In this document: positions 1 to 64,000 of the stretch, in pieces
How the letters are laid out: each line of letters starts with the position of its first letter
Numbering within the stretch: the stretch's first letter is position 1
From: a phage
Reading direction: 5' to 3' (one strand)
DNA: 64,000 nt
Sequence record: NC_135728.1
The notes under the pieces: model-generated
The model's database searches: none
Told to the model about the DNA's origin: nothing
Seen by the model: the letters and a program-made list of their open reading frames with translations, nothing else
Translations under genes and position numbers: made by a program

Positions 1-63
1 TGAATTGCAGACTTGTTGAACTTATTACAGTTCTTTGCTACCGGGTTGTTCATTAAGCGCTCC

Positions 64-642
64 TCAGCGTTCATAGTAAATCTTATTTAACATTACCTCA
101 TCTTTTGCAGAAAGAATACCGAAATATGCATCACCGAATCTACCTGCAACAACCTCTGCATGATACATCACTTCGTTAATATCGTCAAGAGTGATAACTG
201 GATGACCGTATCTCTCTGAGTATTGTCTCAGAGTGCGATGTAGAGAGTCATCATCATAGGCAGACTTTTTAATATCGCAAACACGACGAATAGCCTTGAT
301 GTCGAAAAACCCTGTACGATACCAACCAAGAAAAAGGTTTCGTGCAGTGTCAACATCTACATCAATACCATCAAGAACCTTATCTACAAGATAGCTGTCA
401 TCCTTTGGACCTGCTTCCTTAGTGCGAATGTAGTTGCCATCTTTTCCAGGTGACAGCTCCTTCTCATCACCAACCTGCATGCCATCATTTGGCGGTGTTA
501 ACCACTTATCCGGATGCTTACGATCACGAGCGTTAGAATGATTACGCTGGAAACCTGGCTTCCACTTGAAAGTTTTCTCCATCTGTTCTTCATTCTGATA
601 ACGTTTTGCAATCTTTTCACGGTCATCTTTGCGTGGACTCAT
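64..642 (-). CDS. hypothetical protein (192 aa)
   Basis: Track ORF; GAGGAGG Shine-Dalgarno about 6 nt upstream of ATG at 642; no recognisable motif. Confidence 0.5.
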   Translation of the reverse strand: MSPRKDDREKIAKRYQNEEQMEKTFKWKPGFQRNHSNARDRKHPDKWLTPPNDGMQVGDEKELSPGKDGNYIRTKEAGPKDDSYLVDKVLDGIDVDVDTARNLFLGWYRTGFFDIKAIRRVCDIKKSAYDDDSLHRTLRQYSERYGHPVITLDDINEVMYHAEVVAGRFGDAYFGILSAKDEVMLNKIYYER

Positions 643-774
643 AGCTGCCTCCTCTTCAAGTTATAGAAAAACTCACTGTATCGCTTTGTAACGAGCTTTT
701 CTATCAAACTGGTGCGATTGCCTTACTTGGTATAGTTTATATGGCTGTGGAGCGATTTAGGGGCCTCATTGTCC

Positions 775-1010
775 GTTTCCACACATAAACTTTATCCAAA
801 CTCGCGCGGGAATCTCTCAACCGACTCCTTACGGCGCTGGCAAGCTTTCGTCGGTGGTCCACATTAGTGCTCGGCCTTTGGCCTGCGCTATCGCTTCGCT
901 CCCACACATGTTAACAGACCTGCATGTATGCACTTCTGTTATTGTGTGCACTATGGAGGCCCGGCATCTCGCCCCTCGTAGGCGAGTGCCAATGAAGGGC
1001 CGACACTACC
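775..1010. other. GC-rich structured non-coding island (candidate ncRNA or regulatory RNA)
   Basis: About 235 nt with no ORF in any frame, visibly GC-richer than its surroundings; nested complementary segments, e.g. GGCCC..CTCGCC-N7-GGCGAG..GGGCC. Confidence 0.3.
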
Positions 1011-1029
1011 TATAGAAAGTAATAAATTT

Positions 1030-1100
1030 AAAACATGGTACTTAGGATCTAGTATATTCTACATAAGTTAAGTATATGTACTTAGTACCATAAGTACTAG
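1030..1100. repeat. AT-rich dyad-symmetry element
   Basis: GATCTAGTA ... TACTAGATC inverted repeat and GTACTTAG direct repeats in an AT-rich stretch. Confidence 0.4.
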
Positions 1101-1145
1101 ATCTTTTATTTTTTATTATTTAGTTATTTTAGTTATATTCTTTAT

Positions 1146-1228
1146 GTGTCCGTATCACGGACAGTTAGTGTCCGTATCACGGACAGATGTGTCCGCGTGA
1201 CGGACAGTAGTGTCCGTATCACGGACAG
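1146..1228. promoter_or_regulatory. array of four tandem palindromic sites TGTCCG-N5-CGGACA (operator- or centromere-like)
   Basis: Four copies at 21-22 bp spacing; three identical (central TATCA), one with central CGTGA. Confidence 0.6.
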
Positions 1229-1302
1229 TTAATAGTTTCTGTTCCATGGTGAACATAAAACATACAAATCCTTATAGTACAGATATTTAAGTTTTTACTG
1301 GT

Positions 1303-1653
1303 CTAACCAGTTGTTGACATTCGAATAACTTCTTCTGGTGGCAAAACTTTGGAAAATGTGCATCTTTTACCTCTCCCTTGTGTGGATGTTTCAACAACTC
1401 CTGCACATTCTAAAGTTTTAACGCACGCTGCTGCTTTTGTTTTCTTTATCCCAACATCTGCTGCAATTTTCCTTGTGCTTGGTGTGAAGTGTGAATTTCC
1501 TCCAAGCTTATACCAGTTGTGCAGGTAGCAGTATACAATCTTGTCATACAAGTCAAGAACAACAACCTCCCCAGTTGTGTCATTCAAAACTTTTGACATA
1601 GATAGTATTTCAAGGGGGACTTTAAGATATAGCAGCTTATCCCCATCTTTCAT
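1303..1653 (-). CDS. small putative DNA-binding protein (HTH-like segment)
   Basis: 116 aa ORF; segment STRKIAADVGIKKTKAAACVKTLECAGVV resembles a helix-turn-helix; adjacent to the palindrome array. Confidence 0.45.
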   Translation of the reverse strand: MKDGDKLLYLKVPLEILSMSKVLNDTTGEVVVLDLYDKIVYCYLHNWYKLGGNSHFTPSTRKIAADVGIKKTKAAACVKTLECAGVVETSTQGRGKRCTFSKVLPPEEVIRMSTTG

Positions 1654-1700
1654 ATCTCCTGATTCTCCTTGTGTGGCAATTTTCTTTAAAATAGCAGGGA

Positions 1701-2255
1701 TTACTCCCTGCTGTCAATATCAAAACTCATTGCAATACGGTATGCCTCTTCTAATGGTAAGAGTCTCCCCCACACATCCCAACCGACATCAAACTGTCTA
1801 CCAAACAACTGTTGTGTGGTTCCGTGAGCATGACCGAACAGTTGGACTGATCCGTGATGCTTTCTGTTCCACGTTGCAAACTGGTAATGGCTCATACAGA
1901 TCAAATTCTTGTTGTGGCGAAGCTCGTAATAATCTACAACCTCATGACCGAACTCTTTCATAATTCTGACAGTCGTCCTTGTGTCATGGTTGCCACGAAC
2001 AAGAATAATATGTCCGTTCAACATATTTAGAATATCTGGAAGTAAGTTGTTGATATTCTTATCATTAGTGCACGCAATATCTCCCAGGTGGAACACAGTG
2101 TCTGCAGGTGACACAACTGAGTTCCACTCGGTGATGATTCCCGCATTCATACTGTCAAGATTGTGATCATATTGAGATCTGTGTTTTTGACATGAATCAA
2201 ACTCCATGACCCGCTGGTGGAGAAAGTGCGTATCGCTTGTTACAAAGTATTTCAT
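1701..2255 (-). CDS. calcineurin-like metallophosphoesterase
   Basis: Motifs SDTHF (DxH), HLGDIxxxN, GNHD, GHxH; start set at MKYFVTSDTHF with GAGGAA RBS (track ORF runs further upstream into the next gene). Confidence 0.75.
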   Translation of the reverse strand: MKYFVTSDTHFLHQRVMEFDSCQKHRSQYDHNLDSMNAGIITEWNSVVSPADTVFHLGDIACTNDKNINNLLPDILNMLNGHIILVRGNHDTRTTVRIMKEFGHEVVDYYELRHNKNLICMSHYQFATWNRKHHGSVQLFGHAHGTTQQLFGRQFDVGWDVWGRLLPLEEAYRIAMSFDIDSRE

Positions 2256-2262
2256 ACATTCC

Positions 2263-2673
2263 TCATTTAAGTTTAATGCAGTTTTTAAGCTGGCGTTCCA
2301 TACGATCCACAACCTTGTCTGGAACATCATGAATGCTTTTATTACCGTGGCGGTTTTCAACCACGATTACGGTATAACTATACCCATGACTGATTGCCAT
2401 GTCAACATATTCCTGCACATGTTTTTCTTTTGTAAACGTATTACTTACCACGATACGGTCGTATCCCATACACATCATATCTTCTACGTTATCTTTGCAC
2501 CATTTTGCTGCGAGTGTTACTTTACTTGCATCCCAGTTGTAATTGCCGTCATCGTCATACCAAAACATGTCATTCTCAAAATGTGGATACAGACCTTCTA
2601 AAGATAGCGCATTTGCCAGTGTTGATTTGCCAGACCCTGGCAGACCACGCACGATATATAGCATTTTAGACAT
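2263..2673 (-). CDS. P-loop kinase, polynucleotide 5'-kinase-like
   Basis: Walker A GLPGSGKST right after the start, as in T4 Pnk kinase domain; GGAGGA RBS before ATG at 2673. Confidence 0.6.
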   Translation of the reverse strand: MSKMLYIVRGLPGSGKSTLANALSLEGLYPHFENDMFWYDDDGNYNWDASKVTLAAKWCKDNVEDMMCMGYDRIVVSNTFTKEKHVQEYVDMAISHGYSYTVIVVENRHGNKSIHDVPDKVVDRMERQLKNCIKLK

Positions 2674-2701
2674 AGCAATCCTCCGTTTTAATTTTAATGA
2701 T

Positions 2702-2730
2702 AGTATACCTAACTGTTTTGTTAATTTCAA
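2702..2730 (-). promoter_or_regulatory. sigma70-like promoter (TTGAAA-17-TATACT) for the kinase/phosphatase operon
   Basis: Read on minus strand just upstream of the kinase RBS. Confidence 0.45.
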
Positions 2731-2791
2731 GTGTTGACACCAGGTTGTTTGTGTGGCAGGATAGACTGACAAAATGACAAATGAGGAACGT

Positions 2792-3709
2792 ATGATGAAG
2801 TATTTTAATGCAGATGACCTAGTAGACAAAGGTCTTGTAACCAGTCGGTATTATCCAGATCTTGGATTAAAGATCTATAAATATGCCAGAAAAGTATTCT
2901 ACAACAATCTGTGGCATTTGTCTCCGCGTTTACTGGAGTGCCGAGGTATTGTTGTTGGCAATGAGGGGAATGTTGTGGCATGGCCTTTCACAAAAGTATT
3001 CAACTTAGGAGAAAACTCCACCAACCTACCGGACAGTAAACTTGTTACTGCGGTAGAGAAAAAGAACGGATTCCTCGGTGTGGTATCATCTCATAAAGGT
3101 GAACTATTGTTCTCAACAACCGGGTCTCTTGATTCCCCATATTGTAACCTCGCAAAAGAAACCATCAGGGAGCAATGTGGTAATTTAGATCTTATCAAGA
3201 AGGTTATGGGCAATGAAAACATGACATTCATGTTTGAAATTTGCCACCCTTCAGATCCGCATATTGTTCAGGAAGATCATGGCGCATATTTGATAGGTTG
3301 CAGATATAATGATTCTGGAATAATGCTACCAGAAGCAGCTTTAGATGGGATTGCCAAATACCTTGGTGCAAAACGTCCTCACACTGTGCGTGAAATTCCG
3401 TTCAGCTATGCAAAAGAATTAGCTGCAGAAACAAGAGGTGAAGGGTATATGATTCGTAAGCCTTACTACCCTTATGATCTGCAGCTGAAGATCAAGTCTC
3501 CATACTATCTGGCACGGAAGGCAGTAATGAGGGGTAAAGCTTGGAAGATTTGGGATGATGATATCTTTAAACGTGTTGACGAAGAGTTTTACGGTATGGT
3601 AAAATTTATTCGTAGCAACTATACAGAAGATGTGTGGAATTGCTTATTAGAGCAGGAGCGTCGTGAGATACTGGACTACTATTTCCACAACGAGGACTAT
3701 ATGCAATGA
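2792..3709 (+). CDS. ATP-dependent RNA ligase-like nucleotidyltransferase (Rnl1/Trl1-type KxNG motif)
   Basis: Motif I-like EKKNGFLGVV (cf. Trl1 KANG, T4 Rnl1 KEDG); GAGGAA RBS before ATG 2792; divergent from the kinase/phosphatase genes. Confidence 0.55.
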   Translation: MMKYFNADDLVDKGLVTSRYYPDLGLKIYKYARKVFYNNLWHLSPRLLECRGIVVGNEGNVVAWPFTKVFNLGENSTNLPDSKLVTAVEKKNGFLGVVSSHKGELLFSTTGSLDSPYCNLAKETIREQCGNLDLIKKVMGNENMTFMFEICHPSDPHIVQEDHGAYLIGCRYNDSGIMLPEAALDGIAKYLGAKRPHTVREIPFSYAKELAAETRGEGYMIRKPYYPYDLQLKIKSPYYLARKAVMRGKAWKIWDDDIFKRVDEEFYGMVKFIRSNYTEDVWNCLLEQERREILDYYFHNEDYMQ

Positions 3710-4056
3710 AGAAGTGGATTGTGTGGCTTGATGATTTTAGAGATCCGTCAGATTATGGACTCCCAGACGCTCTGTGGCTAAAGAATTCTTCTGAGTTTAT
3801 GGATTTTCTTAATGATAAGAGAAAGCTCTACAGACGCGTATCTGAGTGGTATTTTGACAATGATCTAGGTGAAGTGCTTGAAGGGTACGACTGCTTCTCT
3901 GCGCTAGAGGAGAAATTTGTATTCGGAAAGCCACCACTTATTGACAACGTGATTATTTTCGTGCATACTTCTAATCCATCGGCAGCTCGTAAATTTATGC
4001 TTGCTGCTGACTCATTCAAGAAGTTTGGAATAGAGATCAAACAAAACATCTACTAA
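3706..4056 (+). CDS. hypothetical protein (116 aa)
   Basis: ATGA start/stop overlap with the ligase gene; no recognised motif. Confidence 0.5.
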   Translation: MKKWIVWLDDFRDPSDYGLPDALWLKNSSEFMDFLNDKRKLYRRVSEWYFDNDLGEVLEGYDCFSALEEKFVFGKPPLIDNVIIFVHTSNPSAARKFMLAADSFKKFGIEIKQNIY

Positions 4057-4064
4057 GGACATTT

Positions 4065-4826
4065 ATGCGACGACTGATTATTATCTCCGGTGCTGGTTTG
4101 AGCGCTGAATCTGGTATTCCAACTTTCCGATCTGGTAGCACTGCAATGTGGGAGAATTTCAGCATCGATGAGGTGTGCAACATCCACACCTTTGCCAAGA
4201 ACTACTATAAGGTGCATGACTTTTACAATGCACGTCGTGTAGCTCTGGGCAGTGTTGATCCTAACCTTGCACATCTTCGGATCGCTGAGTGGTATTCCCG
4301 CTGGCCTGGTCGTGTGATCAACCTTACCACCAATGTAGATGATTTGCTGGAGCGTGCTGGTGTAAAACATGAAGATATTTTACATGTCCACGGGTATTTG
4401 CCTGAAATCACCTACGAAGATGCTGAAGGTAACGATGTAATTAAAAATATCGGATACACGGAGGTAGATACAGGCAAGTATACCTGGGTTAAGCCTAATG
4501 TAGTGTTCTTCGGTGAGGTTGCTCCTAAGTATACAGACATGTATGACCTGTTGACATCTCTCACAAGCAATGATATGGTGATCCTGGTAGGTTGTTCTAA
4601 CACAGTTATTAATTTTAACTGGGAATTGTTTCCTGCTACTTGTAAAGGCACAAAACTGCTGATTGTAAACAAGTATGACTCGCAGAGTGCAGATGGAAGT
4701 GGCATTTCACGTAGCGACCTTTATCAATATGAGGATCGCGGGATCCCTGTATGGTTTAACGGTGCTGTTGACGCTTTCTCTGATAAAGCATTTATTGAAA
4801 CTGTAGAAAACTTTATGGAACTTTAA
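4065..4826 (+). CDS. Sir2-family NAD-dependent deacylase / ADP-ribosyltransferase homolog
   Basis: GAGLSAESGIPTFR (sirtuin GAGxSxxxGIPxFR), TTNVDDL, catalytic-His region LHVHGY, VVFFGE; no Zn-ribbon cysteines. Confidence 0.8.
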   Translation: MRRLIIISGAGLSAESGIPTFRSGSTAMWENFSIDEVCNIHTFAKNYYKVHDFYNARRVALGSVDPNLAHLRIAEWYSRWPGRVINLTTNVDDLLERAGVKHEDILHVHGYLPEITYEDAEGNDVIKNIGYTEVDTGKYTWVKPNVVFFGEVAPKYTDMYDLLTSLTSNDMVILVGCSNTVINFNWELFPATCKGTKLLIVNKYDSQSADGSGISRSDLYQYEDRGIPVWFNGAVDAFSDKAFIETVENFMEL

Positions 4827-4839
4827 AAGGAGACCTTTA

Positions 4840-5553
4840 ATGCTGAATACTAAACTGATCGACAACCTGGAAAAACTGTCTCAGCCTGAAAACTACCTTT
4901 GGTCTGCCAACTGGGTGGAAAACTGGAACCGTGTGGCAGCTAAAGTGAAAAAATCATACACACCATTCGAATTACAGCTTAGCTTCATTGAGGAAGAGTT
5001 CAATGAGGTTTTGGAAGAGCTGGAGAAAGGTGATGGTGGAGATCACCTGCTAAAAGAGGCCTGCGATCTTCACGTTGTCACAAGTTATGCCGCTTATCTT
5101 GTTAATGACAATCACGAAAAGTGGTCAAACCTGTTTGATAATCCACGAGGTCTTAAGTTCAAGATCGGTGAGTTCTATGATACACTGATCGCTGCGAAAA
5201 ACACATCCAAGCAAAGAGCGTCAGCTTACCGCTTAGCGGAGTTGTCAACAGCTTTGCTGTTCCAGCTTCGCGGAGATGTGTGTGGGATGATGCGGAAGGT
5301 TCTCAAATCTAATGACAGTAAGTTTGCACGGATCAACCATCTACGGCATTCACACGGTGCCAGTGCAGATATGCCTGCTGAACAACTCATCGAGTTGGAG
5401 ATTAAAGATCTTGAGCGTCGTTTTGGTGGTCGCTACGAAGGTTTCGTTGCTAAAGAGGAGTTCTACAACGGCAATAAAGTTATTATATTCCTTGACAGTA
5501 AAGGTAAGATTATGAAGCCTTCGAGCTTCAAGGATGTAACAGAGTATATTTAA
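4840..5553 (+). CDS. hypothetical protein; weak MazG-like NTP pyrophosphohydrolase resemblance
   Basis: AAGGAG RBS; segment IEEEFNEVLEELEKGDGGDHLLKEACDL resembles the MazG EExxE..D helix; assignment tentative. Confidence 0.5.
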   Translation: MLNTKLIDNLEKLSQPENYLWSANWVENWNRVAAKVKKSYTPFELQLSFIEEEFNEVLEELEKGDGGDHLLKEACDLHVVTSYAAYLVNDNHEKWSNLFDNPRGLKFKIGEFYDTLIAAKNTSKQRASAYRLAELSTALLFQLRGDVCGMMRKVLKSNDSKFARINHLRHSHGASADMPAEQLIELEIKDLERRFGGRYEGFVAKEEFYNGNKVIIFLDSKGKIMKPSSFKDVTEYI

Positions 5554-5559
5554 CAACAT

Positions 5560-5586
5560 AGCCGGGATTACCCGGCTTTACTTATT
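5560..5586 (+). terminator. rho-independent terminator
   Basis: AGCCGGG-ATTA-CCCGGCT hairpin followed by TTTACTTATT. Confidence 0.6.
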
Positions 5587-5615
5587 ATGGAAAGTATGCA
5601 GTGAGGTAGTCAGTT

Positions 5616-5924
5616 ATGTACAAGCATTCCAGAGATCTTGAAAAAGATGCTGTGTTTGGCGACCAGATGAAGGAGCTGATCAAACTTATTGGTAGAATGG
5701 AAGATAAGTTTGACACTAAAATCTACATCGATAGCAAGATCTTCAACCACAAAATATGGACAAATGTGTGTGTTGGGCTACATGGTGATAAAGATATTGT
5801 AAATTTGGTTGTAATAAAGTTCATAGTGTGGCAGAATAGGACTATACGTTATTCCGATCCACACTTACTTGTTTATCCTATAAAAGACCTACTACAGAAG
5901 GAGGACTGCAATGCCGTTATTTAA
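5616..5924 (+). CDS. hypothetical protein
   Basis: Track ORF with GAGGT RBS. Confidence 0.5.
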   Translation: MYKHSRDLEKDAVFGDQMKELIKLIGRMEDKFDTKIYIDSKIFNHKIWTNVCVGLHGDKDIVNLVVIKFIVWQNRTIRYSDPHLLVYPIKDLLQKEDCNAVI

Positions 5925-6180
5925 TCTTGCTAAACCTGTAGAAGCACACCAGTTTGACGGAAGCTCTTCATCAGTATCTGATCTGCAACGGTGGATTGAT
6001 ACTGGTGTGTTTACATCGTCGCCTGTTCGGACCAGAGATATTCGTCGCATGTGTGAGCTTATCGAGCCGTTTGGTAACCTTGTCTTGTACCAGGGAGATT
6101 GGCTAGTTGACTTTATGGGAGACTGGTTGGTAATGAGTAAAGAAGAGATGTTTAAAATTTTTAAGGAAGAGGCCGAGTAA
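5911..6180 (+). CDS. hypothetical protein
   Basis: AGGAGG RBS; stop overlaps the ligase start (TAATG). Confidence 0.5.
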   Translation: MPLFNLAKPVEAHQFDGSSSSVSDLQRWIDTGVFTSSPVRTRDIRRMCELIEPFGNLVLYQGDWLVDFMGDWLVMSKEEMFKIFKEEAE

Positions 6181-7463
6181 TGCATCAAATCAAAACAACA
6201 CTGTACGCACTGAACAAAGATGGCAGCTACCAACAGTGGAAAGTATTCACTGATGGCGAAAAGGTTATCGTAGAGTTTGGCAAGCTTGACGGTAAATTGC
6301 AGTACAAAGAGACGGTATGCACACCTAAGAACGTAGGTCGTGCCAACGAGACTACAGCTGAGCAACAGGCCGAGCTTGAGGCTATCAGCAAGTGGGAAAA
6401 ACAAGTCCGCCTGGGGTATGTTGAAAACATGGAAGATTGCGAGCAGGGTGTTGATCTTTTACCCATGCTGGTGCATGACTACCTGAAGCGTGGCAAGGCA
6501 CTTAAATTACCTTGCTGGATCTTGCGTAAGTTAGATGGTCTTCGTCTGCTTGTTGTTTTCCAAAATGGTGAGCCTAAATTTATTTCCCGTGGTAATAAGT
6601 CCTACCCTATTCAAGGAAAGCTTTTAGAGCAACTTCGTTCTTTCCATTCTACCACTAGGATTAAACAACTTGATGGGGAACTATACATTCATGGTCTTCC
6701 TTTGCAGAAAATAGTGTCTCTTGCTAAACGGTGGCGCACACAGGAAGAGATTCAGGCCGAGATCGATAAAGACTATGAGGCAGATAAAAAACGCCGTCAT
6801 GCAGCAATTAAGGCAGGCTTATCAACATACAAAAACTTCAACAAGGTAGATATTCCTGTCGATGTTGAGCCTGTTCGTGATGATTTGCGTTACGGCGGGT
6901 ACTGTAGCTACGATCTGGAGTATCACATTTTTGATATTCCTAGCGACAAGGTGTGGTGGGATCCAGAAACAGAGTCTGGGCGCTGCAAGGATCTTATGGA
7001 TGCAGAGGATACCGTTACCACTCTGATGCTTGATCATATCAAGGTTGTTGACGCAGAGCTTGCGTACACAGTTGATCATTGCGAAGAATCTGTTGGTATA
7101 TTCATGTCCGAAGGATATGAAGGTACTATCATGCGTAATTTCTGCGGTAAATATGAGTATGGTCAGCGAACATCTGAAGCATTGAAATGGAAAAAGTTCA
7201 ACGACGCAGAGGTGAAAGTTATTGACGTTGAGAAAGATAAGAATGATGAAGGTGTTCTTATCTGTGTTGACAAGGAAGGTGTTGTTGTTAAAATGAAGAT
7301 GAAAGGCACGCACGAGGAGCGTAGCTATGACAGGATGCAGGAAATGATCGGCAAGTTTGTCACCTTCAAATACCAAGCAAGGACAGAAGACAACAACTAC
7401 CAATTCCCTGTCGGTATCTGCGTCCGAAATGTTAACCCAGACACTTGGGAGGTGCTTGAATGA
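6180..7463 (+). CDS. ATP-dependent DNA ligase
   Basis: Motif I RKLDGLR (KxDGxR), motif III-like QLDGELYIHG, EGYEGTIMR. Confidence 0.8.
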   Translation: MHQIKTTLYALNKDGSYQQWKVFTDGEKVIVEFGKLDGKLQYKETVCTPKNVGRANETTAEQQAELEAISKWEKQVRLGYVENMEDCEQGVDLLPMLVHDYLKRGKALKLPCWILRKLDGLRLLVVFQNGEPKFISRGNKSYPIQGKLLEQLRSFHSTTRIKQLDGELYIHGLPLQKIVSLAKRWRTQEEIQAEIDKDYEADKKRRHAAIKAGLSTYKNFNKVDIPVDVEPVRDDLRYGGYCSYDLEYHIFDIPSDKVWWDPETESGRCKDLMDAEDTVTTLMLDHIKVVDAELAYTVDHCEESVGIFMSEGYEGTIMRNFCGKYEYGQRTSEALKWKKFNDAEVKVIDVEKDKNDEGVLICVDKEGVVVKMKMKGTHEERSYDRMQEMIGKFVTFKYQARTEDNNYQFPVGICVRNVNPDTWEVLE

Positions 7464-7586
7464 TGTAGGAAGGTTCAGCAGGTAACGGTAGCCAATTGAA
7501 TGATGGTTTTCAATCGGCACCTACATAACCACACTGTGTAGTGTTGTTGATTGTGTTAGTTATGAGTAAACTGGAGAGTATGAAAA

Positions 7587-8057
7587 ATGAAACTTGATAA
7601 AAATGTTCAACGAAAAGCTTTCTTGGATATGATCGCATATTCGGAAGGCACAGATAATGGTAGGCAACCCACTAAGGATCGGGGATACGATGTCATAGTT
7701 GGTGGCAAGCTGTTTAGCGATTACAGCAAGCATCCAGGTGTGTACGTTAAGCTAAATGCTAAACTTACCTCCTCCGCTGCTGGTCGTTACCAGGTTTTGG
7801 AGAAGTTTGCTAAACACTACATGGAACAGTTAGGATTGCCAGATTTTGGCCCTGCCAGTCAGGACAAGATTGCGTTGCAACTGATCCGTGAGTGCAAGGC
7901 TCTCGCCGACATTGACGAAGGGCGTATCCACGAGGCTATCCATAAATGCCGTTCCCGCTGGGCTTCGTTACCTGGTGCTGGATATGGTCAGCATGAACAG
8001 AAGATCGAGAAGTTGATCGAGGTGTTTAAAAAGGCAGGCGGTGTTGTCCTTGATTGA
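7587..8057 (+). CDS. endolysin, lambda R-type lytic transglycosylase
   Basis: Near-colinear with lambda R: QRKAFLDMIAYSEGTDNGRQ, GYDVIVGG, RYQVL, WASLPGAGYGQ. Confidence 0.9.
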   Translation: MKLDKNVQRKAFLDMIAYSEGTDNGRQPTKDRGYDVIVGGKLFSDYSKHPGVYVKLNAKLTSSAAGRYQVLEKFAKHYMEQLGLPDFGPASQDKIALQLIRECKALADIDEGRIHEAIHKCRSRWASLPGAGYGQHEQKIEKLIEVFKKAGGVVLD

Positions 8058-8060
8058 TCA

Positions 8061-8089
8061 TTGACATAACCACAAGGACGTGGTATTGT
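8061..8089 (+). promoter_or_regulatory. sigma70-like promoter TTGACA-17-TATTGT with palindromic spacer
   Basis: Spacer contains CCACAAGGACGTGG. Confidence 0.45.
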
Positions 8090-8120
8090 TACCTCATAAA
8101 ATGTTTAGGAGGGCTTAACC

Positions 8121-8327
8121 ATGAAAGATTTTCTGTTGGCAATTTTGTTCATGGCAGCATGTCTGGCCTGTGGTGTCGTGTTTGCAGGTGAAACAGCGTA
8201 TCTTGTCGATGTATATCGGGACAATGGTAAACGTATTTGCCTTTATGAGACAAGTCAAGGTGAGCTCTACGAGCTTGTGAAACAAGGCGAGGCTGGATCT
8301 TGTCCTCGCACCCATTTCTTTGAATGA
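8121..8327 (+). CDS. small lipoprotein (possible spanin-like lysis accessory)
   Basis: AGGAGG RBS; N-terminal signal with lipobox-like LACG; directly downstream of the endolysin. Confidence 0.5.
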   Translation: MKDFLLAILFMAACLACGVVFAGETAYLVDVYRDNGKRICLYETSQGELYELVKQGEAGSCPRTHFFE

Positions 8328-8336
8328 GGAGAATAC

Positions 8337-8801
8337 GTGGAAGACGGACGTTTAATGAAGTCTGAACGCAGGCTTATTGTGCAACTGATCCCAGAAACAG
8401 CTTGGTATAATAACCTCCGAAACGCTGTGAAGAAGAGTGAGTGGGATAAGATCCGTAAGAAGTGCTACAGAGAAGCCAACTACACTTGCGAGGTGTGCGG
8501 AGGTAAAGGCAGCAAACATCCAGTGGAGTGTCATGAACTTTACACTTTCGAAGAAGGAGTGATCCGTCTTGTCGGACTGATAGCGTTGTGCCCAGACTGT
8601 CACACATCGGTGCATCCTGGGTTAGCAAATATCCGTGGAAAGTATGCTCAGGCAGTTAATCAGTTGGCTAAGGTGAATAAGATCACCAAGGGTATGGCAG
8701 AGGCGTATTACCGAGACTGCTTTGCAGAGTGGCGTGAGCTTAGTAAAGTTCCAGAATGGAAGACTGACTTTTCGTGGATAGAGGGTTACCTTGATGGCTA
8801 A
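8337..8801 (+). CDS. HNH endonuclease
   Basis: CEVCGG ... HPVECHE ... CPDCH zinc/HNH-type motif; GTG start after GAGGAG. Confidence 0.65.
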   Translation: MEDGRLMKSERRLIVQLIPETAWYNNLRNAVKKSEWDKIRKKCYREANYTCEVCGGKGSKHPVECHELYTFEEGVIRLVGLIALCPDCHTSVHPGLANIRGKYAQAVNQLAKVNKITKGMAEAYYRDCFAEWRELSKVPEWKTDFSWIEGYLDG

Positions 8802-9084
8802 GAAACCTGTAAAAGAGAAATTTGATAAGACAGCTTTTGTATTCGATACACCTTTGGACGATATCATCAGAGGTATGCAAGCCTTGTATCGGAAGTCTGA
8901 ATCTGAGCAGCTGTCGGAATCAGAGCTTTACTGGTTGGGTTGGTGGGAGCTTAATCTACCTAAAGCTGAAAGCTCTGATCTAAAAACCGTTAAAACGTGT
9001 GCCCAAGAAAATGCTGCACTTGGAATTTACCACAAAAGAAAAAGATCAACAAAAAGCTCTCCAAGAAAGACTAAAAAGTCTTGA
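8794..9084 (+). CDS. hypothetical protein, basic C-terminus
   Basis: Track ORF; ATG at 8794 after GAGGG. Confidence 0.45.
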   Translation: MAKKPVKEKFDKTAFVFDTPLDDIIRGMQALYRKSESEQLSESELYWLGWWELNLPKAESSDLKTVKTCAQENAALGIYHKRKRSTKSSPRKTKKS

Positions 9085-9110
9085 CAAATGAGTCTCTGAT
9101 CTGATATTAT
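9081..9110 (+). promoter_or_regulatory. sigma70-like promoter TTGACA-17/18-TATTAT
   Basis: Consensus -35 and near-consensus -10 before gene 9144. Confidence 0.45.
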
Positions 9111-9143
9111 CAGTTAACTATTTATTAACTAGGAGAACTAGGT

Positions 9144-9452
9144 ATGCTTAAAATTTTTATTGTTGAAGATAAAGATATCGTCCAGTTGTATGCAAACGAG
9201 AATCACAAAGGTATGATTCTGAAGAAGGCAAAAAACCTTCATGAAAACACAATTCAACCGGGTGATGTAATTAAGATCTGTGGTTATATGATACCAGACT
9301 CCTTGATGAAAATAACCCACCACTGGGGGTCTAATCCGTTCCTTTTTGAAAAGTATTGGGATGTTGAGTCACTTATTGCAGAGAGTGATGATGCATTTCA
9401 TTACAGCATCCAACCATCTTGCAGAATAACTAACAGGAGGGGCTTTGAGTAG
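9144..9452 (+). CDS. hypothetical protein
   Basis: AGGAGAA RBS. Confidence 0.5.
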   Translation: MLKIFIVEDKDIVQLYANENHKGMILKKAKNLHENTIQPGDVIKICGYMIPDSLMKITHHWGSNPFLFEKYWDVESLIAESDDAFHYSIQPSCRITNRRGFE

Positions 9453-10584
9453 AGAATATCCACTTATTGAATCTGTAGATTGTCTTGCTGATCTTCTCGA
9501 ACCTGACGCTATAGTTTATTATGACTTCGACCAGGTTGCATATCAAGCTGCGGCAAGTTGTGAAAAAAGGACAATTGAGGTAACACACAAAGCCTCCGGA
9601 CGTAAGAAGATGTTTAAAACACGAACAGAGTTCTGGGGGCGGCAGAAAAACACCGTTGGTGGTTGGTTAAAAGCTGAGAATACCAACCGTGAAGCCGCAT
9701 GTAAAAAGGCTGGAAAGGAGTTTATTCCGTGGACACGCGAAGATTTCGATGTCTTGGATATCCAAACCCCTGATCCTGTAGAGAACTGCTTACACACAAT
9801 TAAGTGTAAAGCTAATGCAGTTCTTAACTATCTTGGTATTCCGGAAGAGCGATGTGTCGGGGTGTTGGGAGGCACAGGTAACTTCAGACTAGATCTTCCA
9901 ATGCCGGAAAGATACAAAGCCAACCGTAACAATACTCTTCGACCACTGCTGCTTGGAGATGCAAGACAGTATCTCCAAAAGCAGTATAATGCTCAAGTGA
10001 TCAACGGTATCGAGGCTGACGACTGGTTAGCTATCCAGCAATTTGAAGGTTGGAACCACTACCAAAAAACAGGTAAGTTCAACAAGTTTATTATCTCTAT
10101 TGATAAGGACCAAAGAACACTACCTGGACTTGTGTTCGATCCCATGCGAAACGATAAGGGAGATTTTGTAAGGGAAACCCCTATGCTGATCGATAACGGC
10201 ATGGGAAACATCTTCATGAAGCCTAATGGAGAGGTTGGTGGTTACGGAATGCTGTTCTTCGGATACCAAATGCTGTGTGGTGACTCTGCTGACAACATCA
10301 AGCCGTATCAAGGACTTATCGGTAAGGGTAAGTTCGGGGATGCCTCAGCATTCTACCTGCTGTCTCAGTGCAGCACTCCAAAGGAGATGTGGGTGGCTAT
10401 TATTGATCAGTACAAGAAGTGGTTCCCGAAAGGTGTTGTTAAGTATACTGACTTCAATGGCATTGATCGTAGAATTTCCGTAGGTCAATGGATGAGTATA
10501 ATTTTTGACTGTTTGTATATGAAGCGAACATTCAATGATCAAACAAAACTTGTTAACGTTCTTAGAAATGTTGGAGCAATTTGA
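9445..10584 (+). CDS. 5'-3' exonuclease / flap endonuclease (T5 D15-like)
   Basis: GIEADDWLAI (cf. D15 GVEADD), SIDKDQRTL, MLCGDSADNIKPYQGLIGKGKFGDA helix-3-turn-helix; TTG start after AGGAGGGG. Confidence 0.75.
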   Translation: MSREYPLIESVDCLADLLEPDAIVYYDFDQVAYQAAASCEKRTIEVTHKASGRKKMFKTRTEFWGRQKNTVGGWLKAENTNREAACKKAGKEFIPWTREDFDVLDIQTPDPVENCLHTIKCKANAVLNYLGIPEERCVGVLGGTGNFRLDLPMPERYKANRNNTLRPLLLGDARQYLQKQYNAQVINGIEADDWLAIQQFEGWNHYQKTGKFNKFIISIDKDQRTLPGLVFDPMRNDKGDFVRETPMLIDNGMGNIFMKPNGEVGGYGMLFFGYQMLCGDSADNIKPYQGLIGKGKFGDASAFYLLSQCSTPKEMWVAIIDQYKKWFPKGVVKYTDFNGIDRRISVGQWMSIIFDCLYMKRTFNDQTKLVNVLRNVGAI

Positions 10585-10916
10585 TGACTAAAAATGCTGT
10601 AGATAATGCAATTATGGAAGCTGTTTTTGAGGATGATCATACAACAGGGACACTTAAAACAAAAAACACATTTATTGTTGCCACAGGTATGTGGCGGTTG
10701 TACGAAGATGACACTATTGCATACATCTTGTATACTGATGATTACGCAGATGACCGTGTATGGTCTGCTGTTTTAAAAGAGGATTGTGAGCTGATTGAGG
10801 GCGAGCGGTTATGCATGTTCACCAGTGTGGAAACAGATGTTAAGCTTTGCTCTCTCGTCTTGTTCAAAGATAAGGCTTATGCTCCTGATGAAGGAGAGGA
10901 GGATGAGAGAGCATGA
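10584..10916 (+). CDS. hypothetical acidic protein
   Basis: Track ORF. Confidence 0.5.
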   Translation: MTKNAVDNAIMEAVFEDDHTTGTLKTKNTFIVATGMWRLYEDDTIAYILYTDDYADDRVWSAVLKEDCELIEGERLCMFTSVETDVKLCSLVLFKDKAYAPDEGEEDERA

Positions 10917-11542
10917 GAGAGCGTCTATTATCCATAGACCAGTCGTTGACACACACAGCTTGCGTTGTATGGGACGATGGAAAGCCTGTTCATAAGGTTG
11001 TGTTACGAACTCAAAGCTCATCTGCAAAAGAGAAGAAACCAGGGACGGTTTCTTTTGCAACAGCTGCTGAGCGCATTGACTGGATCTGCAAACAGGTCAG
11101 ATATTATATCCACACGCACGGAGTTGACACCGTGGTTATGGAAGGGCTTTCCTTTGGATCACGCGGTGATGCCACACGTGAGCTGGCTGGGCTGTTTTAC
11201 GGTCTTGAAATTATGCTTTGGGATGCCTTAGCTGATTGTGAAAATGACGGCCTGTTTAAGGTCCACACAGTGACACCAACAACTGCCAAAAAGTTTGCTC
11301 GTAGTCATCTTCCTGAAGAACTTGCTTTTGAGGAGAAGAAAAAGCTTGACAAAAAGACAGGTAAAGAGCATACTGTGAAGAAACCTGTTACAATGGATAA
11401 AAAGTTGATGGTTAAGGCCTGCGAAGTATCTGAACCTGGGTTCCTAGATGGGATCAATTTGGTACAAGGTAAGGCCGATCTCGCAGATGCTTATTGGATA
11501 GGCAGGGCTCATCTGGAGGGATTATCGCAAAGCGTAAAATAA
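10913..11542 (+). CDS. RuvC-like Holliday junction resolvase
   Basis: SIDQSLTHTACVV, VVMEGLSFGSRGD, C-terminal ADLADA; ATGA overlap with upstream gene. Confidence 0.6.
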   Translation: MRERLLSIDQSLTHTACVVWDDGKPVHKVVLRTQSSSAKEKKPGTVSFATAAERIDWICKQVRYYIHTHGVDTVVMEGLSFGSRGDATRELAGLFYGLEIMLWDALADCENDGLFKVHTVTPTTAKKFARSHLPEELAFEEKKKLDKKTGKEHTVKKPVTMDKKLMVKACEVSEPGFLDGINLVQGKADLADAYWIGRAHLEGLSQSVK

Positions 11543-12099
11543 GAAAGAAAGCTGTCAAAGCCCCAGTTCATAACGGGTGGTTAAAAGATTCTAAGGACAT
11601 AGCCAACTTTCGAAAAGAATTGTCAGAGGAGCAGGATGGTCTTGATCCGATCTTGTGCGAGCCACTTCGTAAGCCTTGTTTAGATCATGATCATCTGACT
11701 GGTCGTTGCAGGGGTGTTTTGTCTCAATGCACTAATACCTTTGAGGGATATGTGCTTAAATACTGGATGAAATACTGTAACGAGTATACAGATTGCAGTT
11801 TATCAGAGGCGTTGCGCCGGATGGCTGACTATTTGGAGAAAGACTACAGCGACTTCCCGCTCCACAAAAACTACAGAGATGATATGACAAAGTTCTTGAG
11901 GAGATGCTCTAAAGCTACGATTATTGCACGAGCAGAATCAGATCTAAATCTTGTCATTAATCCGGAGTGCACCAAGCATGAGGCTATTGAGTTCTACATG
12001 CAGGAGTTTATAAAGAAAACTGAGGAGAGAGATTTCTATGGGGATGAAAAAGGTATTCAATCCTTGCGACTCAGTCCTGATCAGGATGAAATACCGTAA
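11494..12099 (+). CDS. endonuclease VII-like HNH nuclease domain protein
   Basis: CLDHDHLTGRCRGVLSQCTN (DHxHxTGxxRGxLxxxCN); only start available in frame is TTG at 11494 with no RBS, 48 nt inside previous gene. Confidence 0.5.
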   Translation: MDRQGSSGGIIAKRKIRKKAVKAPVHNGWLKDSKDIANFRKELSEEQDGLDPILCEPLRKPCLDHDHLTGRCRGVLSQCTNTFEGYVLKYWMKYCNEYTDCSLSEALRRMADYLEKDYSDFPLHKNYRDDMTKFLRRCSKATIIARAESDLNLVINPECTKHEAIEFYMQEFIKKTEERDFYGDEKGIQSLRLSPDQDEIP

Positions 12100-12259
12100 C
12101 TGGAAAGGTGTTGTTGCAGATCGCTGCGTTACTGAGCCTAATTTATGGTTTGGATCTACAGAGTATCATAAAGAAGAGCAGTGGTTGATGCGTGCCTTCG
12201 ATGTAGACAAGGGCGAATATCGTGACTTCGCTTTAAAAGACATTCTTCAGTTTTACTAA
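12038..12259 (+). CDS. hypothetical protein
   Basis: GGAGAGAG RBS; overlaps previous ORF end. Confidence 0.35.
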   Translation: MGMKKVFNPCDSVLIRMKYRNWKGVVADRCVTEPNLWFGSTEYHKEEQWLMRAFDVDKGEYRDFALKDILQFY

Positions 12260-12271
12260 GGAATCTTAACG

Positions 12272-13255
12272 ATGATGACAAAGTTAACTCTTGAGCAAAT
12301 TTTAACACTAAAGCAACAGGGATACACTAATAGACAAATTGCTCGTGAATTTTTAGGCCGTGAGTCACGTGAGAGCTGGATCCGACTACAGCTTAAACGT
12401 GCACAAGAGAATATGTCAGAGATTGTAGGAGAAGCAACGGAGCGCTTCCTTGAAGAACACAAAGGTGCTAAAGTTTGGGTGTATGATACAGAGACATCCC
12501 CAACAAACGGCTGGTTCTTTGGGCACTATAAGACCAACATTCAAACCTGTGGTATTGAAGTTATGCCCTATATGCTAACTTTCGCAGGTAAGTGGTTAGA
12601 CAGCCCTAGTGTGGTTGACTGCGCTCTTCCAGATTACAAAATGTGGGATGAAGATATTCACAATGATCTCGAATTGATTCAGGATTTGTGGTATTATCTG
12701 GATAAATGCGATGTCGCAGTAGCCCACAATTCAGGTTTTGACTGCGGGTGGGCCAACCAACGATTTGCATTTCACGGGTTGCCTCCAACAAGCCCCTACA
12801 AAGAGGTTGACACCCTTAAAATGATCAAGAAGGCATTCCGTTTGAATGCAAACACTTTGGAGTATGCATGCAAATACTTCCAACTGGCCAGACAGAAACT
12901 GATTGATCACACATTTGAAATGTGGATCAAGTGTGTCCATGGCGATCTTGAGGCATTTAAACAGATGCGGGAGTATAATGTTGGTGATATCCTGTCTCTG
13001 GAAGGACTGTATTTGCTGGCTCGCCCGTTTGCTAAGCAGCACCCAAACATGTCATTGTACTACCAGGACGAGGAGCCAAAGGTTCGTTGCCCACGCTGTG
13101 GTGGAGAACACTTTCACGAGGAAGAAGCTTTGGCATATACTCAGCTGAGTGCATTTAAAACATACCGCTGCGAAGGTTGTGGATCTGTTGTTCGTGACCG
13201 TAACAACATCCGTACCAGAGAAGAAATGAAAAACACCCTGATTCAGATAATCTAA
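12272..13255 (+). CDS. DEDDh 3'-5' exonuclease with N-terminal HTH and C-terminal zinc ribbon
   Basis: Exo motifs YDTETS, HNSGFD, YNVGD; CPRCGG...CEGCGS; HTH-like LKQQGYTNRQIAREF. Confidence 0.6.
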   Translation: MMTKLTLEQILTLKQQGYTNRQIAREFLGRESRESWIRLQLKRAQENMSEIVGEATERFLEEHKGAKVWVYDTETSPTNGWFFGHYKTNIQTCGIEVMPYMLTFAGKWLDSPSVVDCALPDYKMWDEDIHNDLELIQDLWYYLDKCDVAVAHNSGFDCGWANQRFAFHGLPPTSPYKEVDTLKMIKKAFRLNANTLEYACKYFQLARQKLIDHTFEMWIKCVHGDLEAFKQMREYNVGDILSLEGLYLLARPFAKQHPNMSLYYQDEEPKVRCPRCGGEHFHEEEALAYTQLSAFKTYRCEGCGSVVRDRNNIRTREEMKNTLIQII

Positions 13256-13263
13256 CAATTATA

Positions 13264-13291
13264 GGGAGGCTTGCGCCTCCCTTTTCCTTTT
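13264..13291 (+). terminator. rho-independent terminator
   Basis: GGGAGGC-TTGC-GCCTCCC followed by TTTTCCTTTT. Confidence 0.6.
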
Positions 13292-13300
13292 GGAGGCACT

Positions 13301-14119
13301 TTGAGCAAGAAAGAGTCCAACGACAAATATTACACAAACCCTGAGTATGCAGAATATCTTGTTGGTAAAGTAAAAGACAAGTATGGGAATTGTGCATACG
13401 TTGAGCCTTCTGCTGGAAGGGGTTCTTTTTCAAAACTATTTTCAAAGATACTGTCGTACGATCTAGTACCAGATCCTGAATTTGAAGGACCAACACAGTG
13501 CATTCAGGCAAACTTCTTGGAGGTGCATCCTAAGGCAGATGTCTTCATAGGTAACCCACCATTTGGCAAGAATTCATCTTTAGCTTGCAAATTCTTTAAC
13601 CATTGTGCATCATTGCTAGAGCTTGGCGGGGCTATAGCCTTCATCTTGCCACGGACATTTGAAAAAATATTTTTTGCAAACAAACTGGACATGTCTATGC
13701 ACCTTGTCTACAGCGAAAGGTGCCCTAAGAACTCGTTTTTACTTAATGGCAAACCTTACGACGTGCCATGTGTTTTCCAAATTTGGGAGAAAAAGGCGTG
13801 CAATAGGGATCCTGTAGAGATTGGAGAGAATAAGTTATTTTCTTTTAGCACTCCGGATGACTACGACTTCTGTGTAAGACGTGTTGGGTATAATGCTGGA
13901 AAAGTATTGGGGGATGATGACCCAAAATCTGAAGAATCGACATATTTCATAAAATCTTTAGTTGACGGTGTTGACAGAGTGTTTGCCGAATGCTATTCTT
14001 CTTTTCAAGAAGAAGCAGGTAAGACTGCTGGAATGAAGAGTATAGGCAAGAAAGAACTACAATACATTTTGGAGACCCGGTATGATCAAAAGCATAGACT
14101 TGACCAAAGAACTTACTGA
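13301..14119 (+). CDS. N6-adenine DNA methyltransferase
   Basis: Motif I-like EPSAGRGSF then motif IV IGNPPFGK; start uncertain (TTG at 13301 after GGAGG; track start lies inside the terminator hairpin). Confidence 0.7.
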   Translation: MSKKESNDKYYTNPEYAEYLVGKVKDKYGNCAYVEPSAGRGSFSKLFSKILSYDLVPDPEFEGPTQCIQANFLEVHPKADVFIGNPPFGKNSSLACKFFNHCASLLELGGAIAFILPRTFEKIFFANKLDMSMHLVYSERCPKNSFLLNGKPYDVPCVFQIWEKKACNRDPVEIGENKLFSFSTPDDYDFCVRRVGYNAGKVLGDDDPKSEESTYFIKSLVDGVDRVFAECYSSFQEEAGKTAGMKSIGKKELQYILETRYDQKHRLDQRTY

Positions 14120-14540
14120 TGCAAAAGCTTTTGGTGAGACAGCGGTACAAAGAGGCCAGGCGATGGGACTGGCACTACCTTTCGTCTTAAAAGAGCACTT
14201 TACAGATTTTCAACTTATCAAAGGTGATAAGGGAATGCTTATCCTGGAGCATAAGTTGAGTAAGAAACGCTACAAAGTTGTTTTTAATTCTAAAGCCCCA
14301 ACAAAACTTGGATTCAGAACTTACAATCTCAACCCATCCTATACTAAGGGTGTTGGAAGGGTAGAACAACAGCATTTCAGTGCTAGAGCTTCTTTAGCCC
14401 CTTTGATGCTAAATTTCTCAGGAGTGGCTTTAGGATACCTTGATAAGAAAAGAGTTCTTCATGTCCGTTTCACAGACTTTGTAACGCTTTTAGCTAACAA
14501 CGAAGTTGATGAAAAGGGACGTGTAAAAACAAACTTCTAA
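14082..14540 (+). CDS. hypothetical protein
   Basis: Track ORF, GGAGAC RBS. Confidence 0.5.
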   Translation: MIKSIDLTKELTDAKAFGETAVQRGQAMGLALPFVLKEHFTDFQLIKGDKGMLILEHKLSKKRYKVVFNSKAPTKLGFRTYNLNPSYTKGVGRVEQQHFSARASLAPLMLNFSGVALGYLDKKRVLHVRFTDFVTLLANNEVDEKGRVKTNF

Positions 14541-14555
14541 TAACGCATAGTATGA

Positions 14556-14759
14556 TTGGAGACCGCAATGACACTAAAGTTAACAATTCCAGACAGCTTT
14601 TCAGAAAACTTTATCCCAGAAATGATGGGTAAGATGCGATCATTGCTTGATCAGATTGAGGAAGCTGTTTGGGAAGACGATGCTGTAGTGGCTAACGAGC
14701 TAGTAGATAAGTGTAAAAGTATTATTGATGCAGTTGAAGAATACTACGGAGGTTTTTGA
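14556..14759 (+). CDS. hypothetical acidic protein
   Basis: Track ORF, GGAGA RBS. Confidence 0.5.
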   Translation: METAMTLKLTIPDSFSENFIPEMMGKMRSLLDQIEEAVWEDDAVVANELVDKCKSIIDAVEEYYGGF

Positions 14760-15373
14760 TGGATATTATTGTTCTTAACGCCCCACCCAGCAGCGGTAAG
14801 GATCACATTGCAGATCTCTTGTTGGAAGCTATTCCTAACTCACACCATCGTGAGGTTAAGGAGATGCTCTTCAGCGTGGCAATTAAGGCAGCTGGTGTAA
14901 CTCCTCAACTCTGGAATGCACTTTATGACCGCCACTACAAAGAAGAGCCTTGCCCTTTCTTAATGATAGACGGCAAGCATGTTTCTCCGCGAGAGTGGAT
15001 GATCCATTGTAGTGAAAATCTGATTAAACCTATCTTTGGTGAAGATGCTTTCGGTAAGGCCGCAGTCACATCCTTGAAGAAAGATTTCCCTAAAGGTAAA
15101 GGGGTTGTTGTTTACTCCGATGGTGGATTTAAAGAGGAGCTGGCGTGCCTTAGTGAGTACGCATACAGCACAGGTGGAGATCTGTTGTTGTTCCGTATTC
15201 ACCGTGTCGGATATGACTGGGGAAATGATTCCAGAACCTATCTAAGTCTGGAAAAGAACGGAATAAAAGGGATTGAGTTCGATGTTGTAAATCCTGAAGG
15301 TGCACCTTGGGAATGTGCATCGGAGATTGTGTGCAAGTATATTGATGCTAAAGAGGCCCAAGAAGAATGTTAA
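14759..15373 (+). CDS. deoxynucleoside monophosphate kinase-like P-loop protein
   Basis: NAPPSSGKDHIADLL (SGKD as in T4 gp1 dNMP kinase). Confidence 0.5.
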   Translation: MDIIVLNAPPSSGKDHIADLLLEAIPNSHHREVKEMLFSVAIKAAGVTPQLWNALYDRHYKEEPCPFLMIDGKHVSPREWMIHCSENLIKPIFGEDAFGKAAVTSLKKDFPKGKGVVVYSDGGFKEELACLSEYAYSTGGDLLLFRIHRVGYDWGNDSRTYLSLEKNGIKGIEFDVVNPEGAPWECASEIVCKYIDAKEAQEEC

Positions 15374-15960
15374 TCGGAATTGATGTAGATTTGACACTGG
15401 TAGATTCAGGAACAGCATGGTGGGAGTGGTTGGAGCGTTTGTATGGTCCAGCCAGTAAGACAGTCGTTAAACCTTCTAATGGGCTGATGTATTACGATCT
15501 GTCAAAGTATTGGCCTGATCGCCCCAAAGAAAACATCATAGGACCTTTTGATTTCTGGAGTGATCCGTTCCTCTACGACTTCCTTAAGCCTGAAGAGGGG
15601 GCTATTGAGGTTATGAAAGATTTGGTGGCTCGCGGTCACAAGCTCGCATTTATCTCGGTATGCAAGAAAGGTCACCTTGCATCTAAATCAAGGTTCTTAA
15701 AGCGTTGGACCAGTGATTTTATGGATCTGGATGATCACACCCAGGGTCACGGCTTCTACGCCACACATTTCAAAGGTAATGTGGCTGTAGATGTTATAAT
15801 TGACGACAGGCATGAATACCTGAACCAATTCGCTTCACGACCTGAAGTTATTAAAATCCTAAAAGACACACCTTATGAGCAATTCGAGGAGTTAAAGGTC
15901 AGTGTTGACTATACCACTAATAGCTGGTATAAAATAGGAAAGTTTTTAGAAGGTATTTGA
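15367..15960 (+). CDS. HAD-superfamily hydrolase, 5'(3')-deoxyribonucleotidase-like
   Basis: N-terminal IGIDVDLTLVD (DxDxT). Confidence 0.55.
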   Translation: MLIGIDVDLTLVDSGTAWWEWLERLYGPASKTVVKPSNGLMYYDLSKYWPDRPKENIIGPFDFWSDPFLYDFLKPEEGAIEVMKDLVARGHKLAFISVCKKGHLASKSRFLKRWTSDFMDLDDHTQGHGFYATHFKGNVAVDVIIDDRHEYLNQFASRPEVIKILKDTPYEQFEELKVSVDYTTNSWYKIGKFLEGI

Positions 15961-15961
15961 A

Positions 15962-16162
15962 ATGGGCAGATGTTCTAAAGGTGGCGATCCTGTAGTCAGA
16001 TACGGTGACTGGCTGGAGGTATATGATCTGGGGGGCAAGCTAGTGTATGCCTCCAGGATCACCCAAGACATGTGCTCTGATATGTTTAACAGATACCTTG
16101 CATTTAAGGCTAACATAAGCCCAGACGAAATTTCCAAAATTAAAACAAGGAGAGCTAAATAA
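15962..16162 (+). CDS. hypothetical protein
   Basis: Track ORF. Confidence 0.45.
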   Translation: MGRCSKGGDPVVRYGDWLEVYDLGGKLVYASRITQDMCSDMFNRYLAFKANISPDEISKIKTRRAK

Positions 16163-17145
16163 TGCTAAAACTGTGCACTGCAAAGATTATTGCTGACAGC
16201 ATTTCCGAGAAAGGTAAGCGTATCACCACTTTTGAGCTAGAGTATCCTCGAATTATTCACTCAGAGCTTATGACGCACCGAGTGTTCAGCCGAAACGCCA
16301 TGTCTTCCCGTGCAGTACCTGTCGGCAAGATGCTGCAACAGATTGTGGAGAACCCTGCAATGCCAGTACGCTTCGGTGTAAATAAGCGGGGGATGGAAGA
16401 TGGTGGAGAACACGATCAAAAGATCCGTGTAGAGTACACTGACATGGAGTTAACTCCTGAAGAGTTTTGGAAAGAAGCTGCAAAAAACGCAGCTTGGCAT
16501 GCAGAGAAGTTCGCCCTTGCTGGTTACCATAAGCAAGTATGTAACCGCTTAGTGGAGCCGTTTCAGCGCATGAAAACAGTTGTAACAAGCACAGAGTGGA
16601 ATAATTTCTTCCATCTCCGTTGCTGGCACGATGCGGACCCTACTATTCAGATGTTGGCTAATTGCATGTGGGAGGCTCTTATGAATAGCACTCCTGAAAT
16701 CCTTAAACCTGGTCAATGGCACACACCATATGTAGAGCACGTTTATTTGGACGGCGAGTTTAACTATGCTGTACGTGACACAGAAGGAAAGCTTTGCATT
16801 CTCGATACTGGAGAAGCTCTGTCTATTAGTGCTAGTTGCTGTGCACAAGTATCTTATCGAAATATTGACAGCACGTTTGAAAAGGCAGACAGTGTGGCTA
16901 AAAAATTGATTGGTGGGGATCGTATTCATGCAAGCCCTTACGAGCACCAAGCAACACCTATGGATCACGATAACGCAATGGAACGTTTAAACTACTATCT
17001 ATCTTCATGTGAAATCACACAAGACAGCTGTGTTTGGCAGGAAGGTGTAACCCATCAAGACCGTGATGGTAAATTCTGGTCTGCCAACTTTTGTGGGTGG
17101 GTTCAGCACAGACAACTGCTTAATAACCACTTCGTGAAAGGTTAA
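16162..17145 (+). CDS. thyX: flavin-dependent thymidylate synthase ThyX
   Basis: ThyX signature region MTHRVFSRNAMSSR (HRxFSxNxxSxR); AAGGAGAG RBS. Confidence 0.8.
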   Translation: MLKLCTAKIIADSISEKGKRITTFELEYPRIIHSELMTHRVFSRNAMSSRAVPVGKMLQQIVENPAMPVRFGVNKRGMEDGGEHDQKIRVEYTDMELTPEEFWKEAAKNAAWHAEKFALAGYHKQVCNRLVEPFQRMKTVVTSTEWNNFFHLRCWHDADPTIQMLANCMWEALMNSTPEILKPGQWHTPYVEHVYLDGEFNYAVRDTEGKLCILDTGEALSISASCCAQVSYRNIDSTFEKADSVAKKLIGGDRIHASPYEHQATPMDHDNAMERLNYYLSSCEITQDSCVWQEGVTHQDRDGKFWSANFCGWVQHRQLLNNHFVKG

Positions 17146-17174
17146 TCCTATCACAGCGATAGGTAACTTTTGTG

Positions 17175-17203
17175 TTGACTAATATTATCAGATAATCTAT
17201 AAT
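17175..17203 (+). promoter_or_regulatory. sigma70-like promoter TTGACT-17-TATAAT
   Basis: Consensus -10 and near-consensus -35. Confidence 0.5.
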
Positions 17204-17243
17204 AATGGCTCACTTTGTTGGTGAGCCAGAAATGGAGACAGAT

Positions 17244-17705
17244 ATGAGTAATGTTATGATTCCTAAAAAGACATTTATTTCAGTTACTTTAGATTTCCTA
17301 TCTACCGTACCTGGGTTTAACGTTCGCACACGAAACGGTCTCCGAGCTGCACTCTTCGCCGTAGGCTTTGATTTAAAAAATATTGATGTTCTCCGTGGAA
17401 AAAACGTTCGATGCAAAAATAAGCCAACCCATTATCGAAAGGCAGATGTGTTTGCTGGTGTCATGCGTGCAGACTTTAGATACCCACAAATGTATAACGG
17501 TGTAGATATTTTAGATGTAGATAAAGCACCTGGTGAGGCAATGCTTGTTCAAGATCTTCCGTATGATATCCCAGTAGAAGATCGTGTTAATGTAAGAAAG
17601 TATACAAAACAATCTGAAAAGGCTGAAGATATTCATATTGTTGATGAACCTTTCAATTTTGAAGATCTGCATCGCCTAGAAAAATTATTCGGTATTGAAA
17701 GCTAA
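17244..17705 (+). CDS. hypothetical protein
   Basis: Start placed at MSNVM after GGAGA (track start 17205 abuts the -10 box). Confidence 0.5.
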   Translation: MSNVMIPKKTFISVTLDFLSTVPGFNVRTRNGLRAALFAVGFDLKNIDVLRGKNVRCKNKPTHYRKADVFAGVMRADFRYPQMYNGVDILDVDKAPGEAMLVQDLPYDIPVEDRVNVRKYTKQSEKAEDIHIVDEPFNFEDLHRLEKLFGIES

Positions 17706-17715
17706 GGTGGTGAAG

Positions 17716-17946
17716 ATGAGTCATAGCTCCAAGTGGAAGGATCTTGGTTTTGCAAGTCGGGCAGAGTATGTTGGTTGGCTTTGGTTCAACGGTCTGACAA
17801 ACGATATTAAAATGTATGATGATGTTTATTATGACGAGTATACAGGTAAAATTATAAATATCTCTGTAGAAGAGGATACCTTTATCCAGCAAGATACTGA
17901 TACCTGCCTTGATAAATACGTTAATGAAGTGGAGGAAGCAAATTGA
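17716..17946 (+). CDS. hypothetical protein
   Basis: ATG after AAGGTGGTGAAG. Confidence 0.45.
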   Translation: MSHSSKWKDLGFASRAEYVGWLWFNGLTNDIKMYDDVYYDEYTGKIINISVEEDTFIQQDTDTCLDKYVNEVEEAN

Positions 17947-20258
17947 TCACCAAGGTAATTAAAAGCAACGGATGTGAAGTGGCATTCGATCCAGAACGTT
18001 TAAATAAGGCAGCTATTTTCGGTGACGACGGTAACGGCAATTGGTCACACATTGCACTGGATGCATACAAACGACTGTATGATGGATGTACGACCAAAGA
18101 AGTTAACCAAGCTATCATAGACTCCTGTGTTAGCCGTAAAGACGAAGCACATTCCCGTATGGCTGGTCGTGTTCTTATTGGTCAGATTTATAAAGAGGCT
18201 TTTGGAGGGTTTACAAAGATCCCTTCATTACCATCATTTTACAATACCATGGTTGAGAAAGGGTATTGGGAGGATATGGGTTATAGCTTTACCGAGCTAA
18301 ATACTTTAGGCGCTGTTATTGACCACAGTAAAGATCTCGGTTACGGCTATGCAGTCCTTAAACAGTTTCGCGACAAATACGGGATCAAGGATACTCTTAA
18401 AGACACCCTGTTTGAATCTCCCCAGATGATGTTTATGGGGATAGCAATGGCTGTCATGAAGAATATGCCGAAAGAACGTCGTATCAACGATGTTGTAAAA
18501 TTATACACTTATCTGTCCGACTTAAAGATCAATGCCCCGACACCGTACTTAAACGGGCTGCGCACAGGTAAGACAGGGTATGCATCTTGTTGTGTAATAA
18601 AAGCTGACGATACAGCAAAATCTATTGGTGTGGCACGTGAAGTTGCGTACACTATGACGGTTAACCAAGCAGGTATCGGCTACTATTTATCATCAAGATC
18701 TGCAGGCGATGGTGTTCGTGGTAACACTATTAAACACATGGGTAAGATTCCATATTATCGAGGTATTGATGCTGGGGTTAAGGAGAACAGACAACAATCA
18801 CGTGGCGGTTCTGCAACAGTATCATTCCTTGCACTGGATCCGCAGATTGATGAGCTAATCCGTTTGAGAAACCCTATGACTGTTGCTTCAAAAAGAATCA
18901 ACACCATGGACTACTCTATAGGTATTAACAGGTCGTTTATCAACCGTGTGGCTAAGAATTTAGATTGGATGCTTGTTTCTTATAAGCACGCGCCTCAACT
19001 GCATGAGGGTATCTTCACCATGTCTATGGAGGAGTTTGATGCAGAGGTTGATCGTATCGCTAAAGATGACAGTATTCCTAAAACATGGATCCGAGCTAGA
19101 GATCTTGCTGTTGAGCTGATCACGCAGCGTACTGAGGTGGGAAGACTGTACGTATACTGGACAGATGAGATGAATAGACATACACCTTTTAAAGATGTGA
19201 TCTATTCAAGTAACCTGTGTGCAGAAATAGCCCTCCCGACAAAAGGCTATTCAGATATGCGTAATATCTTCAAGTACGATGCTGATGATGGCGAGGTTGC
19301 ATTGTGCTTCCTGTCATCTCTTGTAGCTGGAAGGGTTACCCCAGAGGAGTATGAGGATGTTGCATATTACACGGTGCTTATGATTGACAATGTTATGGAA
19401 ATCATGACATATCCGTATGAAAATATGGAGAGCACTGTTAAAAAACGCAGATCCATCGGGGTTGGCCTTACCAACGTTGCACATTTTATTGCCAGCCATA
19501 AGGTTACTTACGGATCTCCTGAAAGTAAACAGCTTGTTCACGATCTTGCAGAACTTCACAGCTACAGCTTGCATAAGGCAAGTTTACGGTTGGCAAAAGA
19601 GCGTGGTGTCTGCGAGTGGATGCATAAAACAAAATATCCAGAAGGTTGGTTACCAATCGACACCTATAACAAAGAGGTCGATAGCGTGGTGAAAGATCCT
19701 TCTCTTAAACAGGATTGGGAAGGGTTACGTAAAGAAATCATTGAAAATGGTGGGCTACGTAATAGCGTTCTTGAAGCATATATGCCTAATGAAAGCTCTT
19801 CGCTGGCAACAAACACCACTAACGGGGTTTATCCTGTCCGTGAGCACATTATCTTTAAAAAATCGCCACAAGGGCAGGTGCTGTTTATCGTTCCTGAATA
19901 CGATGAGCTGAAAGAGTATTACACTTCGGCTTGGGACGTTGATACTAACGACATGATCGATATGTATGCTGTGATTCAAAAATTCACAGGCCAGGCAATC
20001 AGCGCGGATTTATACATAGACTACACCAAGTTGAAAGATGGTAAAATTTCAATGAAGGAGCAGCTAGGGTACCTTATCCGTGCCACTAAATTCGGGATGA
20101 AGACATGGTATTATTTAAACTCCAGGGTTGGTGCTGGTGACTCCTTGGCAGAGGAACTTCATGCCAAGAAACAAGCTGAAGATGAAACCAGAAAGAACTA
20201 TCCTTTGATTGCAGATAGTTCAGTTGAAGATCCGTATTGCGAAAGCTGTGCATTGTAA
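17943..20258 (+). CDS. nrdA: ribonucleotide reductase class I large subunit
   Basis: N-terminus ITKVIKSNGCEVAFDPERL (cf. T4 NrdA), active-site NLCAEIALP, C-terminal CESC; TTG start after GGAGGAAG. Confidence 0.9.
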   Translation: MITKVIKSNGCEVAFDPERLNKAAIFGDDGNGNWSHIALDAYKRLYDGCTTKEVNQAIIDSCVSRKDEAHSRMAGRVLIGQIYKEAFGGFTKIPSLPSFYNTMVEKGYWEDMGYSFTELNTLGAVIDHSKDLGYGYAVLKQFRDKYGIKDTLKDTLFESPQMMFMGIAMAVMKNMPKERRINDVVKLYTYLSDLKINAPTPYLNGLRTGKTGYASCCVIKADDTAKSIGVAREVAYTMTVNQAGIGYYLSSRSAGDGVRGNTIKHMGKIPYYRGIDAGVKENRQQSRGGSATVSFLALDPQIDELIRLRNPMTVASKRINTMDYSIGINRSFINRVAKNLDWMLVSYKHAPQLHEGIFTMSMEEFDAEVDRIAKDDSIPKTWIRARDLAVELITQRTEVGRLYVYWTDEMNRHTPFKDVIYSSNLCAEIALPTKGYSDMRNIFKYDADDGEVALCFLSSLVAGRVTPEEYEDVAYYTVLMIDNVMEIMTYPYENMESTVKKRRSIGVGLTNVAHFIASHKVTYGSPESKQLVHDLAELHSYSLHKASLRLAKERGVCEWMHKTKYPEGWLPIDTYNKEVDSVVKDPSLKQDWEGLRKEIIENGGLRNSVLEAYMPNESSSLATNTTNGVYPVREHIIFKKSPQGQVLFIVPEYDELKEYYTSAWDVDTNDMIDMYAVIQKFTGQAISADLYIDYTKLKDGKISMKEQLGYLIRATKFGMKTWYYLNSRVGAGDSLAEELHAKKQAEDETRKNYPLIADSSVEDPYCESCAL

Positions 20259-20264
20259 TTTTAA

Positions 20265-20281
20265 AGGGGCTTCGGCCCCTG
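20265..20281 (+). terminator. hairpin after nrdA (weak terminator or attenuator)
   Basis: AGGGGC-TTCG-GCCCCT with only a short U tract. Confidence 0.3.
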
Positions 20282-20297
20282 TCTTAGAGGTAGAATA

Positions 20298-21386
20298 ATG
20301 GCTGTATTTAATGCTGAGAACACTGCTCATAAAACTGGTGACTATCCGCTGTTTTTAGGACAGCAAATGGGTATGTACGACTCTATTAACAAAAAATATC
20401 CACAACTGTTCGAACTGTACAAAAAACAAAAAGAACAAGACTGGGCAGAGGATGAAGTGGATTTGTCGCAATCTATTTCAGATTTTGTAACATGCTCCAA
20501 GTCAACTTATGACGTGATGGTGCAGACCTTGATGTGGCAATGGGAGGCTGATAGCGTTGCGGCAAGATCGATCATCTGCCTCTTTTCACCATTCATCACT
20601 AATAGTGAGCTTTTCACTCTATTGATGAAACAGTCAGAGATTGAAGTTCTTCACGCACTAACCTACTCAGAGATTGTTAGACAATGCCTTCCTAATGCTC
20701 GGGAGATTATAGAAGAGATTCAGGAAAACCAGAACGTACTGAGCAGATCTGGAGTTATTGTCAAATACATGCAAGAGCTTGAGGTTATTGGTGCAAAATA
20801 TCGACTGGATCCTTTTAGTGTTGAAGAAGATACTGTGCGGAAATGCATTCTTAGAGCGCTTTTTGCACTTTTAGCTCTAGAAAGTATTGAGTTTATTGCA
20901 AGTTTTGCATGCACTTTCGCAGTAGCTGAACAGGGTATTTTTGTTCAGGTGGCACAGCTTGTTCAAAAAATCATGCTTGACGAAATGCTACATTCGAAAG
21001 GTGATTTTGCCATCATTGATATCCTGCTTAATGATCCAGCATGGGAGAAAAGCTTCCTTGAGATAAAGGGAGAGTTAAAAGAGATTCTTGATGAAGTACG
21101 GACCAAGGAGTACGGTTGGAGTGACTATATTTTCAGCGAAGGAAGAGCGATTATAGGTCTTAACTCACCGTTGCTTAAAGAATGGGTTGACTATAACTGC
21201 TCACCGATTTATGATTACTACGACATCGACAAAGACTTTGTGCCGCCAACAAAGGACCCGCTACCGTTTATGCAGGTGTGGATGAAACCTTCATTGCAAC
21301 AGACGGCTAACCAGGAAATGTCGAACACCGACTACCGAGTCAACACAACTGTTAACGACGCTGAAGAAGAAATTTGGGAGTTTTAA
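20298..21386 (+). CDS. nrdB: ribonucleotide reductase class I small subunit
   Basis: Ferritin-like segment LLALESIEFIASFACTFA; position after nrdA. Confidence 0.85.
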   Translation: MAVFNAENTAHKTGDYPLFLGQQMGMYDSINKKYPQLFELYKKQKEQDWAEDEVDLSQSISDFVTCSKSTYDVMVQTLMWQWEADSVAARSIICLFSPFITNSELFTLLMKQSEIEVLHALTYSEIVRQCLPNAREIIEEIQENQNVLSRSGVIVKYMQELEVIGAKYRLDPFSVEEDTVRKCILRALFALLALESIEFIASFACTFAVAEQGIFVQVAQLVQKIMLDEMLHSKGDFAIIDILLNDPAWEKSFLEIKGELKEILDEVRTKEYGWSDYIFSEGRAIIGLNSPLLKEWVDYNCSPIYDYYDIDKDFVPPTKDPLPFMQVWMKPSLQQTANQEMSNTDYRVNTTVNDAEEEIWEF

Positions 21387-21389
21387 TAT

Positions 21390-21668
21390 ATGAGCTGTGA
21401 AAAATCTTTTTTCTTTATTATTTACGGTAAAGATAACTGCCCACATTGTGTAAGAGCAAAAGAATTTGCAGTCAGTAAAGGTCTGCCTTTTGTATATAAG
21501 ACACTTGGAGAGGGATACACAAAAGAAGAGCTTATTGAGAAGTGTAGTCCAATCGTCCCAAGAACGTTACCGCAGATCTTCTTAGAAAGCGATCTTGATA
21601 GTGTCCATGTAGGTGGTGCCGACGATTTCATCTCTTTTGTTAAGAATGATTTTGGAGAGAAAAAGTGA
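21390..21668 (+). CDS. glutaredoxin-like redoxin (NrdH/NrdC-type)
   Basis: CPHC active site near N-terminus. Confidence 0.7.
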   Translation: MSCEKSFFFIIYGKDNCPHCVRAKEFAVSKGLPFVYKTLGEGYTKEELIEKCSPIVPRTLPQIFLESDLDSVHVGGADDFISFVKNDFGEKK

Positions 21669-23788
21669 AAGTTGTAAAACGGGACGGTAGAGAAGAGGTC
21701 TATAACGGAATTAAGGTGATCAAGGCGGCAGAGTCCGCCTTACTTGAGTCTGGACATACTGAAGAAGAAGCTTACCGGATCGCCTGCGCGGTTAATGAAG
21801 TTGTTGCTAACAATCTACCAACCGACCAGTGCACGATCTCTGTAAAAAATATCCATATCCTTGTTGAAGACGCTCTTATGGATATGGGTTTAAAATGTGC
21901 AGCCAGAGAATACATCCAGTATAGGCAGACAAGAGATAATAACAGAGAGGCAGGTGGAAAACTGCTTGCAGATATTAGTGGCTTCTTGGATCGCACTTGT
22001 GATGAATTTACAAAAGAAAACGCAAATAAGCCTACCAACCATGTACACACTCATCGTGACCTGCTTGCAGGCATCCTTAGCAAACACCTTGCATCAACAC
22101 AGATCCTGCCAGACCGTGTCTCCGAAGAGCACAATAAAGGCTTCATCCATGTGCATGATCTTGATTATTTGATCAGTCCGTTAACAAACTGTTGTTTGGT
22201 AAATTATCCAGATATGCTGGAAAACGGATTCAACATTGGTAACGCCCATGTCAGTAAGCCGAAGTCAATAGGGGTTGCAACAACAATCCTTAGCCAAATC
22301 TCTAGTGCGGTAGCTAGTGCTCAATATGGCGGTCAGACTATGAGCCATATTGATCATTATCTGGCACAGTATGCTGAAGCAACCTATGAGAAGAACCTTA
22401 AATTTTGCCAGGAACATTGGTTGCCAGATGCTGAGACTGTTGCAATGCAAATGACAGATAAAGACGTATTTGACAGCATGCAGACTTTGCTCTATCAAAT
22501 CAATACGTTAACTTCTGTCAACGGGCAAACTCCATTCATTACATTAAGTTTGGGTCTGGACACCTCAGTATTTGGTAGAATGATTACCAAAAACTACTTG
22601 AAAGTCCACAAAATGGGTCTTGGTGAAGAACGTATCACACCTGTGTTCCCTAAAGTGCTGTTCTTCCTAGAAGAGGGTGTCAACATGAACCCTGGAGATC
22701 CTAACTATGATTTGAAACGATTAGCTCTGGAATGCTCTGCAGAGCGGATTTATCCTGACTTTGTTTCTGTTCCACTAAATCGTAAAGTGACAGGCTCGAC
22801 AGATGGCAAAGTAACGAGCATGGGTTGCCGGAGTTTTCTTAGCAAATACAATGACTTGGAAACAGGTGAGGAGAAATACCTCGGCAGATTCAATTTGGGT
22901 GTTGTTAGTCTTAACCTACCAATGATTGCGGCAAAAGCTAAGACGGAAGGTGTTGATTTCTTTGCCGTTCTTGACGAATACCTGGATCTTGCATACGAGG
23001 CTCACCTTGTAAGGGTTAACCGTCTAAAAGGAACAAAGGCAGGGCAGAACCCTATCATGTGGTGTGAAGGTGCTCTTGCTCGCCTGGATCCTGAAGAGAG
23101 TATTGATAAACTCTTCTATGACGGGTACGCTTCCATCAGTATTGGGTATATTGGTGTGTATGAAACCTGTCAGATTTTGGGCAGGGAGGGTGACAAGGCT
23201 TTAGCTCTTGGAATACTTCAGCACATGAGAGATGCTTGCGAGCGATACAAGAAGGAAAGTAGACTAGCGTTTAGCTTGTACGGCACCCCTTCTGAGAGTC
23301 TATGCTATAAAGCTGCAACCTGTCTGGATCGTGAATATCCTGAAGTGTTGAAGCACGAGCATGAATATCTCACCAACAGTTTCCATCAGCCAGTGTGGAT
23401 CAATAGCTCTCCTTTTGATAAGTGGGAATATGAGGAAGGTTTTGCTATGATCTCCTCTGGTGGCAACATCGGGTACGTAGAGACACCAAATCTGAAAAAC
23501 AACTTAGATGCTTTAGAGGCTCTTGTTGACTTCGGGTATAAACACATTATGTATTTTGGTATTAACCAACCTGTGGATAAATGTCTCAAGTGTGGTTTCT
23601 CTGGTGAGTTCAGTGCAACAGCTAAAGGCTTTGTATGCCCAGAGTGTGGAAACCATGAAGAGGGAACGATCAGTGTGATCAGACGTGTATCCGGGTACCT
23701 GTCTAGTCCAAACTCCCGTCCTTACAATAAAGGTAAGCAAGCGGAAGTTATCGAGCGGGTTAAGCACTATGGAAGTTGTAGTTGCTGA
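21665..23788 (+). CDS. nrdD: anaerobic ribonucleoside-triphosphate reductase
   Basis: ATP-cone-like N-terminus, C-terminal zinc ribbon CLKCGF...CPECG and glycyl-radical motif RRVSGYL; GTG start overlapping upstream stop. Confidence 0.9.
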   Translation: MKVVKRDGREEVYNGIKVIKAAESALLESGHTEEEAYRIACAVNEVVANNLPTDQCTISVKNIHILVEDALMDMGLKCAAREYIQYRQTRDNNREAGGKLLADISGFLDRTCDEFTKENANKPTNHVHTHRDLLAGILSKHLASTQILPDRVSEEHNKGFIHVHDLDYLISPLTNCCLVNYPDMLENGFNIGNAHVSKPKSIGVATTILSQISSAVASAQYGGQTMSHIDHYLAQYAEATYEKNLKFCQEHWLPDAETVAMQMTDKDVFDSMQTLLYQINTLTSVNGQTPFITLSLGLDTSVFGRMITKNYLKVHKMGLGEERITPVFPKVLFFLEEGVNMNPGDPNYDLKRLALECSAERIYPDFVSVPLNRKVTGSTDGKVTSMGCRSFLSKYNDLETGEEKYLGRFNLGVVSLNLPMIAAKAKTEGVDFFAVLDEYLDLAYEAHLVRVNRLKGTKAGQNPIMWCEGALARLDPEESIDKLFYDGYASISIGYIGVYETCQILGREGDKALALGILQHMRDACERYKKESRLAFSLYGTPSESLCYKAATCLDREYPEVLKHEHEYLTNSFHQPVWINSSPFDKWEYEEGFAMISSGGNIGYVETPNLKNNLDALEALVDFGYKHIMYFGINQPVDKCLKCGFSGEFSATAKGFVCPECGNHEEGTISVIRRVSGYLSSPNSRPYNKGKQAEVIERVKHYGSCSC

Positions 23789-23791
23789 TAC

Positions 23792-23821
23792 TTGACAAAA
23801 GCCACAAGGATGTGGCATATT
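23792..23821 (+). promoter_or_regulatory. sigma70-like promoter with palindromic spacer
   Basis: TTGACA then CCACAAGGATGTGG in the spacer; weak -10 (CATATT). Confidence 0.35.
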
Positions 23822-23851
23822 ATTGACACACAGTGAGCTAGGAGGTACAGT

Positions 23852-23968
23852 ATGTCTAAAGGTATTTATAAAATTTGCAAGTGTGGTTGTCGTTGCAATC
23901 TTCGTTGGTGCAAGGCACTTGATGATTTTATTTGGCATTGCCCTGAATGCGATGCGGAGTACTTATAA
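23852..23968 (+). CDS. small cysteine-rich (zinc-ribbon-like) protein, 38 aa
   Basis: AGGAGGT RBS; MSKGIYKICKCGCRCNLRWCKALDDFIWHCPECDAEYL; shorter than track threshold. Confidence 0.4.
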   Translation: MSKGIYKICKCGCRCNLRWCKALDDFIWHCPECDAEYL

Positions 23969-24119
23969 GCATAAGGGGTCGAAATGCGGAAATCTATCAA
24001 GAAAATCAAGATAAGATTGTTGGTACTGAAGCGTAAGTATAAAAAGTTATACGGCTTCATTAAATGGACTTTTATAGGTTTATCTTGAATAGAAGCACAC
24101 CACAGAAGAGAGGTTCCTT

Positions 24120-24356
24120 ATGATAGGTGTCTGTGTAAAAGCTAACAGATGGTTTACATTCGGTAAGGATTACGAAATTATCTTTCATTCGGACAGAGCC
24201 ACAACAGTAGAAAGCGATGATGGGTGCTACTGGTTCGTTAGTTACCATGGTGATGGGTATTATAGATCTACTGATTCCAGAGGGGAAGAAGCTGTTTTCT
24301 TAGATAGAGCTTATTGTGGGCCTGAATATCCCTACCTCAAAGAGGATAAGGAATGA
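24120..24356 (+). CDS. hypothetical protein
   Basis: GAGAGG RBS. Confidence 0.5.
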   Translation: MIGVCVKANRWFTFGKDYEIIFHSDRATTVESDDGCYWFVSYHGDGYYRSTDSRGEEAVFLDRAYCGPEYPYLKEDKE

Positions 24357-24826
24357 ATGTTGTTAATATTATAGAGTGTAGCATGGTTGACGGCCCAGGC
24401 ATTAGGACAACGGTGTTCTGTTCTGGTTGCCCACATCACTGTGTCGGTTGCCAAAACAAAAGTGTTTGGTCACCAGCTAAAGGTGAACCGTTAACAAATG
24501 ACACTATTGAGAGTATACTTCACTCTATAGAGCCGAAACATATTACTGGCGTTACATTATGCGGTGGCGAACCTTTAGCGCCTTACAATATCGATGGTAT
24601 GTACTCGATCATTCGCGCTATCCGTGAACGCTTCGGCAACACAAAAACTATCTGGGTGTACACAGGGTATTTGTTTGAAGAGGTTCCCGATCACATTAAA
24701 GATAGTGTCGATTACATTATGGATGGTAAGTACGAAAAAGATAACCCTACCAAAAAAACCTTCAGAGGTAGTGATAACCAAAGAATGTTTAAAAAGGTAG
24801 CAGGCGGTTGGGTTCAGGTTGACTAA
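24353..24826 (+). CDS. nrdG: anaerobic ribonucleotide reductase activating protein (radical SAM)
   Basis: CPHHCVGC (CxxxCxxC) near N-terminus; ATGA overlap with upstream gene. Confidence 0.85.
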   Translation: MNVVNIIECSMVDGPGIRTTVFCSGCPHHCVGCQNKSVWSPAKGEPLTNDTIESILHSIEPKHITGVTLCGGEPLAPYNIDGMYSIIRAIRERFGNTKTIWVYTGYLFEEVPDHIKDSVDYIMDGKYEKDNPTKKTFRGSDNQRMFKKVAGGWVQVD

Positions 24827-24829
24827 TTG

Positions 24830-24859
24830 TTGACAAAGCTTTGTTAAGTTGGTTATAAT
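24830..24859 (+). promoter_or_regulatory. sigma70-like promoter TTGACA-18-TATAAT
   Basis: Consensus hexamers, followed by a GGAGGTG RBS. Confidence 0.6.
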
Positions 24860-24882
24860 TAGGAAAGCAGAGGAGGTGCCAA

Positions 24883-24996
24883 ATGGCTAAAAAAGCCTTG
24901 AAGAAGGCGTACAAAAAAGAAATTGCGCTTGAGCTTAAGAAAAAACACAAGCGTGAAAAGAAACATCATGAGGATGAAGAGGGGGTGCAACAGTGA
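24883..24996 (+). CDS. small lysine-rich protein, 37 aa
   Basis: GGAGGTG RBS; stop overlaps GTG start of next gene (GTGA). Confidence 0.35.
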   Translation: MAKKALKKAYKKEIALELKKKHKREKKHHEDEEGVQQ

Positions 24997-25343
24997 CACA
25001 AGAACGTATCGATTTGGCTAATAAGTTTGTAGATCTCATTTTGCCACGGTTAGTTACTCAACATGCAGACGCTATTTCTACTAATCTTGATGGCTTACGC
25101 CTAATGCTGAATCGCACAGATGACCCTCGTATTCGGGCTGATTTAGAAGCCTCTGCCAACAAACTGGAAAAGTTCTTGCAAGTAGACACGCAAGAAGCCT
25201 TACACAAGATTATGGTGGAAGGTTTCTCTAAAGAATTTACCATTAAAGAGCTTAAGGAGCTGATCCACCAAGAAGAGATGAATATCCGAGTTCAGGCTGT
25301 TGCAAGCAGCATGGAAGCGGCTATTGAAAAACTGTTGCAGTAA
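24993..25343 (+). CDS. hypothetical protein
   Basis: Track ORF, GTG start after GAGGGGG. Confidence 0.5.
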   Translation: MTQERIDLANKFVDLILPRLVTQHADAISTNLDGLRLMLNRTDDPRIRADLEASANKLEKFLQVDTQEALHKIMVEGFSKEFTIKELKELIHQEEMNIRVQAVASSMEAAIEKLLQ

Positions 25344-25381
25344 AAGTACTTGACACATCTCAATCTGAAAGGAGTCCCAAC

Positions 25382-26170
25382 ATGGGTCGAGCTAAAGAAA
25401 CAAAACGCATGCGTGATGAAGCTAGAGAGGCTCGCAAATCTGATCGCCTGCGTAAGGCTGCTGAGAAATTTGCTGACGAACGAGAGCACACAGCTCCAGC
25501 TCTCCGACCAATGAATAAAAAGCAGCAAAAGTATCTTGATTATCTAGGGTCACGTAAGATTATTATTGTAAACGGTGTGTTTGGATCCGGTAAGACATTC
25601 ATGGCATCTGCATATGCAGGTGATCTTCTGCGTAAGAACGAGATTGATAAGATCATTGTTGCACGTCCTTACGTTCAGACAGGAAAGACTTCAGGATTTA
25701 AACCTGGAAATGCAATGCAGAAACTGTGGCCCTATCTTAGAAGCATGATGGACACGATTTGTCGTCGTGTTGGCAAAGGTGCTTTTGCCGCAATGCTGGG
25801 AGACGGTCAGAACAGCCGTATCGAGATTTGTGAGGTTGAAAGCATTCGTGGTCGTAGTTTCGATGAGCGATGCTTTGTCCTGATTGACGAGGCACAGCAA
25901 ACTAACCCTGAAGAAATGTTGTCAATTATCACAAGGATCTCTGATCAGGCCACTCTTGTAATTATGGGAGATAATAGTCAACGTGACATCCCTGGTAAAT
26001 CTGGCCTTGCATGGGTGACAGATTTCTTTACTCGTCATCCAGATCCTGAGGTTGGAATGATCAGCTTTGATAGTCCAGACGATGTCGTTCGTTCCGGGTT
26101 GGGTCGTCAGATTGCACTCAATCTTATTGAGGATCGTGCAAATCATATTTGGACCCCTGTTTCCGAGTAA
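25382..26170 (+). CDS. phoH: PhoH-like ATPase
   Basis: Walker A GVFGSGKTFMA, Walker B LIDEAQQ; AAGGAG RBS. Confidence 0.85.
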   Translation: MGRAKETKRMRDEAREARKSDRLRKAAEKFADEREHTAPALRPMNKKQQKYLDYLGSRKIIIVNGVFGSGKTFMASAYAGDLLRKNEIDKIIVARPYVQTGKTSGFKPGNAMQKLWPYLRSMMDTICRRVGKGAFAAMLGDGQNSRIEICEVESIRGRSFDERCFVLIDEAQQTNPEEMLSIITRISDQATLVIMGDNSQRDIPGKSGLAWVTDFFTRHPDPEVGMISFDSPDDVVRSGLGRQIALNLIEDRANHIWTPVSE

Positions 26171-26214
26171 CACAGAAGGGTGGTTATTCCACCCTTAGAT
26201 ATCTAAAACAGTTG

Positions 26215-26243
26215 TTGACAAATAGGTAAGCTTTAGATATTAT
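26215..26243 (+). promoter_or_regulatory. sigma70-like promoter TTGACA-17-TATTAT
   Basis: Preceded by GGGTGG-TTATT-CCACCC hairpin after phoH. Confidence 0.45.
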
Positions 26244-26268
26244 TATCGGACAAGGAGAAGGAGATAGT

Positions 26269-26580
26269 ATGGCTACAGTACAAGAGAAACTGAATAAAAT
26301 ATACTGCCTGTTTGTCTATAACGGCGAGACAATTCTGGCATATAAAGGATCCAAGAATGTATGGATCAAGGACAGTGGTGGTAATATAATCAACTTAGCG
26401 TTGCTACGTGAGCGCCGACACAGATTCTTTATCGAGTCTCGGATTATTGAAAGCAGCACCTGCTACAGAACAGGCGATAAAGTAATTGTTGACAATGATA
26501 CGTGGTATGTGGTAGACTGGCAATCATTGAGCTGTGATGCTTCTGACAATCGTAAGTATTCTATAGTGATTGCTAAATAA
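26269..26580 (+). CDS. hypothetical protein
   Basis: AAGGAGA RBS. Confidence 0.5.
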   Translation: MATVQEKLNKIYCLFVYNGETILAYKGSKNVWIKDSGGNIINLALLRERRHRFFIESRIIESSTCYRTGDKVIVDNDTWYVVDWQSLSCDASDNRKYSIVIAK

Positions 26581-26639
26581 AGGTAAATGTGAATCAGGTT
26601 TAATAAATAGCTTTCAACTTCCAATATTAAGGATTTCTC

Positions 26640-27689
26640 ATGAATTTAACACCTCGCAGCACCATGGTACACGGCATGAAAGAAAAACAGAACGGTTTCG
26701 AACCTATGAGTAATAAAATGTTTGGTATGCCAGGTGGTATTATGGAAACATACAGCTACCCAACACCAGTTGTTGACCACGTTCTTTATATCGACGATTT
26801 GGAAGACTTACAAGATCATATGTCTCGTCTACAGACGATCCGTATGGCTCAGCCGGAAGAAAGCATTCGGGTGATCATCAATAGCCCTGGGGGTTGCGTG
26901 CACATTGCAATGGCTTATCTGCAGGCATTCCGTGAGTCTCAGGCAAGCGTTGTTGCACATGCTGAAGGGATGTGCTGCTCTGCGGGAACAATCTTATGGC
27001 TGGGTTGCAAAGAGCGCACTGTTGCTCCGGACACAGAGTTTATGTTCCACTACTACCAAGGTGGCACCTATGGTAACGGTGTGAACATGAATACCCAGAT
27101 CAACTACTGGAAGAAACGTTTTGAACGCCTGATCGAAAAATACTACGGTGGGGTGTTAACAGAAGATGAGATCGCATCCATCACAGCTGGCGGTGAAGTG
27201 TGGTTAGATGGAGAAGAGCTGGCATCTAGAACTGGTGCTATCATTCTGGACGATGAAAACATTCAGCGCATTCAGAATGGACAGAAACCGAAAAAGCTTT
27301 TGGCAAAAAGTGATGAAGAAGGTGTGCTAGGCGAAGCAGGCCTGCCAGAGATTCACCAATGCACATCTCTGGACGAGCTGGTTCATGCTGTTGAGTCTGC
27401 AAAAGCAAATGGTATGAAAGATGATGTTCACACTGTGTTCCTGAATCTGCAGATGGAAAGTGGCGAGACAGTCAGGATCGCCCTGGGTGAAATTACTTCA
27501 GAAGATCTGCAGCGATTCTCTGTCGTCGAACTTCAGGATATTCTGTCTCAATTGAAGACTACTCTGAACGGCGGTGAAGAGGTTAAGGTGAAAGACAAGA
27601 CCCGCAAGCGTCTGATGGACAATATCATTAAAACAGCAAAAGAGCTCAATGAAAAAATCCTGGGTTCAGGAATTGTCGAAGAAGCTTAA
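26640..27689 (+). CDS. ClpP-like (S14-type) serine peptidase domain protein with C-terminal extension
   Basis: INSPGGCVHIAMAYLQAF and GMCCSAGTIL resemble the ClpP core and nucleophile region. Confidence 0.5.
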   Translation: MNLTPRSTMVHGMKEKQNGFEPMSNKMFGMPGGIMETYSYPTPVVDHVLYIDDLEDLQDHMSRLQTIRMAQPEESIRVIINSPGGCVHIAMAYLQAFRESQASVVAHAEGMCCSAGTILWLGCKERTVAPDTEFMFHYYQGGTYGNGVNMNTQINYWKKRFERLIEKYYGGVLTEDEIASITAGGEVWLDGEELASRTGAIILDDENIQRIQNGQKPKKLLAKSDEEGVLGEAGLPEIHQCTSLDELVHAVESAKANGMKDDVHTVFLNLQMESGETVRIALGEITSEDLQRFSVVELQDILSQLKTTLNGGEEVKVKDKTRKRLMDNIIKTAKELNEKILGSGIVEEA

Positions 27690-27702
27690 ACATTAATTCT
27701 AA

Positions 27703-27725
27703 AGCCCTCTTCGGAGGGCTTTTAT
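27703..27725 (+). terminator. rho-independent terminator
   Basis: AGCCCTC-TTCG-GAGGGCT followed by TTTT. Confidence 0.7.
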
Positions 27726-27740
27726 GATCTGGAGATTTGC

Positions 27741-28274
27741 ATGACTTGTGCTAGAAAACCTGATGAACAACGTAACGCATACGATGAGTATGTGACACCG
27801 GAGTGGTGTGCAGAAGGGCTGTATGACCTTATTCCGTTCCCAGAGGACTGGACCTACTTAGAGCCTTGCAGGAATAGTGCCTCAGGTGTGTTCTACTCCC
27901 GTATGCCGTTAGGATCTGCATGGGGAGAAATCCAAGAAGGTGTTGACTATCTGAATACAGAATACAACCATGTTGACTGTATTATCACCAACCCACCATA
28001 CAGTCTGGCCCGTGAGTTTGTAGACAAGGCGTTGAAAGATGCTGACGTAGTTATTATGCTTTTGCGTCTTAATTTTCTGGAAAGCAAAGCCAGATTTGAA
28101 TGGTGGCTTGATAATGCACCTACCACTGTGATCACAATATCTAAGCGTCCATCATTTCAATCAAATGGTAGAACTGACGGGCAAGCATATGCATATTTTG
28201 TGTGGGATAAGAAAAACCGTTTAGACTTGCCGCCATTTATGTGGTTGGCACCCCCAGAGGTAGACCTGAAATGA
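27741..28274 (+). CDS. small Dam-like N6-adenine DNA methyltransferase
   Basis: CIITNPPYS (NPPY motif IV) in a 177 aa protein. Confidence 0.65.
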   Translation: MTCARKPDEQRNAYDEYVTPEWCAEGLYDLIPFPEDWTYLEPCRNSASGVFYSRMPLGSAWGEIQEGVDYLNTEYNHVDCIITNPPYSLAREFVDKALKDADVVIMLLRLNFLESKARFEWWLDNAPTTVITISKRPSFQSNGRTDGQAYAYFVWDKKNRLDLPPFMWLAPPEVDLK

Positions 28275-28555
28275 AAATGAGTGCTAAGGACAAATTACAC
28301 CAACTGGCGCTAAAACGTCCTGTAACGCTTCCTGACGAGCTTAACTCTATTTATGATGCGATTGTAGGGGAGATACAAAATAAAGCGTTAGCAGGCTTTC
28401 TGGGATGCGGATTTTCGATAAATCTACCCTCGCATCTCTCAGATTACTTCCCGCATATTGTTGGGGATTTGAGGGCAGGAGGTCTGCAGGTAGATGTTGT
28501 TGGCATCTCTCCAGAGAAAAATAACACGGTTGCCTACTTGACAGTAACTTGGTAG
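28271..28555 (+). CDS. hypothetical protein
   Basis: ATGA overlap with MTase stop; GAGGTAG RBS. Confidence 0.45.
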   Translation: MKMSAKDKLHQLALKRPVTLPDELNSIYDAIVGEIQNKALAGFLGCGFSINLPSHLSDYFPHIVGDLRAGGLQVDVVGISPEKNNTVAYLTVTW

Positions 28556-28589
28556 TTGTGTATTGTTGTTATCAACAAGGGGGTCATTT

Positions 28590-28829
28590 ATGTACAAGTC
28601 ATTTTCAATTTACTCAAGACAGGCGAAACATTACACAGAGATTCTAATCACTCAGAAAAAATCTGTAGAAGGTGAGTGGGAATATCATCATAAAATGTTG
28701 CGTCCAGACTGGGTTTTTGATAGGCTTATTGCTATGATCCCTCTTGGAGAAGTATACCCTCTGACAGGTCATAGGGATGCTTGGGATTTAATTGATTACA
28801 TAGATTCATTTAAGGAGCCTAGTGTATGA
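28590..28829 (+). CDS. hypothetical protein
   Basis: ATG after CAAGGGGG. Confidence 0.45.
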   Translation: MYKSFSIYSRQAKHYTEILITQKKSVEGEWEYHHKMLRPDWVFDRLIAMIPLGEVYPLTGHRDAWDLIDYIDSFKEPSV

Positions 28830-29224
28830 AGATTGAGATCACTAAAGAAGGTAAGAAAGTGTCTGGCGATTATGCAACAGTAATTCGGGATGTAATGTTC
28901 GAAGTAACCCAGACTGGTACGTCTAAGGTTGGTCAAACGGTAAGTGTGCAAGGTAATATTGCCGCAGGTGAAAAGATAATCATCGTGATCAAAGGACAAG
29001 ACCCTGTGGAAGGAACAGTGGGCCGAGGAGGCTACCTGTGTATTTCTGAAGAACCTCGTATGCTGGTTGCTGATAACTCCACAGGTAAAAAGCGGGTATG
29101 TAACACGGACGAGGTGATGATTATCTATCCAGTCAACCCAGATGATCCGGCAACATGGATTGTGGGAAATGAAATCTTCTCTTTAGAAGAGTTATCCTTC
29201 CCAGCTCCGCGCTCTGTTCAGTAA
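28826..29224 (+). CDS. hypothetical protein
   Basis: ATGA overlap; AAGGAG RBS. Confidence 0.5.
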   Translation: MKIEITKEGKKVSGDYATVIRDVMFEVTQTGTSKVGQTVSVQGNIAAGEKIIIVIKGQDPVEGTVGRGGYLCISEEPRMLVADNSTGKKRVCNTDEVMIIYPVNPDDPATWIVGNEIFSLEELSFPAPRSVQ

Positions 29225-29263
29225 TAATTTATCTTACCAGGGACGGTAGAAGTAGGAGGTAGC

Positions 29264-29497
29264 ATGAAAGTTAAATTTCTTACAGATTTAGGGTACCCTT
29301 CCTTGGTTGACTGTGTTGGTAAAATTGTGGAAGCAAAACGGCTATCTGCAAACGAGAATGTTGTCATGGTTAAGGGAAAAGATTTATTAGCTGCAGGTGC
29401 AGAGTCTGGCAGGGTCTCTCCTGACTATACGTATTACCTGTCTTTAAGTAATCTACCAGAACGAGGCGGCAAAGGCCTTGAAGTTGTGGAGGAGTGA
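29264..29497 (+). CDS. small acidic protein, paralog family A
   Basis: MKVKFL... start, acidic VVEE C-terminus; GTAGGAGG RBS. Confidence 0.5.
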   Translation: MKVKFLTDLGYPSLVDCVGKIVEAKRLSANENVVMVKGKDLLAAGAESGRVSPDYTYYLSLSNLPERGGKGLEVVEE

Positions 29498-29502
29498 CAG
29501 GT

Positions 29503-30027
29503 ATGCTTCTGATTAACTGGGAAGACCTCTATGGGGACAAAGACCCTGTTGCGTTTGTTGATCGTAGATGGAGATATACTGAAGAACAACTGGCTGCAAA
29601 AAATTTAACTGCAAAACGCAGAAAGATCATCCAGTGCAAGTATAAATACGCACAGTTTGCTGCAAAAGTGTCTCCCCAAATCGAGAGCTTTGTGCTTAAA
29701 TTGTATGACGAGTACCTCAAATTCAAACTGGATTTTGTACAGGTATACCGTGCACAGATACGCCCAGATACCAGCATTTGTAGATGGAAGGTTGTTTGTG
29801 ACGGTAAAGATTTGCCACTCAGCTTGACAATTGAGCAGCGTTGGGGGTATCATGAGTGCGGTCTGTATGAGACTTGGGATGTCATTGTAGATCCTGCTAA
29901 GTACCTGAACACAGAGGAGCTGGAATATATCAATAAGGTTATTCTCGATATGTTTTTCAGATACACCTGTGAAAACTCTGAGAAAGAACGGGATAATTTT
30001 CTTGACACCATCAGCAACCATCTGTAG
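29503..30027 (+). CDS. hypothetical protein
   Basis: ATG after GGAG (track start is GTG at 29494). Confidence 0.5.
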   Translation: MLLINWEDLYGDKDPVAFVDRRWRYTEEQLAAKNLTAKRRKIIQCKYKYAQFAAKVSPQIESFVLKLYDEYLKFKLDFVQVYRAQIRPDTSICRWKVVCDGKDLPLSLTIEQRWGYHECGLYETWDVIVDPAKYLNTEELEYINKVILDMFFRYTCENSEKERDNFLDTISNHL

Positions 30028-30057
30028 TATACAATTTAACCTACAAAGGGAGGGCTA

Positions 30058-30294
30058 ATGAGTATAAATGTTGTGCTAATAGGTTACCTGGTAATAGCAG
30101 TTATAACAGCGGTATTCTTGACAGGTATATGCATCGTGTCTAGACGAAGGGTGAAGTTTGATGATTTTATCACCATCATCACTGCTGCACCTTTTTGGCC
30201 TATTGTTATCTTCATCGTAATAATGTGCCTAGTTGATTACTACAAGAATATCCGTAAGGAGAAAAAGGAGAGTAGGGATGGAGACCGCGCCTAA
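30058..30294 (+). CDS. small membrane protein (two predicted TM helices)
   Basis: Hydrophobic stretches VVLIGYLVIAVITAVFL and FWPIVIFIVIMCLV; GGGAGGG RBS. Confidence 0.5.
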   Translation: MSINVVLIGYLVIAVITAVFLTGICIVSRRRVKFDDFITIITAAPFWPIVIFIVIMCLVDYYKNIRKEKKESRDGDRA

Positions 30295-30495
30295 AACTGT
30301 TTATACTGTTCTTAAAGAGATTGCGTTCTACGCAGATCTTAGCCAGGCACCTTTATGGGAAAAGAGCATGTATTTAAAATGGTGCGTTAATTTATGGAGA
30401 CCTTCCAGTGTTTCAAGCCATGTTTATTGAGATGCTATCTGGGGTATTGTTACTGGTAGCCATCTTAGGTGGTGCAGTTCTGATGTATAACTATC

Positions 30496-30699
30496 TTGAA
30501 AAAGGAGACAGCAATGGCAAAAAATAAATCTTTAGAGCAGGCTGAAAACCTTCTCCACGAGCTAGTAAAGGAGTGGAAAGTTGAATACTCAGATTTTAAT
30601 GCACGAGAGGGTGAAGATTATTGGCCTACGGAGCGCTCAGAGGGCGAATGGTATCAAGATTTTATAGAGTGGTTATATCAGACGTGTGATGAGGGGTGA
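30496..30699 (+). CDS. hypothetical protein
   Basis: AAGGAGA RBS. Confidence 0.5.
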   Translation: MKKETAMAKNKSLEQAENLLHELVKEWKVEYSDFNAREGEDYWPTERSEGEWYQDFIEWLYQTCDEG

Positions 30700-30701
30700 C
30701 G

Positions 30702-31157
30702 ATGTTTGTTAAATATGTAAAAACGTGCCTCAACAGTCTTGGCAGAGAGCATTGGTACACCTTACTTGAAAAAGGAGAAATTTTAACAAAATCTGGAAAG
30801 ATAACTTTGATACCCTTGGACGATAAAGACCCGTCACTCCTTGTCATAGATGATTACGTTACAGGTGTGTCGTACGAGGTCTCTGTGGAGAGGTTAATAC
30901 GCAGATCTGGAGGTCCTTATGACCGAAGAGAGTATGTTTTCGATTCTGTTACAGAGAAGGAAGATCCGTCTCTAATGTTCAGGATGGTAATCAGAGATAT
31001 GAGGTCATCTATAGACAGGATCGTAAAGGACATTAAGGAGCCTTTTAGGGTAAAAGTTAAGAAGTTTTTTGATTCTAAGATTAACATACTTGCCGTTGTG
31101 CTAGGCGTAATTCAACTTCTGTTAATTTTGCACTATCTTGAACTGTTGTTTAAGTAG
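30702..31157 (+). CDS. hypothetical protein with C-terminal TM helix
   Basis: C-terminal ILAVVLGVIQLLLILHYL. Confidence 0.5.
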   Translation: MFVKYVKTCLNSLGREHWYTLLEKGEILTKSGKITLIPLDDKDPSLLVIDDYVTGVSYEVSVERLIRRSGGPYDRREYVFDSVTEKEDPSLMFRMVIRDMRSSIDRIVKDIKEPFRVKVKKFFDSKINILAVVLGVIQLLLILHYLELLFK

Positions 31158-31217
31158 TGTGCAATAAGGCACAAAGGATGTGCCATAACTAAATAAACTA
31201 AGAAAGAGGTAGAGAGA

Positions 31218-31565
31218 ATGCCAAAGATTAAATCGATATTAATGTGGGTAGCTGTTGTGGCTTTTGTAGGATACTGGACTTGGGAAACTGAATTAAAAGA
31301 TATCGGATATACCAGTCTTGAGAACAAGGCGTGCATTGGCATAACCGATGCATTCAGGCAAAATGCTATGGATCACGAATGTGTCGATGCAGACATAGAT
31401 GAGAAACTGTCTAAGGACAAAGACTTCTACCACGGGTATGCTTTGCTTGATAGTGGAGACACTGTAGAGTTCTGGTCGTGGTTCCGTAAAGATGGAACAA
31501 TAAAAACAGCAGTAAAGATCTCTAACAAAGAGTTAATGCTGTTGCAGCAGAAGGAGGCTCAATGA
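31218..31565 (+). CDS. hypothetical protein with N-terminal TM/signal segment
   Basis: AGAGGTAGAGAGA RBS; N-terminal ILMWVAVVAFVGYW. Confidence 0.5.
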   Translation: MPKIKSILMWVAVVAFVGYWTWETELKDIGYTSLENKACIGITDAFRQNAMDHECVDADIDEKLSKDKDFYHGYALLDSGDTVEFWSWFRKDGTIKTAVKISNKELMLLQQKEAQ

Positions 31566-31849
31566 TCTGGATATCCTATGCTGATGGCACCATGCTGTAT
31601 ACTGCAGGTACCAGATATGAGGTTCAGGAGAACGATAAAAAATTTATCGTAAGAACATTTGACAAGGACGACAACCTTTTGCTAGAATTAACTTACAAGG
31701 TTGGGGATGTATCTAGCATCCAGTTGGATTGCGGTCATAAAGATAACCCACTCAAGAAACCTGGGGTAGGTAAAGCTTCAGAAAAACGCCTGTCTCGTAT
31801 TGCAGAAAGCGTTTCTGCACAAAAATCTAAGAAGGGGACTAGAAAATGA
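31562..31849 (+). CDS. hypothetical protein
   Basis: ATGA overlap; AGGAGG RBS. Confidence 0.5.
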   Translation: MIWISYADGTMLYTAGTRYEVQENDKKFIVRTFDKDDNLLLELTYKVGDVSSIQLDCGHKDNPLKKPGVGKASEKRLSRIAESVSAQKSKKGTRK

Positions 31850-32040
31850 AAAACTTACGTTTTAACACTTATTACTACAACACATTGAATGATTTGTATT
31901 ATATTGTTCGAAGTAAAAGTCCTGAAACAGTCCTATTCTGCCGCGAACCTTTCAAAGGGGAGGAAGTAGAGTCTGAGATGAATGTTAGCCATATTACCTC
32001 TTTGTTGCTCTCAGGTGCAATGGAAGAAGCAATATTCTAA
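31846..32040 (+). CDS. hypothetical protein
   Basis: ATGA overlap. Confidence 0.45.
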   Translation: MKNLRFNTYYYNTLNDLYYIVRSKSPETVLFCREPFKGEEVESEMNVSHITSLLLSGAMEEAIF

Positions 32041-32059
32041 ACCAGGCGGGAGGGTTTTT

Positions 32060-32245
32060 ATGAAGCACTATTGTCTGTCTGGTAGAATGGGTGCAGATTG
32101 TGATTGGGTTTTCTTAAAACTTGTCAGTATTCGAGAGTTCATCCCAGAGGAAGAGCAAGAAAGTGAGCTGATGTCATGGATCAACCATTACGGTAACACT
32201 TTTCGGCATGTTAAGGTGGAAGAGTTGCCAAGCGAGGCTGATTGA
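32060..32245 (+). CDS. hypothetical protein
   Basis: ATG after GGGAGGG. Confidence 0.4.
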   Translation: MKHYCLSGRMGADCDWVFLKLVSIREFIPEEEQESELMSWINHYGNTFRHVKVEELPSEAD

Positions 32246-32247
32246 CT

Positions 32248-32337
32248 ATGATTGCATCAATATTAACGTTTATGGGCGGCGTGGCATTCGGATTCATTGT
32301 TTGCCTGTTTATAGTGATTATGTCTATGCGAGGCTGA
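32248..32337 (+). CDS. hydrophobic micro-protein, 29 aa
   Basis: MIASILTFMGGVAFGFIVCLFIVIMSMRG; packed between two genes. Confidence 0.35.
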   Translation: MIASILTFMGGVAFGFIVCLFIVIMSMRG

Positions 32338-32340
32338 ATT

Positions 32341-32637
32341 ATGAAACTTTTTGAGTGGTTTAAAAAGTTTAAATATAAAGCTGTAGCCATCGTGCCATGG
32401 TCCATTCAATGGGTGGACGATGAGGGATTACCAATTCCAGGTGATAAAGACACGGGATACTGGATCATGCTTGAAAACGGGTTTGGAAAGCGAAAATATA
32501 CGTGCACAAACTCTACTCGATCTGCACTTAATAGAGTGCCTGGTTACAAACTTATGGTTGTGTGGAAAATGTCAGGGGTGCCTCCAGCTAATGCTCAATT
32601 TCTTACTGACAATCCAACCACGGTGGAGGGAGATTGA
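32341..32637 (+). CDS. hypothetical protein
   Basis: Track ORF. Confidence 0.5.
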   Translation: MKLFEWFKKFKYKAVAIVPWSIQWVDDEGLPIPGDKDTGYWIMLENGFGKRKYTCTNSTRSALNRVPGYKLMVVWKMSGVPPANAQFLTDNPTTVEGD

Positions 32638-32639
32638 TA

Positions 32640-32921
32640 ATGAAAAAGATTAACAGTGGTGAAGTTGAGTTTAAACTTGTCGGGAAAGGCACTTACTGGG
32701 AAGTTCGTCAAAAGGTATATTTGTTCGGTCTTATTCCCTATTGGTCTAAATTCTACTGGGGAGCTAACGAGTTGGGAAGATACGCCACCAAATCAATGGC
32801 ACTTATTGGTATAGCAGAGTACATTGCAGCCAGAGATAGGGTTGGAGACACTTATTACTATACTGCGGACGATATTCGTAACAGTGTTTACGTCCCACAA
32901 CCACCTGATGGGGACCGTTGA
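32640..32921 (+). CDS. hypothetical protein
   Basis: ATG after GGAGGGAG. Confidence 0.5.
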   Translation: MKKINSGEVEFKLVGKGTYWEVRQKVYLFGLIPYWSKFYWGANELGRYATKSMALIGIAEYIAARDRVGDTYYYTADDIRNSVYVPQPPDGDR

Positions 32922-33145
32922 TGAAAGTTAAAGTTTTAGATTCAAGCTTCTATATTGGTCAGGAGCCTTTAGTAGGGAAAGTGTTTACTGCTGTCCCTAA
33001 CGAAGATTATCCTGACCTTTTAAAAATAAAAGGTGCAGATCTTATTGCCGCTGGTGCATCTCAGGACTGCTTTGACAGTCAGTGGACCTACAACTTTGCC
33101 CTAGGTGAGGATGTAGAGGTAGTGGAGGACGATCATGAAGGTTAA
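32921..33145 (+). CDS. small acidic protein, paralog family A (cassette 1)
   Basis: MKVKVLDSSFYIGQ...LIAAGA...VEVVED. Confidence 0.55.
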   Translation: MKVKVLDSSFYIGQEPLVGKVFTAVPNEDYPDLLKIKGADLIAAGASQDCFDSQWTYNFALGEDVEVVEDDHEG

Positions 33146-33389
33146 AATTCTTGATTCTAACGTCTACTTGGGACAATCCTTCCTGAAGGGAAAGGTCGTT
33201 CCTGCGGTATACTTTGAAGGGTTGCCGTGGGATGATCCTGTGCGGCAACATCACAGTTATGTAGGCCACAACGTGGTGTTTATCTTGGGATCAGACCTGA
33301 TCACCGCTGGTGCACCTGAATATTATTTCGGGGAAGAGTCCTATTATGCCTTTGGGGTAGGGTCAGATGCGGATATTGTAGAGCTGTGA
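33135..33389 (+). CDS. small acidic protein, paralog family A (cassette 1)
   Basis: MKVKILDSNVYLGQ...LITAGA... Confidence 0.55.
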   Translation: MKVKILDSNVYLGQSFLKGKVVPAVYFEGLPWDDPVRQHHSYVGHNVVFILGSDLITAGAPEYYFGEESYYAFGVGSDADIVEL

Positions 33390-33401
33390 TGGGTAACCGT
33401 T

Positions 33402-33800
33402 GTGAAAAATAAACTGTTTAAAGTTACAATGAAAATTCGCGGAGCTTGGAGCGTAAAGCAAGGGCGTATTCCGGAATTTGAGAAAGACTTCTACGTAGTC
33501 TCCACCTCGGAGGAGGCTGCATGCTGGCAGGCTGGCTATGCCTATGCAAGAACCTGGTACGAAGGATACCAGACCGGGGGATATGACGGAGAAATTATCA
33601 GCAGAGGTGTGGAAGAAATTAATGTGTTGACAAGTGAAAAAGTTTTTGTTATAGTGCATCCAGATTCCAGAGTGAAGCATTACTGGAACGCCAGAACAAA
33701 AACTTGGACACCGTTTGCAGATTCTGCTACGCCACTTTTAAACCAGAAAGCTCTTGACTCTGCCCCAAGTTATGGGATTGTTGAAGAAAAGCTAAACTGA
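33402..33800 (+). CDS. hypothetical protein, paralog family B (cassette 1)
   Basis: Shares LFKV..., HPDS..YW..TWTP.. with 35607-36002; GTG start. Confidence 0.55.
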   Translation: MKNKLFKVTMKIRGAWSVKQGRIPEFEKDFYVVSTSEEAACWQAGYAYARTWYEGYQTGGYDGEIISRGVEEINVLTSEKVFVIVHPDSRVKHYWNARTKTWTPFADSATPLLNQKALDSAPSYGIVEEKLN

Positions 33801-33817
33801 AACAGTGAGGTACTAAC

Positions 33818-34108
33818 ATGATGGATTTAGTTCTGGACACGGATAACACCGGAGAGTTTAAAAAGGATGGTGTAACAAGCGTTGACCAATCCTTCCCTGC
33901 CAAGATTGACTCAAAATGGACCTACAAGTTCGATGGAGAGATCTTCGCAAATGATGAGAAGGTTGTAGATGCTGCAGCCATTTTGAACGCTCTAGGGTAC
34001 GACCCTGTGAATTCTTTGATCAAGGATCCTGTTGAGTTTGCAGAGTATGTTCGAAAAATGGCAGATCTTGCTGTGGATATTTTAAAAACTATCGACGACA
34101 AGCTGTAA
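33818..34108 (+). CDS. hypothetical protein
   Basis: GTGAGGT RBS. Confidence 0.5.
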   Translation: MMDLVLDTDNTGEFKKDGVTSVDQSFPAKIDSKWTYKFDGEIFANDEKVVDAAAILNALGYDPVNSLIKDPVEFAEYVRKMADLAVDILKTIDDKL

Positions 34109-34114
34109 AAACTG

Positions 34115-34143
34115 TTGACACAACGCTTCAGATTTAGTATCAT
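34115..34143 (+). promoter_or_regulatory. sigma70-like promoter TTGACA-17-TATCAT
   Basis: Directly upstream of the HPF homolog. Confidence 0.5.
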
Positions 34144-34190
34144 TGTTTTCAAAGAGGGTTTGGTTCCCTCTTCTTTAAAAGGAACACGTT

Positions 34191-34508
34191 ATGCAAATTG
34201 AAATCACTGGCAACGTAGAAATCACTGAAGGTATGGTGTCTTTCATTTCCCACAAAATGTCTAAGCTGGAGCGTTTGCACCCATCTGCCAACTATGCACG
34301 TGTGAGTGTAAAAGTTGAAAATGATCACCAGGAAGTTATGGCGTTCATTTTTGACAATTCTGGAAAAGAAGTTATTGCCAAGGCTAAAGGCAGTGATGCT
34401 TACGAGGCAACTGACCGTATGGTAGATGTTGCAGCACGTCAGCTGGCTAAATGCGGTGGAAAGAAAGGTAAGGGGAAAGGCAAAGTAAAGATTGACTTTG
34501 GAGAATGA
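34191..34508 (+). CDS. hpf: ribosome hibernation promoting factor / RaiA-family homolog
   Basis: Colinear with E. coli HPF: MQIEITGNVEITEGM...KLE...VKVE...GSDAYEATD...ARQLAK, plus a basic KGKGKGK tail. Confidence 0.85.
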   Translation: MQIEITGNVEITEGMVSFISHKMSKLERLHPSANYARVSVKVENDHQEVMAFIFDNSGKEVIAKAKGSDAYEATDRMVDVAARQLAKCGGKKGKGKGKVKIDFGE

Positions 34509-34517
34509 GGTGCTACA

Positions 34518-34619
34518 ATGGGTGTGATTAAGAAATTAGTCCCAAATGTAGAGATTGCATGCTTTGAAATTATGTTTGCAATCGCAGTTGTAGTTAATGT
34601 GTTAGGTTACGGCTATTAA
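34518..34619 (+). CDS. hydrophobic micro-protein, 33 aa
   Basis: GAGGTG RBS; MGVIKKLVPNVEIACFEIMFAIAVVVNVLGYGY. Confidence 0.35.
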   Translation: MGVIKKLVPNVEIACFEIMFAIAVVVNVLGYGY

Positions 34620-34645
34620 TATCAAATAATTGAGGAGACCTCTAA

Positions 34646-34915
34646 ATGAAAATTAAATTATTCAAAACCGAGCTGGCAGACAAAAACTGTGGACTGGTTG
34701 AAGGCATGATTGTCGAAGCACAACCAGTTGACTATATGAAGGTGGTTCGTGATGCCCTGGGTGAAGGTTTTGATCTGATGGAGCCAGCTCTGCGAGAAGA
34801 TGTTATCGAGATGGCTAAAAAGCACACACCTGAAGGCATGGTGGTGTTTGTTGCACCGGGTAACGGAGAAGAGTTGATTGTAACTCCTGATGTGTATGAG
34901 ATTGTAGAGGAATAA
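34646..34915 (+). CDS. small acidic protein, paralog family A
   Basis: MKIKLFK... start, EIVEE end; GAGGAGA RBS. Confidence 0.5.
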   Translation: MKIKLFKTELADKNCGLVEGMIVEAQPVDYMKVVRDALGEGFDLMEPALREDVIEMAKKHTPEGMVVFVAPGNGEELIVTPDVYEIVEE

Positions 34916-35006
34916 TCCTGCTTGGATTAGCAGGCTTCCTCGATAAGGAAGGTTTGTAATTATTTGTGGGAAAGGAATCCCAATCTCTTACCAGAGGTGA
35001 TACTAT

Positions 35007-35270
35007 ATGATTGTTTATTTTAAAACTTCAGGTGGATACCCTGATTCTCAAAGCTTGATCGGAAAAACGTGCACAGCATACTCACCTCTTGATGAGGAGG
35101 TAGGCGATATTCTACGAAATATGTATCGGATTGATCCTCAAGAAGCTTTTGATCAAAATCTTGTATTTGTCAAGGGCTCAGACATGAAGTCTTTGGGAGC
35201 ATTCCCTGAAGCAGATGATGATGCCGTTTATTCGTTCATGACTCCTTTTGAAGCTATGGTTATTGGGTGA
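35007..35270 (+). CDS. small acidic protein, paralog family A (cassette 2)
   Basis: GAGGTGA RBS. Confidence 0.5.
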   Translation: MIVYFKTSGGYPDSQSLIGKTCTAYSPLDEEVGDILRNMYRIDPQEAFDQNLVFVKGSDMKSLGAFPEADDDAVYSFMTPFEAMVIG

Positions 35271-35275
35271 TAATA

Positions 35276-35607
35276 TGAAAGTACGCTTTATTGGTGAAAC
35301 AATTCCTGTGCATCTCCGGTCGCCTGAGGATTCTGCAGATCTTGCATCTCAAAAGGCGAGAGGCTATGATAAGAAAGTAATCTCAACCGATGTAGTGCTT
35401 GAGGCTACTAGTCTACCTGACCCCGCTGCATTCTTTAATCATTATGGATACTATTTCAGCAATCTGATGAATATCGGTGAGCTTGTGTTTATTAGTGGTG
35501 GAGAAATTGTTAGCAAGCTTGGCGGCGATCCGGATGTCTTTCATGAAACCTGTCCTTTTGCATTTGTGGTGGGTTCAGATGTGGAAGTTATTGAGGAGGT
35601 GCGGTAA
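35276..35607 (+). CDS. small acidic protein, paralog family A (cassette 2)
   Basis: MKVRFIG... start, VEVIEE end. Confidence 0.5.
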
Positions 35608-36002
35608 TGGTAAGCCTATACCGTGTTGAGTATAGCTCAGATACTGTATACAACGTAAGAAGCAAAGATCGCAGCGACAGAGTGCAAGAAATGTATGTTC
35701 TTGCCGACAGTCCGTTATCTGCAGCGTTCAAGGCAGGGGCTCTTGCATCTCGTTGGAAATTTGAAGGCGGATCTTTCTATGAAGAAACCCTTGAAGATTC
35801 TGTTGTTATTTCTTCTGTAGAGGTTTCAGATGACTACGAAGGGAAAAAGTTCGTAATGCGGCACCCACACAGTAACATTGCGTACTACTGGGATGTTCTG
35901 AACAACGAGTGGACCCCAGATCTTCAGAAGGCTACTGTGCTAACACCGTTTTTGGCAGATAAGTTCCCACCAGAAGGTAATTTATCCGCACTGTTTCAGT
36001 AA
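35607..36002 (+). CDS. hypothetical protein, paralog family B (cassette 2)
   Basis: LYRV..., HPHS..YW..EWTP.. shared with 33402-33800. Confidence 0.55.
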   Translation: MVSLYRVEYSSDTVYNVRSKDRSDRVQEMYVLADSPLSAAFKAGALASRWKFEGGSFYEETLEDSVVISSVEVSDDYEGKKFVMRHPHSNIAYYWDVLNNEWTPDLQKATVLTPFLADKFPPEGNLSALFQ

Positions 36003-36020
36003 TTTTCTTGCACACAGGTG

Positions 36021-36050
36021 TTGACAACACCAACCCTGTGTGAAATAATA
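36021..36050 (+). promoter_or_regulatory. sigma70-like promoter TTGACA-17-AATAAT
   Basis: Consensus -35, moderate -10. Confidence 0.35.
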
Positions 36051-36081
36051 CCTTCATCTTAACAAGACAGGAGACTGATTG

Positions 36082-36339
36082 ATGAAGATTAAATTGAAAA
36101 ACCTTGAAACGGCAGAGATTCAGGACGGTGTAGATTTCCGTTCTAAAGATGGTGACATCTTAGAGGTAAATCTTCCAACCTACGAGCTGATTAAAGGTTT
36201 TGGCAACGTTCAGGAAGAGGATATTCCAGAAATTCTTATGATGTTGATTCTTGACGGAACTGTGTTTGTAGGTGAAGGTGAGAACGCTATTGCAATCCCA
36301 GGCCATTTTTATGAAGTAGTTGACGAAGAGGTGCTGTAA
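36082..36339 (+). CDS. small acidic protein, paralog family A
   Basis: MKIKLKN... start, VVDEEVL end. Confidence 0.5.
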   Translation: MKIKLKNLETAEIQDGVDFRSKDGDILEVNLPTYELIKGFGNVQEEDIPEILMMLILDGTVFVGEGENAIAIPGHFYEVVDEEVL

Positions 36340-36690
36340 ATGAAAGTAGAAATTACTGGTTTTGATGTTAGTGTGGTTCCGGAAGATATTTTAGCTAACT
36401 TACCGGAAGGTTTTGGTAACGGTGTTGTGGTGGATGCTGTTCCTCCTACCAAAGACATTCTGCTGCAGTATGGTGTAGCAGAGGAAGATGTCGATAAAGT
36501 TCTTACAATGATGGCAATCGATCGTGTTGTCGTTGTTAAAGGTCTCGATAATTTTGAGAGTGATCCTCTGATTATTCGCGGAGATGACTACAAAATCATC
36601 GATAATGAAGGCCAAGAGTTCTATGAGCCTTGTGCAGAAGATATTCTTAACTTATTACTGGAAGCAGGCACCGAAGAGGAGGACGAATAA
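36340..36690 (+). CDS. small acidic protein
   Basis: MKVEITG... start, EEEDE end. Confidence 0.5.
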   Translation: MKVEITGFDVSVVPEDILANLPEGFGNGVVVDAVPPTKDILLQYGVAEEDVDKVLTMMAIDRVVVVKGLDNFESDPLIIRGDDYKIIDNEGQEFYEPCAEDILNLLLEAGTEEEDE

Positions 36691-37019
36691 TGAAGATTGA
36701 CCCGTTACTGAAGGCTCGTGCAGAAAAAGCGTACACCATTAAGTTGACCAACTTGGTTCCTACTTGTCATCCGGATGTAGGTTGGCCAGAAGGTTTGGTG
36801 GAGGGAACTGTAACAGCTGCATACCTTCCTAACATCAAATACCTCATGGAAATCTTGGAGCTGGATGAGGAAACGGCAGAAGAGTTCCAGTTGGACATGA
36901 AACAAAGTGGGACTCTGGTTATTCACGGGTGGTACAATACTAAAGATGCAGAAGATCCTCTGGTAACTTCTAATCTGGCATATGAAATCTTAGGACCTTT
37001 GAACCTGGAGGAAGACTAA
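36690..37019 (+). CDS. small acidic protein
   Basis: TAATG overlap with the upstream gene. Confidence 0.5.
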   Translation: MKIDPLLKARAEKAYTIKLTNLVPTCHPDVGWPEGLVEGTVTAAYLPNIKYLMEILELDEETAEEFQLDMKQSGTLVIHGWYNTKDAEDPLVTSNLAYEILGPLNLEED

Positions 37020-37306
37020 TGAAAGATCTGGTTAAGATTAAGATTAAAGATACCAATGGAGAACTCAGCCATTTTGGAATTAATGATGGTGACGAGCTGA
37101 TCGCACACCTGCCTACCAAGGAGGTTGTAAGCAAAGCAGTTGCCGGAGAAGAAGCTGCAATGCAGGCTGCAGGTGTGGATGAAAACTATGTAGCTATGTG
37201 CATGTGCCGAGATCAGGTTGTTCTGTATAAAGCGTATCGACCAAACGGAGCCACGGAGTGGCTTGTATTCCGACCCGAAGGATATGAAATCTTAGAGGCA
37301 CTGTGA
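37019..37306 (+). CDS. small acidic protein
   Basis: TAATG overlap; MKDLVKIKIKD... Confidence 0.5.
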   Translation: MKDLVKIKIKDTNGELSHFGINDGDELIAHLPTKEVVSKAVAGEEAAMQAAGVDENYVAMCMCRDQVVLYKAYRPNGATEWLVFRPEGYEILEAL

Positions 37307-37395
37307 TAAATCTTGCCAAGGTTGCAACGGCACTGTTAATTATTTGCTGGTCAGTAACCTTAACACTGTGTCTTGTATTTCAGTGAGGTGCTTGT

Positions 37396-37659
37396 ATGAA
37401 CATCCTGATGTGGGTTATAGCAGTGGCGTTTGTTGCATGTTTTTGCTGCTGGGTTGCGGTGAGGATTTCTGTAGCTACCCTTCGGAAGTTGGGGTTCTCA
37501 GAATGGGATATTAATATCCTTTCTTTTCGCAATGAAACAATCTCAGCCGCCCTGCTTTGTAAGAAATTCAAGTGGGAACCTTGTGAGGTCATGAACTATC
37601 TAAGAACAGGTGATATTCCTGAAAGATTTAAAAAAGTTCTTGACGGCAAGGATAAATGA
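37396..37659 (+). CDS. small membrane protein (N-terminal TM helix)
   Basis: MNILMWVIAVAFVACFCCWVAV; GAGGTG RBS. Confidence 0.5.
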   Translation: MNILMWVIAVAFVACFCCWVAVRISVATLRKLGFSEWDINILSFRNETISAALLCKKFKWEPCEVMNYLRTGDIPERFKKVLDGKDK

Positions 37660-37687
37660 CAGTATAGTGACTAACAAGAGGTGAGGA

Positions 37688-37828
37688 GTGACTGATTTTA
37701 CTGAAGCTTTAATGATGGCCTTGTCTGTTTTAGCGCTATCGGTGTGTTTTGGGGCGTTATTCACATCTCTGGTTAAAGTTTTACATACAGTATTATTACC
37801 CAAGGAGCGCAGTAATGACGAAGATTGA
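37688..37828 (+). CDS. small membrane protein, 46 aa
   Basis: GTG after AAGAGGTGAGGA; TM-like ALSVLALSVCFGALFTSLV; overlaps next gene start. Confidence 0.4.
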   Translation: MTDFTEALMMALSVLALSVCFGALFTSLVKVLHTVLLPKERSNDED

Positions 37829-38066
37829 CTTGAATGCTGGCGACCATGTTGTTGTCAAATGCATCGGAGATTATCTTGGATTCACAATCGGCAATACTTA
37901 TGAGGCGGTAGTGGCGAAGGTTTATCATGATAAAGTCCTCAGTCTTGTATTTGACTGCGATGATGATGGGGATGACCGATACGTCTGTGAGGTGCTGGCA
38001 CGAGACGATAGTGAAGACCAGAAATTCCTGGTTATTGAACTGAACGGTATTTTTGTAGAACGTTAA
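37815..38066 (+). CDS. hypothetical acidic protein
   Basis: ATG after AAGGAG (track start is further upstream). Confidence 0.5.
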   Translation: MTKIDLNAGDHVVVKCIGDYLGFTIGNTYEAVVAKVYHDKVLSLVFDCDDDGDDRYVCEVLARDDSEDQKFLVIELNGIFVER

Positions 38067-38094
38067 TTTAAAACAACATAAGGAGACTCTTACT

Positions 38095-38400
38095 ATGGCT
38101 AAATCTAAAGTTGAACTGTTCACCTCTCTTCCTTCTGACACTGCAGAACGTGATCGCCTTCGCAAAACAATCGAAGAACTGGTGGAACTCCAGCTTCAGA
38201 TTAAAGATCTGAAAGATGCCATCAAGGATATCATTCTTGTTGAGAAGCAGGATCATCTGTATTCTCCTAAATTCATCAAATCTTTGGTGGCTACAGAGTT
38301 TGATATCCGCTACGAAGCTGAAAAACGTCGCGCTAAGATTGAAGAAGAGGTTGAGCACATGTCTGAGGCAGACATTCTGTTCAAACGCTCTGTAGAATAA
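38095..38400 (+). CDS. hypothetical protein (coiled-coil-like)
   Basis: AAGGAGA RBS. Confidence 0.5.
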   Translation: MAKSKVELFTSLPSDTAERDRLRKTIEELVELQLQIKDLKDAIKDIILVEKQDHLYSPKFIKSLVATEFDIRYEAEKRRAKIEEEVEHMSEADILFKRSVE

Positions 38401-38406
38401 TATGGC

Positions 38407-38436
38407 AGAGGGGCTACGGCCCCTCTTTCACTATTT
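38407..38436 (+). terminator. rho-independent terminator
   Basis: AGAGGGGC-TACG-GCCCCTCT followed by TTCACTATTT. Confidence 0.65.
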
Positions 38437-38452
38437 GCAAAAGGAACCAGCT

Positions 38453-38779
38453 ATGAGAATGCCAATCACTGTGAAAGAGCTAAATGAACGTGATGCAGGT
38501 GGTCTATGGCCTGCACGAAAAATCCGCTGCGTCTATATGAAAGAGAATCTTGAACATCTTGATCAACAGATCAAGGTCGGTGATATTTTCGAGGTCTTCT
38601 ACTCCAATCGTCGCAACTGGGAAACCATTCAGCCTTCTGGTTTTGTTCTTGCCAAACTTGACACTGGAGAAGTGATTATCCCTGGGTTGGATATTGTCTT
38701 CGAAATTATCCAGGAGTGGGATCCAGATAAGATTAGATACGAAGAATTATTCGGTAAAGGTATTATCAAACCTGTGTGA
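38453..38779 (+). CDS. hypothetical protein
   Basis: Start placed after the terminator hairpin (MRMPITV...). Confidence 0.45.
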   Translation: MRMPITVKELNERDAGGLWPARKIRCVYMKENLEHLDQQIKVGDIFEVFYSNRRNWETIQPSGFVLAKLDTGEVIIPGLDIVFEIIQEWDPDKIRYEELFGKGIIKPV

Positions 38780-38787
38780 GGTGGATT

Positions 38788-39087
38788 ATGTCTACAAAGG
38801 CGGCTAAATACTCCTATATGCCATCAACCTCTGCAGAGGTAGACTTTAGTTTCGATGTATTTCCACTGTTTGAGGTGGTTCTGGCATACCCTACAATACT
38901 ATCTACTCCTGAATCACTTGTGCCTGTTAAGTTGCAGAACGCTATGCATTCCATGCACTACAACAATAAATGTAGGCACAGATGGTGTCAGGACGAGGAA
39001 AAAGATTTGGATAGTTTGAGGGATTTTGACAGTCACCTTTTGACACCTTTCAGCTACTCCAACCTTGATAAGCCCTCATGGGTATAG
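38788..39087 (+). CDS. hypothetical protein
   Basis: ATG after GAGGTGGA. Confidence 0.45.
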   Translation: MSTKAAKYSYMPSTSAEVDFSFDVFPLFEVVLAYPTILSTPESLVPVKLQNAMHSMHYNNKCRHRWCQDEEKDLDSLRDFDSHLLTPFSYSNLDKPSWV

Positions 39088-39111
39088 CAAAATATCAAAT
39101 TTAAGACACCT

Positions 39112-39141
39112 AGGACGCTCTGTGGCGTCCTTTTCTTTATC
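39112..39141 (+). terminator. rho-independent terminator
   Basis: AGGACGC-TCTGTG-GCGTCCT followed by TTTTCTTTATC. Confidence 0.6.
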
Positions 39142-39300
39142 TGGTGCACGATTGCATACCTTGGGTAGTTAATCTCATTACAGAGCGTTTAAGAGCTTCC
39201 TACAAACAACTCCATATTTCGAGCGTAGCGAGAACGCACGTCCGTTTTGACCCAAATCACCATACGCTCGGATTTTAACCAAACCCTCGCGGCGTTTCTG

Positions 39301-39329
39301 TTGACACATTGCCGCTCCAGTGATAGTAT
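39301..39329 (+). promoter_or_regulatory. sigma70-like promoter TTGACA-17-TAGTAT
   Basis: Consensus -35, good -10. Confidence 0.5.
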
Positions 39330-39354
39330 CCACACATAGTCTGGAGAATATGGA

Positions 39355-39660
39355 GTGCACAATGAAAACATTGTCCGAAGTTTTGGTGGTGATCCTGATG
39401 ATCATTACGTCCATAGCGGCTGTTGCCGGAATACTCACGGGTGGAACATGATAAACACACATGCATCTGAAGAGACATCCAAAGGAGTGACTATATGTCC
39501 CTTGACTGAGCCAGTGCAAGAGGAAAACTTCGATTCTGAAGATTCTCCATCTTTGCTCCAGGTAGATCCTGAGGCTGATGACCTAACGTGGGAAGACATC
39601 GTAGATATCTGGTTCTCTATTATGCCTGAGCACGAAGAGTTCAGGGGTGGTAGACTATGA
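39355..39660 (+). CDS. hypothetical acidic protein (start uncertain: GTG 39355 or ATG 39448)
   Basis: GGAGAA RBS before GTG; alternative ATG 39448 overlaps the stop of the micro-ORF below. Confidence 0.4.
   Translation: MHNENIVRSFGGDPDDHYVHSGCCRNTHGWNMINTHASEETSKGVTICPLTEPVQEENFDSEDSPSLLQVDPEADDLTWEDIVDIWFSIMPEHEEFRGGRL
39362..39451 (+). CDS. alternative hydrophobic micro-ORF, 29 aa
   Basis: GGAGTG RBS; MKTLSEVLVVILMIITSIAAVAGILTGGT; mutually exclusive with the GTG-39355 reading. Confidence 0.3.
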   Translation: MKTLSEVLVVILMIITSIAAVAGILTGGT

Positions 39661-39781
39661 AGCACCGAGCCCACACAGGTTCCTCATGCTAAAGCATGGC
39701 CTGAAGAGGCAAACGTGTATAATTCCAGCGTATTGGGACGTATAAAACCCAGTTCACACTCTCATTTCCAGAGGAGATTTC

Positions 39782-39997
39782 ATGAAGATAGAAATATTTG
39801 GTGGGGCTGACAACACTCGTGGCCTGATTTACCTTGAATTCGATGAATCATACCTGCCAGAGGTGTTAAATATGGACTCTGTTGCTGAGGCTTTGGGAGT
39901 AAGTCCTAAAGATCTCCACTCTGGTGCTGAGATTGATGGTTGGGAGGAGACCATGAACATCGATTTCAGTGAAGTAGGGGATGAACCACTGGACTGA
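39782..39997 (+). CDS. small acidic protein
   Basis: GAGGAG RBS; last rightward gene before the non-coding hub. Confidence 0.5.
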   Translation: MKIEIFGGADNTRGLIYLEFDESYLPEVLNMDSVAEALGVSPKDLHSGAEIDGWEETMNIDFSEVGDEPLD

Positions 39998-40346
39998 CAC
40001 ACAATTAGTTGCCCGGCTAAAGTGCTGGGAGCACCCATAACACATCTTTCAACTAAATTTCCTACCACCACAATCACTTACCTCCCACACATGACTGTTT
40101 GCTTGTTTAGTGAGCAGTCATGCCTTGACATTCTTGCCTATCCTGATAAAATTAAGTTCTTCTCTTTTCTTTTACCGAGTAATTCGGGTTTTCTGTTCTC
40201 TTCGGTTTGAAGGGGTATGGAGATACACCTGAGTGAACAGGGTGAACAACCGAACCATTGGCTATGGCATTAGCATGGCGAAGCGGACGGGTGACGAAAG
40301 AGGGGCCGGAGGACACCAGTCACTGCCATATGATATATGGGTGATA

Positions 40347-40865
40347 ACCTGAAGAGTCTGAATAAGTGTTTAAGTACCAGTCAGAGGAAAAGGTGAATGG
40401 TAGCCGAAGGGGGAGGGGGGTTACCTGCTTCTGTAAACATGCATCTGAAATACTACTTTAGATAACCTGAACCTGCCTTTCTGACAAATATTCCCTATTA
40501 AACTTGAATTATTTATAGAAAATACCACAACACCACTTAAGTCTTTGATTTTACACACAAATCTTACAGATATTAAACCTCTCTATTTAACATACCTGTA
40601 ACATATACTATACTCCACCTGTCTGATCAATTTCCCCAACTACATCCCCATATTTTCCCTGTCTGTACTACCCCTGCCCCGCCGGGAGTCCCGTCATATC
40701 TGGCTTTCCAGCAAATATCACACCCACAAATATCATCACCTGAAGAGGGTTTCATCCCATAATACATGCCTTACCTGAAGAGCGCTTCATATACCCCGTA
40801 AATTTTTTAATTGACCCCCTCCCCGCCGCCGGAGGGGTTGGCTTTTCCCACACAAACCTGAAGAG
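40347..40865. repeat. dispersed direct repeats of ACCTGAAGAG (4 copies)
   Basis: Copies at about 40347, 40738, 40773, 40856; ACCTGAAC variant at about 40463. Confidence 0.5.
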
Positions 40866-41425
40866 TCAGCCAGAAATATCTGAACAGCCAGTTATACCAC
40901 GATTTTGTGCTTGTCCTACAGGAGTGCTTCCCTGTCAGGAGCCGGTAGCGACTGGAGTGCTGCCAGGCGGACGAAATGGGAATACTTCTCATTCTTATAA
41001 CAATTCTCAAATATCGAGGCAGTGAGGCAAATTAATAGGTGAGGCCGTTCACACAGTGGCACAACATTTGCAACCTATCTTGTGGGATTGAATGAGAATA
41101 CCTATCATTGTGAGAACTGTTATCATTACGGGCAATTTAACATAATACCCATTATGCGCACCACTGGCGATACATACAGGGATTTATAACATGAGTTACT
41201 GTTTACGTATATAACAATTATATTTCTTACTATTTGTGTGGGATATAGTTAGCAGCCGATAGATTAGATATTGACCTGCAGACTTCCAACCGTCTAGACG
41301 TCTAAACGCCCACACAACAAGGTTTATACATACATTACTGAATGTAAACAGGGCCGCAAAAATGCTACCATACAAGATTGTAAATTTTTCATGCAGCACT
41401 TGACAAAGAGGAGAAAAACTTGTCT

Positions 41426-41505
41426 GACACTTTAGACACAATAGTGACATAATATGACACCTTTGACACACTGGACACATTAAACATAATTGACATGCCT
41501 GACTG
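41426..41505. repeat. iteron-like array of GACA(C/T) repeats phased every 9-11 bp
   Basis: Eight copies: GACAC, GACACA, GACAT, GACAC, GACACA, GACACA, GACAT, GACT. Confidence 0.6.
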
Positions 41506-41540
41506 TTTACATAGCTAACTATTTACTAAAAAATGATAAG

Positions 41541-41852
41541 CCATGCCATTCGTTTGCATGATAAAGATTAGCAAGTTAATAATCTTTCGCTGGCTATGCC
41601 AGGTGACCTTTGGTCACCCCTTCGGGTGTTTCTATGACATAATATAAAAGCAGGGCAACTATTAGCAGATCATAGTTGCCTTGCTTGTTAACACCCTTGA
41701 GACGAAGGCTTTGCCTGAGTTTATGTCATGATTAACTAAATACAAGGCAACTATGATCTGATTAATAGTTTGCAGACAAACTATCACGGGGGTGATGGTT
41801 ACTGCTTTTATATTATGTCGCGACTCCGTCGCGCCATGCCATTCGTTTGCAT
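41541..41852. repeat. nested repeat complex: 19-bp direct repeat, 18-bp inverted repeat and internal palindromes
   Basis: CCATGCCATTCGTTTGCAT at 41541 and 41834; GACATAATATAAAAGCAG (41636) inverted at 41802; GGTGACC-TTT-GGTCACC; GGCAACTAT-N9-ATAGTTGCC. Confidence 0.6.
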
Positions 41853-42477
41853 AGTTGCCTTATTGTTACGAATAAAACAATTGCATTGTTAATGATTTCT
41901 TATCTTTCTCTTAGTCATCTAATGATTCCAGTCAGTCTAGTAATGTACAGTAAACATTAGACGACTAAAGATTTCCCTGTTTATGATAACTCACCGTGAT
42001 AATTTCAGGCTGTTTACTAAAAATGTTGACACCTAAGCTGATTTATGTTATGCAGTTTACACGAATAATTATTTTATGCAGGTATTGACTATTCCGTTAT
42101 TCTATGGTTGGAATAAATACTTAGCAGACTATAGAATGGTGAGCGTACGTAAATTCTGAGATCTGGCGGCTATAGTTATACTCGATTTTTCACGTAGAAC
42201 ACGCTTTTGTGAGTGTGTAAGTGTATGACTTATAAAGATTTTTAGTTGTTGACAAGATATTGAAGATGTGCATCAGGTTAAATTTTGTGCAATAGCGGCA
42301 TTACGTGCAATTCTGAGAGAGAAAACGGGTAAAAATGGCCCTGCTACCACAAGATGAAAGATTATGCAATAGTTATTTTTATATGTATATTTGTACAGTA
42401 GGGTTAATTGCTGGCTTGTTGATTATTCCACTTGCCAGGTGGGGCCGTTTGTGGTAGGAGAAATACAGACAAAAAGA

Positions 42478-42508
42478 AAGGGGCCTTTTAAAGCCCCTGA
42501 TAGTTTAG
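42478..42508 (-). terminator. rho-independent terminator of the leftward block
   Basis: On minus strand GGGGC-loop-GCCCC followed by TTTCTTTTT, just past gene 42517-42936. Confidence 0.6.
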
Positions 42509-42516
42509 TTAAGAAA

Positions 42517-42936
42517 TTATAATGATTCGTATATTTCAAAAATCCGATTTGCCAGGTCGTTACGGTAGCGGAATTTTTCCTCACGTTTGATCATCAGATC
42601 TTTAAAGCCATATTCTTTAAGCACTTCATTAACTTTATGGCGGCATACCTTCATATTATCTTGTGCGTCACCAATAAACTTGTTGCTATGGTGCATGGCT
42701 TTAATTTCTTCTTCCAGGACCAGGGCAACTATGCGGACCGGATCAAGCTGATAGGCGGTAACATCAATGCGGCATTGTAAACGGCTTTTTACGTCTGCCA
42801 CCGGATATACTGCAACCTCTTCCCCGTCAACATTGACAATAATTAGTTTACCATCGATTTCGAATCCTTTCGCCGCCGGACCGTGACAAAAAGCGTTATC
42901 AAAGCTATATGCCGGATTATTAGATTTAATGTTCAT
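42517..42936 (-). CDS. hypothetical protein
   Basis: Track ORF; AGAGGT RBS. Confidence 0.5.
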   Translation of the reverse strand: MNIKSNNPAYSFDNAFCHGPAAKGFEIDGKLIIVNVDGEEVAVYPVADVKSRLQCRIDVTAYQLDPVRIVALVLEEEIKAMHHSNKFIGDAQDNMKVCRHKVNEVLKEYGFKDLMIKREEKFRYRNDLANRIFEIYESL

Positions 42937-43081
42937 GGTGTTTTTACCTCTTAGTTAATTTTCTTACAACTTCCCTTCAAAAAAGAATATAGCAAAACTG
43001 CCGATCCTTGTCAACCAAGGATAGCATAATTTTTATGTGATCAAGGGGCTTTATTGCCCCCTGATCGTGCAACTTGTTGTA

Positions 43082-43345
43082 TTATTTGTTACTCATCCAG
43101 TTTTCCCAGGCTGCCTGATAATCTGCCTCACTGCGGCGGATCTCTTCTTGCTCTTCAAGTCGGATCTCTTCTTCCAGGTACCCCAAGATATCGGCTTTCT
43201 TGGTCTGGCGTAACATCCAATCATCTTTTTTACGGGTAAAGATCTTATATGCTTTCTCGCAAACCTCTTTTTTGCTACCTTTTTGGACTTCAAGAACTTT
43301 GTAGGCCATGTACTGAACTAGTTTAAGCTGATCAAGACGTTTCAT
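43082..43345 (-). CDS. hypothetical protein
   Basis: Leader CCACACAAAGAGGTAAAC before ATG. Confidence 0.5.
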   Translation of the reverse strand: MKRLDQLKLVQYMAYKVLEVQKGSKKEVCEKAYKIFTRKKDDWMLRQTKKADILGYLEEEIRLEEQEEIRRSEADYQAAWENWMSNK

Positions 43346-43405
43346 GATGTTTACCTCTTTGTGTGGTTCTGATTAGTGGGCCTCCCGGCCCGTGTCATTA
43401 TCTTA

Positions 43406-43678
43406 TTACTTACGGCGGCAGAATTCAAGCGTTTTTAATTGATAATCTTCCTCAGCCTGGAGTACAACCGCCTCGATCATTTCGTTGGCATTGTTGAAGC
43501 CATACCCTTTAGCGAACTCGTCCGCACCACCTTCGTGATCATGTTCTGCGTTCATCGCTTCCACAAAATGGAATTCCAAATTGTTGAGGTAGGGGCTTGA
43601 TGTGCCGTCTTCTTTTTCGATGAGATCCCAAATAGCATTAAAACGTGATTCGACTTCTTGATTAATCCAGCTTGACAT
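43406..43678 (-). CDS. hypothetical acidic protein
   Basis: AGAGGAAAACAC before ATG. Confidence 0.5.
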   Translation of the reverse strand: MSSWINQEVESRFNAIWDLIEKEDGTSSPYLNNLEFHFVEAMNAEHDHEGGADEFAKGYGFNNANEMIEAVVLQAEEDYQLKTLEFCRRK

Positions 43679-43896
43679 AGTGTTTTCCTCTCTTCTGGTT
43701 GTTGTGTGGGCACCTTTGCCCCTTCAAGATAAATGTTACCCCACCCCCTGGCAGATGTCAACGGTTTTTATAGTTCTTATATGACAGGCAGGCCTGGTGA
43801 TTGTCTCCCCCTGTTCCCAAGTGCCGCCCGTTTAATAAGAATAGCAAAAGGGGCCGAACAAGTCAACCCCAAAATCAGTACCAAAACACTTTTTAT

Positions 43897-44208
43897 TTAT
43901 ACGGTCCGGTCATTGGCCTTTGTCCAGGACCTGGCGATCCGTTTCCCAGTCACCTGGAACGGAGACTGCATTGTGTGTAGTGAATCCAGCGTAAGGGAGG
44001 ACCGTTTACGGCGTATCTTCAGGATCGCCAATGTATTGTCCATCTCACGGCCAGGTCCTGGGCGGTATGGTGTGCCTCCAGCGTTAAGGTTGATGATCTC
44101 ATGTATTGAGATCCGGCGTTGTTTTGCTTCCGCATCTTTGAAGATAGCCAGTGGAGGCGCTATGCGTTGCCGATACCAATCTAAAACGGTTGGCGTAATA
44201 GCGATCAT
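43897..44208 (-). CDS. hypothetical protein
   Basis: AGGGGGTAAAAT before ATG. Confidence 0.5.
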   Translation of the reverse strand: MIAITPTVLDWYRQRIAPPLAIFKDAEAKQRRISIHEIINLNAGGTPYRPGPGREMDNTLAILKIRRKRSSLTLDSLHTMQSPFQVTGKRIARSWTKANDRTV

Positions 44209-44396
44209 ATTTTACCCCCTATGTAGTCCGGTCGGTTTTTCTCTGTCATGCGTTTAAGCAATTCTTGCATATGGCCTATAGCTTGTAGCGTGTCTTCTTC
44301 CAGGCTTGAATCTACATAATCAGGATCGTCTATCACCTTTTTATGATTATGATAACGCAGTACCGCCAATACCTTTCTAACTTGTTCAGTATTCAT
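44205..44396 (-). CDS. hypothetical protein
   Basis: ATGA-coupled to downstream gene. Confidence 0.45.
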   Translation of the reverse strand: MNTEQVRKVLAVLRYHNHKKVIDDPDYVDSSLEEDTLQAIGHMQELLKRMTEKNRPDYIGGKI

Positions 44397-44412
44397 TTTA
44401 CATCGCCCTTAC

Positions 44413-44703
44413 TTATTGTTGGCGGTTTACGTAAGCTTTACCGTTTACCGTCATCGGCAAATCTTCCAGGCCTGGATCTTCCTTAAGGTCGCGAGCAAGT
44501 TCACCGCACCGGATACCCTCGAATCCGTAGTACTCTGTTGTACCGTCATTAAAAGTTTTAGTGGCAAGGCATAAGCGATAAGTAACCCCGATTCGATTGA
44601 CGGCATGAATATCCGTTAGATTAACCTCTTTTGCCAGCTCATTAGCCATTGCAGGCGCACTAAGTCCAACAACCAGGGCAACCACTGCGATCATCTTTTT
44701 CAT
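44413..44703 (-). CDS. secreted / periplasmic small protein
   Basis: Signal-peptide-like MKKMIAVVALVVGLSAPAMA; AGAGGA RBS. Confidence 0.55.
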   Translation of the reverse strand: MKKMIAVVALVVGLSAPAMANELAKEVNLTDIHAVNRIGVTYRLCLATKTFNDGTTEYYGFEGIRCGELARDLKEDPGLEDLPMTVNGKAYVNRQQ

Positions 44704-44794
44704 TGTGTCTATCCTCTTTCTGCTACGTTTAAGGCGGCGGTAACCGCCTGTTTATGATTTGTTGGTTAATTTTCGGGTATCGGTATAAATTAAA

Positions 44795-45010
44795 CTATGC
44801 TGTACGCTCAACTATAACAACGGTTTGGGGGATCTCCCCTTCCACCACTAGTAAGGCCTTTTTCTGCGTGATAGATATCTTTACCCGTTGCAGCGTGGCG
44901 GTGAAGTCTTTCATTTCGTCACGCGGTGTTTTAGTGCAGTACCAGATCTCAGGCTTGCCGATCTGTAAGTTGCGTAAAAATTCTGTTTTGCCCGTTTTGT
45001 TAGTGATCAT
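44795..45010 (-). CDS. hypothetical protein
   Basis: GGTGAGG RBS. Confidence 0.45.
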   Translation of the reverse strand: MITNKTGKTEFLRNLQIGKPEIWYCTKTPRDEMKDFTATLQRVKISITQKKALLVVEGEIPQTVVIVERTA

Positions 45011-45019
45011 TTGCCAACC

Positions 45020-45124
45020 TCACCCGATACCGTTGGAAGACAAGATCATATTAGACATGGTTGCAATCAGGCCAATACCCAGGGCAATAATCAAGATCAC
45101 TGCATCGATTAATTTCTGTTTCAT
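45020..45124 (-). CDS. hydrophobic micro-protein, 34 aa
   Basis: MKQKLIDAVILIIALGIGLIATMSNMILSSNGIG; fits between flanking genes. Confidence 0.35.
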   Translation of the reverse strand: MKQKLIDAVILIIALGIGLIATMSNMILSSNGIG

Positions 45125-45201
45125 GGTGTTTATTCTCTTCTGTTAGTAACCTTATTCATGGGGCCGCTACCACAGCCCCAGGGTAAGGCGGCTATGTGCT
45201 T

Positions 45202-45447
45202 TTAGTGTTTCATTCCAACCATCGCGGCACGGATCGCCGTAGTGCTGTACTTGAAGCCGTCCGGGGTCTTATCTTGTCCGGTTAGCTCCAGAAAAAGCAT
45301 CATATCCCGCGCCGCATCATTACGATTAGCATTAGCGTTAATAAAGCCTTGGGCCAACCGGTACAATGACTCATCGTTATTAATCCAAAGGCTTACATTC
45401 CAATGAGTTTTGTTTTTGTAACCGTTATAACCTTTATTGCTTTTCAT
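45202..45447 (-). CDS. hypothetical protein
   Basis: AAGAAGAGGTAAAC leader. Confidence 0.5.
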   Translation of the reverse strand: MKSNKGYNGYKNKTHWNVSLWINNDESLYRLAQGFINANANRNDAARDMMLFLELTGQDKTPDGFKYSTTAIRAAMVGMKH

Positions 45448-45539
45448 GGTGTTTACCTCTTCTTTGTTCCGGGGTGGCGGATCATTCTACCACCTTATGT
45501 ATTATGCTTTGTTAGATGGTTGTTTGTTGTCAAACTATT

Positions 45540-45719
45540 TTAACGATAATCATCGTACGCTTTATTAACCTGGCGAATATAACATTCAAAAGCTAGATCA
45601 ATAGATTCATATTCACGGATATACTCACCATAGGAAACCACATACATTTCTATAGCTTCCTCATATGCGAGGAGAATAGAATCTAAGCCTACGATCTCGG
45701 TCTTTGCAATAATAGCCAT
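45540..45719 (-). CDS. hypothetical protein, 59 aa
   Basis: AAAGAGGATAAAAATC before ATG; just under track threshold. Confidence 0.4.
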   Translation of the reverse strand: MAIIAKTEIVGLDSILLAYEEAIEMYVVSYGEYIREYESIDLAFECYIRQVNKAYDDYR

Positions 45720-45794
45720 GATTTTTATCCTCTTTGTGGTTGGTGGGGCTTGTTGCTCCCTTTGATTTATATATTACAGTTTTATATGGTCATG

Positions 45795-46028
45795 TCAACT
45801 ATTTTCAAAAAATTTTTCTGCTGTGATATTCTTCCCGGTAGGGTTCGCTACTTTCAAAATTCTATCATGCACCGGACGCCCGAAAGAATAAGATCCGTAT
45901 ACAGTAAACCAATAATCACCGTCAGGCTGTACTATTACCGCCGCATATGGTACGCCTTTTTCGTTTTTGCTGACAAAATAGATCACATTGCCATTAATAG
46001 CCTCAGCGCGTTTAATTTGTTCCATCAT
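45795..46028 (-). CDS. hypothetical protein
   Basis: AGAGAGGTAAAT leader. Confidence 0.5.
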   Translation of the reverse strand: MMEQIKRAEAINGNVIYFVSKNEKGVPYAAVIVQPDGDYWFTVYGSYSFGRPVHDRILKVANPTGKNITAEKFFENS

Positions 46029-46082
46029 GATGATTTACCTCTCTTTATTTTCATAATTGGGGCCTTTTCGGCCCCGCCAGGT

Positions 46083-46367
46083 TTATTTATTGATAGCGTG
46101 CAGCGGGAAAGCTACGCCAGGTTGATAAATAACCTTTACAACCTCATCAGGACAAAAGAAGTTGCAGAACTCACCGCAGTAGGCCTCATCCTCTTTCAAC
46201 TCTTCATTAACATACTCAAAAAAGTAGTCGATGCTTGGATAATCCTGGCCGGGATTATAGTCAACCATCGTTAATAATAACTCTTGATCATTCCGTAGGA
46301 TATGCATACCCGCTTTTAAGTATTTTGCTTCCATTTCTACTACATCGCCAGCGGTAACAATAGCCAT
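46083..46367 (-). CDS. hypothetical acidic protein
   Basis: TAGGAG RBS. Confidence 0.5.
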   Translation of the reverse strand: MAIVTAGDVVEMEAKYLKAGMHILRNDQELLLTMVDYNPGQDYPSIDYFFEYVNEELKEDEAYCGEFCNFFCPDEVVKVIYQPGVAFPLHAINK

Positions 46368-46500
46368 GATTTTAACTCCTATCTATCTGGTCAATGATTG
46401 GGGGCCTCCCCCCTCGACAACTCTTATTATCCATATTGTCGGGAATGATGCAAGTACTTCTTTAAAAATTTTTTAAGCGCCTTAGGGCCGTTGTAACGTC

Positions 46501-46531
46501 AAAACAATAAAGGCTATGCGATTGCATAGCC
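46501..46531 (-). terminator. rho-independent terminator
   Basis: On minus strand GGCTATGC-AATC-GCATAGCC followed by TTTATTGTTTT. Confidence 0.5.
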
Positions 46532-46569
46532 TGCTAGTGTTTAGGTCGCTGTAGGCCCTGCCTGGGGCC

Positions 46570-46920
46570 TTATTTTGCATTCTTGCCTGTATTGCCGCCA
46601 CGGTACCAGCGTTTGCGGTGAAAATGGTAATAATCCCCCTCGGCATTAAACATCAGATGATTTTCAATAACCAGCTTACGAAGGTGGGCCGGATCTTGTT
46701 CCATTCTTGCCAGATTCCGGCGGCTGTTACGTAAACGGATAAATTCCATATTCAGGCCGTTGATTGCAGCATGGATGTTAAAGTAACCACCTTTGAGACG
46801 TTCACGCATGGCGTTAAGCTCAACACAATATACAGATTTCTCACAAATCAAGGTATTAGCTAGGGCGCGGACCTGGGCAAGGGGGTTAAGCTCATTAAGG
46901 TAATATAATTTAACTTTCAT
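46570..46920 (-). CDS. hypothetical protein
   Basis: AGGTGA RBS. Confidence 0.5.
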   Translation of the reverse strand: MKVKLYYLNELNPLAQVRALANTLICEKSVYCVELNAMRERLKGGYFNIHAAINGLNMEFIRLRNSRRNLARMEQDPAHLRKLVIENHLMFNAEGDYYHFHRKRWYRGGNTGKNAK

Positions 46921-46937
46921 AAAATCACCTGTTGAAA

Positions 46938-47246
46938 TTAGTTTGAGAAAACATCGTTCACAATAGCGATCACAATGCCGCTCACCTTGTCACGGTCAAC
47001 AATGCACAAATCACCATAGATCATGTGGTAGTCTGGATGATCTTTCACAGAATAGTCAATAAGTGTTTTCTTGTCATCCAGCTTCGTAACTTCCATTCTC
47101 ATAACGATATGAGAATCATCAAAGGCATTATTCCGAAAAGTCATAGCCTGACCGCCAGGGCACCCAGTGATCTCCACTTCCACACCATCTACGATCTGAC
47201 CATCAAAGAAATAAAGATTATTAGCCTGGATAAACATGTCTATCAC
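46938..47246 (-). CDS. hypothetical protein
   Basis: AAGGAG RBS. Confidence 0.5.
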   Translation of the reverse strand: MIDMFIQANNLYFFDGQIVDGVEVEITGCPGGQAMTFRNNAFDDSHIVMRMEVTKLDDKKTLIDYSVKDHPDYHMIYGDLCIVDRDKVSGIVIAIVNDVFSN

Positions 47247-47281
47247 TCCTTGTTAACTGCGTGGTATTTTAACAGGGTTTA

Positions 47282-47311
47282 AATTTACTTTATTGATGGC
47301 CCTGGAGTCAA
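47282..47311 (-). promoter_or_regulatory. conserved promoter-hairpin element, copy 1 (TTGACT-18-TAAATT)
   Basis: One of three near-identical 48-bp elements; hairpin GATGGCC/GGCCATC spans the -35 and spacer. Confidence 0.5.
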
Positions 47312-47330
47312 GGCCATCTAAAAATAAATT

Positions 47331-47531
47331 TTACAGGCCTACAATCTCTTTGATTCGTTTAACCGCTGCCTCAGCGCCTTGGGGGTAAAAATTATGGTAA
47401 CCAATCACGCGAGTGATACTAATCGCCGTTTGATGATCTTCATAGTCGCCCTTGAAGATTTCTTGACCGTCAATCAGCACGGCAATTTTTTCTTCTTTTT
47501 TGAAGTTAATAACGCGGATATTGTTGCTCAT
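47331..47531 (-). CDS. hypothetical protein
   Basis: AAGGAGA RBS. Confidence 0.5.
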   Translation of the reverse strand: MSNNIRVINFKKEEKIAVLIDGQEIFKGDYEDHQTAISITRVIGYHNFYPQGAEAAVKRIKEIVGL

Positions 47532-47632
47532 TTTGTTTCTCCTTTCTGGTTTTTGTGGTGGTGGGGATTAGCTCCCCCCGTTGATTGTTATTATCCACAT
47601 TCCGGACCGGATTGCAACACCCCGGAAGAAAA

Positions 47633-47647
47633 TTTTTTTTTTTTTTT
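47633..47647. repeat. T15 homopolymer tract (A15 on the coding strand)
   Basis: Fifteen consecutive T; flanked by DnaA-box-like TTATCCACA at about 47589 and hairpin GGCCCCC-ATGATC-GGGGGCC. Confidence 0.8.
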
Positions 47648-47678
47648 AAAGATAGGCCCCCATGATCGGGGGCCGTTA

Positions 47679-47798
47679 TCAGTTACTTACAGCGATAAAA
47701 TACATCCCTACGCCTAACAATATTTCAAGGGCGATGATCTCAAGCCATACCATAGCACGGCGCGCCTTATCGGTGCGGGGCTTATCCTTGGTTGTCAT
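47679..47798 (-). CDS. small membrane protein, 39 aa
   Basis: GGAGGGAAGGGGGAG RBS; MTTKDKPRTDKARRAMVWLEIIALEILLGVGMYFIAVSN. Confidence 0.35.
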   Translation of the reverse strand: MTTKDKPRTDKARRAMVWLEIIALEILLGVGMYFIAVSN

Positions 47799-47818
47799 CG
47801 TCTCCCCCTTCCCTCCTG

Positions 47819-48040
47819 TTAGCAGTTACGTGGTTTGCAATGGCCCCCAGGAGTATTATCACCACGCACATTGCAAGAAAAATTATCTCTGTCGTTGTTC
47901 GATCCATTGTTATAAAATTCCTCAAGATCAGGCCTGAAAATAAAGCGTTCGTTATTGAATCCGTCACGCCAGGCGGCTGGCTTCAAATCTTCACTAAAGG
48001 GATTAATTAACGTGGCATTATTTAAACGGTTGGCCCACAT
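47819..48040 (-). CDS. hypothetical protein (alternative to track ORF 47782-47967)
   Basis: ATG after AGAGGAA (MWANRL...); overlaps a competing frame. Confidence 0.35.
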   Translation of the reverse strand: MWANRLNNATLINPFSEDLKPAAWRDGFNNERFIFRPDLEEFYNNGSNNDRDNFSCNVRGDNTPGGHCKPRNC

Positions 48041-48389
48041 ATTTTCTATTCCTCTCAAATAGGCGATCCGCCTCAGTTAAACATATCTCATGGGCTTGAT
48101 CTCTGGTTTTAGCCTCATCAAAAACCTGTTGTGCCAGGCTGCAGCGTAGGGAGACTGGAAGATCGCTATAATAGGCGTTGACAAACGTTTGAGCGTCGTA
48201 CAGGTCTGAAAATACTTTACCCTTTCTATTATTCCCCTTGTCAACAATTGCAAGGATAACCAATACAATAGTTGCGACTACCCCCAGGAAAATAGATATA
48301 ATAAACCATAAAAAGGCGGATCTTCCCATCTTGCCAGCGATCCAGGCGTTAAACAAGGCAACCAATACAGCCAAAATAATAAATTCCAT
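48018..48389 (-). CDS. membrane protein (two TM helices)
   Basis: Start MEFIILAVLVALF after AGAGGT; second TM FLWFIISIFLGVVATIVLVILAIV. Confidence 0.5.
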   Translation of the reverse strand: MEFIILAVLVALFNAWIAGKMGRSAFLWFIISIFLGVVATIVLVILAIVDKGNNRKGKVFSDLYDAQTFVNAYYSDLPVSLRCSLAQQVFDEAKTRDQAHEICLTEADRLFERNRKYVGQPFK

Positions 48390-48453
48390 TCTATGTACCT
48401 CTTTTACAGTTCTGATTAACAATAAGGCGGCAAATATGCCGCCTGTTACCTGA

Positions 48454-48834
48454 TTAAAAATTATCGCCGTAAATCTTTCCGCTTTCTACCCATACCACCA
48501 CGCGAGGCATACTATCCCACACGTCTTGTTTTAGATTGAGCGCGTGCAATTCTTCGGTGGTGCTCATACCGGGCACGGGCTGATTGTATACTGCAAAACG
48601 ACCGCCTGCATAATCATAGGCCAGGGTTAAATCACACTGGATCATCTTTTTGATCATGGCATTAAGCATGGCGTTAGCCGCATATTGATCACGTTTTAAA
48701 GGCAACTCTTTGATTAGTTTGCGATAGTTTTCGATATGGTCGCACACTGTTTCACGTGGAAGATCTTTCATATCCTCGCGAAAGGTAACCAGGTTAAACA
48801 TAACGGTGTCAATGGCTTTAGTGGTGCTTTTCAT
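48454..48834 (-). CDS. hypothetical protein
   Basis: Leader CCACACAAAACAAAGAGGAAAAC. Confidence 0.5.
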   Translation of the reverse strand: MKSTTKAIDTVMFNLVTFREDMKDLPRETVCDHIENYRKLIKELPLKRDQYAANAMLNAMIKKMIQCDLTLAYDYAGGRFAVYNQPVPGMSTTEELHALNLKQDVWDSMPRVVVWVESGKIYGDNF

Positions 48835-48922
48835 GATGTTTTCCTCTTTGTTTTGTGTGGGGCAAACGTCTTGCCCCTTGAGTTTTAATATAGCAGGTTT
48901 TTAGGTTATTGCAACACTTTAT

Positions 48923-49546
48923 TTATGAAAAAGTCATCTCGCCATATTCATCCACATCAAACCGCCAATCATTGGCCTCGATAAGGCCGATCAGGTTTTC
49001 GGTAGTAAATTGTTCAAGATAAGCTTGCTCCAGGTCTACGTAAACCTTGCGGGATAGCTCCCGTACCGTCTCGGTGATCAGCTCTTCCAGCTCTTCAACT
49101 TTGTCCTCTTGCTTGGTGGTCAGGTCTAGCCAATTAGTATCGATGCACCCTCCTATTGTGTTTTCGTGGTGATAATGGCTAAACGGGATACGTTCAACAC
49201 TGGCTGATAGTTCGCCATCGTGCATTGTGCCGAACAAGTGACGAATTGATCGGAACTTGGTCAGGGCCTTTACTTTACGCAAGAATTTTTCTAAATCCAC
49301 GTTTTCCGCACTGATTGACGCGCCGTCACCCTGGCACCAAAAGCCTGACCAATGTACTTCGGTATCTTCAAGGCCATACTCTGGAAAAACATATTCTTTA
49401 TAGTATTCAATTACACTTTCTGCAAAAAAGTTATCCCCGCTGTGTTCTTCTCTTTCGCGTACCATTTCAATGGCTTTTTCTTTTTGTTCGTCGGTCAGCA
49501 CGTCGAAAGATAAATTGTAACCTGTGGTAATGTTAACGGTGGTCAT
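48923..49546 (-). CDS. hypothetical acidic protein (207 aa)
   Basis: CAGGAGAAAATAT leader; no confident motif. Confidence 0.5.
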   Translation of the reverse strand: MTTVNITTGYNLSFDVLTDEQKEKAIEMVREREEHSGDNFFAESVIEYYKEYVFPEYGLEDTEVHWSGFWCQGDGASISAENVDLEKFLRKVKALTKFRSIRHLFGTMHDGELSASVERIPFSHYHHENTIGGCIDTNWLDLTTKQEDKVEELEELITETVRELSRKVYVDLEQAYLEQFTTENLIGLIEANDWRFDVDEYGEMTFS

Positions 49547-49621
49547 GATATTTTCTCCTGTTTTCTTTGTTAGTGGCGGGAAGTTTTCCCGCCTATGTTT
49601 TTTAATTATACTTATTGAGAT

Positions 49622-49882
49622 TTACTTGTCAACACTATTTTTTAAATTATTGTGGCGCAAAATGTTTAAAATCTTCTCAACGTCATCAACACGGCGGCAA
49701 TTTTTAAACGCTACCAATTGCCCCATGATTTTAATCACTGGGCGGCCTTGCCAGTGCCCCTGAAGAAAGCGCGCCTTGACTTTATCGGTGGAACTATCAC
49801 GCCACCAAATAGCCTTGTTGTTGCAGTAGTAAAAATTATTCAGGATAACATCAACTTTATCAAAATTTTTTAATTTACGCAT
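49622..49882 (-). CDS. hypothetical protein
   Basis: AAAGGAGTAAACGCC leader. Confidence 0.5.
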   Translation of the reverse strand: MRKLKNFDKVDVILNNFYYCNNKAIWWRDSSTDKVKARFLQGHWQGRPVIKIMGQLVAFKNCRRVDDVEKILNILRHNNLKNSVDK

Positions 49883-49914
49883 GGCGTTTACTCCTTTCTC
49901 TCTTTGATGTGGTT

Positions 49915-49942
49915 AGTATAGCTAACCTGTTGACGATGTCAA
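49915..49942 (-). promoter_or_regulatory. sigma70-like promoter TTGACA-16-TATACT
   Basis: Read on minus strand upstream of gene 49622-49882. Confidence 0.5.
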
Positions 49943-50063
49943 TGATATTTTTAACGCCACAAAACGGCCCTGGGCGATGTTTTCAGGTTAAAGGGGGCGA
50001 TTGCATAGGTGGGGGGCCTTTTTGGCACTTATAGGGCCAACCAGGGGCGCTATTCGTAGGGTA

Positions 50064-50093
50064 GAAATAAAAAGCCCCGCACGATGGCGGGGC
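50064..50093 (-). terminator. rho-independent terminator
   Basis: On minus strand GCCCCGC-CATCGT-GCGGGGC followed by TTTTTATTTC. Confidence 0.65.
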
Positions 50094-50101
50094 GTTGGTT
50101 G

Positions 50102-50299
50102 TTAGTTGCCTTTGTGGCGGTATCGTTCCGCCTGCCGTTCACGTTCCAAAAGGAGGCCCGGCAATTTACGATCATAATGATTTCGCCAGATCTTCCCAAA
50201 TCTTTTTGGCTTATTCAGTTTATTGTTACGCTGGCGGCGTTCCGGCAGCTCTTCGGAATCATGAGATCGCTTTACAATTTTCTCAAAATTAATCTTCAT
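50102..50299 (-). CDS. small basic (Arg/Lys-rich) protein
   Basis: Start MKINFEK after GGGGGGAATAT; overlaps upstream gene end. Confidence 0.4.
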   Translation of the reverse strand: MKINFEKIVKRSHDSEELPERRQRNNKLNKPKRFGKIWRNHYDRKLPGLLLERERQAERYRHKGN

Positions 50300-50642
50300 A
50301 TATTCCCCCCTTGCTAACTTCAATATTGGCCTGAATAGCCCGGATACGGCGCTTTATAACTTCCTGATCTGTGTGATCGTATCCCCAAAAGTCCACAATT
50401 TTTGCGCCCCCTGCCTCCAAGCGGTATAGTGTTTCCTGCATCTTGTAAGCCGGGATCGGTCGCGGTGTTACTTGGTCACCTTCTTTATTTTTATACTTTA
50501 TAATATAATCTTCGTTATCGTTGAATGTCCAAAATGGATATTCTGCAAGGGCGGTACTTCCTCTTTCCTTTTTATCCTGGATCTTGTTTACAATTAAAGC
50601 CGTAGCAATAGCGCCAATAATAAAACTAGCCCCGCTGATCAT
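50289..50642 (-). CDS. membrane-anchored protein (N-terminal TM helix)
   Basis: MISGASFIIGAIATALIV; AAAGGAGAAAGTA leader. Confidence 0.5.
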   Translation of the reverse strand: MISGASFIIGAIATALIVNKIQDKKERGSTALAEYPFWTFNDNEDYIIKYKNKEGDQVTPRPIPAYKMQETLYRLEAGGAKIVDFWGYDHTDQEVIKRRIRAIQANIEVSKGGIYED

Positions 50643-50716
50643 GTACTTTCTCCTTTCAAGGTGTTAATAAATTATCTTTATAGATGGCCCTGCAGCCAGG
50701 ACCACCGAAAAAATAA

Positions 50717-50962
50717 CTATTTCACAATGCCTACAAAACAGATCCCGCCTTCACCTATATAAGCAATATCGGTCACTTTGTAGTTGGTCAAGATCTGTTT
50801 ATTTAGATCATTAATAAAATCGGTCATTGCGTTGGTGTAGTTGTCTTCCGTATCTAAGGCATAATCCCAGGTGTAAACCTTTTTACGTCCGAAGCCTTTT
50901 ACCATGATACGGGCGCTTTTGGTGTTGGTAGGGGCATAATATTTGGTGATTAGTGCTGCCAT
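50717..50962 (-). CDS. hypothetical protein
   Basis: ATAGGAG RBS. Confidence 0.5.
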   Translation of the reverse strand: MAALITKYYAPTNTKSARIMVKGFGRKKVYTWDYALDTEDNYTNAMTDFINDLNKQILTNYKVTDIAYIGEGGICFVGIVK

Positions 50963-51004
50963 GGTTTTAACTCCTATGCATTAGTTCAGTGTTAACAGTA
51001 TAAA

Positions 51005-51034
51005 GTTTACTTTATTGATGGCCCTGGTGTCAAG
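51005..51034 (-). promoter_or_regulatory. conserved promoter-hairpin element, copy 2 (TTGACA-18-TAAACT)
   Basis: Near-identical to copies 1 and 3. Confidence 0.5.
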
Positions 51035-51051
51035 GCCATCTAAAAATAAAC

Positions 51052-51393
51052 TTACTCGTTTTCTTCCAGCTCCGCAAGCTCTTCTTTTGCTTCTTCCAAC
51101 TCTGTCTGCAATTCCTGATATTCTTCATCGTCCTCAATATCCAGGCTGTCGATGTAGTCGCTAAATCCGCAGCGGTAAGCGATAGGATCTAGCTCCTTGA
51201 GGATACGCGACGGAAGAAAAGAAATGTTTCCGATCATAATTTCGCCGTAGATCTCGTCCAACCATTCATCATAGTTTTCGTCGTACTTGTCCTCGTCGAT
51301 TTCAAAGTTATCGATCTTATTCTCAAGGTCTGCGATCTGTTTTTTCAGGGCAGCGATCTGAATAGCTTTTTCTGCGGCGGTCATAGTAGTCAT
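51052..51393 (-). CDS. acidic coiled-coil protein
   Basis: AAAGGAGAAAAACACC leader. Confidence 0.5.
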   Translation of the reverse strand: MTTMTAAEKAIQIAALKKQIADLENKIDNFEIDEDKYDENYDEWLDEIYGEIMIGNISFLPSRILKELDPIAYRCGFSDYIDSLDIEDDEEYQELQTELEEAKEELAELEENE

Positions 51394-51472
51394 GGTGTTT
51401 TTCTCCTTTTGTGTGTTCTGGGAAGTTTTCCCGTTTATGTGTTTAGTATACTGATCTAAGTTAGCTTGTCAA

Positions 51473-51592
51473 TTAAAAGTTTAAGAAAAATTTTGCGACA
51501 CTGTTGGCGCTACCCATCAACATTTGCGCCAGGATGTAACCAATGATGCAAACGATAATAGTTACCTTTGTGTGCTGGCGTGTAGTACTCAT
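51473..51592 (-). CDS. small membrane protein, 39 aa
   Basis: AGGGGG RBS; MSTTRQHTKVTIIVCIIGYILAQMLMGSANSVAKFFLNF. Confidence 0.35.
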   Translation of the reverse strand: MSTTRQHTKVTIIVCIIGYILAQMLMGSANSVAKFFLNF

Positions 51593-51624
51593 CTTCAAGC
51601 CCCCTTTTTAGCTTAACTGGGATT

Positions 51625-51654
51625 AGTTTACTTTATTGATGGCCCTGGTGTCAA
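51625..51654 (-). promoter_or_regulatory. conserved promoter-hairpin element, copy 3 (TTGACA-18-TAAACT)
   Basis: Near-identical to copies 1 and 2. Confidence 0.5.
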
Positions 51655-51672
51655 GGCCATCTAAAAATAAAC

Positions 51673-52068
51673 TTAGTAAGTTTTCAGTACTTTCCCGTCC
51701 AGTCTGTCAAGCTGGATCTCGATAGCTGCAGAAAACCTATTATAAACCACATCGCCCATGGAGTCCAGCCAATCTATGACGTTATACACCTGCTCTTTAT
51801 TCTTGCAAGTCCGGATCCGTTTCATTACGTAAGACGGATCAATATTAGTGCTCTCGTTGTTGTGGTCATGCGCCTGGCCTGCTGCATTAGTTATAGATTT
51901 TACAACCACCTGAAAGGGCTTTAAGGTGCCTTTTGCGTTCATCTCACGCGCTTTTGCGGCGCGGTTGTTATATGTTACACAACGGCGGCAAATGTTGACC
52001 AAATGCATATCAATAATTTTTTCATCGTTTGCCAGTTCGTTCATGATGCGGCGTACGTTCTTATTCAT
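51673..52068 (-). CDS. hypothetical protein
   Basis: AACACAAAGGAAAAAGATC leader preceded by GGCGGGAA-ACAT-TCCCGCC hairpin. Confidence 0.5.
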   Translation of the reverse strand: MNKNVRRIMNELANDEKIIDMHLVNICRRCVTYNNRAAKAREMNAKGTLKPFQVVVKSITNAAGQAHDHNNESTNIDPSYVMKRIRTCKNKEQVYNVIDWLDSMGDVVYNRFSAAIEIQLDRLDGKVLKTY

Positions 52069-52150
52069 GATCTTTTTCCTTTGTGTTGGCGGGAAACATT
52101 CCCGCCTTTTGTGCCTAGTTTACTTGAATTTTGCAGCGTGTCAATGATTT

Positions 52151-52549
52151 TTATTCGTGGGCGCATGTTACAATGTGCTTTTTATAGCCTAGATGATCAG
52201 CAAGTGCCGACAAAAACTCTTCTTCATAGATCCAGCCGTTGGCAGTGATCCCCATAGCATTTAATGCGCTCTCAAGTGCTGCGTTAGCTTTATCATAACC
52301 GTATCCGCTGGCCTTGCCGCCAGTATAACCGTACTTATTGTTCTTGCTGTCGTGCATCCAAAAGACGCAATAATGAGTATTACCGCTGGAGGCGGCATAA
52401 TACCGGATCTCAGCTACTTCGTGCAAATTATTGTCATCGTCCAGGCCCACCAGATTATAAGCCTTATAAAATCCACGATCACGGCGGCAGTTCTTGACAT
52501 CAGAAAAAGAAAAGTCCGCATTATCAAAATTAAAGGTGGTGGTTTTCAT
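52151..52549 (-). CDS. hypothetical protein
   Basis: AAGAGGATAAAATC leader. Confidence 0.5.
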   Translation of the reverse strand: MKTTTFNFDNADFSFSDVKNCRRDRGFYKAYNLVGLDDDNNLHEVAEIRYYAASSGNTHYCVFWMHDSKNNKYGYTGGKASGYGYDKANAALESALNAMGITANGWIYEEEFLSALADHLGYKKHIVTCAHE

Positions 52550-52613
52550 GATTTTATCCTCTTAGTGTCTTTTGTGCTTTTAGTGTATTTGGTGTCGTAC
52601 TATATGTCAATAC

Positions 52614-52811
52614 TTATTTTTTATTAAACCAGTGGTTGATCTGGCCTTTTGTCAGGGCGCAACGATTAAGCTGTTGCCGGGTATAGCTCTGACCACGACG
52701 GAATTTATAAAGGCCTTGCCCGTTGTTGATGGTTACATCCACCCGGCAAATCACTTGATCCGTGACCACCTGGCGAGTGTTGCGACGTACTTTGATTCCG
52801 TAGGCGTTCAT
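52614..52811 (-). CDS. hypothetical protein
   Basis: AAAGAGGATAAAAAATC leader. Confidence 0.5.
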   Translation of the reverse strand: MNAYGIKVRRNTRQVVTDQVICRVDVTINNGQGLYKFRRGQSYTRQQLNRCALTKGQINHWFNKK

Positions 52812-52899
52812 GATTTTTTATCCTCTTTGTTAATTAGTGCGGTGTTGTTCACCTTGCGATAATAAGAATAACAAGAACTGCCCGAGCTGTCAACCATTA

Positions 52900-53860
52900 T
52901 GTAAAATTATTTTTTGGGTAGAATTCTCCAGCCGCCACCCCTGCCAGGTTTGCAAGCTTTCACTCTCCCACCTGGTCAGTTAGGTCCTGCTAGGGCTGGC
53001 CCCGCCAGGTTGCAGCAGTTGACGCACTATGTTAGAAAAATTTTTTGAAAAGTGTTGACAACGGCCCCACCAGGTGGCACAATATACATATCGAAAGGAC
53101 GGCAGGCACCGGTGACGGGGGAGACAACCACCGGGGATGGGCGCTGCATAAAATGAGAACGGTTATCATTATCATTTAAAAATTTATGCAAAAAGTCCTT
53201 GCTTTCTTTGTCCTGTGTGATACTATAATAACAAGCCGGGGCAGCAGGGGCCGGGAGACAATCACCGGGCCTGCCCGTTATTCTGCAAACGAGAATGATT
53301 ATCATTCAAAATTCTAAATGAGAACTCCTCGCATTTAATAAATTTAATTAGCATGCTAATTACCATCCGTAACAATTTCCTATAAAACAGTATCCACTAA
53401 AATATTCCCATATAGAAATTTTAAAAATCCATTTCTGAAAACGAAAAATCGATTTCGTCCCCAAAAATTTCAGGTCGAGAGCCGGAACGATTTCCAGAAA
53501 ATCCGATTCAGAAAACGAAAAACAGATCGAGTACTGAGAAATTTATCGAGAAAAATTTTCAGAAAATTCAATCTTTGAAATGAAAAACAGATCGAGTACC
53601 TGGAAAGCTGCACCGCAACTTCAAGATAGTGGTTAGATTGTTACCATAGAAGGTCAAGGGTAAGTGGAGGGAGTTATAGTAGAAGGATGTGAGTATGTGC
53701 AGGAAATCTGTAATGGTGGTCTGGAATATGGTGCAAACGATAGGATGGGTGATTCAGCTTGTCGCGCCCACTCTGAAAAAATCCATTTTAGTTTTCGATC
53801 CATTTTCTGATTTTCTAAGGATTTTAAAATATCCAGCCCGGTGAAATATCAAAAGGAGGA
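52900..53860. repeat. about 1 kb ORF-poor region with several direct-repeat families
   Basis: CC..CCAGGT-type motifs; two related 80-nt units containing GGGAGACAA(C/T)CACCGGG and GAGAA(C/T)G(G/A)TTATCATT; three GAAAACGAAAAACAGATCGAGTAC-type repeats about 70 bp apart; AAATCCATTTTAG repeats. Confidence 0.55.
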
Positions 53861-53882
53861 AATCCATTTTAGAAATCCTCCT
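53846..53882 (-). terminator. probable rho-independent terminator
   Basis: On minus strand GGAGGA-loop-TCCTCC followed by TTTTGATATTTC, just past gene 53913-54242. Confidence 0.45.
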
Positions 53883-53912
53883 TACACTTGATATGCCAGG
53901 AATTTTCAAGTA

Positions 53913-54242
53913 TCAGCTGTCTTTGTTTTTAGGTTTGTACATGCGCAGAGGTATGGTCTTTGTAACATTCCATTTCCTCAACCCTTCCCAGCTCCAGTTG
54001 TGGGCGTGATACCCGGTTATGCATGCACTGCTGGCGTGATCATAGGCATAAGAGAACGCTATGCGTAACAGGTGGGGCCAGTCTCTCCACGGCTGTGGTC
54101 CGTAAGCCTTTCTCCAACACCGACATAAACTAAATGTCTCAAGAATAGGCAGGATAACAAATCCATACACCACCACCAAGATGATCAGCGCAATGATTGT
54201 CAGGAATACATACCCTGCAGTTGAAATGATGATCTCTGTCAT
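53913..54242 (-). CDS. membrane protein
   Basis: N-terminal TM IISTAGYVFLTIIALIILVVVYGFVILPIL; ATGA-coupled. Confidence 0.5.
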   Translation of the reverse strand: MTEIIISTAGYVFLTIIALIILVVVYGFVILPILETFSLCRCWRKAYGPQPWRDWPHLLRIAFSYAYDHASSACITGYHAHNWSWEGLRKWNVTKTIPLRMYKPKNKDS

Positions 54243-54433
54243 TTGTCATCCCCTTTACGAATATAGATGTGTGAGCCTGCCTGTATATAAATTTCTCGAC
54301 CATCTTCTGCAAAGATGTGGAATACACGGTCACCTTCGTATTCAACACGAGATATCTTCATAACGGTCTTCCCACCAGGAATGCGGATCTCATCCCCCAC
54401 AGCAATGTTCCATGCAGATTTAAGCTTAAACAT
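54239..54433 (-). CDS. hypothetical protein
   Basis: ATG after AGGAGGG (track start is a GTG 6 nt upstream). Confidence 0.45.
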   Translation of the reverse strand: MFKLKSAWNIAVGDEIRIPGGKTVMKISRVEYEGDRVFHIFAEDGREIYIQAGSHIYIRKGDDK

Positions 54434-54671
54434 CGACACCCTCCTTTGGGAACTTGAACTCTGGCATAGCCATATACGCTACAACAGGGTTGTGATCAAA
54501 GTAGAACTGACCATTAATTATCCCAGTTTTTTGCACATAGTCACCAGATCCTGCAAGAACAACCTCGCAAGCTCCGAAATCTACATTGCCATCCTCATCA
54601 GCCATGGCTACGATATACTTTCCAAGAGGCATGTTTTTAACGCCGTCTACAAATGTCCACTCTGTGTTCAT
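54426..54671 (-). CDS. hypothetical protein
   Basis: Track ORF. Confidence 0.5.
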   Translation of the reverse strand: MNTEWTFVDGVKNMPLGKYIVAMADEDGNVDFGACEVVLAGSGDYVQKTGIINGQFYFDHNPVVAYMAMPEFKFPKEGVDV

Positions 54672-54680
54672 ACTTTACCC

Positions 54681-55013
54681 TTAAGGTAGCCAGTAAACAA
54701 TCTCGCCTTTCAGCTTCATGTCGTTTCCAACATAAATTTGCCAGCCATCCATTTTAGCAACTGTAGGCCCAAAGTCATCCGCACCCCTTACCTCTTTCCA
54801 GGCTCCGTAGTCAGGTTGCCAGATATAGAATCCACCTTCTTTGTCCCATGCTCCGTACACTACGTTCAACAGGTTTCCCATTGCAACAATGGTGGGCCGT
54901 GGGAATAATACATCTACAGATGCGCCACAATTTCGAGTATCTTTTAAGTTGCAATCCCAAAAGATGTCTGCCAGTGTGGCGGCGATAGCTTTACGTCTTT
55001 CTAGTGTTACCAT
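54681..55013 (-). CDS. hypothetical protein
   Basis: Track ORF. Confidence 0.5.
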   Translation of the reverse strand: MVTLERRKAIAATLADIFWDCNLKDTRNCGASVDVLFPRPTIVAMGNLLNVVYGAWDKEGGFYIWQPDYGAWKEVRGADDFGPTVAKMDGWQIYVGNDMKLKGEIVYWLP

Positions 55014-55022
55014 ATATCATAC

Positions 55023-55214
55023 TCACTTGTTGTTAATAAGTTCTAAAACTTTCTGTCTTACTTTGTCAAGGTCTGTTGATTCAAAAACTGTGCGATATCC
55101 CCAACTTTGCCCATAGGAGTGACTGCAATCACCGTAGCACCATTGCTCAATTTGATAGTATTCAAGGAACGGGTGCTGTCTAACTATGATACCATCCCGG
55201 TTAAAAATTACCAT
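55023..55214 (-). CDS. hypothetical protein
   Basis: AAAGAGAGCG leader. Confidence 0.5.
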   Translation of the reverse strand: MVIFNRDGIIVRQHPFLEYYQIEQWCYGDCSHSYGQSWGYRTVFESTDLDKVRQKVLELINNK

Positions 55215-55277
55215 AATACATCGCTCTCTTTTAGTTTATGCGTATACTATACACTGCAGTTTTCAGATGTCAACCTC

Positions 55278-55472
55278 TTATAGATTGCTCCAGTACAATC
55301 GGCATTTACATTTTGGGCAATGAGGTTCTTTTATGTAATAACCATCAGTCTTTGGAACACTTTTTGGTGCAGTTTTAAGATTGTACCGAGTAAAACACCG
55401 GAAGCAGGTTACCTCTCCGACTTGTTGATCGTTGATCCACTCACCAGAGTAAAGCTCTTTCTTGTTTCTCAT
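55278..55472 (-). CDS. small zinc-ribbon-like protein
   Basis: CFRCF...CPKCKC; ATG after GGGAGAGAA; ATGA-coupled to upstream ORF. Confidence 0.45.
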   Translation of the reverse strand: MRNKKELYSGEWINDQQVGEVTCFRCFTRYNLKTAPKSVPKTDGYYIKEPHCPKCKCRLYWSNL

Positions 55473-55669
55473 AATTCTCTCCCTAATCCTCTGCAATCTT
55501 CTACCAGAATCTCCAGCCAGAAAGCACAAGGGAACACTTTAAGGATTGAATCTTTACTCGGTTCGGAAGTTCTTTTTCCGTAGGGCAGGTAGAAATACCC
55601 TCCTGCAGATTCGAACACGGCCCCTTCGGTCGTATCTATCACAGCCAGAATTAAGATTTTAGTCTCCAT
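55469..55669 (-). CDS. hypothetical protein
   Basis: GAGAGGGAG RBS. Confidence 0.45.
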   Translation of the reverse strand: METKILILAVIDTTEGAVFESAGGYFYLPYGKRTSEPSKDSILKVFPCAFWLEILVEDCRGLGREL

Positions 55670-55722
55670 AGTGCTCCCTCTCTCAATCGTTGTGGTGACT
55701 ATACCATCTCAAAAGTCAGCTG

Positions 55723-56181
55723 TCAACACTCTTTGTATTCCACCACGATAATATCTATATCAAAAGTGGCAAGGTTAATAACGTCCTCTACATGCTCCCA
55801 CTTCAAACCGCCTATGCCGCACCCGATTTTGGGGATGTAGAATGGTAAAGTCGATCCACTGAATACCTCATTGACCAGCTCAAAGCCTTTCAGGATTGAG
55901 AAATATTCAGCATTAGGCCCTGGGTAGAACTGAGTATACAGATTGATTCCGTAGACAATACCTCTCGGAGATGAGTGCTCCCATCGGGAGAACGCACCCA
56001 GTTTACTTAGGCAACCGTGTCTGGTCTCTTTGTCGGCTGACAATGCTTGAGGAAACTCACGGGCAATCTGTTTTGCTATGCCCTTACCCATCGTGTGGAA
56101 GCAGTTACAACCGTGGATCAGGTGACCAGCACCGCTCTTAAAAAGGGAGATTAAATCTCCCTCTACAGTATCAATAATCAC
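55723..56181 (-). CDS. macro-domain (ADP-ribose binding / processing) protein
   Basis: GDLISLFKSGAGHLIHGCNCFHTMGKGIAKQIAREFP and later IGCGIGGL match macro-domain landmarks; start uncertain (GTG 56181 or ATG 56220). Confidence 0.7.
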   Translation of the reverse strand: MIIDTVEGDLISLFKSGAGHLIHGCNCFHTMGKGIAKQIAREFPQALSADKETRHGCLSKLGAFSRWEHSSPRGIVYGINLYTQFYPGPNAEYFSILKGFELVNEVFSGSTLPFYIPKIGCGIGGLKWEHVEDVINLATFDIDIIVVEYKEC

Positions 56182-56596
56182 GGTATGCCAGCTCCTCTTC
56201 CGCAATTTCAAAAAACTCATCCCAACCTTGTGGCATATTTGAGTTGCCGAAGTGGCTTTCATAGTAAAGGTTCTCACCACTTGGAAGATAGAAATCTGTT
56301 ACCTCGTAGAATCCACAATCGTCGCACTCGCCTTCTTCAAACTTGGCCTCAACCTTAATACCGAGGAAGGTGAAAAGTTTATGTATATCTTCAGTTTCGA
56401 ACTCCCAGTGAATGTTGTTTTCCGCATCGGTGTAGAACTGGATCAGCAGACCATTGTCCAGTTTACCAAAATACTCTGTGAAGTAACTCCCTTCCCAGAA
56501 ATCTTTATGACAAATAATATCCATGCGCTTACCCATAATAATGGTGTGAGCGTTTTGGGCATCGTCATGAATCAGTTTTGGCATTTCATAGATCAT
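56171..56596 (-). CDS. hypothetical protein
   Basis: GGAGAA RBS. Confidence 0.5.
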   Translation of the reverse strand: MIYEMPKLIHDDAQNAHTIIMGKRMDIICHKDFWEGSYFTEYFGKLDNGLLIQFYTDAENNIHWEFETEDIHKLFTFLGIKVEAKFEEGECDDCGFYEVTDFYLPSGENLYYESHFGNSNMPQGWDEFFEIAEEELAYRDY

Positions 56597-56664
56597 CTTA
56601 GTTCTCCGGGTTCAACAGGTGGTGGTGCTACAGGAAGATCATAAAACATAGCTATCACAGTCTC

Positions 56665-56862
56665 TTACACAGGAATTGCTTCAAACAGGCCGTTATCTAT
56701 ACCGTCCTTCAGATAGAGATTATATTCTATGTCGGTATCTGTATAAAAGGCAGCATCCAGCATTCTATCTGTGAGTCCATCCATTGGGTGGAGAAACCAC
56801 CACCCACGCCAGTCAAAGTAACAGCCTGGTGCATCTTCTCTTACACGGATTCGATAAATCAT
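56665..56862 (-). CDS. hypothetical protein
   Basis: AGGAGG RBS. Confidence 0.45.
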   Translation of the reverse strand: MIYRIRVREDAPGCYFDWRGWWFLHPMDGLTDRMLDAAFYTDTDIEYNLYLKDGIDNGLFEAIPV

Positions 56863-56957
56863 GGGCAGTGGCCTCCTGTTAGTTATACATCCCAGTTTTC
56901 TTCGTTCATCACGTCCTCCAGTCTATGAAGTTATAATTGCACACCTTTCAACCTGTG

Positions 56958-57374
56958 TCAACAGAAAACTTCAACAAACTCTTCCACAGTTTTAATGTCG
57001 TGGGAAAAAGGTTTACGGCTATAACGGGCAATAGCACTATCAACCACCGCCCGGTACTCCAAATCTTCAGAATATTTCATGAAGCATTGCAGTGTTTCTG
57101 GACAGATAGCTAGATAGCTCCACCACCCTTCATCAGATTGATAGTCAAAGCCCATGCTCTCCAACCATGAAGCATATACTCCAGCACCCTCAAGCCAGTG
57201 GGTATTTTCATCCAGAAACTTGTTAACAGACATGTGAGCTTCTAAGCACTTGTCCAGCTCTTTTCCGTTAACCAGCCACGCACTGACTGTGGCACATCCA
57301 AGGTCTACAGATTGAGTTGACAGGTTGTATTGGTCATAGTTCTCAGGTTTAACAATGATATCTTCTAATGTCAT
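56958..57374 (-). CDS. hypothetical acidic protein
   Basis: AAGGAGA RBS. Confidence 0.5.
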   Translation of the reverse strand: MTLEDIIVKPENYDQYNLSTQSVDLGCATVSAWLVNGKELDKCLEAHMSVNKFLDENTHWLEGAGVYASWLESMGFDYQSDEGWWSYLAICPETLQCFMKYSEDLEYRAVVDSAIARYSRKPFSHDIKTVEEFVEVFC

Positions 57375-57436
57375 TTTTCAGATCTCCTTATACAAAAATG
57401 CCCCACCCTTTCGGGCAGGGCTATGTTAACTAGATG

Positions 57437-58663
57437 TTAGAAGGGGATGTCATCATCAAAGGCGTACTGTGCTGGATTCTGATCCATCGGGTCGTCTTCC
57501 CCATCATTTACAGGAGGAGCGTCTACAGTGTTTTGCTGTGGAGCTGCTTCCTGTTTGGCAGCCTGAGGTTCTTGATGGTCAGTTGACCCAGCACCGTTCT
57601 TGATCCAATCGTACAACGGCTCAGCCAGATTAGTCAACACATCTTTTGCTTCTGCAGTAATTGCCGCTGCAAAATCATCAACTTTCGTTTTCTTGTCAAT
57701 ACGGCGACAAGCGTTCAACACCGCATTACCGACACTGGCACCTACTTCATCTTCAGTTCGGTTGGTGGCTTGAGCATACTCTTTCTTAAGCTCAATGGTG
57801 ACTACGTGCAGTGCTTTAGCCACACCTAGTGGGTCGTCTACCTTAAACCCGCGATCCAGGATGATTTGCAACGCATTGATGCTATGCCCAGTCTCCACAC
57901 CAATAGGGTCGTAAGAGGATTTACGCTTGCCACCAGAGCCTTGAGTGCCGTTCTCTGCCTTAGGTGGGTAGGCTTTGAAACCACTGATAATGTTTCCGGT
58001 GTCTTTGTCAACAATGGCTGCAACACGACCACCTACCACCAGGTCTTTAAGCTGCTCATCAGTGACAACCATAGCACCTTCGCCAATCTTGTGGTCATTA
58101 ACAGTAACCACGTTGCCAACAATCTGAGCCACATCGCCATAGATGCGTAAAACGTCCTGATTGGCATTCTGCTGAGGTTTCTGCTTCTGACCTTGTGATT
58201 GTGCACCTTGTTGCTGTTTTTGCTGCTGAGTCGCTGCTGGAGCCTCTCCTGCACCCAGCTTAACCATCTTAGCCAGTGAGCCTTTGTAGTAGGTCTTACC
58301 GTTATGCTCGTTTGCCTTCAAAGGAATATTTACGATCCATCCTGTCGTTACGGTTTCCCACTTGTCATCAATCTTAACAGAGACAGAGTCTTGATGACCC
58401 GGTTTAAGCAGCTTATCACCCATGCTGATCCAGACTTCTTCACCACCTTGAAGCAGGTTATCAGAGGAATCCAGTTCAGAAATCAGTAAAGAGATGGTGT
58501 GGCTGGACTCAATTTTCTTACCTTGCCACACGGTGGTTTTAATACCTGTTGCAGGATCAGCCCCTTTAATAGGTTTGATGCTAACACGTTTGATCATACC
58601 GTGAGCCAGTAAAACAGTTTCACGCGGATTCATCGGGTTAGCAAATTGTTGAATAACGCTCAT
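57437..58663 (-). CDS. multi-domain protein with SSB-type acidic C-terminal tip (putative ssDNA-binding protein)
   Basis: C-terminus ...AFDDDIPF is the same hexapeptide as the E. coli SSB tip; Gln-rich low-complexity linker QQQKQQQGAQSQGQKQKPQQ; AAGGAGA RBS. Confidence 0.55.
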   Translation of the reverse strand: MSVIQQFANPMNPRETVLLAHGMIKRVSIKPIKGADPATGIKTTVWQGKKIESSHTISLLISELDSSDNLLQGGEEVWISMGDKLLKPGHQDSVSVKIDDKWETVTTGWIVNIPLKANEHNGKTYYKGSLAKMVKLGAGEAPAATQQQKQQQGAQSQGQKQKPQQNANQDVLRIYGDVAQIVGNVVTVNDHKIGEGAMVVTDEQLKDLVVGGRVAAIVDKDTGNIISGFKAYPPKAENGTQGSGGKRKSSYDPIGVETGHSINALQIILDRGFKVDDPLGVAKALHVVTIELKKEYAQATNRTEDEVGASVGNAVLNACRRIDKKTKVDDFAAAITAEAKDVLTNLAEPLYDWIKNGAGSTDHQEPQAAKQEAAPQQNTVDAPPVNDGEDDPMDQNPAQYAFDDDIPF

Positions 58664-59028
58664 TATTTATCTCCTTGTTCTTCGTTAGTGTTTGCCGTGT
58701 GTGCAAACCCTGCTTGAATTAATTTGTCCTGAACTTGAGCCAATAGGCCCATTGCAAAACTTGTGGTCCCAGAGAGGGCCATTAGCATATCTCGTTGTTG
58801 AGCTACCCAACCTAAGGCATAGTCCAAACGACGATATTTTTCTTCTTCGCGCAGAGCCTGAAATAATTGTTCAGCCTCCGGTTGTTGTGTGAGCTCCTGA
58901 AGTCTTCCCATGAAAGAAGAAAGCACTAGCAAAAGAGACACTTGATCTTTACTTAACCCTAAGAAAAATTCTTGAGGTTGTTCTTGCTCGTTCATCGCAA
59001 CCGACTCTTGATCGTTCATTTGTTCCAT
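58663..59028 (-). CDS. hypothetical protein
   Basis: GGAGA RBS; overlaps downstream start by 1 nt. Confidence 0.5.
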   Translation of the reverse strand: MEQMNDQESVAMNEQEQPQEFFLGLSKDQVSLLLVLSSFMGRLQELTQQPEAEQLFQALREEEKYRRLDYALGWVAQQRDMLMALSGTTSFAMGLLAQVQDKLIQAGFAHTANTNEEQGDK

Positions 59029-59111
59029 TATGGAATCTCCGATTTTATTTGAACAACATAGAAGGAGACACTATTTTAGCATCCCCTTCTGTAAATTACA
59101 ATATGTATTTG

Positions 59112-59357
59112 TTAGCCAATCACTTCAAAAGTTCCCCAATTCCCGTCCAGCAGGCAGGTGATCGGATCCCCATCGTCGTCAAAGATTTCAAAGTTCTCAG
59201 CATCCAGGATGTGGCCCTCGAACACAATACTTTCGTCGCCACCACCAGAAATAACAGCGTATTCCTTACCTTGAGTCAAGTTTTGACATCCTTTGCCACC
59301 AAAACCTACTTCAACACAACGTACTTTCTGTCCTGCGCGAGCAACTGCTTCAGTCAT
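59112..59357 (-). CDS. hypothetical protein
   Basis: AGGAGA RBS. Confidence 0.5.
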   Translation of the reverse strand: MTEAVARAGQKVRCVEVGFGGKGCQNLTQGKEYAVISGGGDESIVFEGHILDAENFEIFDDDGDPITCLLDGNWGTFEVIG

Positions 59358-59374
59358 CTTAAGGTCTCCTGATA

Positions 59375-59677
59375 TTAATCGTCAAGTTCAAAATAGATTT
59401 TAACAGCTTCATCAAAGATTGGAATCTCGATGTTGTTGATAAGCTGCCAAACTACCATATCTTTACCTGGGTCTGGGAGAATGTCAACCTTTCTCCATGC
59501 GCTGTATACCCAGTTCGGACCGCCTTCTGCACTAACTGGCAGATTTTCACCAGCTTCTTGTAGATACTTATACAGCAAAAGATATTCTGGATACTCTAGA
59601 ACACTGTCCTCTGTGGTATATAGCAGTTCACGGTATACTTTTAAGAACCCTGCTGGGGTGATGTTTTCAGTCTTCAT
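59375..59677 (-). CDS. hypothetical protein
   Basis: Start MKTENIT after AGGAGAAG (track start 59695 has a weak RBS). Confidence 0.45.
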   Translation of the reverse strand: MKTENITPAGFLKVYRELLYTTEDSVLEYPEYLLLYKYLQEAGENLPVSAEGGPNWVYSAWRKVDILPDPGKDMVVWQLINNIEIPIFDEAVKIYFELDD

Positions 59678-60056
59678 TTGCTGCTTCTCCTGCATTCATC
59701 AGATCTGCCATAGCGTCGCCCACGAAGAGAACAACCCCATCGTTCACCGCGTCAGCATCATCTTTGTTGACGTTGCTGAATTTAGGACACACAGCAATAA
59801 TCATATAGACACCGTTACCCATCTGAACTGTCCGTGTGGTGCACATCATGGCTGTATTTGTACCTTCTTTGAAGGCGAAGCCTTGAAGACGCTCCTCTAG
59901 AGTGTTACCGGTAGATTTCAGAAGCGCCAGCTCGTCCAAGGCATAGATGATATCTCCGGAAGTTAGTGTTGCCTTGCCATCAGATACCATAATCACTCCA
60001 TCAGCACCATCAAGCTTAGAGGCTTCAAAGATATTGATATCCCAAATATTTTTCAT
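59667..60056 (-). CDS. hypothetical protein
   Basis: ATG after GAGGAAG. Confidence 0.5.
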   Translation of the reverse strand: MKNIWDINIFEASKLDGADGVIMVSDGKATLTSGDIIYALDELALLKSTGNTLEERLQGFAFKEGTNTAMMCTTRTVQMGNGVYMIIAVCPKFSNVNKDDADAVNDGVVLFVGDAMADLMNAGEAANED

Positions 60057-60328
60057 CACGCTTCCTCATCATCTAAGTAATCATCAAGAGAGGTGAAGAT
60101 TTCACCGAAGTATTCTAAGATTTCTAGCTCACGTGTGGTGCAGCAAACATAATCGCCTTGGTCGTCCTTAATAGTGGCCTCTTTACCCAGAATATCTACT
60201 TCAAGTTCATCGTTCAACAGGACGGCCCCTGTGTAAACTTTGTCGGCTGTGCAGTCCCGAAAAGCAGAGTCTTTCTCCAGATAGTCTGGCTTAACCTTGG
60301 CTTTAATTCGTTGATATTGTTTGGTCAT
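60056..60328 (-). CDS. small acidic protein, paralog of 60392-60646
   Basis: Start MTKQYQ after AAAGGGGA; shares KP.Y...D.AF.DCT with the neighbour. Confidence 0.5.
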   Translation of the reverse strand: MTKQYQRIKAKVKPDYLEKDSAFRDCTADKVYTGAVLLNDELEVDILGKEATIKDDQGDYVCCTTRELEILEYFGEIFTSLDDYLDDEEA

Positions 60329-60359
60329 TGCTGTGGTCCCCTTTCGTTTTGATAGGGCC

Positions 60360-60388
60360 ATTATATTAGGCCCTATCACTGTTGTCAA
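60360..60388 (-). promoter_or_regulatory. sigma70-like promoter TTGACA-17-TATAAT with hairpin in spacer
   Basis: Read on minus strand; ATAGGGCC/GGCCCTAT palindrome overlaps the spacer. Confidence 0.4.
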
Positions 60389-60391
60389 GTA

Positions 60392-60646
60392 TTAATGTTC
60401 AGGTTTTACAAAAACTACCTCATTAACAGTGCACCAGACAGAGTCTCCTTCATCATCTTTAAAGGTAAGGCACTGTGCTGAGTTTTCCAGCTCATCAATC
60501 TCTTCTTGTGATAAAGGGGCCCCTTCTTCCAGAAGGGCTTTTACCAGAGGGTTCTCACAAAACTCTGCTTCATAGATTGCACCGATTGTGCAATCTTTAA
60601 AAGCTCGGTCATTTGCAACGCATTCTGGCTTCAAAGTAATTTTCAT
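60392..60646 (-). CDS. small acidic protein, paralog of 60056-60328
   Basis: AAGGAGA RBS. Confidence 0.5.
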   Translation of the reverse strand: MKITLKPECVANDRAFKDCTIGAIYEAEFCENPLVKALLEEGAPLSQEEIDELENSAQCLTFKDDEGDSVWCTVNEVVFVKPEH

Positions 60647-60722
60647 CTTGGCAGTCTCCTTAGTTATTTAAAAATCAACGCTTTGTTTGTGTGAAGCATC
60701 TTATATCTAATCTTACTTCTTG

Positions 60723-61094
60723 TCAATGGCTATTTTCAATCAGCCACACAGGGTCTAGGTAAATTTGTTGGCGTGTTGCCCAATGACAAACTTCATTGTA
60801 CATCTGAATCTCTTTGTCCGTCAGTTCACGAATAGGCTCATCTATGCCCTCATTTTTGTGGTAATCCCAGTCGGCATCGATTTCCCACAACCATGACTTG
60901 TTGTCACCACGCTTACGCACACAAAAGTCACCTGGACGGCCTGCCAATGCATTTAAGAACTCGTTCTCCGCTCGCTCCTGAAGAATACTAAGGAGCAAAA
61001 CGTTGGAGCATGACCGTAAAATATGCTTCAGCTCACAATCATCAATCTCAACTTCAATACGTTGTTTGACTGTGTGGGTACCTTTTACTAACAT
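60723..61094 (-). CDS. hypothetical protein
   Basis: Start MLVKGTH after AGAGGAGGTAGG. Confidence 0.5.
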   Translation of the reverse strand: MLVKGTHTVKQRIEVEIDDCELKHILRSCSNVLLLSILQERAENEFLNALAGRPGDFCVRKRGDNKSWLWEIDADWDYHKNEGIDEPIRELTDKEIQMYNEVCHWATRQQIYLDPVWLIENSH

Positions 61095-61104
61095 CCTACC
61101 TCCT

Positions 61105-61299
61105 CTAAACGAACTCTGCAAGAGTTGTGTTGTTCACTGCACCGCAGTAAATGGAGTATCCCAGCCCATTAGAGTGCAGAAACCACGGCGTGCCGAAATT
61201 ATCTTTCACGTAGACATCGCCGTTGTTTGTAAAGGGCCAATATTCTTCACCAAGGGTAAAATACCTATTCATACCTTCAGCAAGATACTTTACTTTCAT
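61105..61299 (-). CDS. hypothetical protein
   Basis: ATGA-coupled; GAAGAGGACC leader. Confidence 0.45.
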   Translation of the reverse strand: MKVKYLAEGMNRYFTLGEEYWPFTNNGDVYVKDNFGTPWFLHSNGLGYSIYCGAVNNTTLAEFV

Positions 61300-61523
61300 A
61301 GGTCCTCTTCAACAACTACAAACTTGGCAAGCAAAGTGGTTCCGTAGATATGATACTCACCGTTTGCGAGGTGAGAGATATACCAGGCAACCCCTTCCTC
61401 GTCTTTAATCATTTTGTTTGCACGAGCTTTATCGTAATAAACCTCGTAGGTCTTTCCTTCTTTAAAGAATGACAGGTCTGTCATCTTTTCTTCTACAAAG
61501 GTAGCTTTAACCAAAGTCGTCAT
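61296..61523 (-). CDS. hypothetical protein
   Basis: AAGGAGA RBS. Confidence 0.45.
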   Translation of the reverse strand: MTTLVKATFVEEKMTDLSFFKEGKTYEVYYDKARANKMIKDEEGVAWYISHLANGEYHIYGTTLLAKFVVVEEDL

Positions 61524-61804
61524 TGATCGGTCTCCTTCTTGTTAAGTCTGAATACTGCAATAATAGTATTCCCAAGGTGCAGTGTCAAGTCATTTCCAAG
61601 GTACCACAGCATCCCACGGTCATCTTTAATGAAAGGGTAACAATCTGGTGCCTTCCAGACATTGTACACTTTCCCAACCTGAAAGAAATCAGGCCCTGTT
61701 GGTATTTTGGTGCCAGGCCACACTTGAGATACCTGAACACACTCCACCTGCATAATAACAGGAATGGTCATGGATGTAAATGTTTTTGTTGGCTCTACTA
61801 CCAT
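61520..61804 (-). CDS. hypothetical protein
   Basis: Start MVVEPTK after AAGAGGAGA (track start 61894 would overlap the polymerase exon). Confidence 0.45.
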   Translation of the reverse strand: MVVEPTKTFTSMTIPVIMQVECVQVSQVWPGTKIPTGPDFFQVGKVYNVWKAPDCYPFIKDDRGMLWYLGNDLTLHLGNTIIAVFRLNKKETDQ

Positions 61805-61853
61805 AAAAGTCTCCTCTTTGCTCAACAGCACCTCCCTGTGCTGATAGTTTACA

Positions 61854-62207
61854 TTAGTGACAATCCCCCCAGTTACGACCACACAAGTATTCACCTGTGA
61901 TCTGGAACGGGACTCCCATCATTTTAGAAGCTTGCCAGAAGCAATGCACCACCATTTCACCCACAGGGCTCCAGATAAGTTCAAGCTTTCCGTCATCGTT
62001 CAGGATAGGATCGTACACCGTGTTTCCGTCTCTGTCAACCACTTCGTTTCCGTCCTCATCCTTGCGTGCCTTTTTGTACTTATGACCGTCGAACACATGA
62101 AGTTTGGCTTCCTGCTCTGCCTTAAATGCCTCCAGTTGCTCAATTGTGTCGAAGGTGTACACAGTCTTATACTTAGGCGTGTCAGGCACTTGAAGTTGGT
62201 ACTCATC
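61854..62207 (-). CDS. DNA polymerase family A, C-terminal exon (exon 2)
   Basis: Begins DEYQLQV, completing motif C (H|DE) with exon 1; ends GRNWGDCH like the Pol I C-terminus (GENWDQAH); same frame as exon 1. Confidence 0.7.
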   Translation of the reverse strand, partial: DEYQLQVPDTPKYKTVYTFDTIEQLEAFKAEQEAKLHVFDGHKYKKARKDEDGNEVVDRDGNTVYDPILNDDGKLELIWSPVGEMVVHCFWQASKMMGVPFQITGEYLCGRNWGDCH

Positions 62208-62483
62208 CAATAGTTCAGGTAGGTCGTTAAGCTACCCCGCACCATTACGTGCATAGCCATACGTTTTCACGTAGGATCGGACCATCTCATATTCCTATGA
62301 TAAGCAACCACAGGAATCCTCCCATTTCGACCGCACTTGCTGGTCTACTTCCTTTCGGAATGGCCTCTGAGCGTTCGCTCTTTTGAGCGCTTCGTTGCGG
62401 ATTACCTTGCCATAAGGTTTAGGCTTCCCGCAGTTAAAGAGGTTATTCGACATAGATTACTCTATGAAGCCACAATGTTATTT
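62208..62483 (-). ncRNA. putative group I self-splicing intron (276 nt) in the DNA polymerase gene
   Basis: Interrupts the ORF between the H and D codons of motif C; exon ends in U, intron ends in G; GUGG guide 11 nt into intron can pair with exon CCAU; P-like CUGCGGGAAG, Q-like AAUCCGCAAC, P7 strands GACCA / UGGUC. Confidence 0.65.
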
Positions 62484-64000
62484 ATGGTAATAAATAATAC
62501 GACGAACACCTTCATCGTACCACCCACGCTTCACCATTTGGTGGTGCATGAGTATCCCAACTAAGTCACACAGCGATGCACCACCATTTTGTTGGTATGC
62601 ATTAAGTAAAGAGTGTTTAGATCTGGTCCAGATAGCATGACCATCGAAAGAGTAGATAAACTTCTTACCTGTTGCTTCCCAGAATTTCTCCAGATCCTCT
62701 TTGCGCCCCTTAAGACCGGGGTTGGCATCCCAAAGTGCATCTATTACCCTTTGCCCCAACTCTGGAGAGATGTCCAACATATCTGCAACTTTATCTTTTT
62801 GTGCCCCGTACATAACACCATACGTGATAGGTTTACCGTCGTTACGGGACACCTCTCTGCCTGCTACTTTTGTATATGCCTCGGCATTGTTTTGGTGTGC
62901 GTCTCCGTTACTTACAACATCATAATACAGGCCGTTGTCGAACTCAAAGGCACCCCAAGCCCCGATAAGCTGCTCTAAGTTGGACCCGTCAATACCGATC
63001 TGAAAGTATCCGGGAGGAACACCCCATAGACTACGCATCTCTTTACCCATAACCACTTTAGGAGATGGTTTAGGCATGTTTGCACAAATACTGTGTTTCT
63101 GTCTGGAAGTGTTTGTTAGCCCAGAACTTTTAGCAGGAAGCTTATGGTCAATCTTCAAACGTGGGTGATTAAGAAGACCAGTATCAACCTTATCCTCCTT
63201 GATTGGGTCAAGGACCGATCTGCGGTTTCGCAATGATAACCACAAGACGATATCTTTAGCCATCTCTCCGTTCAATTTTTCAAGATTCGGACACAGGTGT
63301 CCAAACGTATCTTTCAGTTGCGGAGAAGTAATAAGTGCCCTGGCTTTTCTACGTATTTTCCCGAACACTTCCTTTTTAATCCTTTCGGAGTTAGGAAAGC
63401 TTCGGAACTTGTGCACGGTTGTCTGGAACTTAGCATCAGTTTTGTTCCAGAAGTTGATAATTAGGTCACAATACTCTGACTCTAAAAGCTCGTCCATATA
63501 AGCATATACTCGTGCATCAACATCTGCATCAGGTAGAGCTTTCTTCTTGCTGTCTTTAGTTACATCCTTAGTTCTCCACATTGTCGGGAGCCAGCCAGCG
63601 CTGATCAGATACCGCTTAATGTCGTCCTGATTGCTGATTTTCATAGGTATCTTGCAGTCCGGCATTCGCTTCTGCTGTAGATCACTTATTGCCTGATCCA
63701 TCAGCTCTTTAGGCAAAGGGTGTGGTGTGGAAGTTCCCTTAATATAGCCTCTCAAGAAATCAGCCATCTTATCGGGGTCTTTGCAGCCCATCTCTTCACA
63801 CCATTTTATCCCCATCTTGCTGACATCCCCTGTAGAGGTAAATGCTCTCTTAGGCGGGGCTTTGAACTCTAAAGCGCTCATGTCTACAGGATAGCCAAGC
63901 TTATCTTTTAACCATTTCCAACCATTATTAGAGATTGTCCCGTCTTGGTTAAACGGCTTTTCAGGGAACTTGGGCCGCTGAGACATTGACAGCTCTTTTA
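62484..64000 (-). CDS. DNA polymerase family A, exon 1 (partial; N-terminus may lie beyond the window)
   Basis: Motif B-like KPITYGVMYGAQ; ends ...VRRIIYYH (cf. Pol I RMIMQVH-DE); reading frame stays open upstream of the track start at 63986. Confidence 0.8.

Follow-up and report, generated by a model that had tools for sequence, protein, structure and literature searches.

The gene-free region of a Vequintavirus genome is very probably the terminal region of its linear chromosome

A region without ORFs was reported in the genome of rV5, at 104013-106618, and was called 'non-coding' (Kropinski et al. 2013; PMC3606486). Phages EdH4 and HdK5 have terminal redundancies of 458 bp (PMC6563267). 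For Gotham, a terminal repeat of 459 bp is reported, with packaging that begins at one point in every virion, and its authors took the lack of a region of twofold coverage in other assemblies as the sign of permuted ends (PMC7471380). In KPP-1, a member of the same subfamily, a repeat of 514 bp shows twofold coverage, and PhageTerm assigned the phage T7-type packaging (PMC9862379). Phage N4 has an exact left end and several right ends; extension from staggered nicks is one route by which terminal repeats form, and the overhangs of cos sites are about 20 nt at most (PMC5557969).

The DNA analysed here is a 64-kb stretch (the window, to which positions refer unless another phage is named) of a Vequintavirus, an rV5-like E. 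coli myovirus. Two gene blocks converge in it on a gene-free hub of 2,519 bp, 39998-42516, between the stop codon of the last rightward gene (39997) and that of the last leftward gene (42517). All genes flanking the hub, including the two that border it, match PHROG families. A sequence-only reading of the window had described a hub between convergent units, which the flanking stops bear out, and had placed it at 40210-42516. The right edge stands, but the gene-free stretch begins at 39998; the later start had been chosen because of an ORF at 40022-40210. Comparison with related phages, called for by the same reading, found the homologous gap conserved in 121 genome records, with the hub as a whole 84-93% identical in relatives. 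The rV5 gap is one of these homologues, and it lies at the same locus as the repeats of HdK5, EdH4 and Gotham. The hub and its direct terminal repeat (DTR) are already known, then, for close relatives. The papers concerned (PMC3606486, PMC6563267, PMC7471380) treat gap and repeat separately and give no anatomy of the region; the promoter with its invariant block, the palindromes at the cuts, the motifs shared across genera and the repeat-flanked hairpin module are absent from them. The conserved, promoter-driven 262-nt block appears to be undescribed. From left to right, the features are:

40090-40122: perfect 8-bp inverted repeat, CATGACTG-N17-CAGTCATG, read from the sequence directly upstream of the -35 box
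40125-40152, plus strand: predicted sigma-70 promoter, TTGACA (40125-40130), 16-nt spacer, extended -10 TGaTAAAAT (40144-40152)
40159-40420, plus strand: almost invariant block, candidate ncRNA of about 262 nt, from conservation in 118 records
40423-40497: two-allele variable cassette, directly after the conserved block
40440-40870, plus strand: tract rich in C and poor in G, its GC skew reaching -0.36
40900-40965: variable stretch with two hairpin copies (40918-40935 and 40952-40966), loops AGTGCTTC and AGTGCTG
40965/40966: left cut site, ...GCTGCCA/GGCGGAC, adjoining the centre of the palindrome GCCA^GGC (40962-40968)
40966-41424: DTR homologue of 459 bp, from end-to-end alignment with the Gotham repeat_region and the start of HdK5
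41091-41130: motif inside the repeat, AATGAGAAT-N-TATCATT, then GTGAGAAC-N-TATCATT
41377-41406, minus strand: leftward promoter-like site in the right end of the repeat, TTGTCA-18-TACAAT (10/12 consensus)
41424/41425 (element 41421-41429): right cut site, ...AACTTGTC/TGACAC, inside the palindrome TGTC^TGACA
41425-41535, plus strand: short-repeat array in helical phase, (T)GACA(C/T) followed by ACTGTTTACA-type units
41540-41852: hairpin-rich module of 293 bp (41560-41832) with bracketing repeats
41853-42478: AT-rich non-coding DNA, 88-99% conserved, with near-invariant islands at ~42040-42100
42479-42498, minus strand: intrinsic terminator of the leftward block, AGGGGC-TTTAAAAG-GCCCCT followed by a T-run

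Some depositors annotate between 1 and 17 short hypothetical proteins in the hub. It is nevertheless extremely improbable that the hub encodes small or unusually initiated proteins overlooked by gene callers, as these annotated ORFs vary between records and the longest ORF of the hub is of the length expected by chance (94 aa, against 83 +/- 18 aa in shuffles of the same sequence). This longest ORF is broken in relatives, and the ORF at 40022-40210 (62 aa, GTG start) is frameshifted in six of 16. All hub ORFs tested in these 16 relatives are frameshifted or interrupted except one of 54 aa on the minus strand (40152-40316), which is intact in all 17 genomes. However, the latter starts with GTG, has no ribosome-binding site, and shows substitutions of which four of six kinds are non-synonymous and mostly radical (Gly to Cys, Pro to Leu, Pro to His); it is intact only because it lies inside the invariant block. 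The only short ATG-started ORF of that block, 18 codons from 40217, loses its start codon in three phages. Searches of PHROG and Pfam with the 94-aa and 54-aa ORFs matched no family, whereas every flanking gene has its PHROG. A protein-coding ORF should stay intact in relatives and change mostly by silent or conservative substitution; the hub ORFs do not behave in this way, hidden genes were rejected and the claim that the hub holds no credible ORF is upheld. A tRNA/tmRNA scan of the window found none. Rfam 15, run over 39000-44000 at a permissive threshold, gave a single sub-threshold match, at 42464-42532 and overlapping the terminator (score 22.5 bits, E 0.22; the threshold is 41).

The hub is very probably the terminal region of a linear virion chromosome, with 40966-41424 a T7-type DTR occurring once between concatemer units. 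The 459-bp repeat_region annotated in Gotham (1-459 and 136567-137025) aligns base for base with this segment. In five GenBank records (bov10K2, bov22_2, YN3, HdK5 and ECP2309) the first base is the homologue of 40966, and two, those of Gotham and ECP2309, finish in ...AACTTGTC, at position 41424. Homology to the relatives' repeat extends over its full length with the same edges, and the cut-site sequences are conserved among the repeat-bearing relatives. The segment is 91-97% conserved. It occurs once in the present record, as is expected of a circular or concatemer map. Read across by homology from these relatives (93-96% identity), the ends of the present phage would be fixed at the same positions.

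Across 17 Vequintavirus genomes there is no variation in the 12 nt that precede the left cut or in the palindrome where the right cut falls. The right cut is also the 3' edge of an inverted repeat, GACAA-N13-TTGTC (41402-41424). Parts of both contexts recur in other genera. The source phage (GAGTGCTGCCA/GGCGGAC), KPP-1 of the genus Mydovirus (CGGTGCTA/GACGGAC) and Mt1B1_P17 of the genus Phapecoctavirus (GAAGTGCTT/AACGCGA) have in common GTGCT followed by 1-4 nt before the left cut. All three genera have AAGAGRAGA, a purine-rich motif, 4-10 nt before the right end. The record of Mt1B1_P17 carries an identical 328 bp at both ends. Within the window, the exact AATGAGAAT is found only at 41091-41130, and AATGAGAAT...TATCATT lies also inside the terminal repeats of KPP-1 and Mt1B1_P17. 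A related inverted pair is present at 40975-40993, 10-28 bp from the left end of the repeat. The leftward promoter-like site at 41377-41406 is kept in KPP-1 in position and in both hexamers, as TTGTCA-18-TACAAA.

Assembly anomalies cluster exactly at the terminal region, which also counts for a terminus. The CM1 record has a perfect tandem duplication of 523 bp beginning at the 40966 homologue, and the I29 record a scrambled duplication of 546 bp. The left edge in CM1 is the same, but its right edge lies beyond the TGACA array, at a distance of 64 nt from 41424; some phages may lack a fixed right end, or else the CM1 record is an artefact of assembly.

This reading is built on homology to the mapped repeats and to the ends of records, on the patterns of conservation and on the absence of genes, and from these the course of events can be proposed. 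Terminase, whose gene lies outside the window by the rV5 map, would nick at two fixed sites, on the left at ...GCTGCCA/GGCGGAC and on the right at ...AACTTGTC/TGACAC, presumably by reading sequence motifs of the terminal region. Synthesis from the staggered nicks would copy the 459 bp between the sites, such that each packaged chromosome has the segment at both ends. The 968 bp of 39998-40965 would then be unique DNA of the right chromosome end and the 1,092 bp of 41425-42516 unique DNA of the left end. The repeat covers only one fifth of the gene-free stretch, and the roles given here to its flanks are proposals. The end stretches may be free of genes because they are occupied by cis-acting elements. 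Candidates are the cut palindromes, the cross-genus repeat motif, the phased array, the hairpin module, the terminator, and the predicted promoter at 40125, strong and of host type, which would drive the 262-nt segment towards the terminal repeat.

Packaging by headful from a pac site would give circularly permuted chromosomes, the hub being a pac region and a buffer between the converging units, and the 'terminal repeats' of some records being assembly overlaps. The rV5 paper does call the genome circularly permuted (PMC3606486), a 2026 paper on the Vequintavirus BpE1AUH obtained headful packaging with partial permutation from PhageTerm, and many deposited records are opened at arbitrary positions. 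We regard this alternative as very unlikely. Independent groups in Germany, Portugal, China and elsewhere arrived at the same two ends to the base, the Gotham repeat was reported with a coverage criterion and a single packaging start (PMC7471380), and in KPP-1 the twofold coverage was shown directly (PMC9862379). Furthermore, chance assembly overlaps would not yield cut contexts conserved in three genera, and the claim for rV5 was made from Sanger shotgun data at 3.6-fold coverage, a depth that cannot resolve short repeats. A cos site was rejected, as the mapped ends of relatives are 459 bp apart with the intervening segment duplicated in their records, unlike short cohesive ends. Of the three functions offered by the sequence-only reading (a replication origin, a pac or cos packaging site, or small non-coding RNAs), the packaging site comes closest to the truth and was broadly right. 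The chromosome ends of close relatives do map inside the hub, at the homologues of 40966 and 41424, but they are of the T7-type DTR kind, neither pac nor cos.

To the right of the repeat, the phased array has GACA[CT] units starting at 41426, 35, 46, 56, 65, 74 and 92, a spacing of 9-11 bp. It is hypervariable in sequence and in copy number, and rV5, Murica and typing phage 4 have 93-140 extra bp of units of this kind. The hairpin-rich module that follows is bracketed by a perfect 20-bp direct repeat, GCCATGCCATTCGTTTGCAT (41540-41559 and 41833-41852), and contains nested inverted repeats of 18 nt that are perfect. At 41654-41859 the sequence GGCAACTAT is found four times, its orientation alternating. 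As single-stranded DNA the module folds at -71.8 kcal/mol (z -10.3). It is present in 118 of 119 records, with internal hairpin cassettes present or absent between phages, and is missing in FV3, which keeps one copy of the repeat. A mobile element was considered and rejected, as the module is found at this locus only; deletion between the 20-bp repeats in FV3 is therefore the simpler reading. Beyond it, the GC content falls to 34% in 42000-42400 and to 28% in 42340-42400, compared with 42.7% for the window. TTGAC(A/T) boxes at 42026, 42086 and 42250 have no usable -10 boxes. The terminator that had been claimed for the leftward genes is in place at 42479-42498, and is annotated independently in the records of Murica, HdK5 and Gotham. 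Other details of the sequence-only reading also hold: the perfect palindromes are found as the 18-nt inverted repeats, the AT-rich tract is where it was placed, and the repeat families (ACCTGAAGAG, TGTTTAC and GGCAACTAT) are real and local.

Between the invariant block and the cut, the left flank includes variable stretches. One allele of the cassette at 40423-40497 is shared by the source phage and C7, and the other 15 genomes have another, with indels of +12, +15 and -5 nt. ACCTGAAGAG occurs in four exact copies, all on the plus strand, between 40347 and 40865, and nowhere else in the window; the first (40347-40356) is inside the block, and three further CCTGAAGAG copies are at 40738, 40773 and 40856. 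KPP-1 has a related motif, TTGACCTGAAG(A/T)GTCA, which supplies the -35 portion of sites resembling promoters and overlaps good -35/-10 pairs; as a promoter element, the four copies of ACCTGAAGAG here come without consistent -10 boxes. Six of 16 TGTTTAC matches fall in 40433-42017. A weak hairpin with a T-run at 40816-40837 was rejected as a terminator of the candidate RNA, the structure not being conserved in relatives. One of the two hairpin copies of 40900-40965 is deleted in rV5, Murica, YP6, FV3 and ev146.

The predicted promoter at 40125-40152 matches the consensus at 11 of 12 positions and has the TG extension, which would place the start of transcription at ~40159. In a metagenome contig, L027, the spacer has seven substitutions and a 2-nt insertion, and both hexamers are intact. 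The inverted repeat upstream, 40090-40122, is near-invariant in 28 genomes, with only its last base, 40122, varying (five of the 28); it is possibly an operator, or a stop signal for rightward read-through. Conservation of the block begins at the predicted start site. Homologues in 118 records are 96.8-100% identical, 85 of them at 99% or more, and the block is more conserved than the neighbouring genes. It has a CU-rich 5' end and a G5AG6 tract at 40409-40420; in the predicted fold the CU run at the 5' end is paired with the G run at the 3' end, so that a closing helix coincides with the edges of the block. A sensitive blastn search of 50,697 phage records (E up to 1) found homologues only in Vequintavirus, and 5,426 E. 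coli genomes contained none. A scan of IMG/VR gave one contig. The one metagenome scan gave five, all of them Vequintavirus, with L027 usefully divergent. No transcriptome study of a Vequintavirus was found in the literature.

Whether the block is a discrete functional ncRNA of ~262 nt, made early from a host-type promoter and with a role in trans (regulator, decoy or anti-defence RNA, for instance), is in our view an evenly balanced question. Such an RNA would concern this one sub-block and is compatible with the terminal region proposed for the hub. The promoter hexamers kept in L027 despite its scrambled spacer argue for it, as do the start of conservation at the predicted start site, its level above that of the flanking genes and the coding tests described earlier. 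The fold is better than that of shuffles on the plus strand (z -2.06) and no better on the minus strand (z -0.45). In the hairpin CCATAT[GAT]ATATGG (40326-40340) the three variable positions are all in the loop. In the predicted fold, five substitutions on one side of a pair leave it paired as G-U, a strand-specific effect. One change from C-G to U-A may be compensatory, although it depends on the register and was equalled in 13 of 500 shuffles. Against an RNA, 76 of the 85 predicted pairs never vary, three are broken in some genomes, and RNAalifold finds no compensatory pair (covariation term -0.23) in an alignment where variation is sparse. Rfam gives no match, the searches found homologues neither outside the genus nor in the E. 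coli genomes, and there is no clear terminator. Near-invariance could equally be that of a packaging or replication signal at the level of DNA. The small-RNA option of the sequence-only reading is thereby plausible for 40159-40420, on the strength of a promoter and conservation read from sequence, but it finds no known Rfam family there.

ColE1, T4 oriF/oriG and T7 origins are transcript-primed, and T7 has secondary origins near its ends. That the hub is a replication origin is possible but doubtful. In a transcript-primed version, RNA from the 40125 promoter, G-rich and ending in G5AG6, would form a persistent hybrid beside the AT-rich DNA of 40425-40640 and prime synthesis; in another, the phased repeats and GGCAACTAT sites would bind an initiator next to AT-rich DNA. 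The order of the parts (promoter, conserved G-rich segment, G-run, AT-rich strand-skewed DNA) suits the first of these. The binding-site-like phased repeats, the four inverted 9-mers, the long hairpin module and AT-rich 42000-42400 suit the second. But the array varies widely in sequence and copy number among close relatives, and FV3 dispenses with the module. The cumulative GC skew turns at ~40.2-40.4 kb, and in rV5 the skew changes at 104425-105475, within the same gap (PMC3606486). However, as the rV5 authors noted (PMC3606486), this turn coincides with the change of gene orientation; because it coincides with the switch in the direction of transcription it carries no independent information on an origin, and as an origin marker it was discarded.

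For the chromosome terminus, which we prefer as the account of the hub, our best guess, of low confidence, is that the transcript would act in cis, in the priming of replication or in transcription-dependent processing of the ends. More specifically, 40159-40420 may encode a new phage ncRNA, transcribed at once from a strong host-type promoter next to the chromosome end, which, itself or as its G5AG6 RNA-DNA hybrid, is needed in cis for the start of replication or for processing of the repeat by terminase. This is a speculative proposal and rather unlikely to be right. If true, it would parallel the way in which end processing depends on transcription in T7, here with the host polymerase, or the packaging RNA of phi29.

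The rV5-like phages are widely used for E. coli O157 typing and as therapy candidates. For annotation, the gap is not empty, as it very probably contains the chromosome ends; records are best opened at the homologue of 40966 with the repeat carried twice, and the short 'hypothetical proteins' annotated in the gap are spurious. In a phage with T7-type ends there is nothing out of the ordinary in such a hub and repeat. A 262-nt segment whose conservation over more than 100 genomes exceeds that of any neighbouring gene is unusual for non-coding phage DNA, and its invariance suggests a signal, of RNA or of DNA, that has yet to be described and is linked to replication or packaging.

One parallel in known systems is with T7 and T3, whose terminal repeats are 160 and 231 bp and arise at a concatemer junction through staggered nicks and extension synthesis. 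In T7, repeat arrays and promoters lie close to the ends, and the right end has a packaging signal nearby. The locus resembles these phages in that its repeat is short and exact, would have fixed ends and occurs once in each unit of the concatemer, and in non-coding flanks with short-repeat arrays and promoters near the ends. It differs in that the phage is a myovirus of 137 kb with promoters for the host RNA polymerase, in a repeat three times longer with no sequence similarity to T7, and in having the genes at both ends transcribed towards the ends.

KPP-1 (514 bp) and Mt1B1_P17 (328 bp) likewise have their repeat in a gene-poor gap. The gap of KPP-1 sits where genes converge, whereas the genes flanking that of Mt1B1_P17 do not converge. 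Both share the two cut contexts and the AATGAGAAT...TATCATT motif with the source phage, and in Mt1B1_P17 a neighbouring 139-aa gene is 90% identical in protein. The lengths of their repeats are different, and they lack the invariant 262-nt block. N4 is similar in having a repeat of a few hundred bp, and the CM1 record suggests a second right edge with the same left edge; however, the right end at 41424 is the same in two independent records and CM1 may be an artefact.

Phage phi29 encodes its packaging RNA at the end of its genome, and the transcript that primes the ColE1 origin is RNA II. As in phi29, ColE1 and T4, a conserved non-coding segment appears to be driven by a promoter; here it lies within ~800 bp of the genome end, points at that end, and finishes in a G-run followed by AT-rich DNA. 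It differs from all of these in sequence and has no Rfam similarity to them, so that the resemblance of this candidate RNA is positional only.

Between the last rightward gene, with its stop at 39997, and the last leftward gene, with its stop at 42517, lie 2,519 bp free of genes (39998-42516; the hub). The sequence-only reading had placed an ORF-free hub at this convergence; its absence of credible ORFs stands, and its left limit of 40210 moves to 39998. The old limit came from a 62-aa GTG-started ORF (40022-40210) that is frameshifted in six of 16 relatives. Both genes flanking the hub match PHROG families, and the two longest-surviving hub ORFs, of 94 and 54 aa, match no PHROG or Pfam family. 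The longest, at 94 aa, compares with 83 +/- 18 aa in shuffled hub sequence and is interrupted in relatives, as are all the others except the 54-aa minus-strand ORF. Few substitutions occur in this last ORF, which lies within an almost invariant block, and most of them are radical (Gly to Cys, Pro to Leu, Pro to His). The remaining features claimed for the hub are all present: a terminator of the leftward block (42479-42498), perfect palindromes (18-nt inverted repeats), an AT-rich tract (42340-42400, 28% GC) and repeat families, which are local and well above chance. After the last rightward gene, 39998-40045 holds no recognisable intrinsic terminator, just a GTGCT-GGG-AGCAC hairpin without a T-run.

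At 84-96% identity, the hub matches 121 phage records, every one from Vequintavirus, the genus of rV5-like myoviruses of ~137 kb. The homologous interval of rV5, between gp158 and gp159, is unannotated; the paper describing that phage reports skew changes at 104425-105475, sought an expected two-way terminator in the gap without finding it, and proposed no function (PMC3606486). Careful annotations (BASEL, Danish wastewater collections) leave the gap empty too, and automated ones fill it with ORFs that are inconsistent between records. Nineteen UNVERIFIED, unannotated ‘Campylobacter phage’ records (within MG065635-MG065690, e.g. MG065658.1) are 92-94% identical to the window across the hub. 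NCBI classes them as Vequintavirus; contamination or a labelling error seems to lie behind the host name.

Judged from Vequintavirus relatives, the virion DNA ends are located inside the hub, those of the window's own phage being placed by homology. A sensitive search found five records (bov10K2, bov22_2, YN3, HdK5 and ECP2309) that start at hub-query position 967, which is window position 40966. In the Gotham record a repeat_region is annotated at 1-459 and again at 136567-137025, and a four-way alignment equates it base for base with 40966-41424, with a left edge of ...GCTGCCA^GGCGGACGAAATGGG and a right edge of ...GAGAAAAACTTGTC^TGACAC (^ marks the cut). The ECP2309 record terminates in ...AACTTGTC, and terminal redundancies of 458 bp have been reported for EdH4 and HdK5 (PMC6563267). 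From the mapped repeat and the record ends, the hub of the circular map resolves into three pieces, listed here with a cassette considered below.

Features of the hub (window coordinates)
39998-40965, right-end unique DNA
40423-40497, two-allele cassette
40966-41424, terminal repeat, one copy
41425-42516, left-end unique DNA

The hub and its repeat are already published for the genus, the mechanism is of the T7 type, and the hub as a whole is ordinary and explained. In KPP-1, a Klebsiella phage of another genus in the same subfamily, the repeat measures 514 bp, shows twofold coverage and was called T7-type by PhageTerm (PMC9862379). Repeats of this kind are produced by terminase nicking at two fixed sites, the interval between which is copied by extension synthesis (PMC5557969). 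By this established mechanism, staggered nicks would fall in concatemers between 40965 and 40966 and between 41424 and 41425, and the 40966-41424 interval would then be duplicated.

Against fixed ends, two papers report permuted or headful genomes within the genus, for rV5 (called circularly permuted; PMC3606486) and for BpE1AUH (a PhageTerm headful call). Two records are irregular at the repeat. Shigella phage CM1 (MK962749.1) has a perfect 523-bp tandem duplication at 1630-2675 that starts exactly at the homologue of 40966 and ends 64 nt past the usual right edge, beyond the TGACA array; phage I29 (ON286975.1) has a 546-bp duplication at 732-1871 that includes an inverted 60-nt piece. Both probably reflect misassembly of the terminal repeat. 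Alternatively, the right end of CM1 could be variable, as reported for the right cut of N4 (PMC5557969).

For fixed ends, the cut contexts are kept across the window, KPP-1 and Escherichia phage Mt1B1_P17 (Phapecoctavirus), although overall DNA similarity is gone.

Cut contexts in three genera (^ marks the cut)
Window: left GAGTGCTGCCA^GGCGGAC; right GACAAAGAGGAGAAAAACTTGTC^
KPP-1: left CGGTGCTA^GACGGAC; right GACAAGGAGAGAGAATTGTGTT^
Mt1B1_P17: left GAAGTGCTT^AACGCGA; right TTTAAGAGAAGATGCT^

All three repeats also contain the motif AATGAGAAT...TATCATT; the single exact copy of its 9-mer in the 64-kb window lies within the repeat. These shared contexts and the shared internal motif argue that related terminases genuinely recognise the repeat edges, as opposed to the edges being accidents of assembly. 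Read directly from the sequence, the window cuts adjoin the centres of small palindromes, GCCA^GGC and TGTC^TGACA, and both lie at the 3' edge of short inverted repeats. The setting recurs as well: the KPP-1 repeat is likewise in a gene-poor gap with converging genes, and in Mt1B1_P17 the two ends share 328 identical bp, lying within ~1.9 kb that is free of genes. The 139-aa gene at 42517-42936 (minus strand) has a homologue ~90% identical in protein in Phapecoctavirus, a different subfamily, where in several records it lies ~1.2 kb from the record start, the first gene beside the genome end as in the window. Its matches also include one Pseudomonas phage and one Acinetobacter phage record. 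Within the repeat, at its right end, a promoter-like site pointing leftward (TTGTCA-18-TACAAT) is conserved in KPP-1. Elsewhere in KPP-1 (2038-2067 and 2996-3025), TTGACCTGAAG(A/T)GTCA supplies the -35 region for two good sigma-70-like promoters with 17-nt spacers and -10 boxes TATACT and TATTCT, one of which precedes a gene; related ACCTGAAGAG copies in the window are without such -10 boxes.

Units of (T)GACA(C/T) and of the ACTGTTTACA type, spaced 9-11 bp apart, form an array that begins at the right cut; its sequence and copy number vary even among close relatives, by up to +140 bp. Beyond it, a 293-bp module between copies of a perfect 20-bp direct repeat (41540-41852) forms, folded as DNA, a long hairpin of -71.8 kcal/mol (z -10.3) and contains four GGCAACTAT sites in alternating orientation. 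The module is present in 118 of 119 records; FV3, which lacks all of it and retains a single 20-bp copy, bears the signature of deletion by recombination between the repeats and shows that at least one viable phage can do without the module. Some 600 bp of conserved AT-rich DNA then lead to the leftward-gene terminator. Judging solely by where they lie and that they recur, putative protein-binding sites for packaging or end functions are the intra-repeat motif, the phased array at the right cut and the GGCAACTAT sites. Outside the hub, a motif search found AATGAGAAC and AATGATAAT near-matches clustered in alternating orientation within ~175 bp (53152-53325), which may be another repeated binding-site array.

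The anatomy of both flanks was taken from a 17-genome alignment. To the left of the repeat, 40050-40425 is 99-100% identical in all genomes, against 85-98% for adjacent genes. Directly after the invariant block, the 75-bp cassette exists in two unrelated versions, one in the window and C7 and the other in the 15 other genomes; as there are no intermediates, replacement by recombination is suggested. A C-rich, G-poor tract follows, with three further CCTGAAGAG copies and a weak hairpin that is not conserved in relatives. The variable stretch before the left cut has two hairpins with AGTGCT-containing loops, one of them often deleted, and its last 12 nt are invariant.

A replication origin may also lie in the hub, at low probability. 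The turn in skew falls where gene orientation switches.

No description of the fine anatomy was found in the searchable literature. This applies to the palindromes at the cut sites and the conservation of those sites across genera, the shared intra-repeat motif, the repeat-flanked hairpin module and, foremost, the 262-nt invariant block (40159-40420) with its promoter (40125-40152). The latter is a near-consensus host promoter (TTGACA, 16-nt spacer, TGaTAAAAT). The block is 96.8-100% identical across 118 phage records, 85 of them at 99% or more, and searches beyond the genus, of E. coli genomes and of Rfam found no relative. In the divergent metagenome contig L027, the promoter spacer has seven substitutions and a 2-nt insertion with both hexamers intact, and there are only three changes between the predicted start (~40159) and 40425, a pattern that fits a functional promoter with a transcript under selection.

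The plus strand folds better than shuffles (z -2.06), whereas the minus strand does not. In the predicted fold of 40159-40425 a CU-rich 5' end pairs with a G5AG6 tract, so that conservation begins and ends where a helix closes the fold. Variation in a hairpin at 40326-40340 is limited to the three positions of its loop, five one-sided changes retain pairing through G-U pairs, and L027 has one C-G to U-A double change. Yet 76 of the 85 predicted pairs are invariant, three are broken in some genomes, the register chosen by RNAalifold is without this compensatory pair, and 13 of 500 shuffles perform as well. As support from pairing and covariation is thin, a non-coding RNA is a plausible candidate at about even chances, and the invariance may alternatively reflect a DNA-level signal. 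Speculatively, an early transcript from the promoter at 40125 would have a cis role at the chromosome end close by, in which a G-rich hybrid serves for priming or transcription assists the processing of the end, the latter as described for T7.

Follow-up and report, generated by a model that had tools for sequence, protein, structure and literature searches.

Short one-strand repeats beside the direct terminal repeat of an rV5-like Vequintavirus are candidate recognition sites for end formation or packaging

We analysed a 64,000-nucleotide stretch of phage DNA (sequence record NC_135728.1; hereafter the window), which belongs to an rV5-like Escherichia coli myovirus of the genus Vequintavirus with a genome of ~137 kb, and found that four copies of the decamer ACCTGAAGAG stand next to a direct terminal repeat (DTR) of ~459 bp. 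The motif is real, confined to a single locus and biased to one strand, its core is conserved among relatives, the DTR beside it can be placed, and its fourth copy has been kept in the same flank of the DTR in a phage of another genus. The explanation that we favour, tentatively, is that the (A/G)CCTGAAGAG repeats would act in cis as protein-recognition sites for end formation or packaging, most plausibly through the terminase.

The region that contains the repeats is matched at 90–97% identity by 121 phage records. It falls in a gap of ~2.5 kb (39998–42516) that is free of listed open reading frames, lies between an ORF on the plus strand (39782–39997) and an ORF on the minus strand (42517–42936), separates two convergent gene blocks and holds the DTR together with both of its flanks. 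The equivalent stretch of rV5 (104014–106617), between ORF163 on the plus strand and ORF164 on the minus strand, carries no annotation, and the statement of the preliminary description that the copies lie in non-coding DNA agrees with both genomes. In the rV5 genome paper the gap was drawn as a "non-coding" box without explanation, bidirectional terminators were expected in it and not found, and the genome was regarded as circularly permuted (PMC3606486). Some vequintavirus records annotate up to 16 small ORFs in the gap. These small ORFs are not conserved, and the indels of relatives are not multiples of three. Neither a tRNA nor a tmRNA was found within the window, and Rfam gave no match in the gap at the gathering score and, at E-values up to 10, two weak, unrelated sub-threshold matches elsewhere in the gap. 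Host-derived sequence was ruled out, as the gap had no match among 5,426 E. coli genomes. Likewise, BLASTN detected no similarity between the gap of the window and the gaps of phAPEC8, LTH01 and A7_1. Far from the repeats, at 62258–62493 on the minus strand, the window carries a group I catalytic intron (Rfam RF00028, 64.7 bits, E = 4e-14). About 19 GenBank records (MG0656xx) named 'Campylobacter phage', with Campylobacter jejuni as the host, are 90–97% identical to this E. coli vequintavirus; some of them are flagged UNVERIFIED, and they are probably mislabelled or contaminant assemblies.

Judged from record ends, the packaged genome has its physical ends within the gap, and the DTR is predicted at window 40966–41424 because the record ends of EdH4 and of six other relatives recur at two points and a length of 458 bp is given in the literature. 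The GenBank record of EdH4 starts at the base corresponding to window 40966 and ends at window 41424, with ~459 bp common to its two ends. The records of bov11CS3 and bov25_3 likewise start at 40966, those of Pr121LW, EcoIv14a_Aya and ECP2309 open at 41424/41425, and that of ECP2303 opens, by position arithmetic, within ~2 bp of the 41424 boundary. Terminal redundancies of 458 bp were reported for EdH4 and HdK5 by Korf et al. in 2019 (PMC6563267). Such record ends, shared among several sources, are hard to explain without fixed termini, and the close relatives have a short exact direct terminal repeat of the kind that characterizes T7-type ends. The placement in the window is taken from the record ends of close relatives and from the literature, not from the window's own virion DNA. 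In one recent study, headful packaging was inferred for a vequintavirus from PhageTerm (PMC13211470). Many vequintavirus records begin at an arbitrary point or describe the genome as circularly permuted. The window does not include the terminase, and Pfam scans of seven of the eight ORFs of at least 480 aa in the first 50 kb of the relative A112b found no terminase among them.

The four exact copies of ACCTGAAGAG in the window, which start at 40347, 40738, 40773 and 40856, all lie on the plus strand, and the minus strand has none; in counts for the gap, the motif came out as the most over-represented 9-mer. Dinucleotide-preserving shuffles of the 64-kb window gave a mean of 0.11 copies and a maximum of one, and the four copies noticed in the preliminary description are therefore real. 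Its proposal was to fall if the decamer were equally frequent elsewhere in the genome, and we counted it in A112b, a complete relative (134,946 bp) that is 96% identical to the window across 40100–41050 and was deposited as "Campylobacter phage A112b" and classified as a Vequintavirus. A112b has three copies of ACCTGAAGAG, every one at the same locus, where the fourth site reads GCCTGAAGAG, and the decamer is absent from the remaining ~132 kb; it is confined to the locus. As a unit the decamer stood only in part. The four copies are exact, but the conserved unit is the 9-mer CCTGAAGAG, which is preceded by A, G or T among relatives and occurs four times in coding DNA of the window as well (15589, 16456, 23090 and 39700). 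This core is retained at nearly every site across 14–15 distinct relatives, with single copies mutated in individual phages. A ACCTGAAC variant at 40465, which had been counted with the repeats, does not belong with them: it lies in a poorly conserved stretch and is lost in most relatives.

Copy 1 (40347–40356) lies 619 bp left of the DTR boundary inside an ultraconserved block, and its context ATAACCTGAAGAGTCT is unchanged in 14 of 15 distinct relatives. Copy 2 (40738–40747), 228 bp left of the boundary, reads GCCTGAAGAG in 11 of 14 distinct relatives, and its core CCTGAAGAG is retained in 13 of them. Copy 3 (40773–40782), at 193 bp, is retained in 12 of the 14 and mutated in two, to CCCGAAGAG and CCTGAAGAT, and the core of copy 4 (40856–40865), at 110 bp, is retained in all 14. 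The four copies share a sharply bounded, non-palindromic 10-nt unit in a single orientation. Their flanks are dissimilar, with 12–18 nt shared between pairs only: beyond the unit, copies 1 and 4 have just "TC" in common, and copies 2 and 3 share an 18-nt unit, ACCTGAAGAGsGyTTCAT (repeat family D11). The spacings (391, 35 and 83 bp) are irregular and are altered by indels in relatives. Further, the local contexts of the four copies permit different small hairpins or none, which means that the conserved property of the copies is the sequence itself and not a common RNA or DNA hairpin. An indel-prone segment was found at 40895–40945 in the comparison with relatives.

Copy 4 also has a counterpart beyond the genus. 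For Klebsiella phage KPP-1 (Vequintavirinae, Mydovirus), coverage and PhageTerm analysis mapped a DTR of 514 bp, and packaging was assigned to the T7 type (PMC9862379). The DTR of KPP-1 sits in a similar gap between convergent gene blocks, and its boundaries resemble those of the window: with the boundary marked by a slash, the left one reads GTGCTA/GACGGAC in KPP-1 and GTGCTGCCA/GGCGGAC in the window, and the right one TTGACAAGGAGAG...TTGTGT/ and TTGACAAAGAGGAG...CTTGTC/, respectively. In the left flank of the KPP-1 DTR (~335 bp), ACCTGAAGTGTCAGCC agrees with the copy 4 site ACCTGAAGAGTCAGCC at 15 of 16 positions. It is the best 16-mer match between the two left flanks, and none of 200 shuffles reached 15/16. 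Another site of the CTGAAG type, ATCTGAAGGG, lies in this KPP-1 flank together with the AAATATCA pair that the window also has; in BLASTN against the phage collection, the flank was not otherwise recovered. In A7_1 and LTH01, two other Vequintavirinae, GCCTGAAGAG or GCCTAAAGAG was found ~105–110 bp to the left of the position aligned with the start of the DTR, a distance close to the 110 bp of copy 4. Scans of IMG/VR with two patterns (motif-pair and motif-context) returned chance or coding (Pro-Glu-Glu) matches only, and a 20-mer around copy 1 matched two contigs, one of them at vequintavirus genome size. We found no description of the motif in the literature searched, and nothing usable on the transcriptomics of rV5-like phages or on the function of the T7 repeats.

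Since the copies lie just outside the DTR, terminus-processing or packaging machinery is indicated rather than a generic regulator. A linear genome would be packaged with the ~459-bp DTR, and in concatemers the copies would flank the junction on the unique-sequence side, 101–619 bp outside the left DTR boundary and in one orientation. A sequence-specific protein would bind them, most likely the small terminase subunit or a terminase-associated factor and possibly a host factor. Its binding would mark the junction for cuts between 40965 and 40966 and between 41424 and 41425, and packaging would start at the junction so marked. From the sequence we infer the binding of a protein to the motif, the identity of that protein and the outcome in packaging or end formation. 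The preliminary description had suggested binding sites for a phage or host factor, and this is the most economical reading of the repeats. It is plausible and partly supported, as the confinement to the locus, the single orientation, the conserved core and the cross-genus copy all speak for putative binding sites; the terminal-repeat context had been missed. Several observations weigh against the packaging reading. Spacings of 35 and 83 bp, which are not helically phased and are changed by indels in relatives, speak against a rigid nucleoprotein array. Some viable relatives carry mutations in individual copies, so the copies must be at least redundant. Copy 1, finally, is 619 bp away from the cut and belongs to a block that may owe its extreme conservation to something else.

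By their arrangement, the repeats appear to fit a known class, in which short repeats or recognition sites adjoin the terminal repeat of a phage. Phage T7 has a 160-bp terminal repeat. Its left 340 bp contain (A)CCTAAAG 11 times, more copies and variants stand immediately before the right repeat, and one strand carries them all. As in T7 and T3, the window has a short exact terminal repeat in non-coding DNA, an adjoining 7–10-nt motif repeated on one strand and promoters near the genome ends; its one-strand motif lies beside the terminal repeat in four copies within 620 bp of the left boundary and is rare elsewhere. The motifs themselves look alike (T7 ACCTAAAG(AG) and window ACCTGAAGAG; T7 TCACCTAAAGAGGGT and copy 2 TCACCTGAAGAGGGT), but in a shuffle test the likeness did not reach significance. 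We rejected homology with the T7 repeat, as the best match of 14/16 was equalled in about half of 200 shuffles, and because a match of this size is common by chance the likeness to T7 is one of analogy. The two systems also differ. T7 has copies inside its repeat and a tight array to the right of it, whereas the four copies here are dispersed on the left flank only, a different unit (GACAY) is arrayed on the right, and the phage is a 137-kb myovirus without an RNA polymerase of its own. The function of the T7 repeats has, to our knowledge, not been established. In T3 and T7, packaging-specificity sequences lie within 5% of the termini, and pausing of the RNA polymerase at the junction starts maturation (PMC3276506).

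A second comparison is offered by phage lambda and phage P1. The R sites of lambda cosB, which are bound by gpNu1, and the hexamers of P1 pac are several short non-palindromic sites beside a cut that position the terminase. The repeats described here resemble them as multiple short non-palindromic sites beside a cut site, with recognition being putative here. In contrast, lambda and P1 have cohesive ends or headful cuts and not duplicated terminal repeats, and their sites have defined spacing and come with sites for bending proteins, whereas the repeats here are irregularly spaced.

The neighbourhood of the repeats contains several further elements, and some of them bear on other explanations. 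A strong sigma-70-type promoter on the plus strand (40125–40152; TTGACA, 16 nt, TGaTAAAAT), which agrees with the consensus at 11 of 12 positions and has an extended -10, is directed at the DTR and is almost invariant across 10 relatives, with two single-base changes. Two base pairs before its -35 hexamer ends an inverted repeat (40090–40122) with a perfect 8-bp stem (40090–40097/40115–40122, CATGACTG ... CAGTCATG) and a 17-nt loop; relatives have kept this repeat, which could be an operator or else a terminator belonging to the gene block upstream. The promoter and copy 1 are contained in the ultraconserved G-rich block (40085–40425, plus strand; GC skew +0.2 to +0.43), which is the most conserved stretch of the neighbourhood, with column identity of 98–100% against 90–97% in the neighbouring genes and at least 99% identity in 97 of 118 phage records. 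The block had no match in Rfam or in E. coli. A non-coding RNA is one possible identity, a control element of an origin or of packaging another, and this promoter-driven element may be more intriguing than the repeats. It ends in GGGGGAGGGGGG (40409–40420, G5AG6), the sole tract of its kind in the 64-kb window, which resembles the G-rich CSB II element of human mitochondrial DNA, where transcription stalls and replication primers are formed. G5AG5AG5 tracts occur in the otherwise dissimilar gaps of LTH01 and A7_1 in the same orientation (loci L012, ~6493–6509, and L013, ~6774–6790, on the minus strand of those loci). A variable AT-rich stretch (40450–40650, 27–35% GC) follows the G-rich block, and a C-rich, G-poor tract of the plus strand (40450–40900; GC skew -0.2 to -0.77) contains copies 2–4 as purine-rich islands.

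This succession of promoter, G-rich block and AT-rich tract on one strand is what an origin of replication might look like, and the repeats could serve a phage initiator or primase-helicase as iterons adjoining an origin that is primed by transcription. This origin would consist of the sigma-70 promoter at 40125, a G-rich RNA ending in G5AG6 and prone to form an R-loop or G-quadruplex, and the AT-rich stretch at 40450–40650. We consider this unlikely, although several observations are in keeping with it: the uniqueness of the G5AG6 tract in the window and the common orientation of its G5AG5AG5 counterparts in A7_1 and LTH01, and a DnaB-like helicase that Pfam scans of A112b show the phage to encode. 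In T7, secondary origins are found at promoters next to the genome ends. The type I iterons of phage P4, TGTTCACC, are bound by the alpha primase-helicase, and the repeats here are, like them, short direct repeats in non-coding control DNA; both phages encode a primase or helicase. The repeats of the window, unlike P4-type iterons, have neither an adjacent initiator gene nor regular spacing. Origin iterons are regularly spaced repeats that adjoin an AT-rich unwinding element and are bound by an initiator. An AT-rich tract is present here; the copies are irregularly and variably spaced, and copies 2–4 lie beyond that tract instead of flanking it. The left flank of KPP-1 (~335 bp), moreover, keeps the copy 4 site without the promoter and the G-rich block. 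For rV5, a skew change at 104425–105475, inside the gap, was reported in a search for the origin, but the authors credited it to the switch in transcription direction (PMC3606486).

The tract of the gap that most resembles iterons lies beyond the DTR, to its right; it is formed by a different repeat, and the tandem arrays are clearer there. An array of GACAC/GACAT units on the plus strand (41425–41500) begins at the first base past the DTR, with units at 41426, 41435, 41446, 41456, 41465, 41474 and 41492, a spacing of 9–11 bp and a copy number that differs among relatives. In relatives, copy-number-variable ACTGTTYACR repeats follow this array. The segment 41425–41530 is the least conserved part of the gap (48–69% column identity) and is overlapped by sigma-70-like promoter matches directed inward from the left genome end. 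Farther on, two nested perfect 18-nt inverted repeats (41636–41653/41802–41819 and 41666–41683/41743–41760) could form a large cruciform or hairpin, and an exact 20-nt direct repeat, GCCATGCCATTCGTTTGCAT, occurs at 41540 and 41833.

The repeats could also be elements of an RNA. All copies lie on the strand that would be transcribed from the 40125 promoter, which might drive a non-coding transcript through 40160–40900, in which repeated CCUGAAGAG would bind a protein or form base pairs, in the manner of a sponge or decoy RNA. We regard this as quite unlikely. In its favour, conservation of the block at 40085–40425 exceeds that of the genes around it, and among the few substitutions in the block several exchange G and A opposite a U of the predicted fold. 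The single-sequence fold is modestly stable (z = -2.2), and the copies stand as purine islands in a C-rich, weakly structured tract. Nevertheless, no Rfam family matched at E-values up to 10, no compensatory covariation was seen among 14–15 distinct sequences, and the four copies have differing local structural contexts. In addition, the terminator scan placed a terminator-like hairpin (40816–40837, plus strand) and an early hairpin with a U-tract (40175–40187) in the path of the transcript, and KPP-1 has conserved the copy 4 site without the promoter block.

Alternatively, the copies may be functionless relics of small local duplications in a region conserved for other reasons. The 18-nt unit common to copies 2 and 3 would fit such an origin, as would two stretches, 40664–40747 and 40800–40865 (repeat family D20), that look like longer and shorter versions of one module with the order C-rich hairpin, GGCTTT(T)CC, CACA-rich sequence and decamer. 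Within the genus, moreover, the surrounding DNA is about as conserved as the motif. The probability of this explanation is nevertheless low in our view, as it leaves unaccounted for the sharp common edges of four copies in otherwise dissimilar flanks, the retention of the core next to a variable base and the copy 4 site as the best-conserved 16-mer in the flank of KPP-1.

Another short repeat of the same tract, AAATATC(A), was found in k-mer counts on the plus strand near the left DTR boundary (40713, 40728 and 40874, within the C-rich tract, and 41009) and at positions 2415, 2432 and 2560 of locus L145. It recurs in the corresponding flanks or gaps of KPP-1, LTH01, A7_1 and phAPEC8 and is a second candidate recognition motif, more widely shared than CCTGAAGAG.

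The G-rich element (40085–40425) and the CCTGAAGAG sites might together form one transcription-coupled device at the genome end, but the chance of this seems slim to us. At the G-tract, host RNA polymerase that had started from 40125 would come to a halt or give rise to an R-loop or G-quadruplex, and factors bound to the decamers would then recruit the terminase or the replisome to the concatemer junction. If this is true, the host polymerase would play here the part that a pause of T7 RNA polymerase plays in triggering the processing of T7 concatemers.

Several other identities were rejected. The CUGAAGA of the repeats fits the CUGANGA core of hammerhead ribozymes, but no hammerhead model of Rfam matched at E-values up to 10, and inspection showed three extra bases between the upstream hairpin and the core and no U-H cleavage site. 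A hairpin like lambda boxB can be formed by copy 2 (ACCU-GAAGA-GGGU, with the same loop as in nutL boxB) but by none of the other three copies. Promoter elements and Shine-Dalgarno sequences were dismissed, as the copies are not followed by a -10-like hexamer at any consistent interval or by start codons at a suitable distance. CTGAAG is the site of Eco57I/AcuI and GAAGAG that of EarI; restriction-site avoidance was rejected because CTGAAGAG is not depleted in the genome (15 observed against ~3.9 expected).

The reading of the repeats as sites for end formation or packaging concerns phages that have been isolated widely and serve in the typing and biocontrol of E. coli O157. No explanation has been given since 2013 for the 2.5-kb "non-coding" region of these phages, and in many GenBank records the genome is taken to be circularly permuted. 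The result is incremental and introduces no new principle. It offers, in the DTR within the gap and the adjoining locus-specific motif, concrete candidates for packaging and end-formation signals. The terminal repeat at 40966–41424 suggests that vequintavirus genomes should be oriented from that end and that the small ORFs annotated in the gap should be treated with suspicion. Beyond correct orientation and annotation, these candidates may be of use in engineering (rebooting and transducing particles) and in comparing end recognition between large myoviruses and T7-like podoviruses.

Follow-up and report, generated by a model that had tools for sequence, protein, structure and literature searches.

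A hypervariable, phased TGACAY array at the inner edge of the left direct terminal repeat in rV5-like phages of the genus Vequintavirus

What is a run of short, evenly spaced GACAC and GACAT repeats doing in phage DNA that has been set down as non-coding? The question arises from sequence record NC_135728.1, of which a stretch of 64,000 nucleotides was analyzed (the window; all coordinates are positions in it unless stated otherwise). An earlier note on this DNA had described eight GACAC/GACAT copies over 41399–41505, recurring every 9–11 bp and therefore placed on one face of the helix, and had read them as iterons bound cooperatively by an initiator or regulator. The window belongs to an rV5-like Vequintavirus. 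The 3 kb around the array match 152 phage records at 80–99% identity, and these are essentially all rV5-like myoviruses of that genus. In phage rV5 itself, the locus is the gap between ORF163 (+) and ORF164 (−). This gap of about 2.5–2.6 kb is drawn in the rV5 genome paper as a grey box labeled "non-coding" and is left unexplained there (PMC3606486). The + strand genes of the window stop near 40000 and the − strand genes stop at 42517, so the array region is a convergent junction. Cumulative GC skew peaks at 40.4–42.6 kb, which puts its maximum at the array locus; the rV5 authors attributed the change of skew at this place to the orientation of transcription (PMC3606486). The GC content is 0.34–0.39 over 41200–42400, an AT-richness that is common to the whole terminal non-coding region and thus not specific to the array. 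Rfam models gave nothing above threshold over 39500–43000, the single sub-threshold match being suhB-like at 42464–42532, and there are no tRNAs within the 64-kb window. In the Vequintavirus literature, we found no transcriptome, no origin mapping and no account of the GACAC/GACAT repeats.

The repeats, referred to here as array A, occupy 41425–41497 on the + strand. They form eight phased units with the consensus TGACAYAMT, seven of which are strict GACA[CT] and one of which is degenerate. GACAC starts at 41426, 41435, 41456, 41465 and 41474, and GACAT starts at 41446 and 41492; the degenerate forms are AACAT at 41483 and, past the last of the eight, GACTG at 41501. The − strand of 41399–41505 contains no GACA[CT]. 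Seven of the eight copies originally counted are thus as described. The remaining one is GACAA at 41402, which is out of phase and 24 bp further upstream; it falls within the terminal repeat discussed below and is part of a separate conserved motif, CTTGACAAAGAG. The gaps between successive units are 9, 11, 10, 9, 9, (9, 9) and 9 bp, the pair in parentheses being those on either side of AACAT, and the mean is about 9.4 bp. The recurrence every 9–11 bp on one strand is therefore real. Since the mean gap is slightly less than one helical turn, the units drift around the helix in the window, and the idea of a single face survives as a roughly helical phasing in which the 9-bp gaps keep some units off the common face. 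The phasing to one face is stricter in relatives, where the gaps are mostly 10–11 bp.

Seven GACA[CT] in 80 bp compare with a maximum elsewhere in the 64-kb window of three on the + strand and four on the − strand. As a cluster count for any 4-mer, this is only borderline, since 7 of 100 Markov-1 simulations reach seven. The phased chain is decisive. Among all 4-mers and all periods between 6 and 30 bp, no chain is longer than that of the six GACA copies at gaps of 9–11 bp, and the maximum found in each of 60 simulations was three to five, with none reaching six. This chain and the comparative data given below carry the case for the array. A scan for further arrays across the genome, which the earlier note had suggested, covered rV5 1–67000, rV5 101016–137947 and the window, which between them span the entire genome. 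It found at least four GACAY per 80 bp at two places only: array A and a group of 21-bp repeats at window positions 1144–1229. The latter are iterons beside a helix-turn-helix (HTH) gene, and array A is unique of its kind.

Directly to the left of array A is a direct terminal repeat (DTR) of 459 bp at 40966–41424, which starts with GGCGGACGAAATGGG and ends with GAGGAGAAAAACTTGTC. With one copy in the window and no reads, the DTR of NC_135728.1 is assigned by homology to the repeats of deposited relatives. It aligns end to end with the two features annotated as repeat_region in Gotham, at 1–459 and 136567–137025. The left start of the record is met again 459 bp before the record end in HdK5, ECP2309 and Gotham, the two copies being identical in each. 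Several deposited Vequintavirus genomes start about 335 bases before the query sequence and hold that sequence twice. Four independently deposited records (Gotham, HdK5, ECP2309 and YN3) end in GAAAAACTTGTC, that is, in CTTGTC, and four deposited genomes restart at GGCGGACG. A terminal redundancy of 458 bp has been reported for HdK5 and EdH4 (Korf et al. 2019, PMC6563267). Outside the genus, the Klebsiella phage KPP-1 (Mydovirus) has a 514-bp DTR found by coverage and PhageTerm and classed as "T7 type" (PMC9862379). The edges of the KPP-1 repeat align with the Vequintavirus landmarks, which are N/G[GA]CGGAC on the left, the slash marking the boundary, and a purine tract followed by TTGT on the right. 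Mt1B1_P17 (Phapecoctavirus) has a 328-bp repeat at the same genomic position, next to a homologue of ORF164. A scan of IMG/VR with the DTR end returned a single contig.

The right edge of the DTR falls at 41424/41425, and array A opens at the first base outside it. Because it adjoins this boundary, the array is a genome-end feature. The edge is spanned by a palindrome that can be read from the sequence, TGTC/T/GACA at 41421–41429, composed of the last four bases of the DTR and the first array unit. The junction CTTGTC/TGACA[CT] is invariant in all 13 of the Vequintavirus genomes compared. The left flank of the DTR (40918–40965, + strand) contains two ACWGGAGTGCTKCC units, with GTGCT standing 1–4 nt before the left cut as a candidate left cut-site signal; GTGCT precedes the left boundary in Mydovirus and Phapecoctavirus too. 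No array matching array A is present in this flank, only two or three copies of ACWGGAGYGCT, and these are missing in some genomes. The CM1 record contains a perfect tandem duplication of 523 bp, in which the DTR is joined by precisely 64 bp of array A. In that one assembly, then, the far edge of array A also acts as a terminal-repeat edge.

To the right, array A is followed by the remnant of a second array, array B, at 41500–41526 (+ strand). It consists of CTGACTGTTTAC and AACTATTTAC, of the unit type AYTRTTYAC, and in relatives it has 1–8 copies at a period of about 15 bp. The repeat zone is closed at 41540–41559 by the first copy of a 20-mer, GCCATGCCATTCGTTTGCAT, whose second copy is at 41833–41852, both on the + strand. 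Each of the 13 genomes has two copies of this 20-mer with no more than three mismatches.

The stretch from the DTR boundary to the 20-mer measures 106–211 bp in the 13 genomes and is not alignable between lineages. The relatives have two to seven strict GACAY in array A along with degenerate copies. An unbiased count of 5-mers over this same segment in the 13 genomes ranks TGACA first, with 47 observed against 3.2 expected; TTTAC, in second place, and ACTGT are among the most over-represented 5-mers after it. The unit logo reads T-G-A-C-A-Y-A-M-T. Its positions 1–3 (A-C-A) served as the anchor when the units were extracted, so their invariance is built in. Information is concentrated at positions −1 (T, 0.71 bit), 0 (G, 1.26), +4 (Y, 1.02), +5 (A, 0.76) and +7 (T, 1.13), and the remaining spacer positions of the unit have at most 0.47 bit. 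When the window is set beside FFH2, the turnover of the array is seen to consist of whole units gained, lost or replaced, with the first unit and the core TGACAY kept. It is clearly slippage that drives this turnover. A core that is conserved among free spacers, in units that all face the same way, fits repeated binding sites better than it fits a neutral satellite.

The array is confined to Vequintavirus (119 records). It is absent from KPP-1 (Mydovirus), Mt1B1_P17 (Phapecoctavirus), A7_1 and LTH01, which have other, unrelated short repeats or none. The DTR ends are at homologous positions in Mydovirus and Phapecoctavirus; the DTR of A7_1/LTH01 is placed by sequence resemblance alone. Since sister genera with homologous DTR ends do without the array, it can only be accessory. 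Judging from their conservation, the cut signals are more likely inside or at the ends of the DTR, namely GTGCT ahead of the left cut and, 4–8 nt ahead of the right cut, a purine tract. The position of the array, its phasing, the conservation of its motif and its uniqueness in the genome are established, and a genus-specific, hypervariable, phased TGACAY array at the inner edge of the left DTR is a real feature of these phages.

The array unit also turns up at a second structure nearby. An inverted repeat of 184 nt with perfect 18-nt arms, which could form a long hairpin, is found at 41636–41819. Folded as single-stranded DNA, it gives −50.2 kcal/mol against −17.1 ± 2.9 kcal/mol for shuffles (z = −11.3). 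The hairpin is about 190 bp to the right of the array, and the base of its stem, TGACATAATAT, is identical to the array A unit at 41445; the exact unit TGACATAATA is present both in array A and at the hairpin base. Exact TGACAYAATA occurs in the 64 kb at 41445 and 41635 only, and at no more than one mismatch, five of ten matches fall within 41138–41820. Equivalent long inverted repeats are present in three sister lineages: KPP-1, A7_1/LTH01 and Mt1B1_P17. Their inner arms differ in sequence yet remain complementary within each lineage, and the outer ends have the form (G)ACAY[AT]ATA(A). The hairpin also holds terminator-like stems facing in both directions, and the Murica and Alma records annotate terminators there; part of the resemblance between arm ends may be that of AT-rich terminator tails. 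A factor reading the GACAY[AT]ATA motif is probably conserved beyond Vequintavirus, as the arm ends would suggest. The occurrence of the motif in the arm ends of other genera argues against a genus-specific HTH protein as the binder.

Two frames on the − strand, 41196–41480 and 41389–41496, are open over the area of the array. They had been taken as artefacts of the repeat itself, and so they prove to be, with neither start nor length conserved in the 13 genomes, which rules out a real Cys-rich gene. The frame that crosses the boundary has its ATG in the hypervariable array, where it is absent or displaced in 6 of the 13, and it can be as short as 55 or as long as 152 codons. It persists as an open frame because the DTR is conserved as DNA. 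The ORFs flanking the array have no known domains, and the sole initiator-like gene in the window is 40 kb away. A small terminase was also considered as the binder. None was identified; the ORFs beside the large terminase, ORF66 and ORF67 upstream of it, are spanins.

That distant initiator-like gene is the ORF at 1303–1653 (− strand), whose HTH product the earlier note had proposed as a binder of the array. It corresponds to rV5 ORF79 and matches PHROG 12838, "replication initiation protein", at 3e-79; Pfam DUF6945 is above cutoff, HTH_36 is at cutoff, and RepA_N initiators in the PDB are matched weakly. The protein is found only in Vequintavirus (118 records). It is initiator-like, but it has palindromic iterons of its own. 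There are four of these, 21 bp long with the form CTGTCCG-N5-CGGACAC, at 1144–1229, 75 nt downstream of the HTH stop codon, and they are next to an AT-rich stretch of 120 bp at 1020–1140. Gene, iterons and AT-rich stretch make up an origin-like module at 1020–1653 on the − strand, well outside the array and 1.4 kb from the point of divergent transcription, which is the minimum of cumulative GC skew. The iteron half-site is CGGACA[CG], arranged in inverted pairs with an invariant CG 5' of GACA, whereas the array has nTGACAY in direct repeats; the two motifs overlap in GACA(C) only. In the most divergent HTH homologue (88.8% identity), the half-sites are kept and the 5-nt centers vary. Half-sites that do not change bar the use of covariation between iterons and array as a link.

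The arrangement of initiator, iterons and AT-rich DNA at 1020–1653 is a textbook one and makes a better origin candidate than the array. The array itself is probably not a replication origin, as it lies at a DTR edge, between convergent genes and at a maximum of GC skew where an origin would be expected at the minimum (PMC3606486). The initial description of the repeats as iterons served by an initiator is therefore retained only in part. Repeated protein-binding sites remain consistent with the conserved core and the free spacers, and a role in replication initiation finds no support; binding of a regulator may still apply.

One could still suppose that the HTH protein binds the array as an auxiliary origin, a replication-control site or a tethering site near the genome end. 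Plasmid Rep proteins offer the analogy; their dimers recognize inverted repeats and their monomers recognize direct iterons, through a common core. Besides the initiator-like character of the protein, its iterons hold GGACAC/GGACAG, the only other GACAY cluster in the genome; protein and array are limited to the same genus, and the array region is AT-rich, at a GC content of 0.35–0.38. But there is a chance of about 8% of finding GACAY inside any 21-bp repeat unit, and co-occurrence within a genus is weak evidence. The half-sites, 5 nt apart in inverted pairs, have little in common with the array units, the convergent genes and the skew maximum speak against an origin (PMC3606486), and arms ending in GACAY[AT]ATA are also found in genera without the protein. 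We consider this connection rather unlikely. It is also unlikely that the array is a transcription element, whether a cluster of sigma-70 promoters or upstream sites bound by an OmpR/PhoB-type winged-helix regulator. Its units do contain TTGACA-like and CATAAT-like hexamers. TTGACA-16-CATAAT scores 11/12 at 41463–41490 and CTGACA-18-(TG)CATAAT scores 10/12 at 41424–41453, and a leftward TTGTCA-18-TACAAT is present at 41406–41377, just downstream of the array on that strand. However, matches of at least 10/12 are found in only 7 of the 13 genomes and at shifting offsets, which excludes a conserved sigma-70 promoter and suggests that the sites arise incidentally from the composition of the units. 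The + strand has no gene downstream of the array, and Rfam gives no match here. The regulator version draws on the Pho box, whose consensus is CTGTCATAWAWCTGTCAY. Read on the − strand, the array repeats a TGTCA-type core in one direction roughly once per helical turn (10–11 bp in relatives), with AT-rich DNA in between, much like Pho sites, which are bound head to tail. It departs from them in its spacing of 9–11 bp, the 9-bp gaps clashing with the fixed 11-bp register of PhoB, and in having up to eight units as opposed to two to four. The − strand of the array has no −10 element in register, a link to phosphate biology is lacking, and a core of 5 bp holds little information.

The variability of the array could be taken to mean that it is a neutral tandem repeat, produced by slippage or unequal exchange at a recombination-prone DTR edge and free of any sequence-specific function. 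Copy number, spacers and length (106–211 bp) do vary even among close relatives, neighboring units share spacer types within a genome as is the signature of recent duplication, and sister genera manage without the array. That it is nothing else seems improbable to us, because arrays that cannot be aligned, and whose spacer families differ (CTTT, AATA, ACTG), still share the core and the first unit, because the orientation of the units is strictly uniform, and because the unit is found again 190 bp away, at the base of the hairpin, and in the inverted-repeat arms of other genera. A very improbable alternative is that the units are primase start sites, packed at the DTR edge so that the final primer of the lagging strand would sit there and the DTR would stay single-stranded for the annealing of concatemers. 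GTGTC, the − strand of GACAC, is a recognition sequence of the T7 gp4 primase. The rV5 annotation lists a T7-like DNA polymerase (ORF228) and a primase/helicase (ORF230), and there are five T7-type sites in 115 bp against 0.2 expected, with none in the DTR on either strand. The count of zero in the DTR is not significant, though, with about 0.9 expected. Half of the units in relatives are GACAT (template ATGTC), which is not a T7 site, and no mirror-image array is present left of the DTR to serve the other end.

Among the known systems that we compared, the closest architectural match is the short-repeat array (SRL) beside the terminal repeat of T7. In T7 (NC_001604), the terminal repeat is 160 bp long, and 16 bp beyond it begin 12 TAAAG units that are mostly 13 bp apart. 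As in the array described here, many copies of a 5–7-bp motif stand in the same orientation and at a regular period in non-coding DNA, next to the left terminal repeat on its inner side (at 16 bp in T7, at 0–1 bp here), and the terminal repeats are short and exact. The T7-like DNA polymerase and primase-helicase of rV5 are a further likeness. The motif is different, (C)CTAAAG as against TGACAY, and so is the period, 13 bp as against 9–11 bp. The other side of the repeat is reportedly occupied in T7 by a second array (SRR), said to have been described by Dunn and Studier in 1983, whereas the left flank in Vequintavirus has two or three copies of a different unit; our own scan of that side in T7 found three scattered TAAAG copies only. 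The T7 flanking arrays have been known for decades and are not known to have an established function. The resemblance is therefore architectural, not mechanistic.

The other comparisons are less close. Origin iterons, as at lambda ori or in plasmid Rep systems, resemble the array in being direct repeats in phase, set in non-coding, AT-rich DNA, whose core is conserved and whose spacers vary. Typical iterons are 17–22 bp long, in contrast to array units of 9–11 bp with a core of about 6 bp; the array has no adjacent initiator gene, and both the orientation of the genes around it and the polarity of its GC skew are reversed relative to an origin. Repeated short elements beside a terminase cut are known from P1 pac (TGATCA/G hexamers), lambda cosB (R sites) and SPP1 (pacL/pacR), where their proposed role is to build up a multimeric protein complex and to bend the DNA. 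The array is similar in that multiple short repeats stand directly at a cut, but it is not kept where the cutting system is kept, as Mydovirus and Phapecoctavirus show by lacking it.

The explanation that we tentatively favor, as a quite possible one, is that array A serves as a terminus-proximal, cooperative protein-binding platform for processing of the concatemer junction or the genome ends. Replicated rV5-like genomes would be expected to form head-to-tail concatemers with one 459-bp DTR between neighbors, and packaging would have to cut at both DTR edges and duplicate the DTR, as in T7-type packaging. Several copies of one DNA-binding protein would fill the TGACAY units, a candidate being a small-terminase-like or end-processing factor. 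Once bound, these copies would form a complex that bends or coats the DNA and assists in marking or processing the adjacent edge across TGTC/T/GACA. The same factor may act at the 184-nt inverted repeat, the base of which is the same 10-bp unit. Unit number and spacers would drift by slippage and recombination, presumably because the copies are redundant, and the core and the first unit would stay. Protein binding, the identity of the binder and its role in end formation are what we infer; the CM1 duplication fits an end-related role of the array. A more specific version, which we think quite unlikely, would make TGACAYAATA the recognition element of a subfamily-conserved factor acting at both the DTR edge and the hairpin base. 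Array and hairpin would then be the cis machinery that duplicates the DTR, for example by hairpin-primed or nick-primed synthesis. If true, this would provide a tractable model of end regeneration in short-DTR phages.

Several practical consequences follow for the genus. The array accounts for part of the "non-coding" box of rV5, and the position of the DTR fixes where Vequintavirus genomes should be opened for annotation. ORF calls across the array are spurious, a warning for annotators, and the search for the replication origin is redirected to the initiator–iteron module at 1020–1653. More broadly, the array bears on how short exact terminal repeats are recognized, cut and duplicated, which is understood in outline only. 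It is a second, unrelated example of a DTR-flanking array, in a large, heavily sequenced group of coliphages of therapeutic and biocontrol use. Its position at the DTR edge, its hypervariability and its uniqueness in the genome make the sequenced relatives a natural allelic series for the function of the array.

To the right of array A, the phased TGACAY units that adjoin the right edge of the terminal repeat, lies a hairpin-forming inverted repeat of 184 nt (41636-41819). Its predicted DNA fold has an energy of -50.2 kcal/mol (z = -11.3), and within it lie two opposed terminator-like hairpins (41648-41686 and 41779-41800). In four lineages, the arms of the inverted repeat at this and equivalent positions differ in sequence by lineage yet remain complementary. 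The hairpin region is flanked on both sides by copies of the 20-mer GCCATGCCATTCGTTTGCAT (41540-41559 and 41833-41852), which is found twice per genome in all 13 of the Vequintavirus genomes compared, allowing up to 3 mismatches.

The left part of the window contains a module at 1020-1653 that is probably a replication origin. Its parts are an initiator-like HTH gene on the minus strand (1303-1653), which matches the PHROG family "replication initiation protein"; a set of four palindromic iterons, each 21 bp long and of the form CTGTCCG-N5-CGGACAC (1144-1229); and an AT-rich stretch of 120 bp. The HTH protein is confined to Vequintavirus. Comparison with one divergent relative shows that the iteron half-sites are kept and that their centres differ. 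Between the AT-rich region with the iterons and an ORF at 64-642 there is a non-coding, GC-rich (about 50%) stretch at 780-1010; its conservation extends to a divergent relative, and Rfam gave no match that reached the gathering threshold. At the other end of the window, a group I intron on the minus strand (62258-62493; Rfam RF00028, 64.7 bits, E = 4e-14) adjoins the 3' end of a 502-aa ORF at 62478-63986.

The non-coding DNA left of the terminal repeat carries four copies of ACCTGAAGAG (at 40346, 40738, 40773 and 40855) and the C-rich repeats ACCCCTGCCCCGCCG (at 40670 and 40814). Inside the terminal repeat are Fur-box-like palindromes, GAGAAT-N3-TATCATT (41094-41132); others occur elsewhere in the window, at 53155-53173 and 53291-53309. 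The Fur consensus is matched better in Phapecoctavirus (15/19) and Mydovirus (16/19), in repeats or flanks. Such palindromes may be an operator for a regulator encoded by the host or the phage. An island within the terminal repeat, ATTTAACATAATAC...TTATGCGCAC (41131-41165), is also kept in Mydovirus KPP-1 and in A7_1/LTH01, where it lies about 250-300 bp before the right repeat edge, which is the actual edge in KPP-1 and a presumed one in A7_1/LTH01.

Shigella phage CM1 (MK962749.1, 105534-106580) has a perfect tandem duplication of 523 bp, a length made up of the terminal repeat together with 64 bp from array A. Either this is an assembly artefact, or it is evidence that the right repeat edge can coincide with the far boundary of array A.
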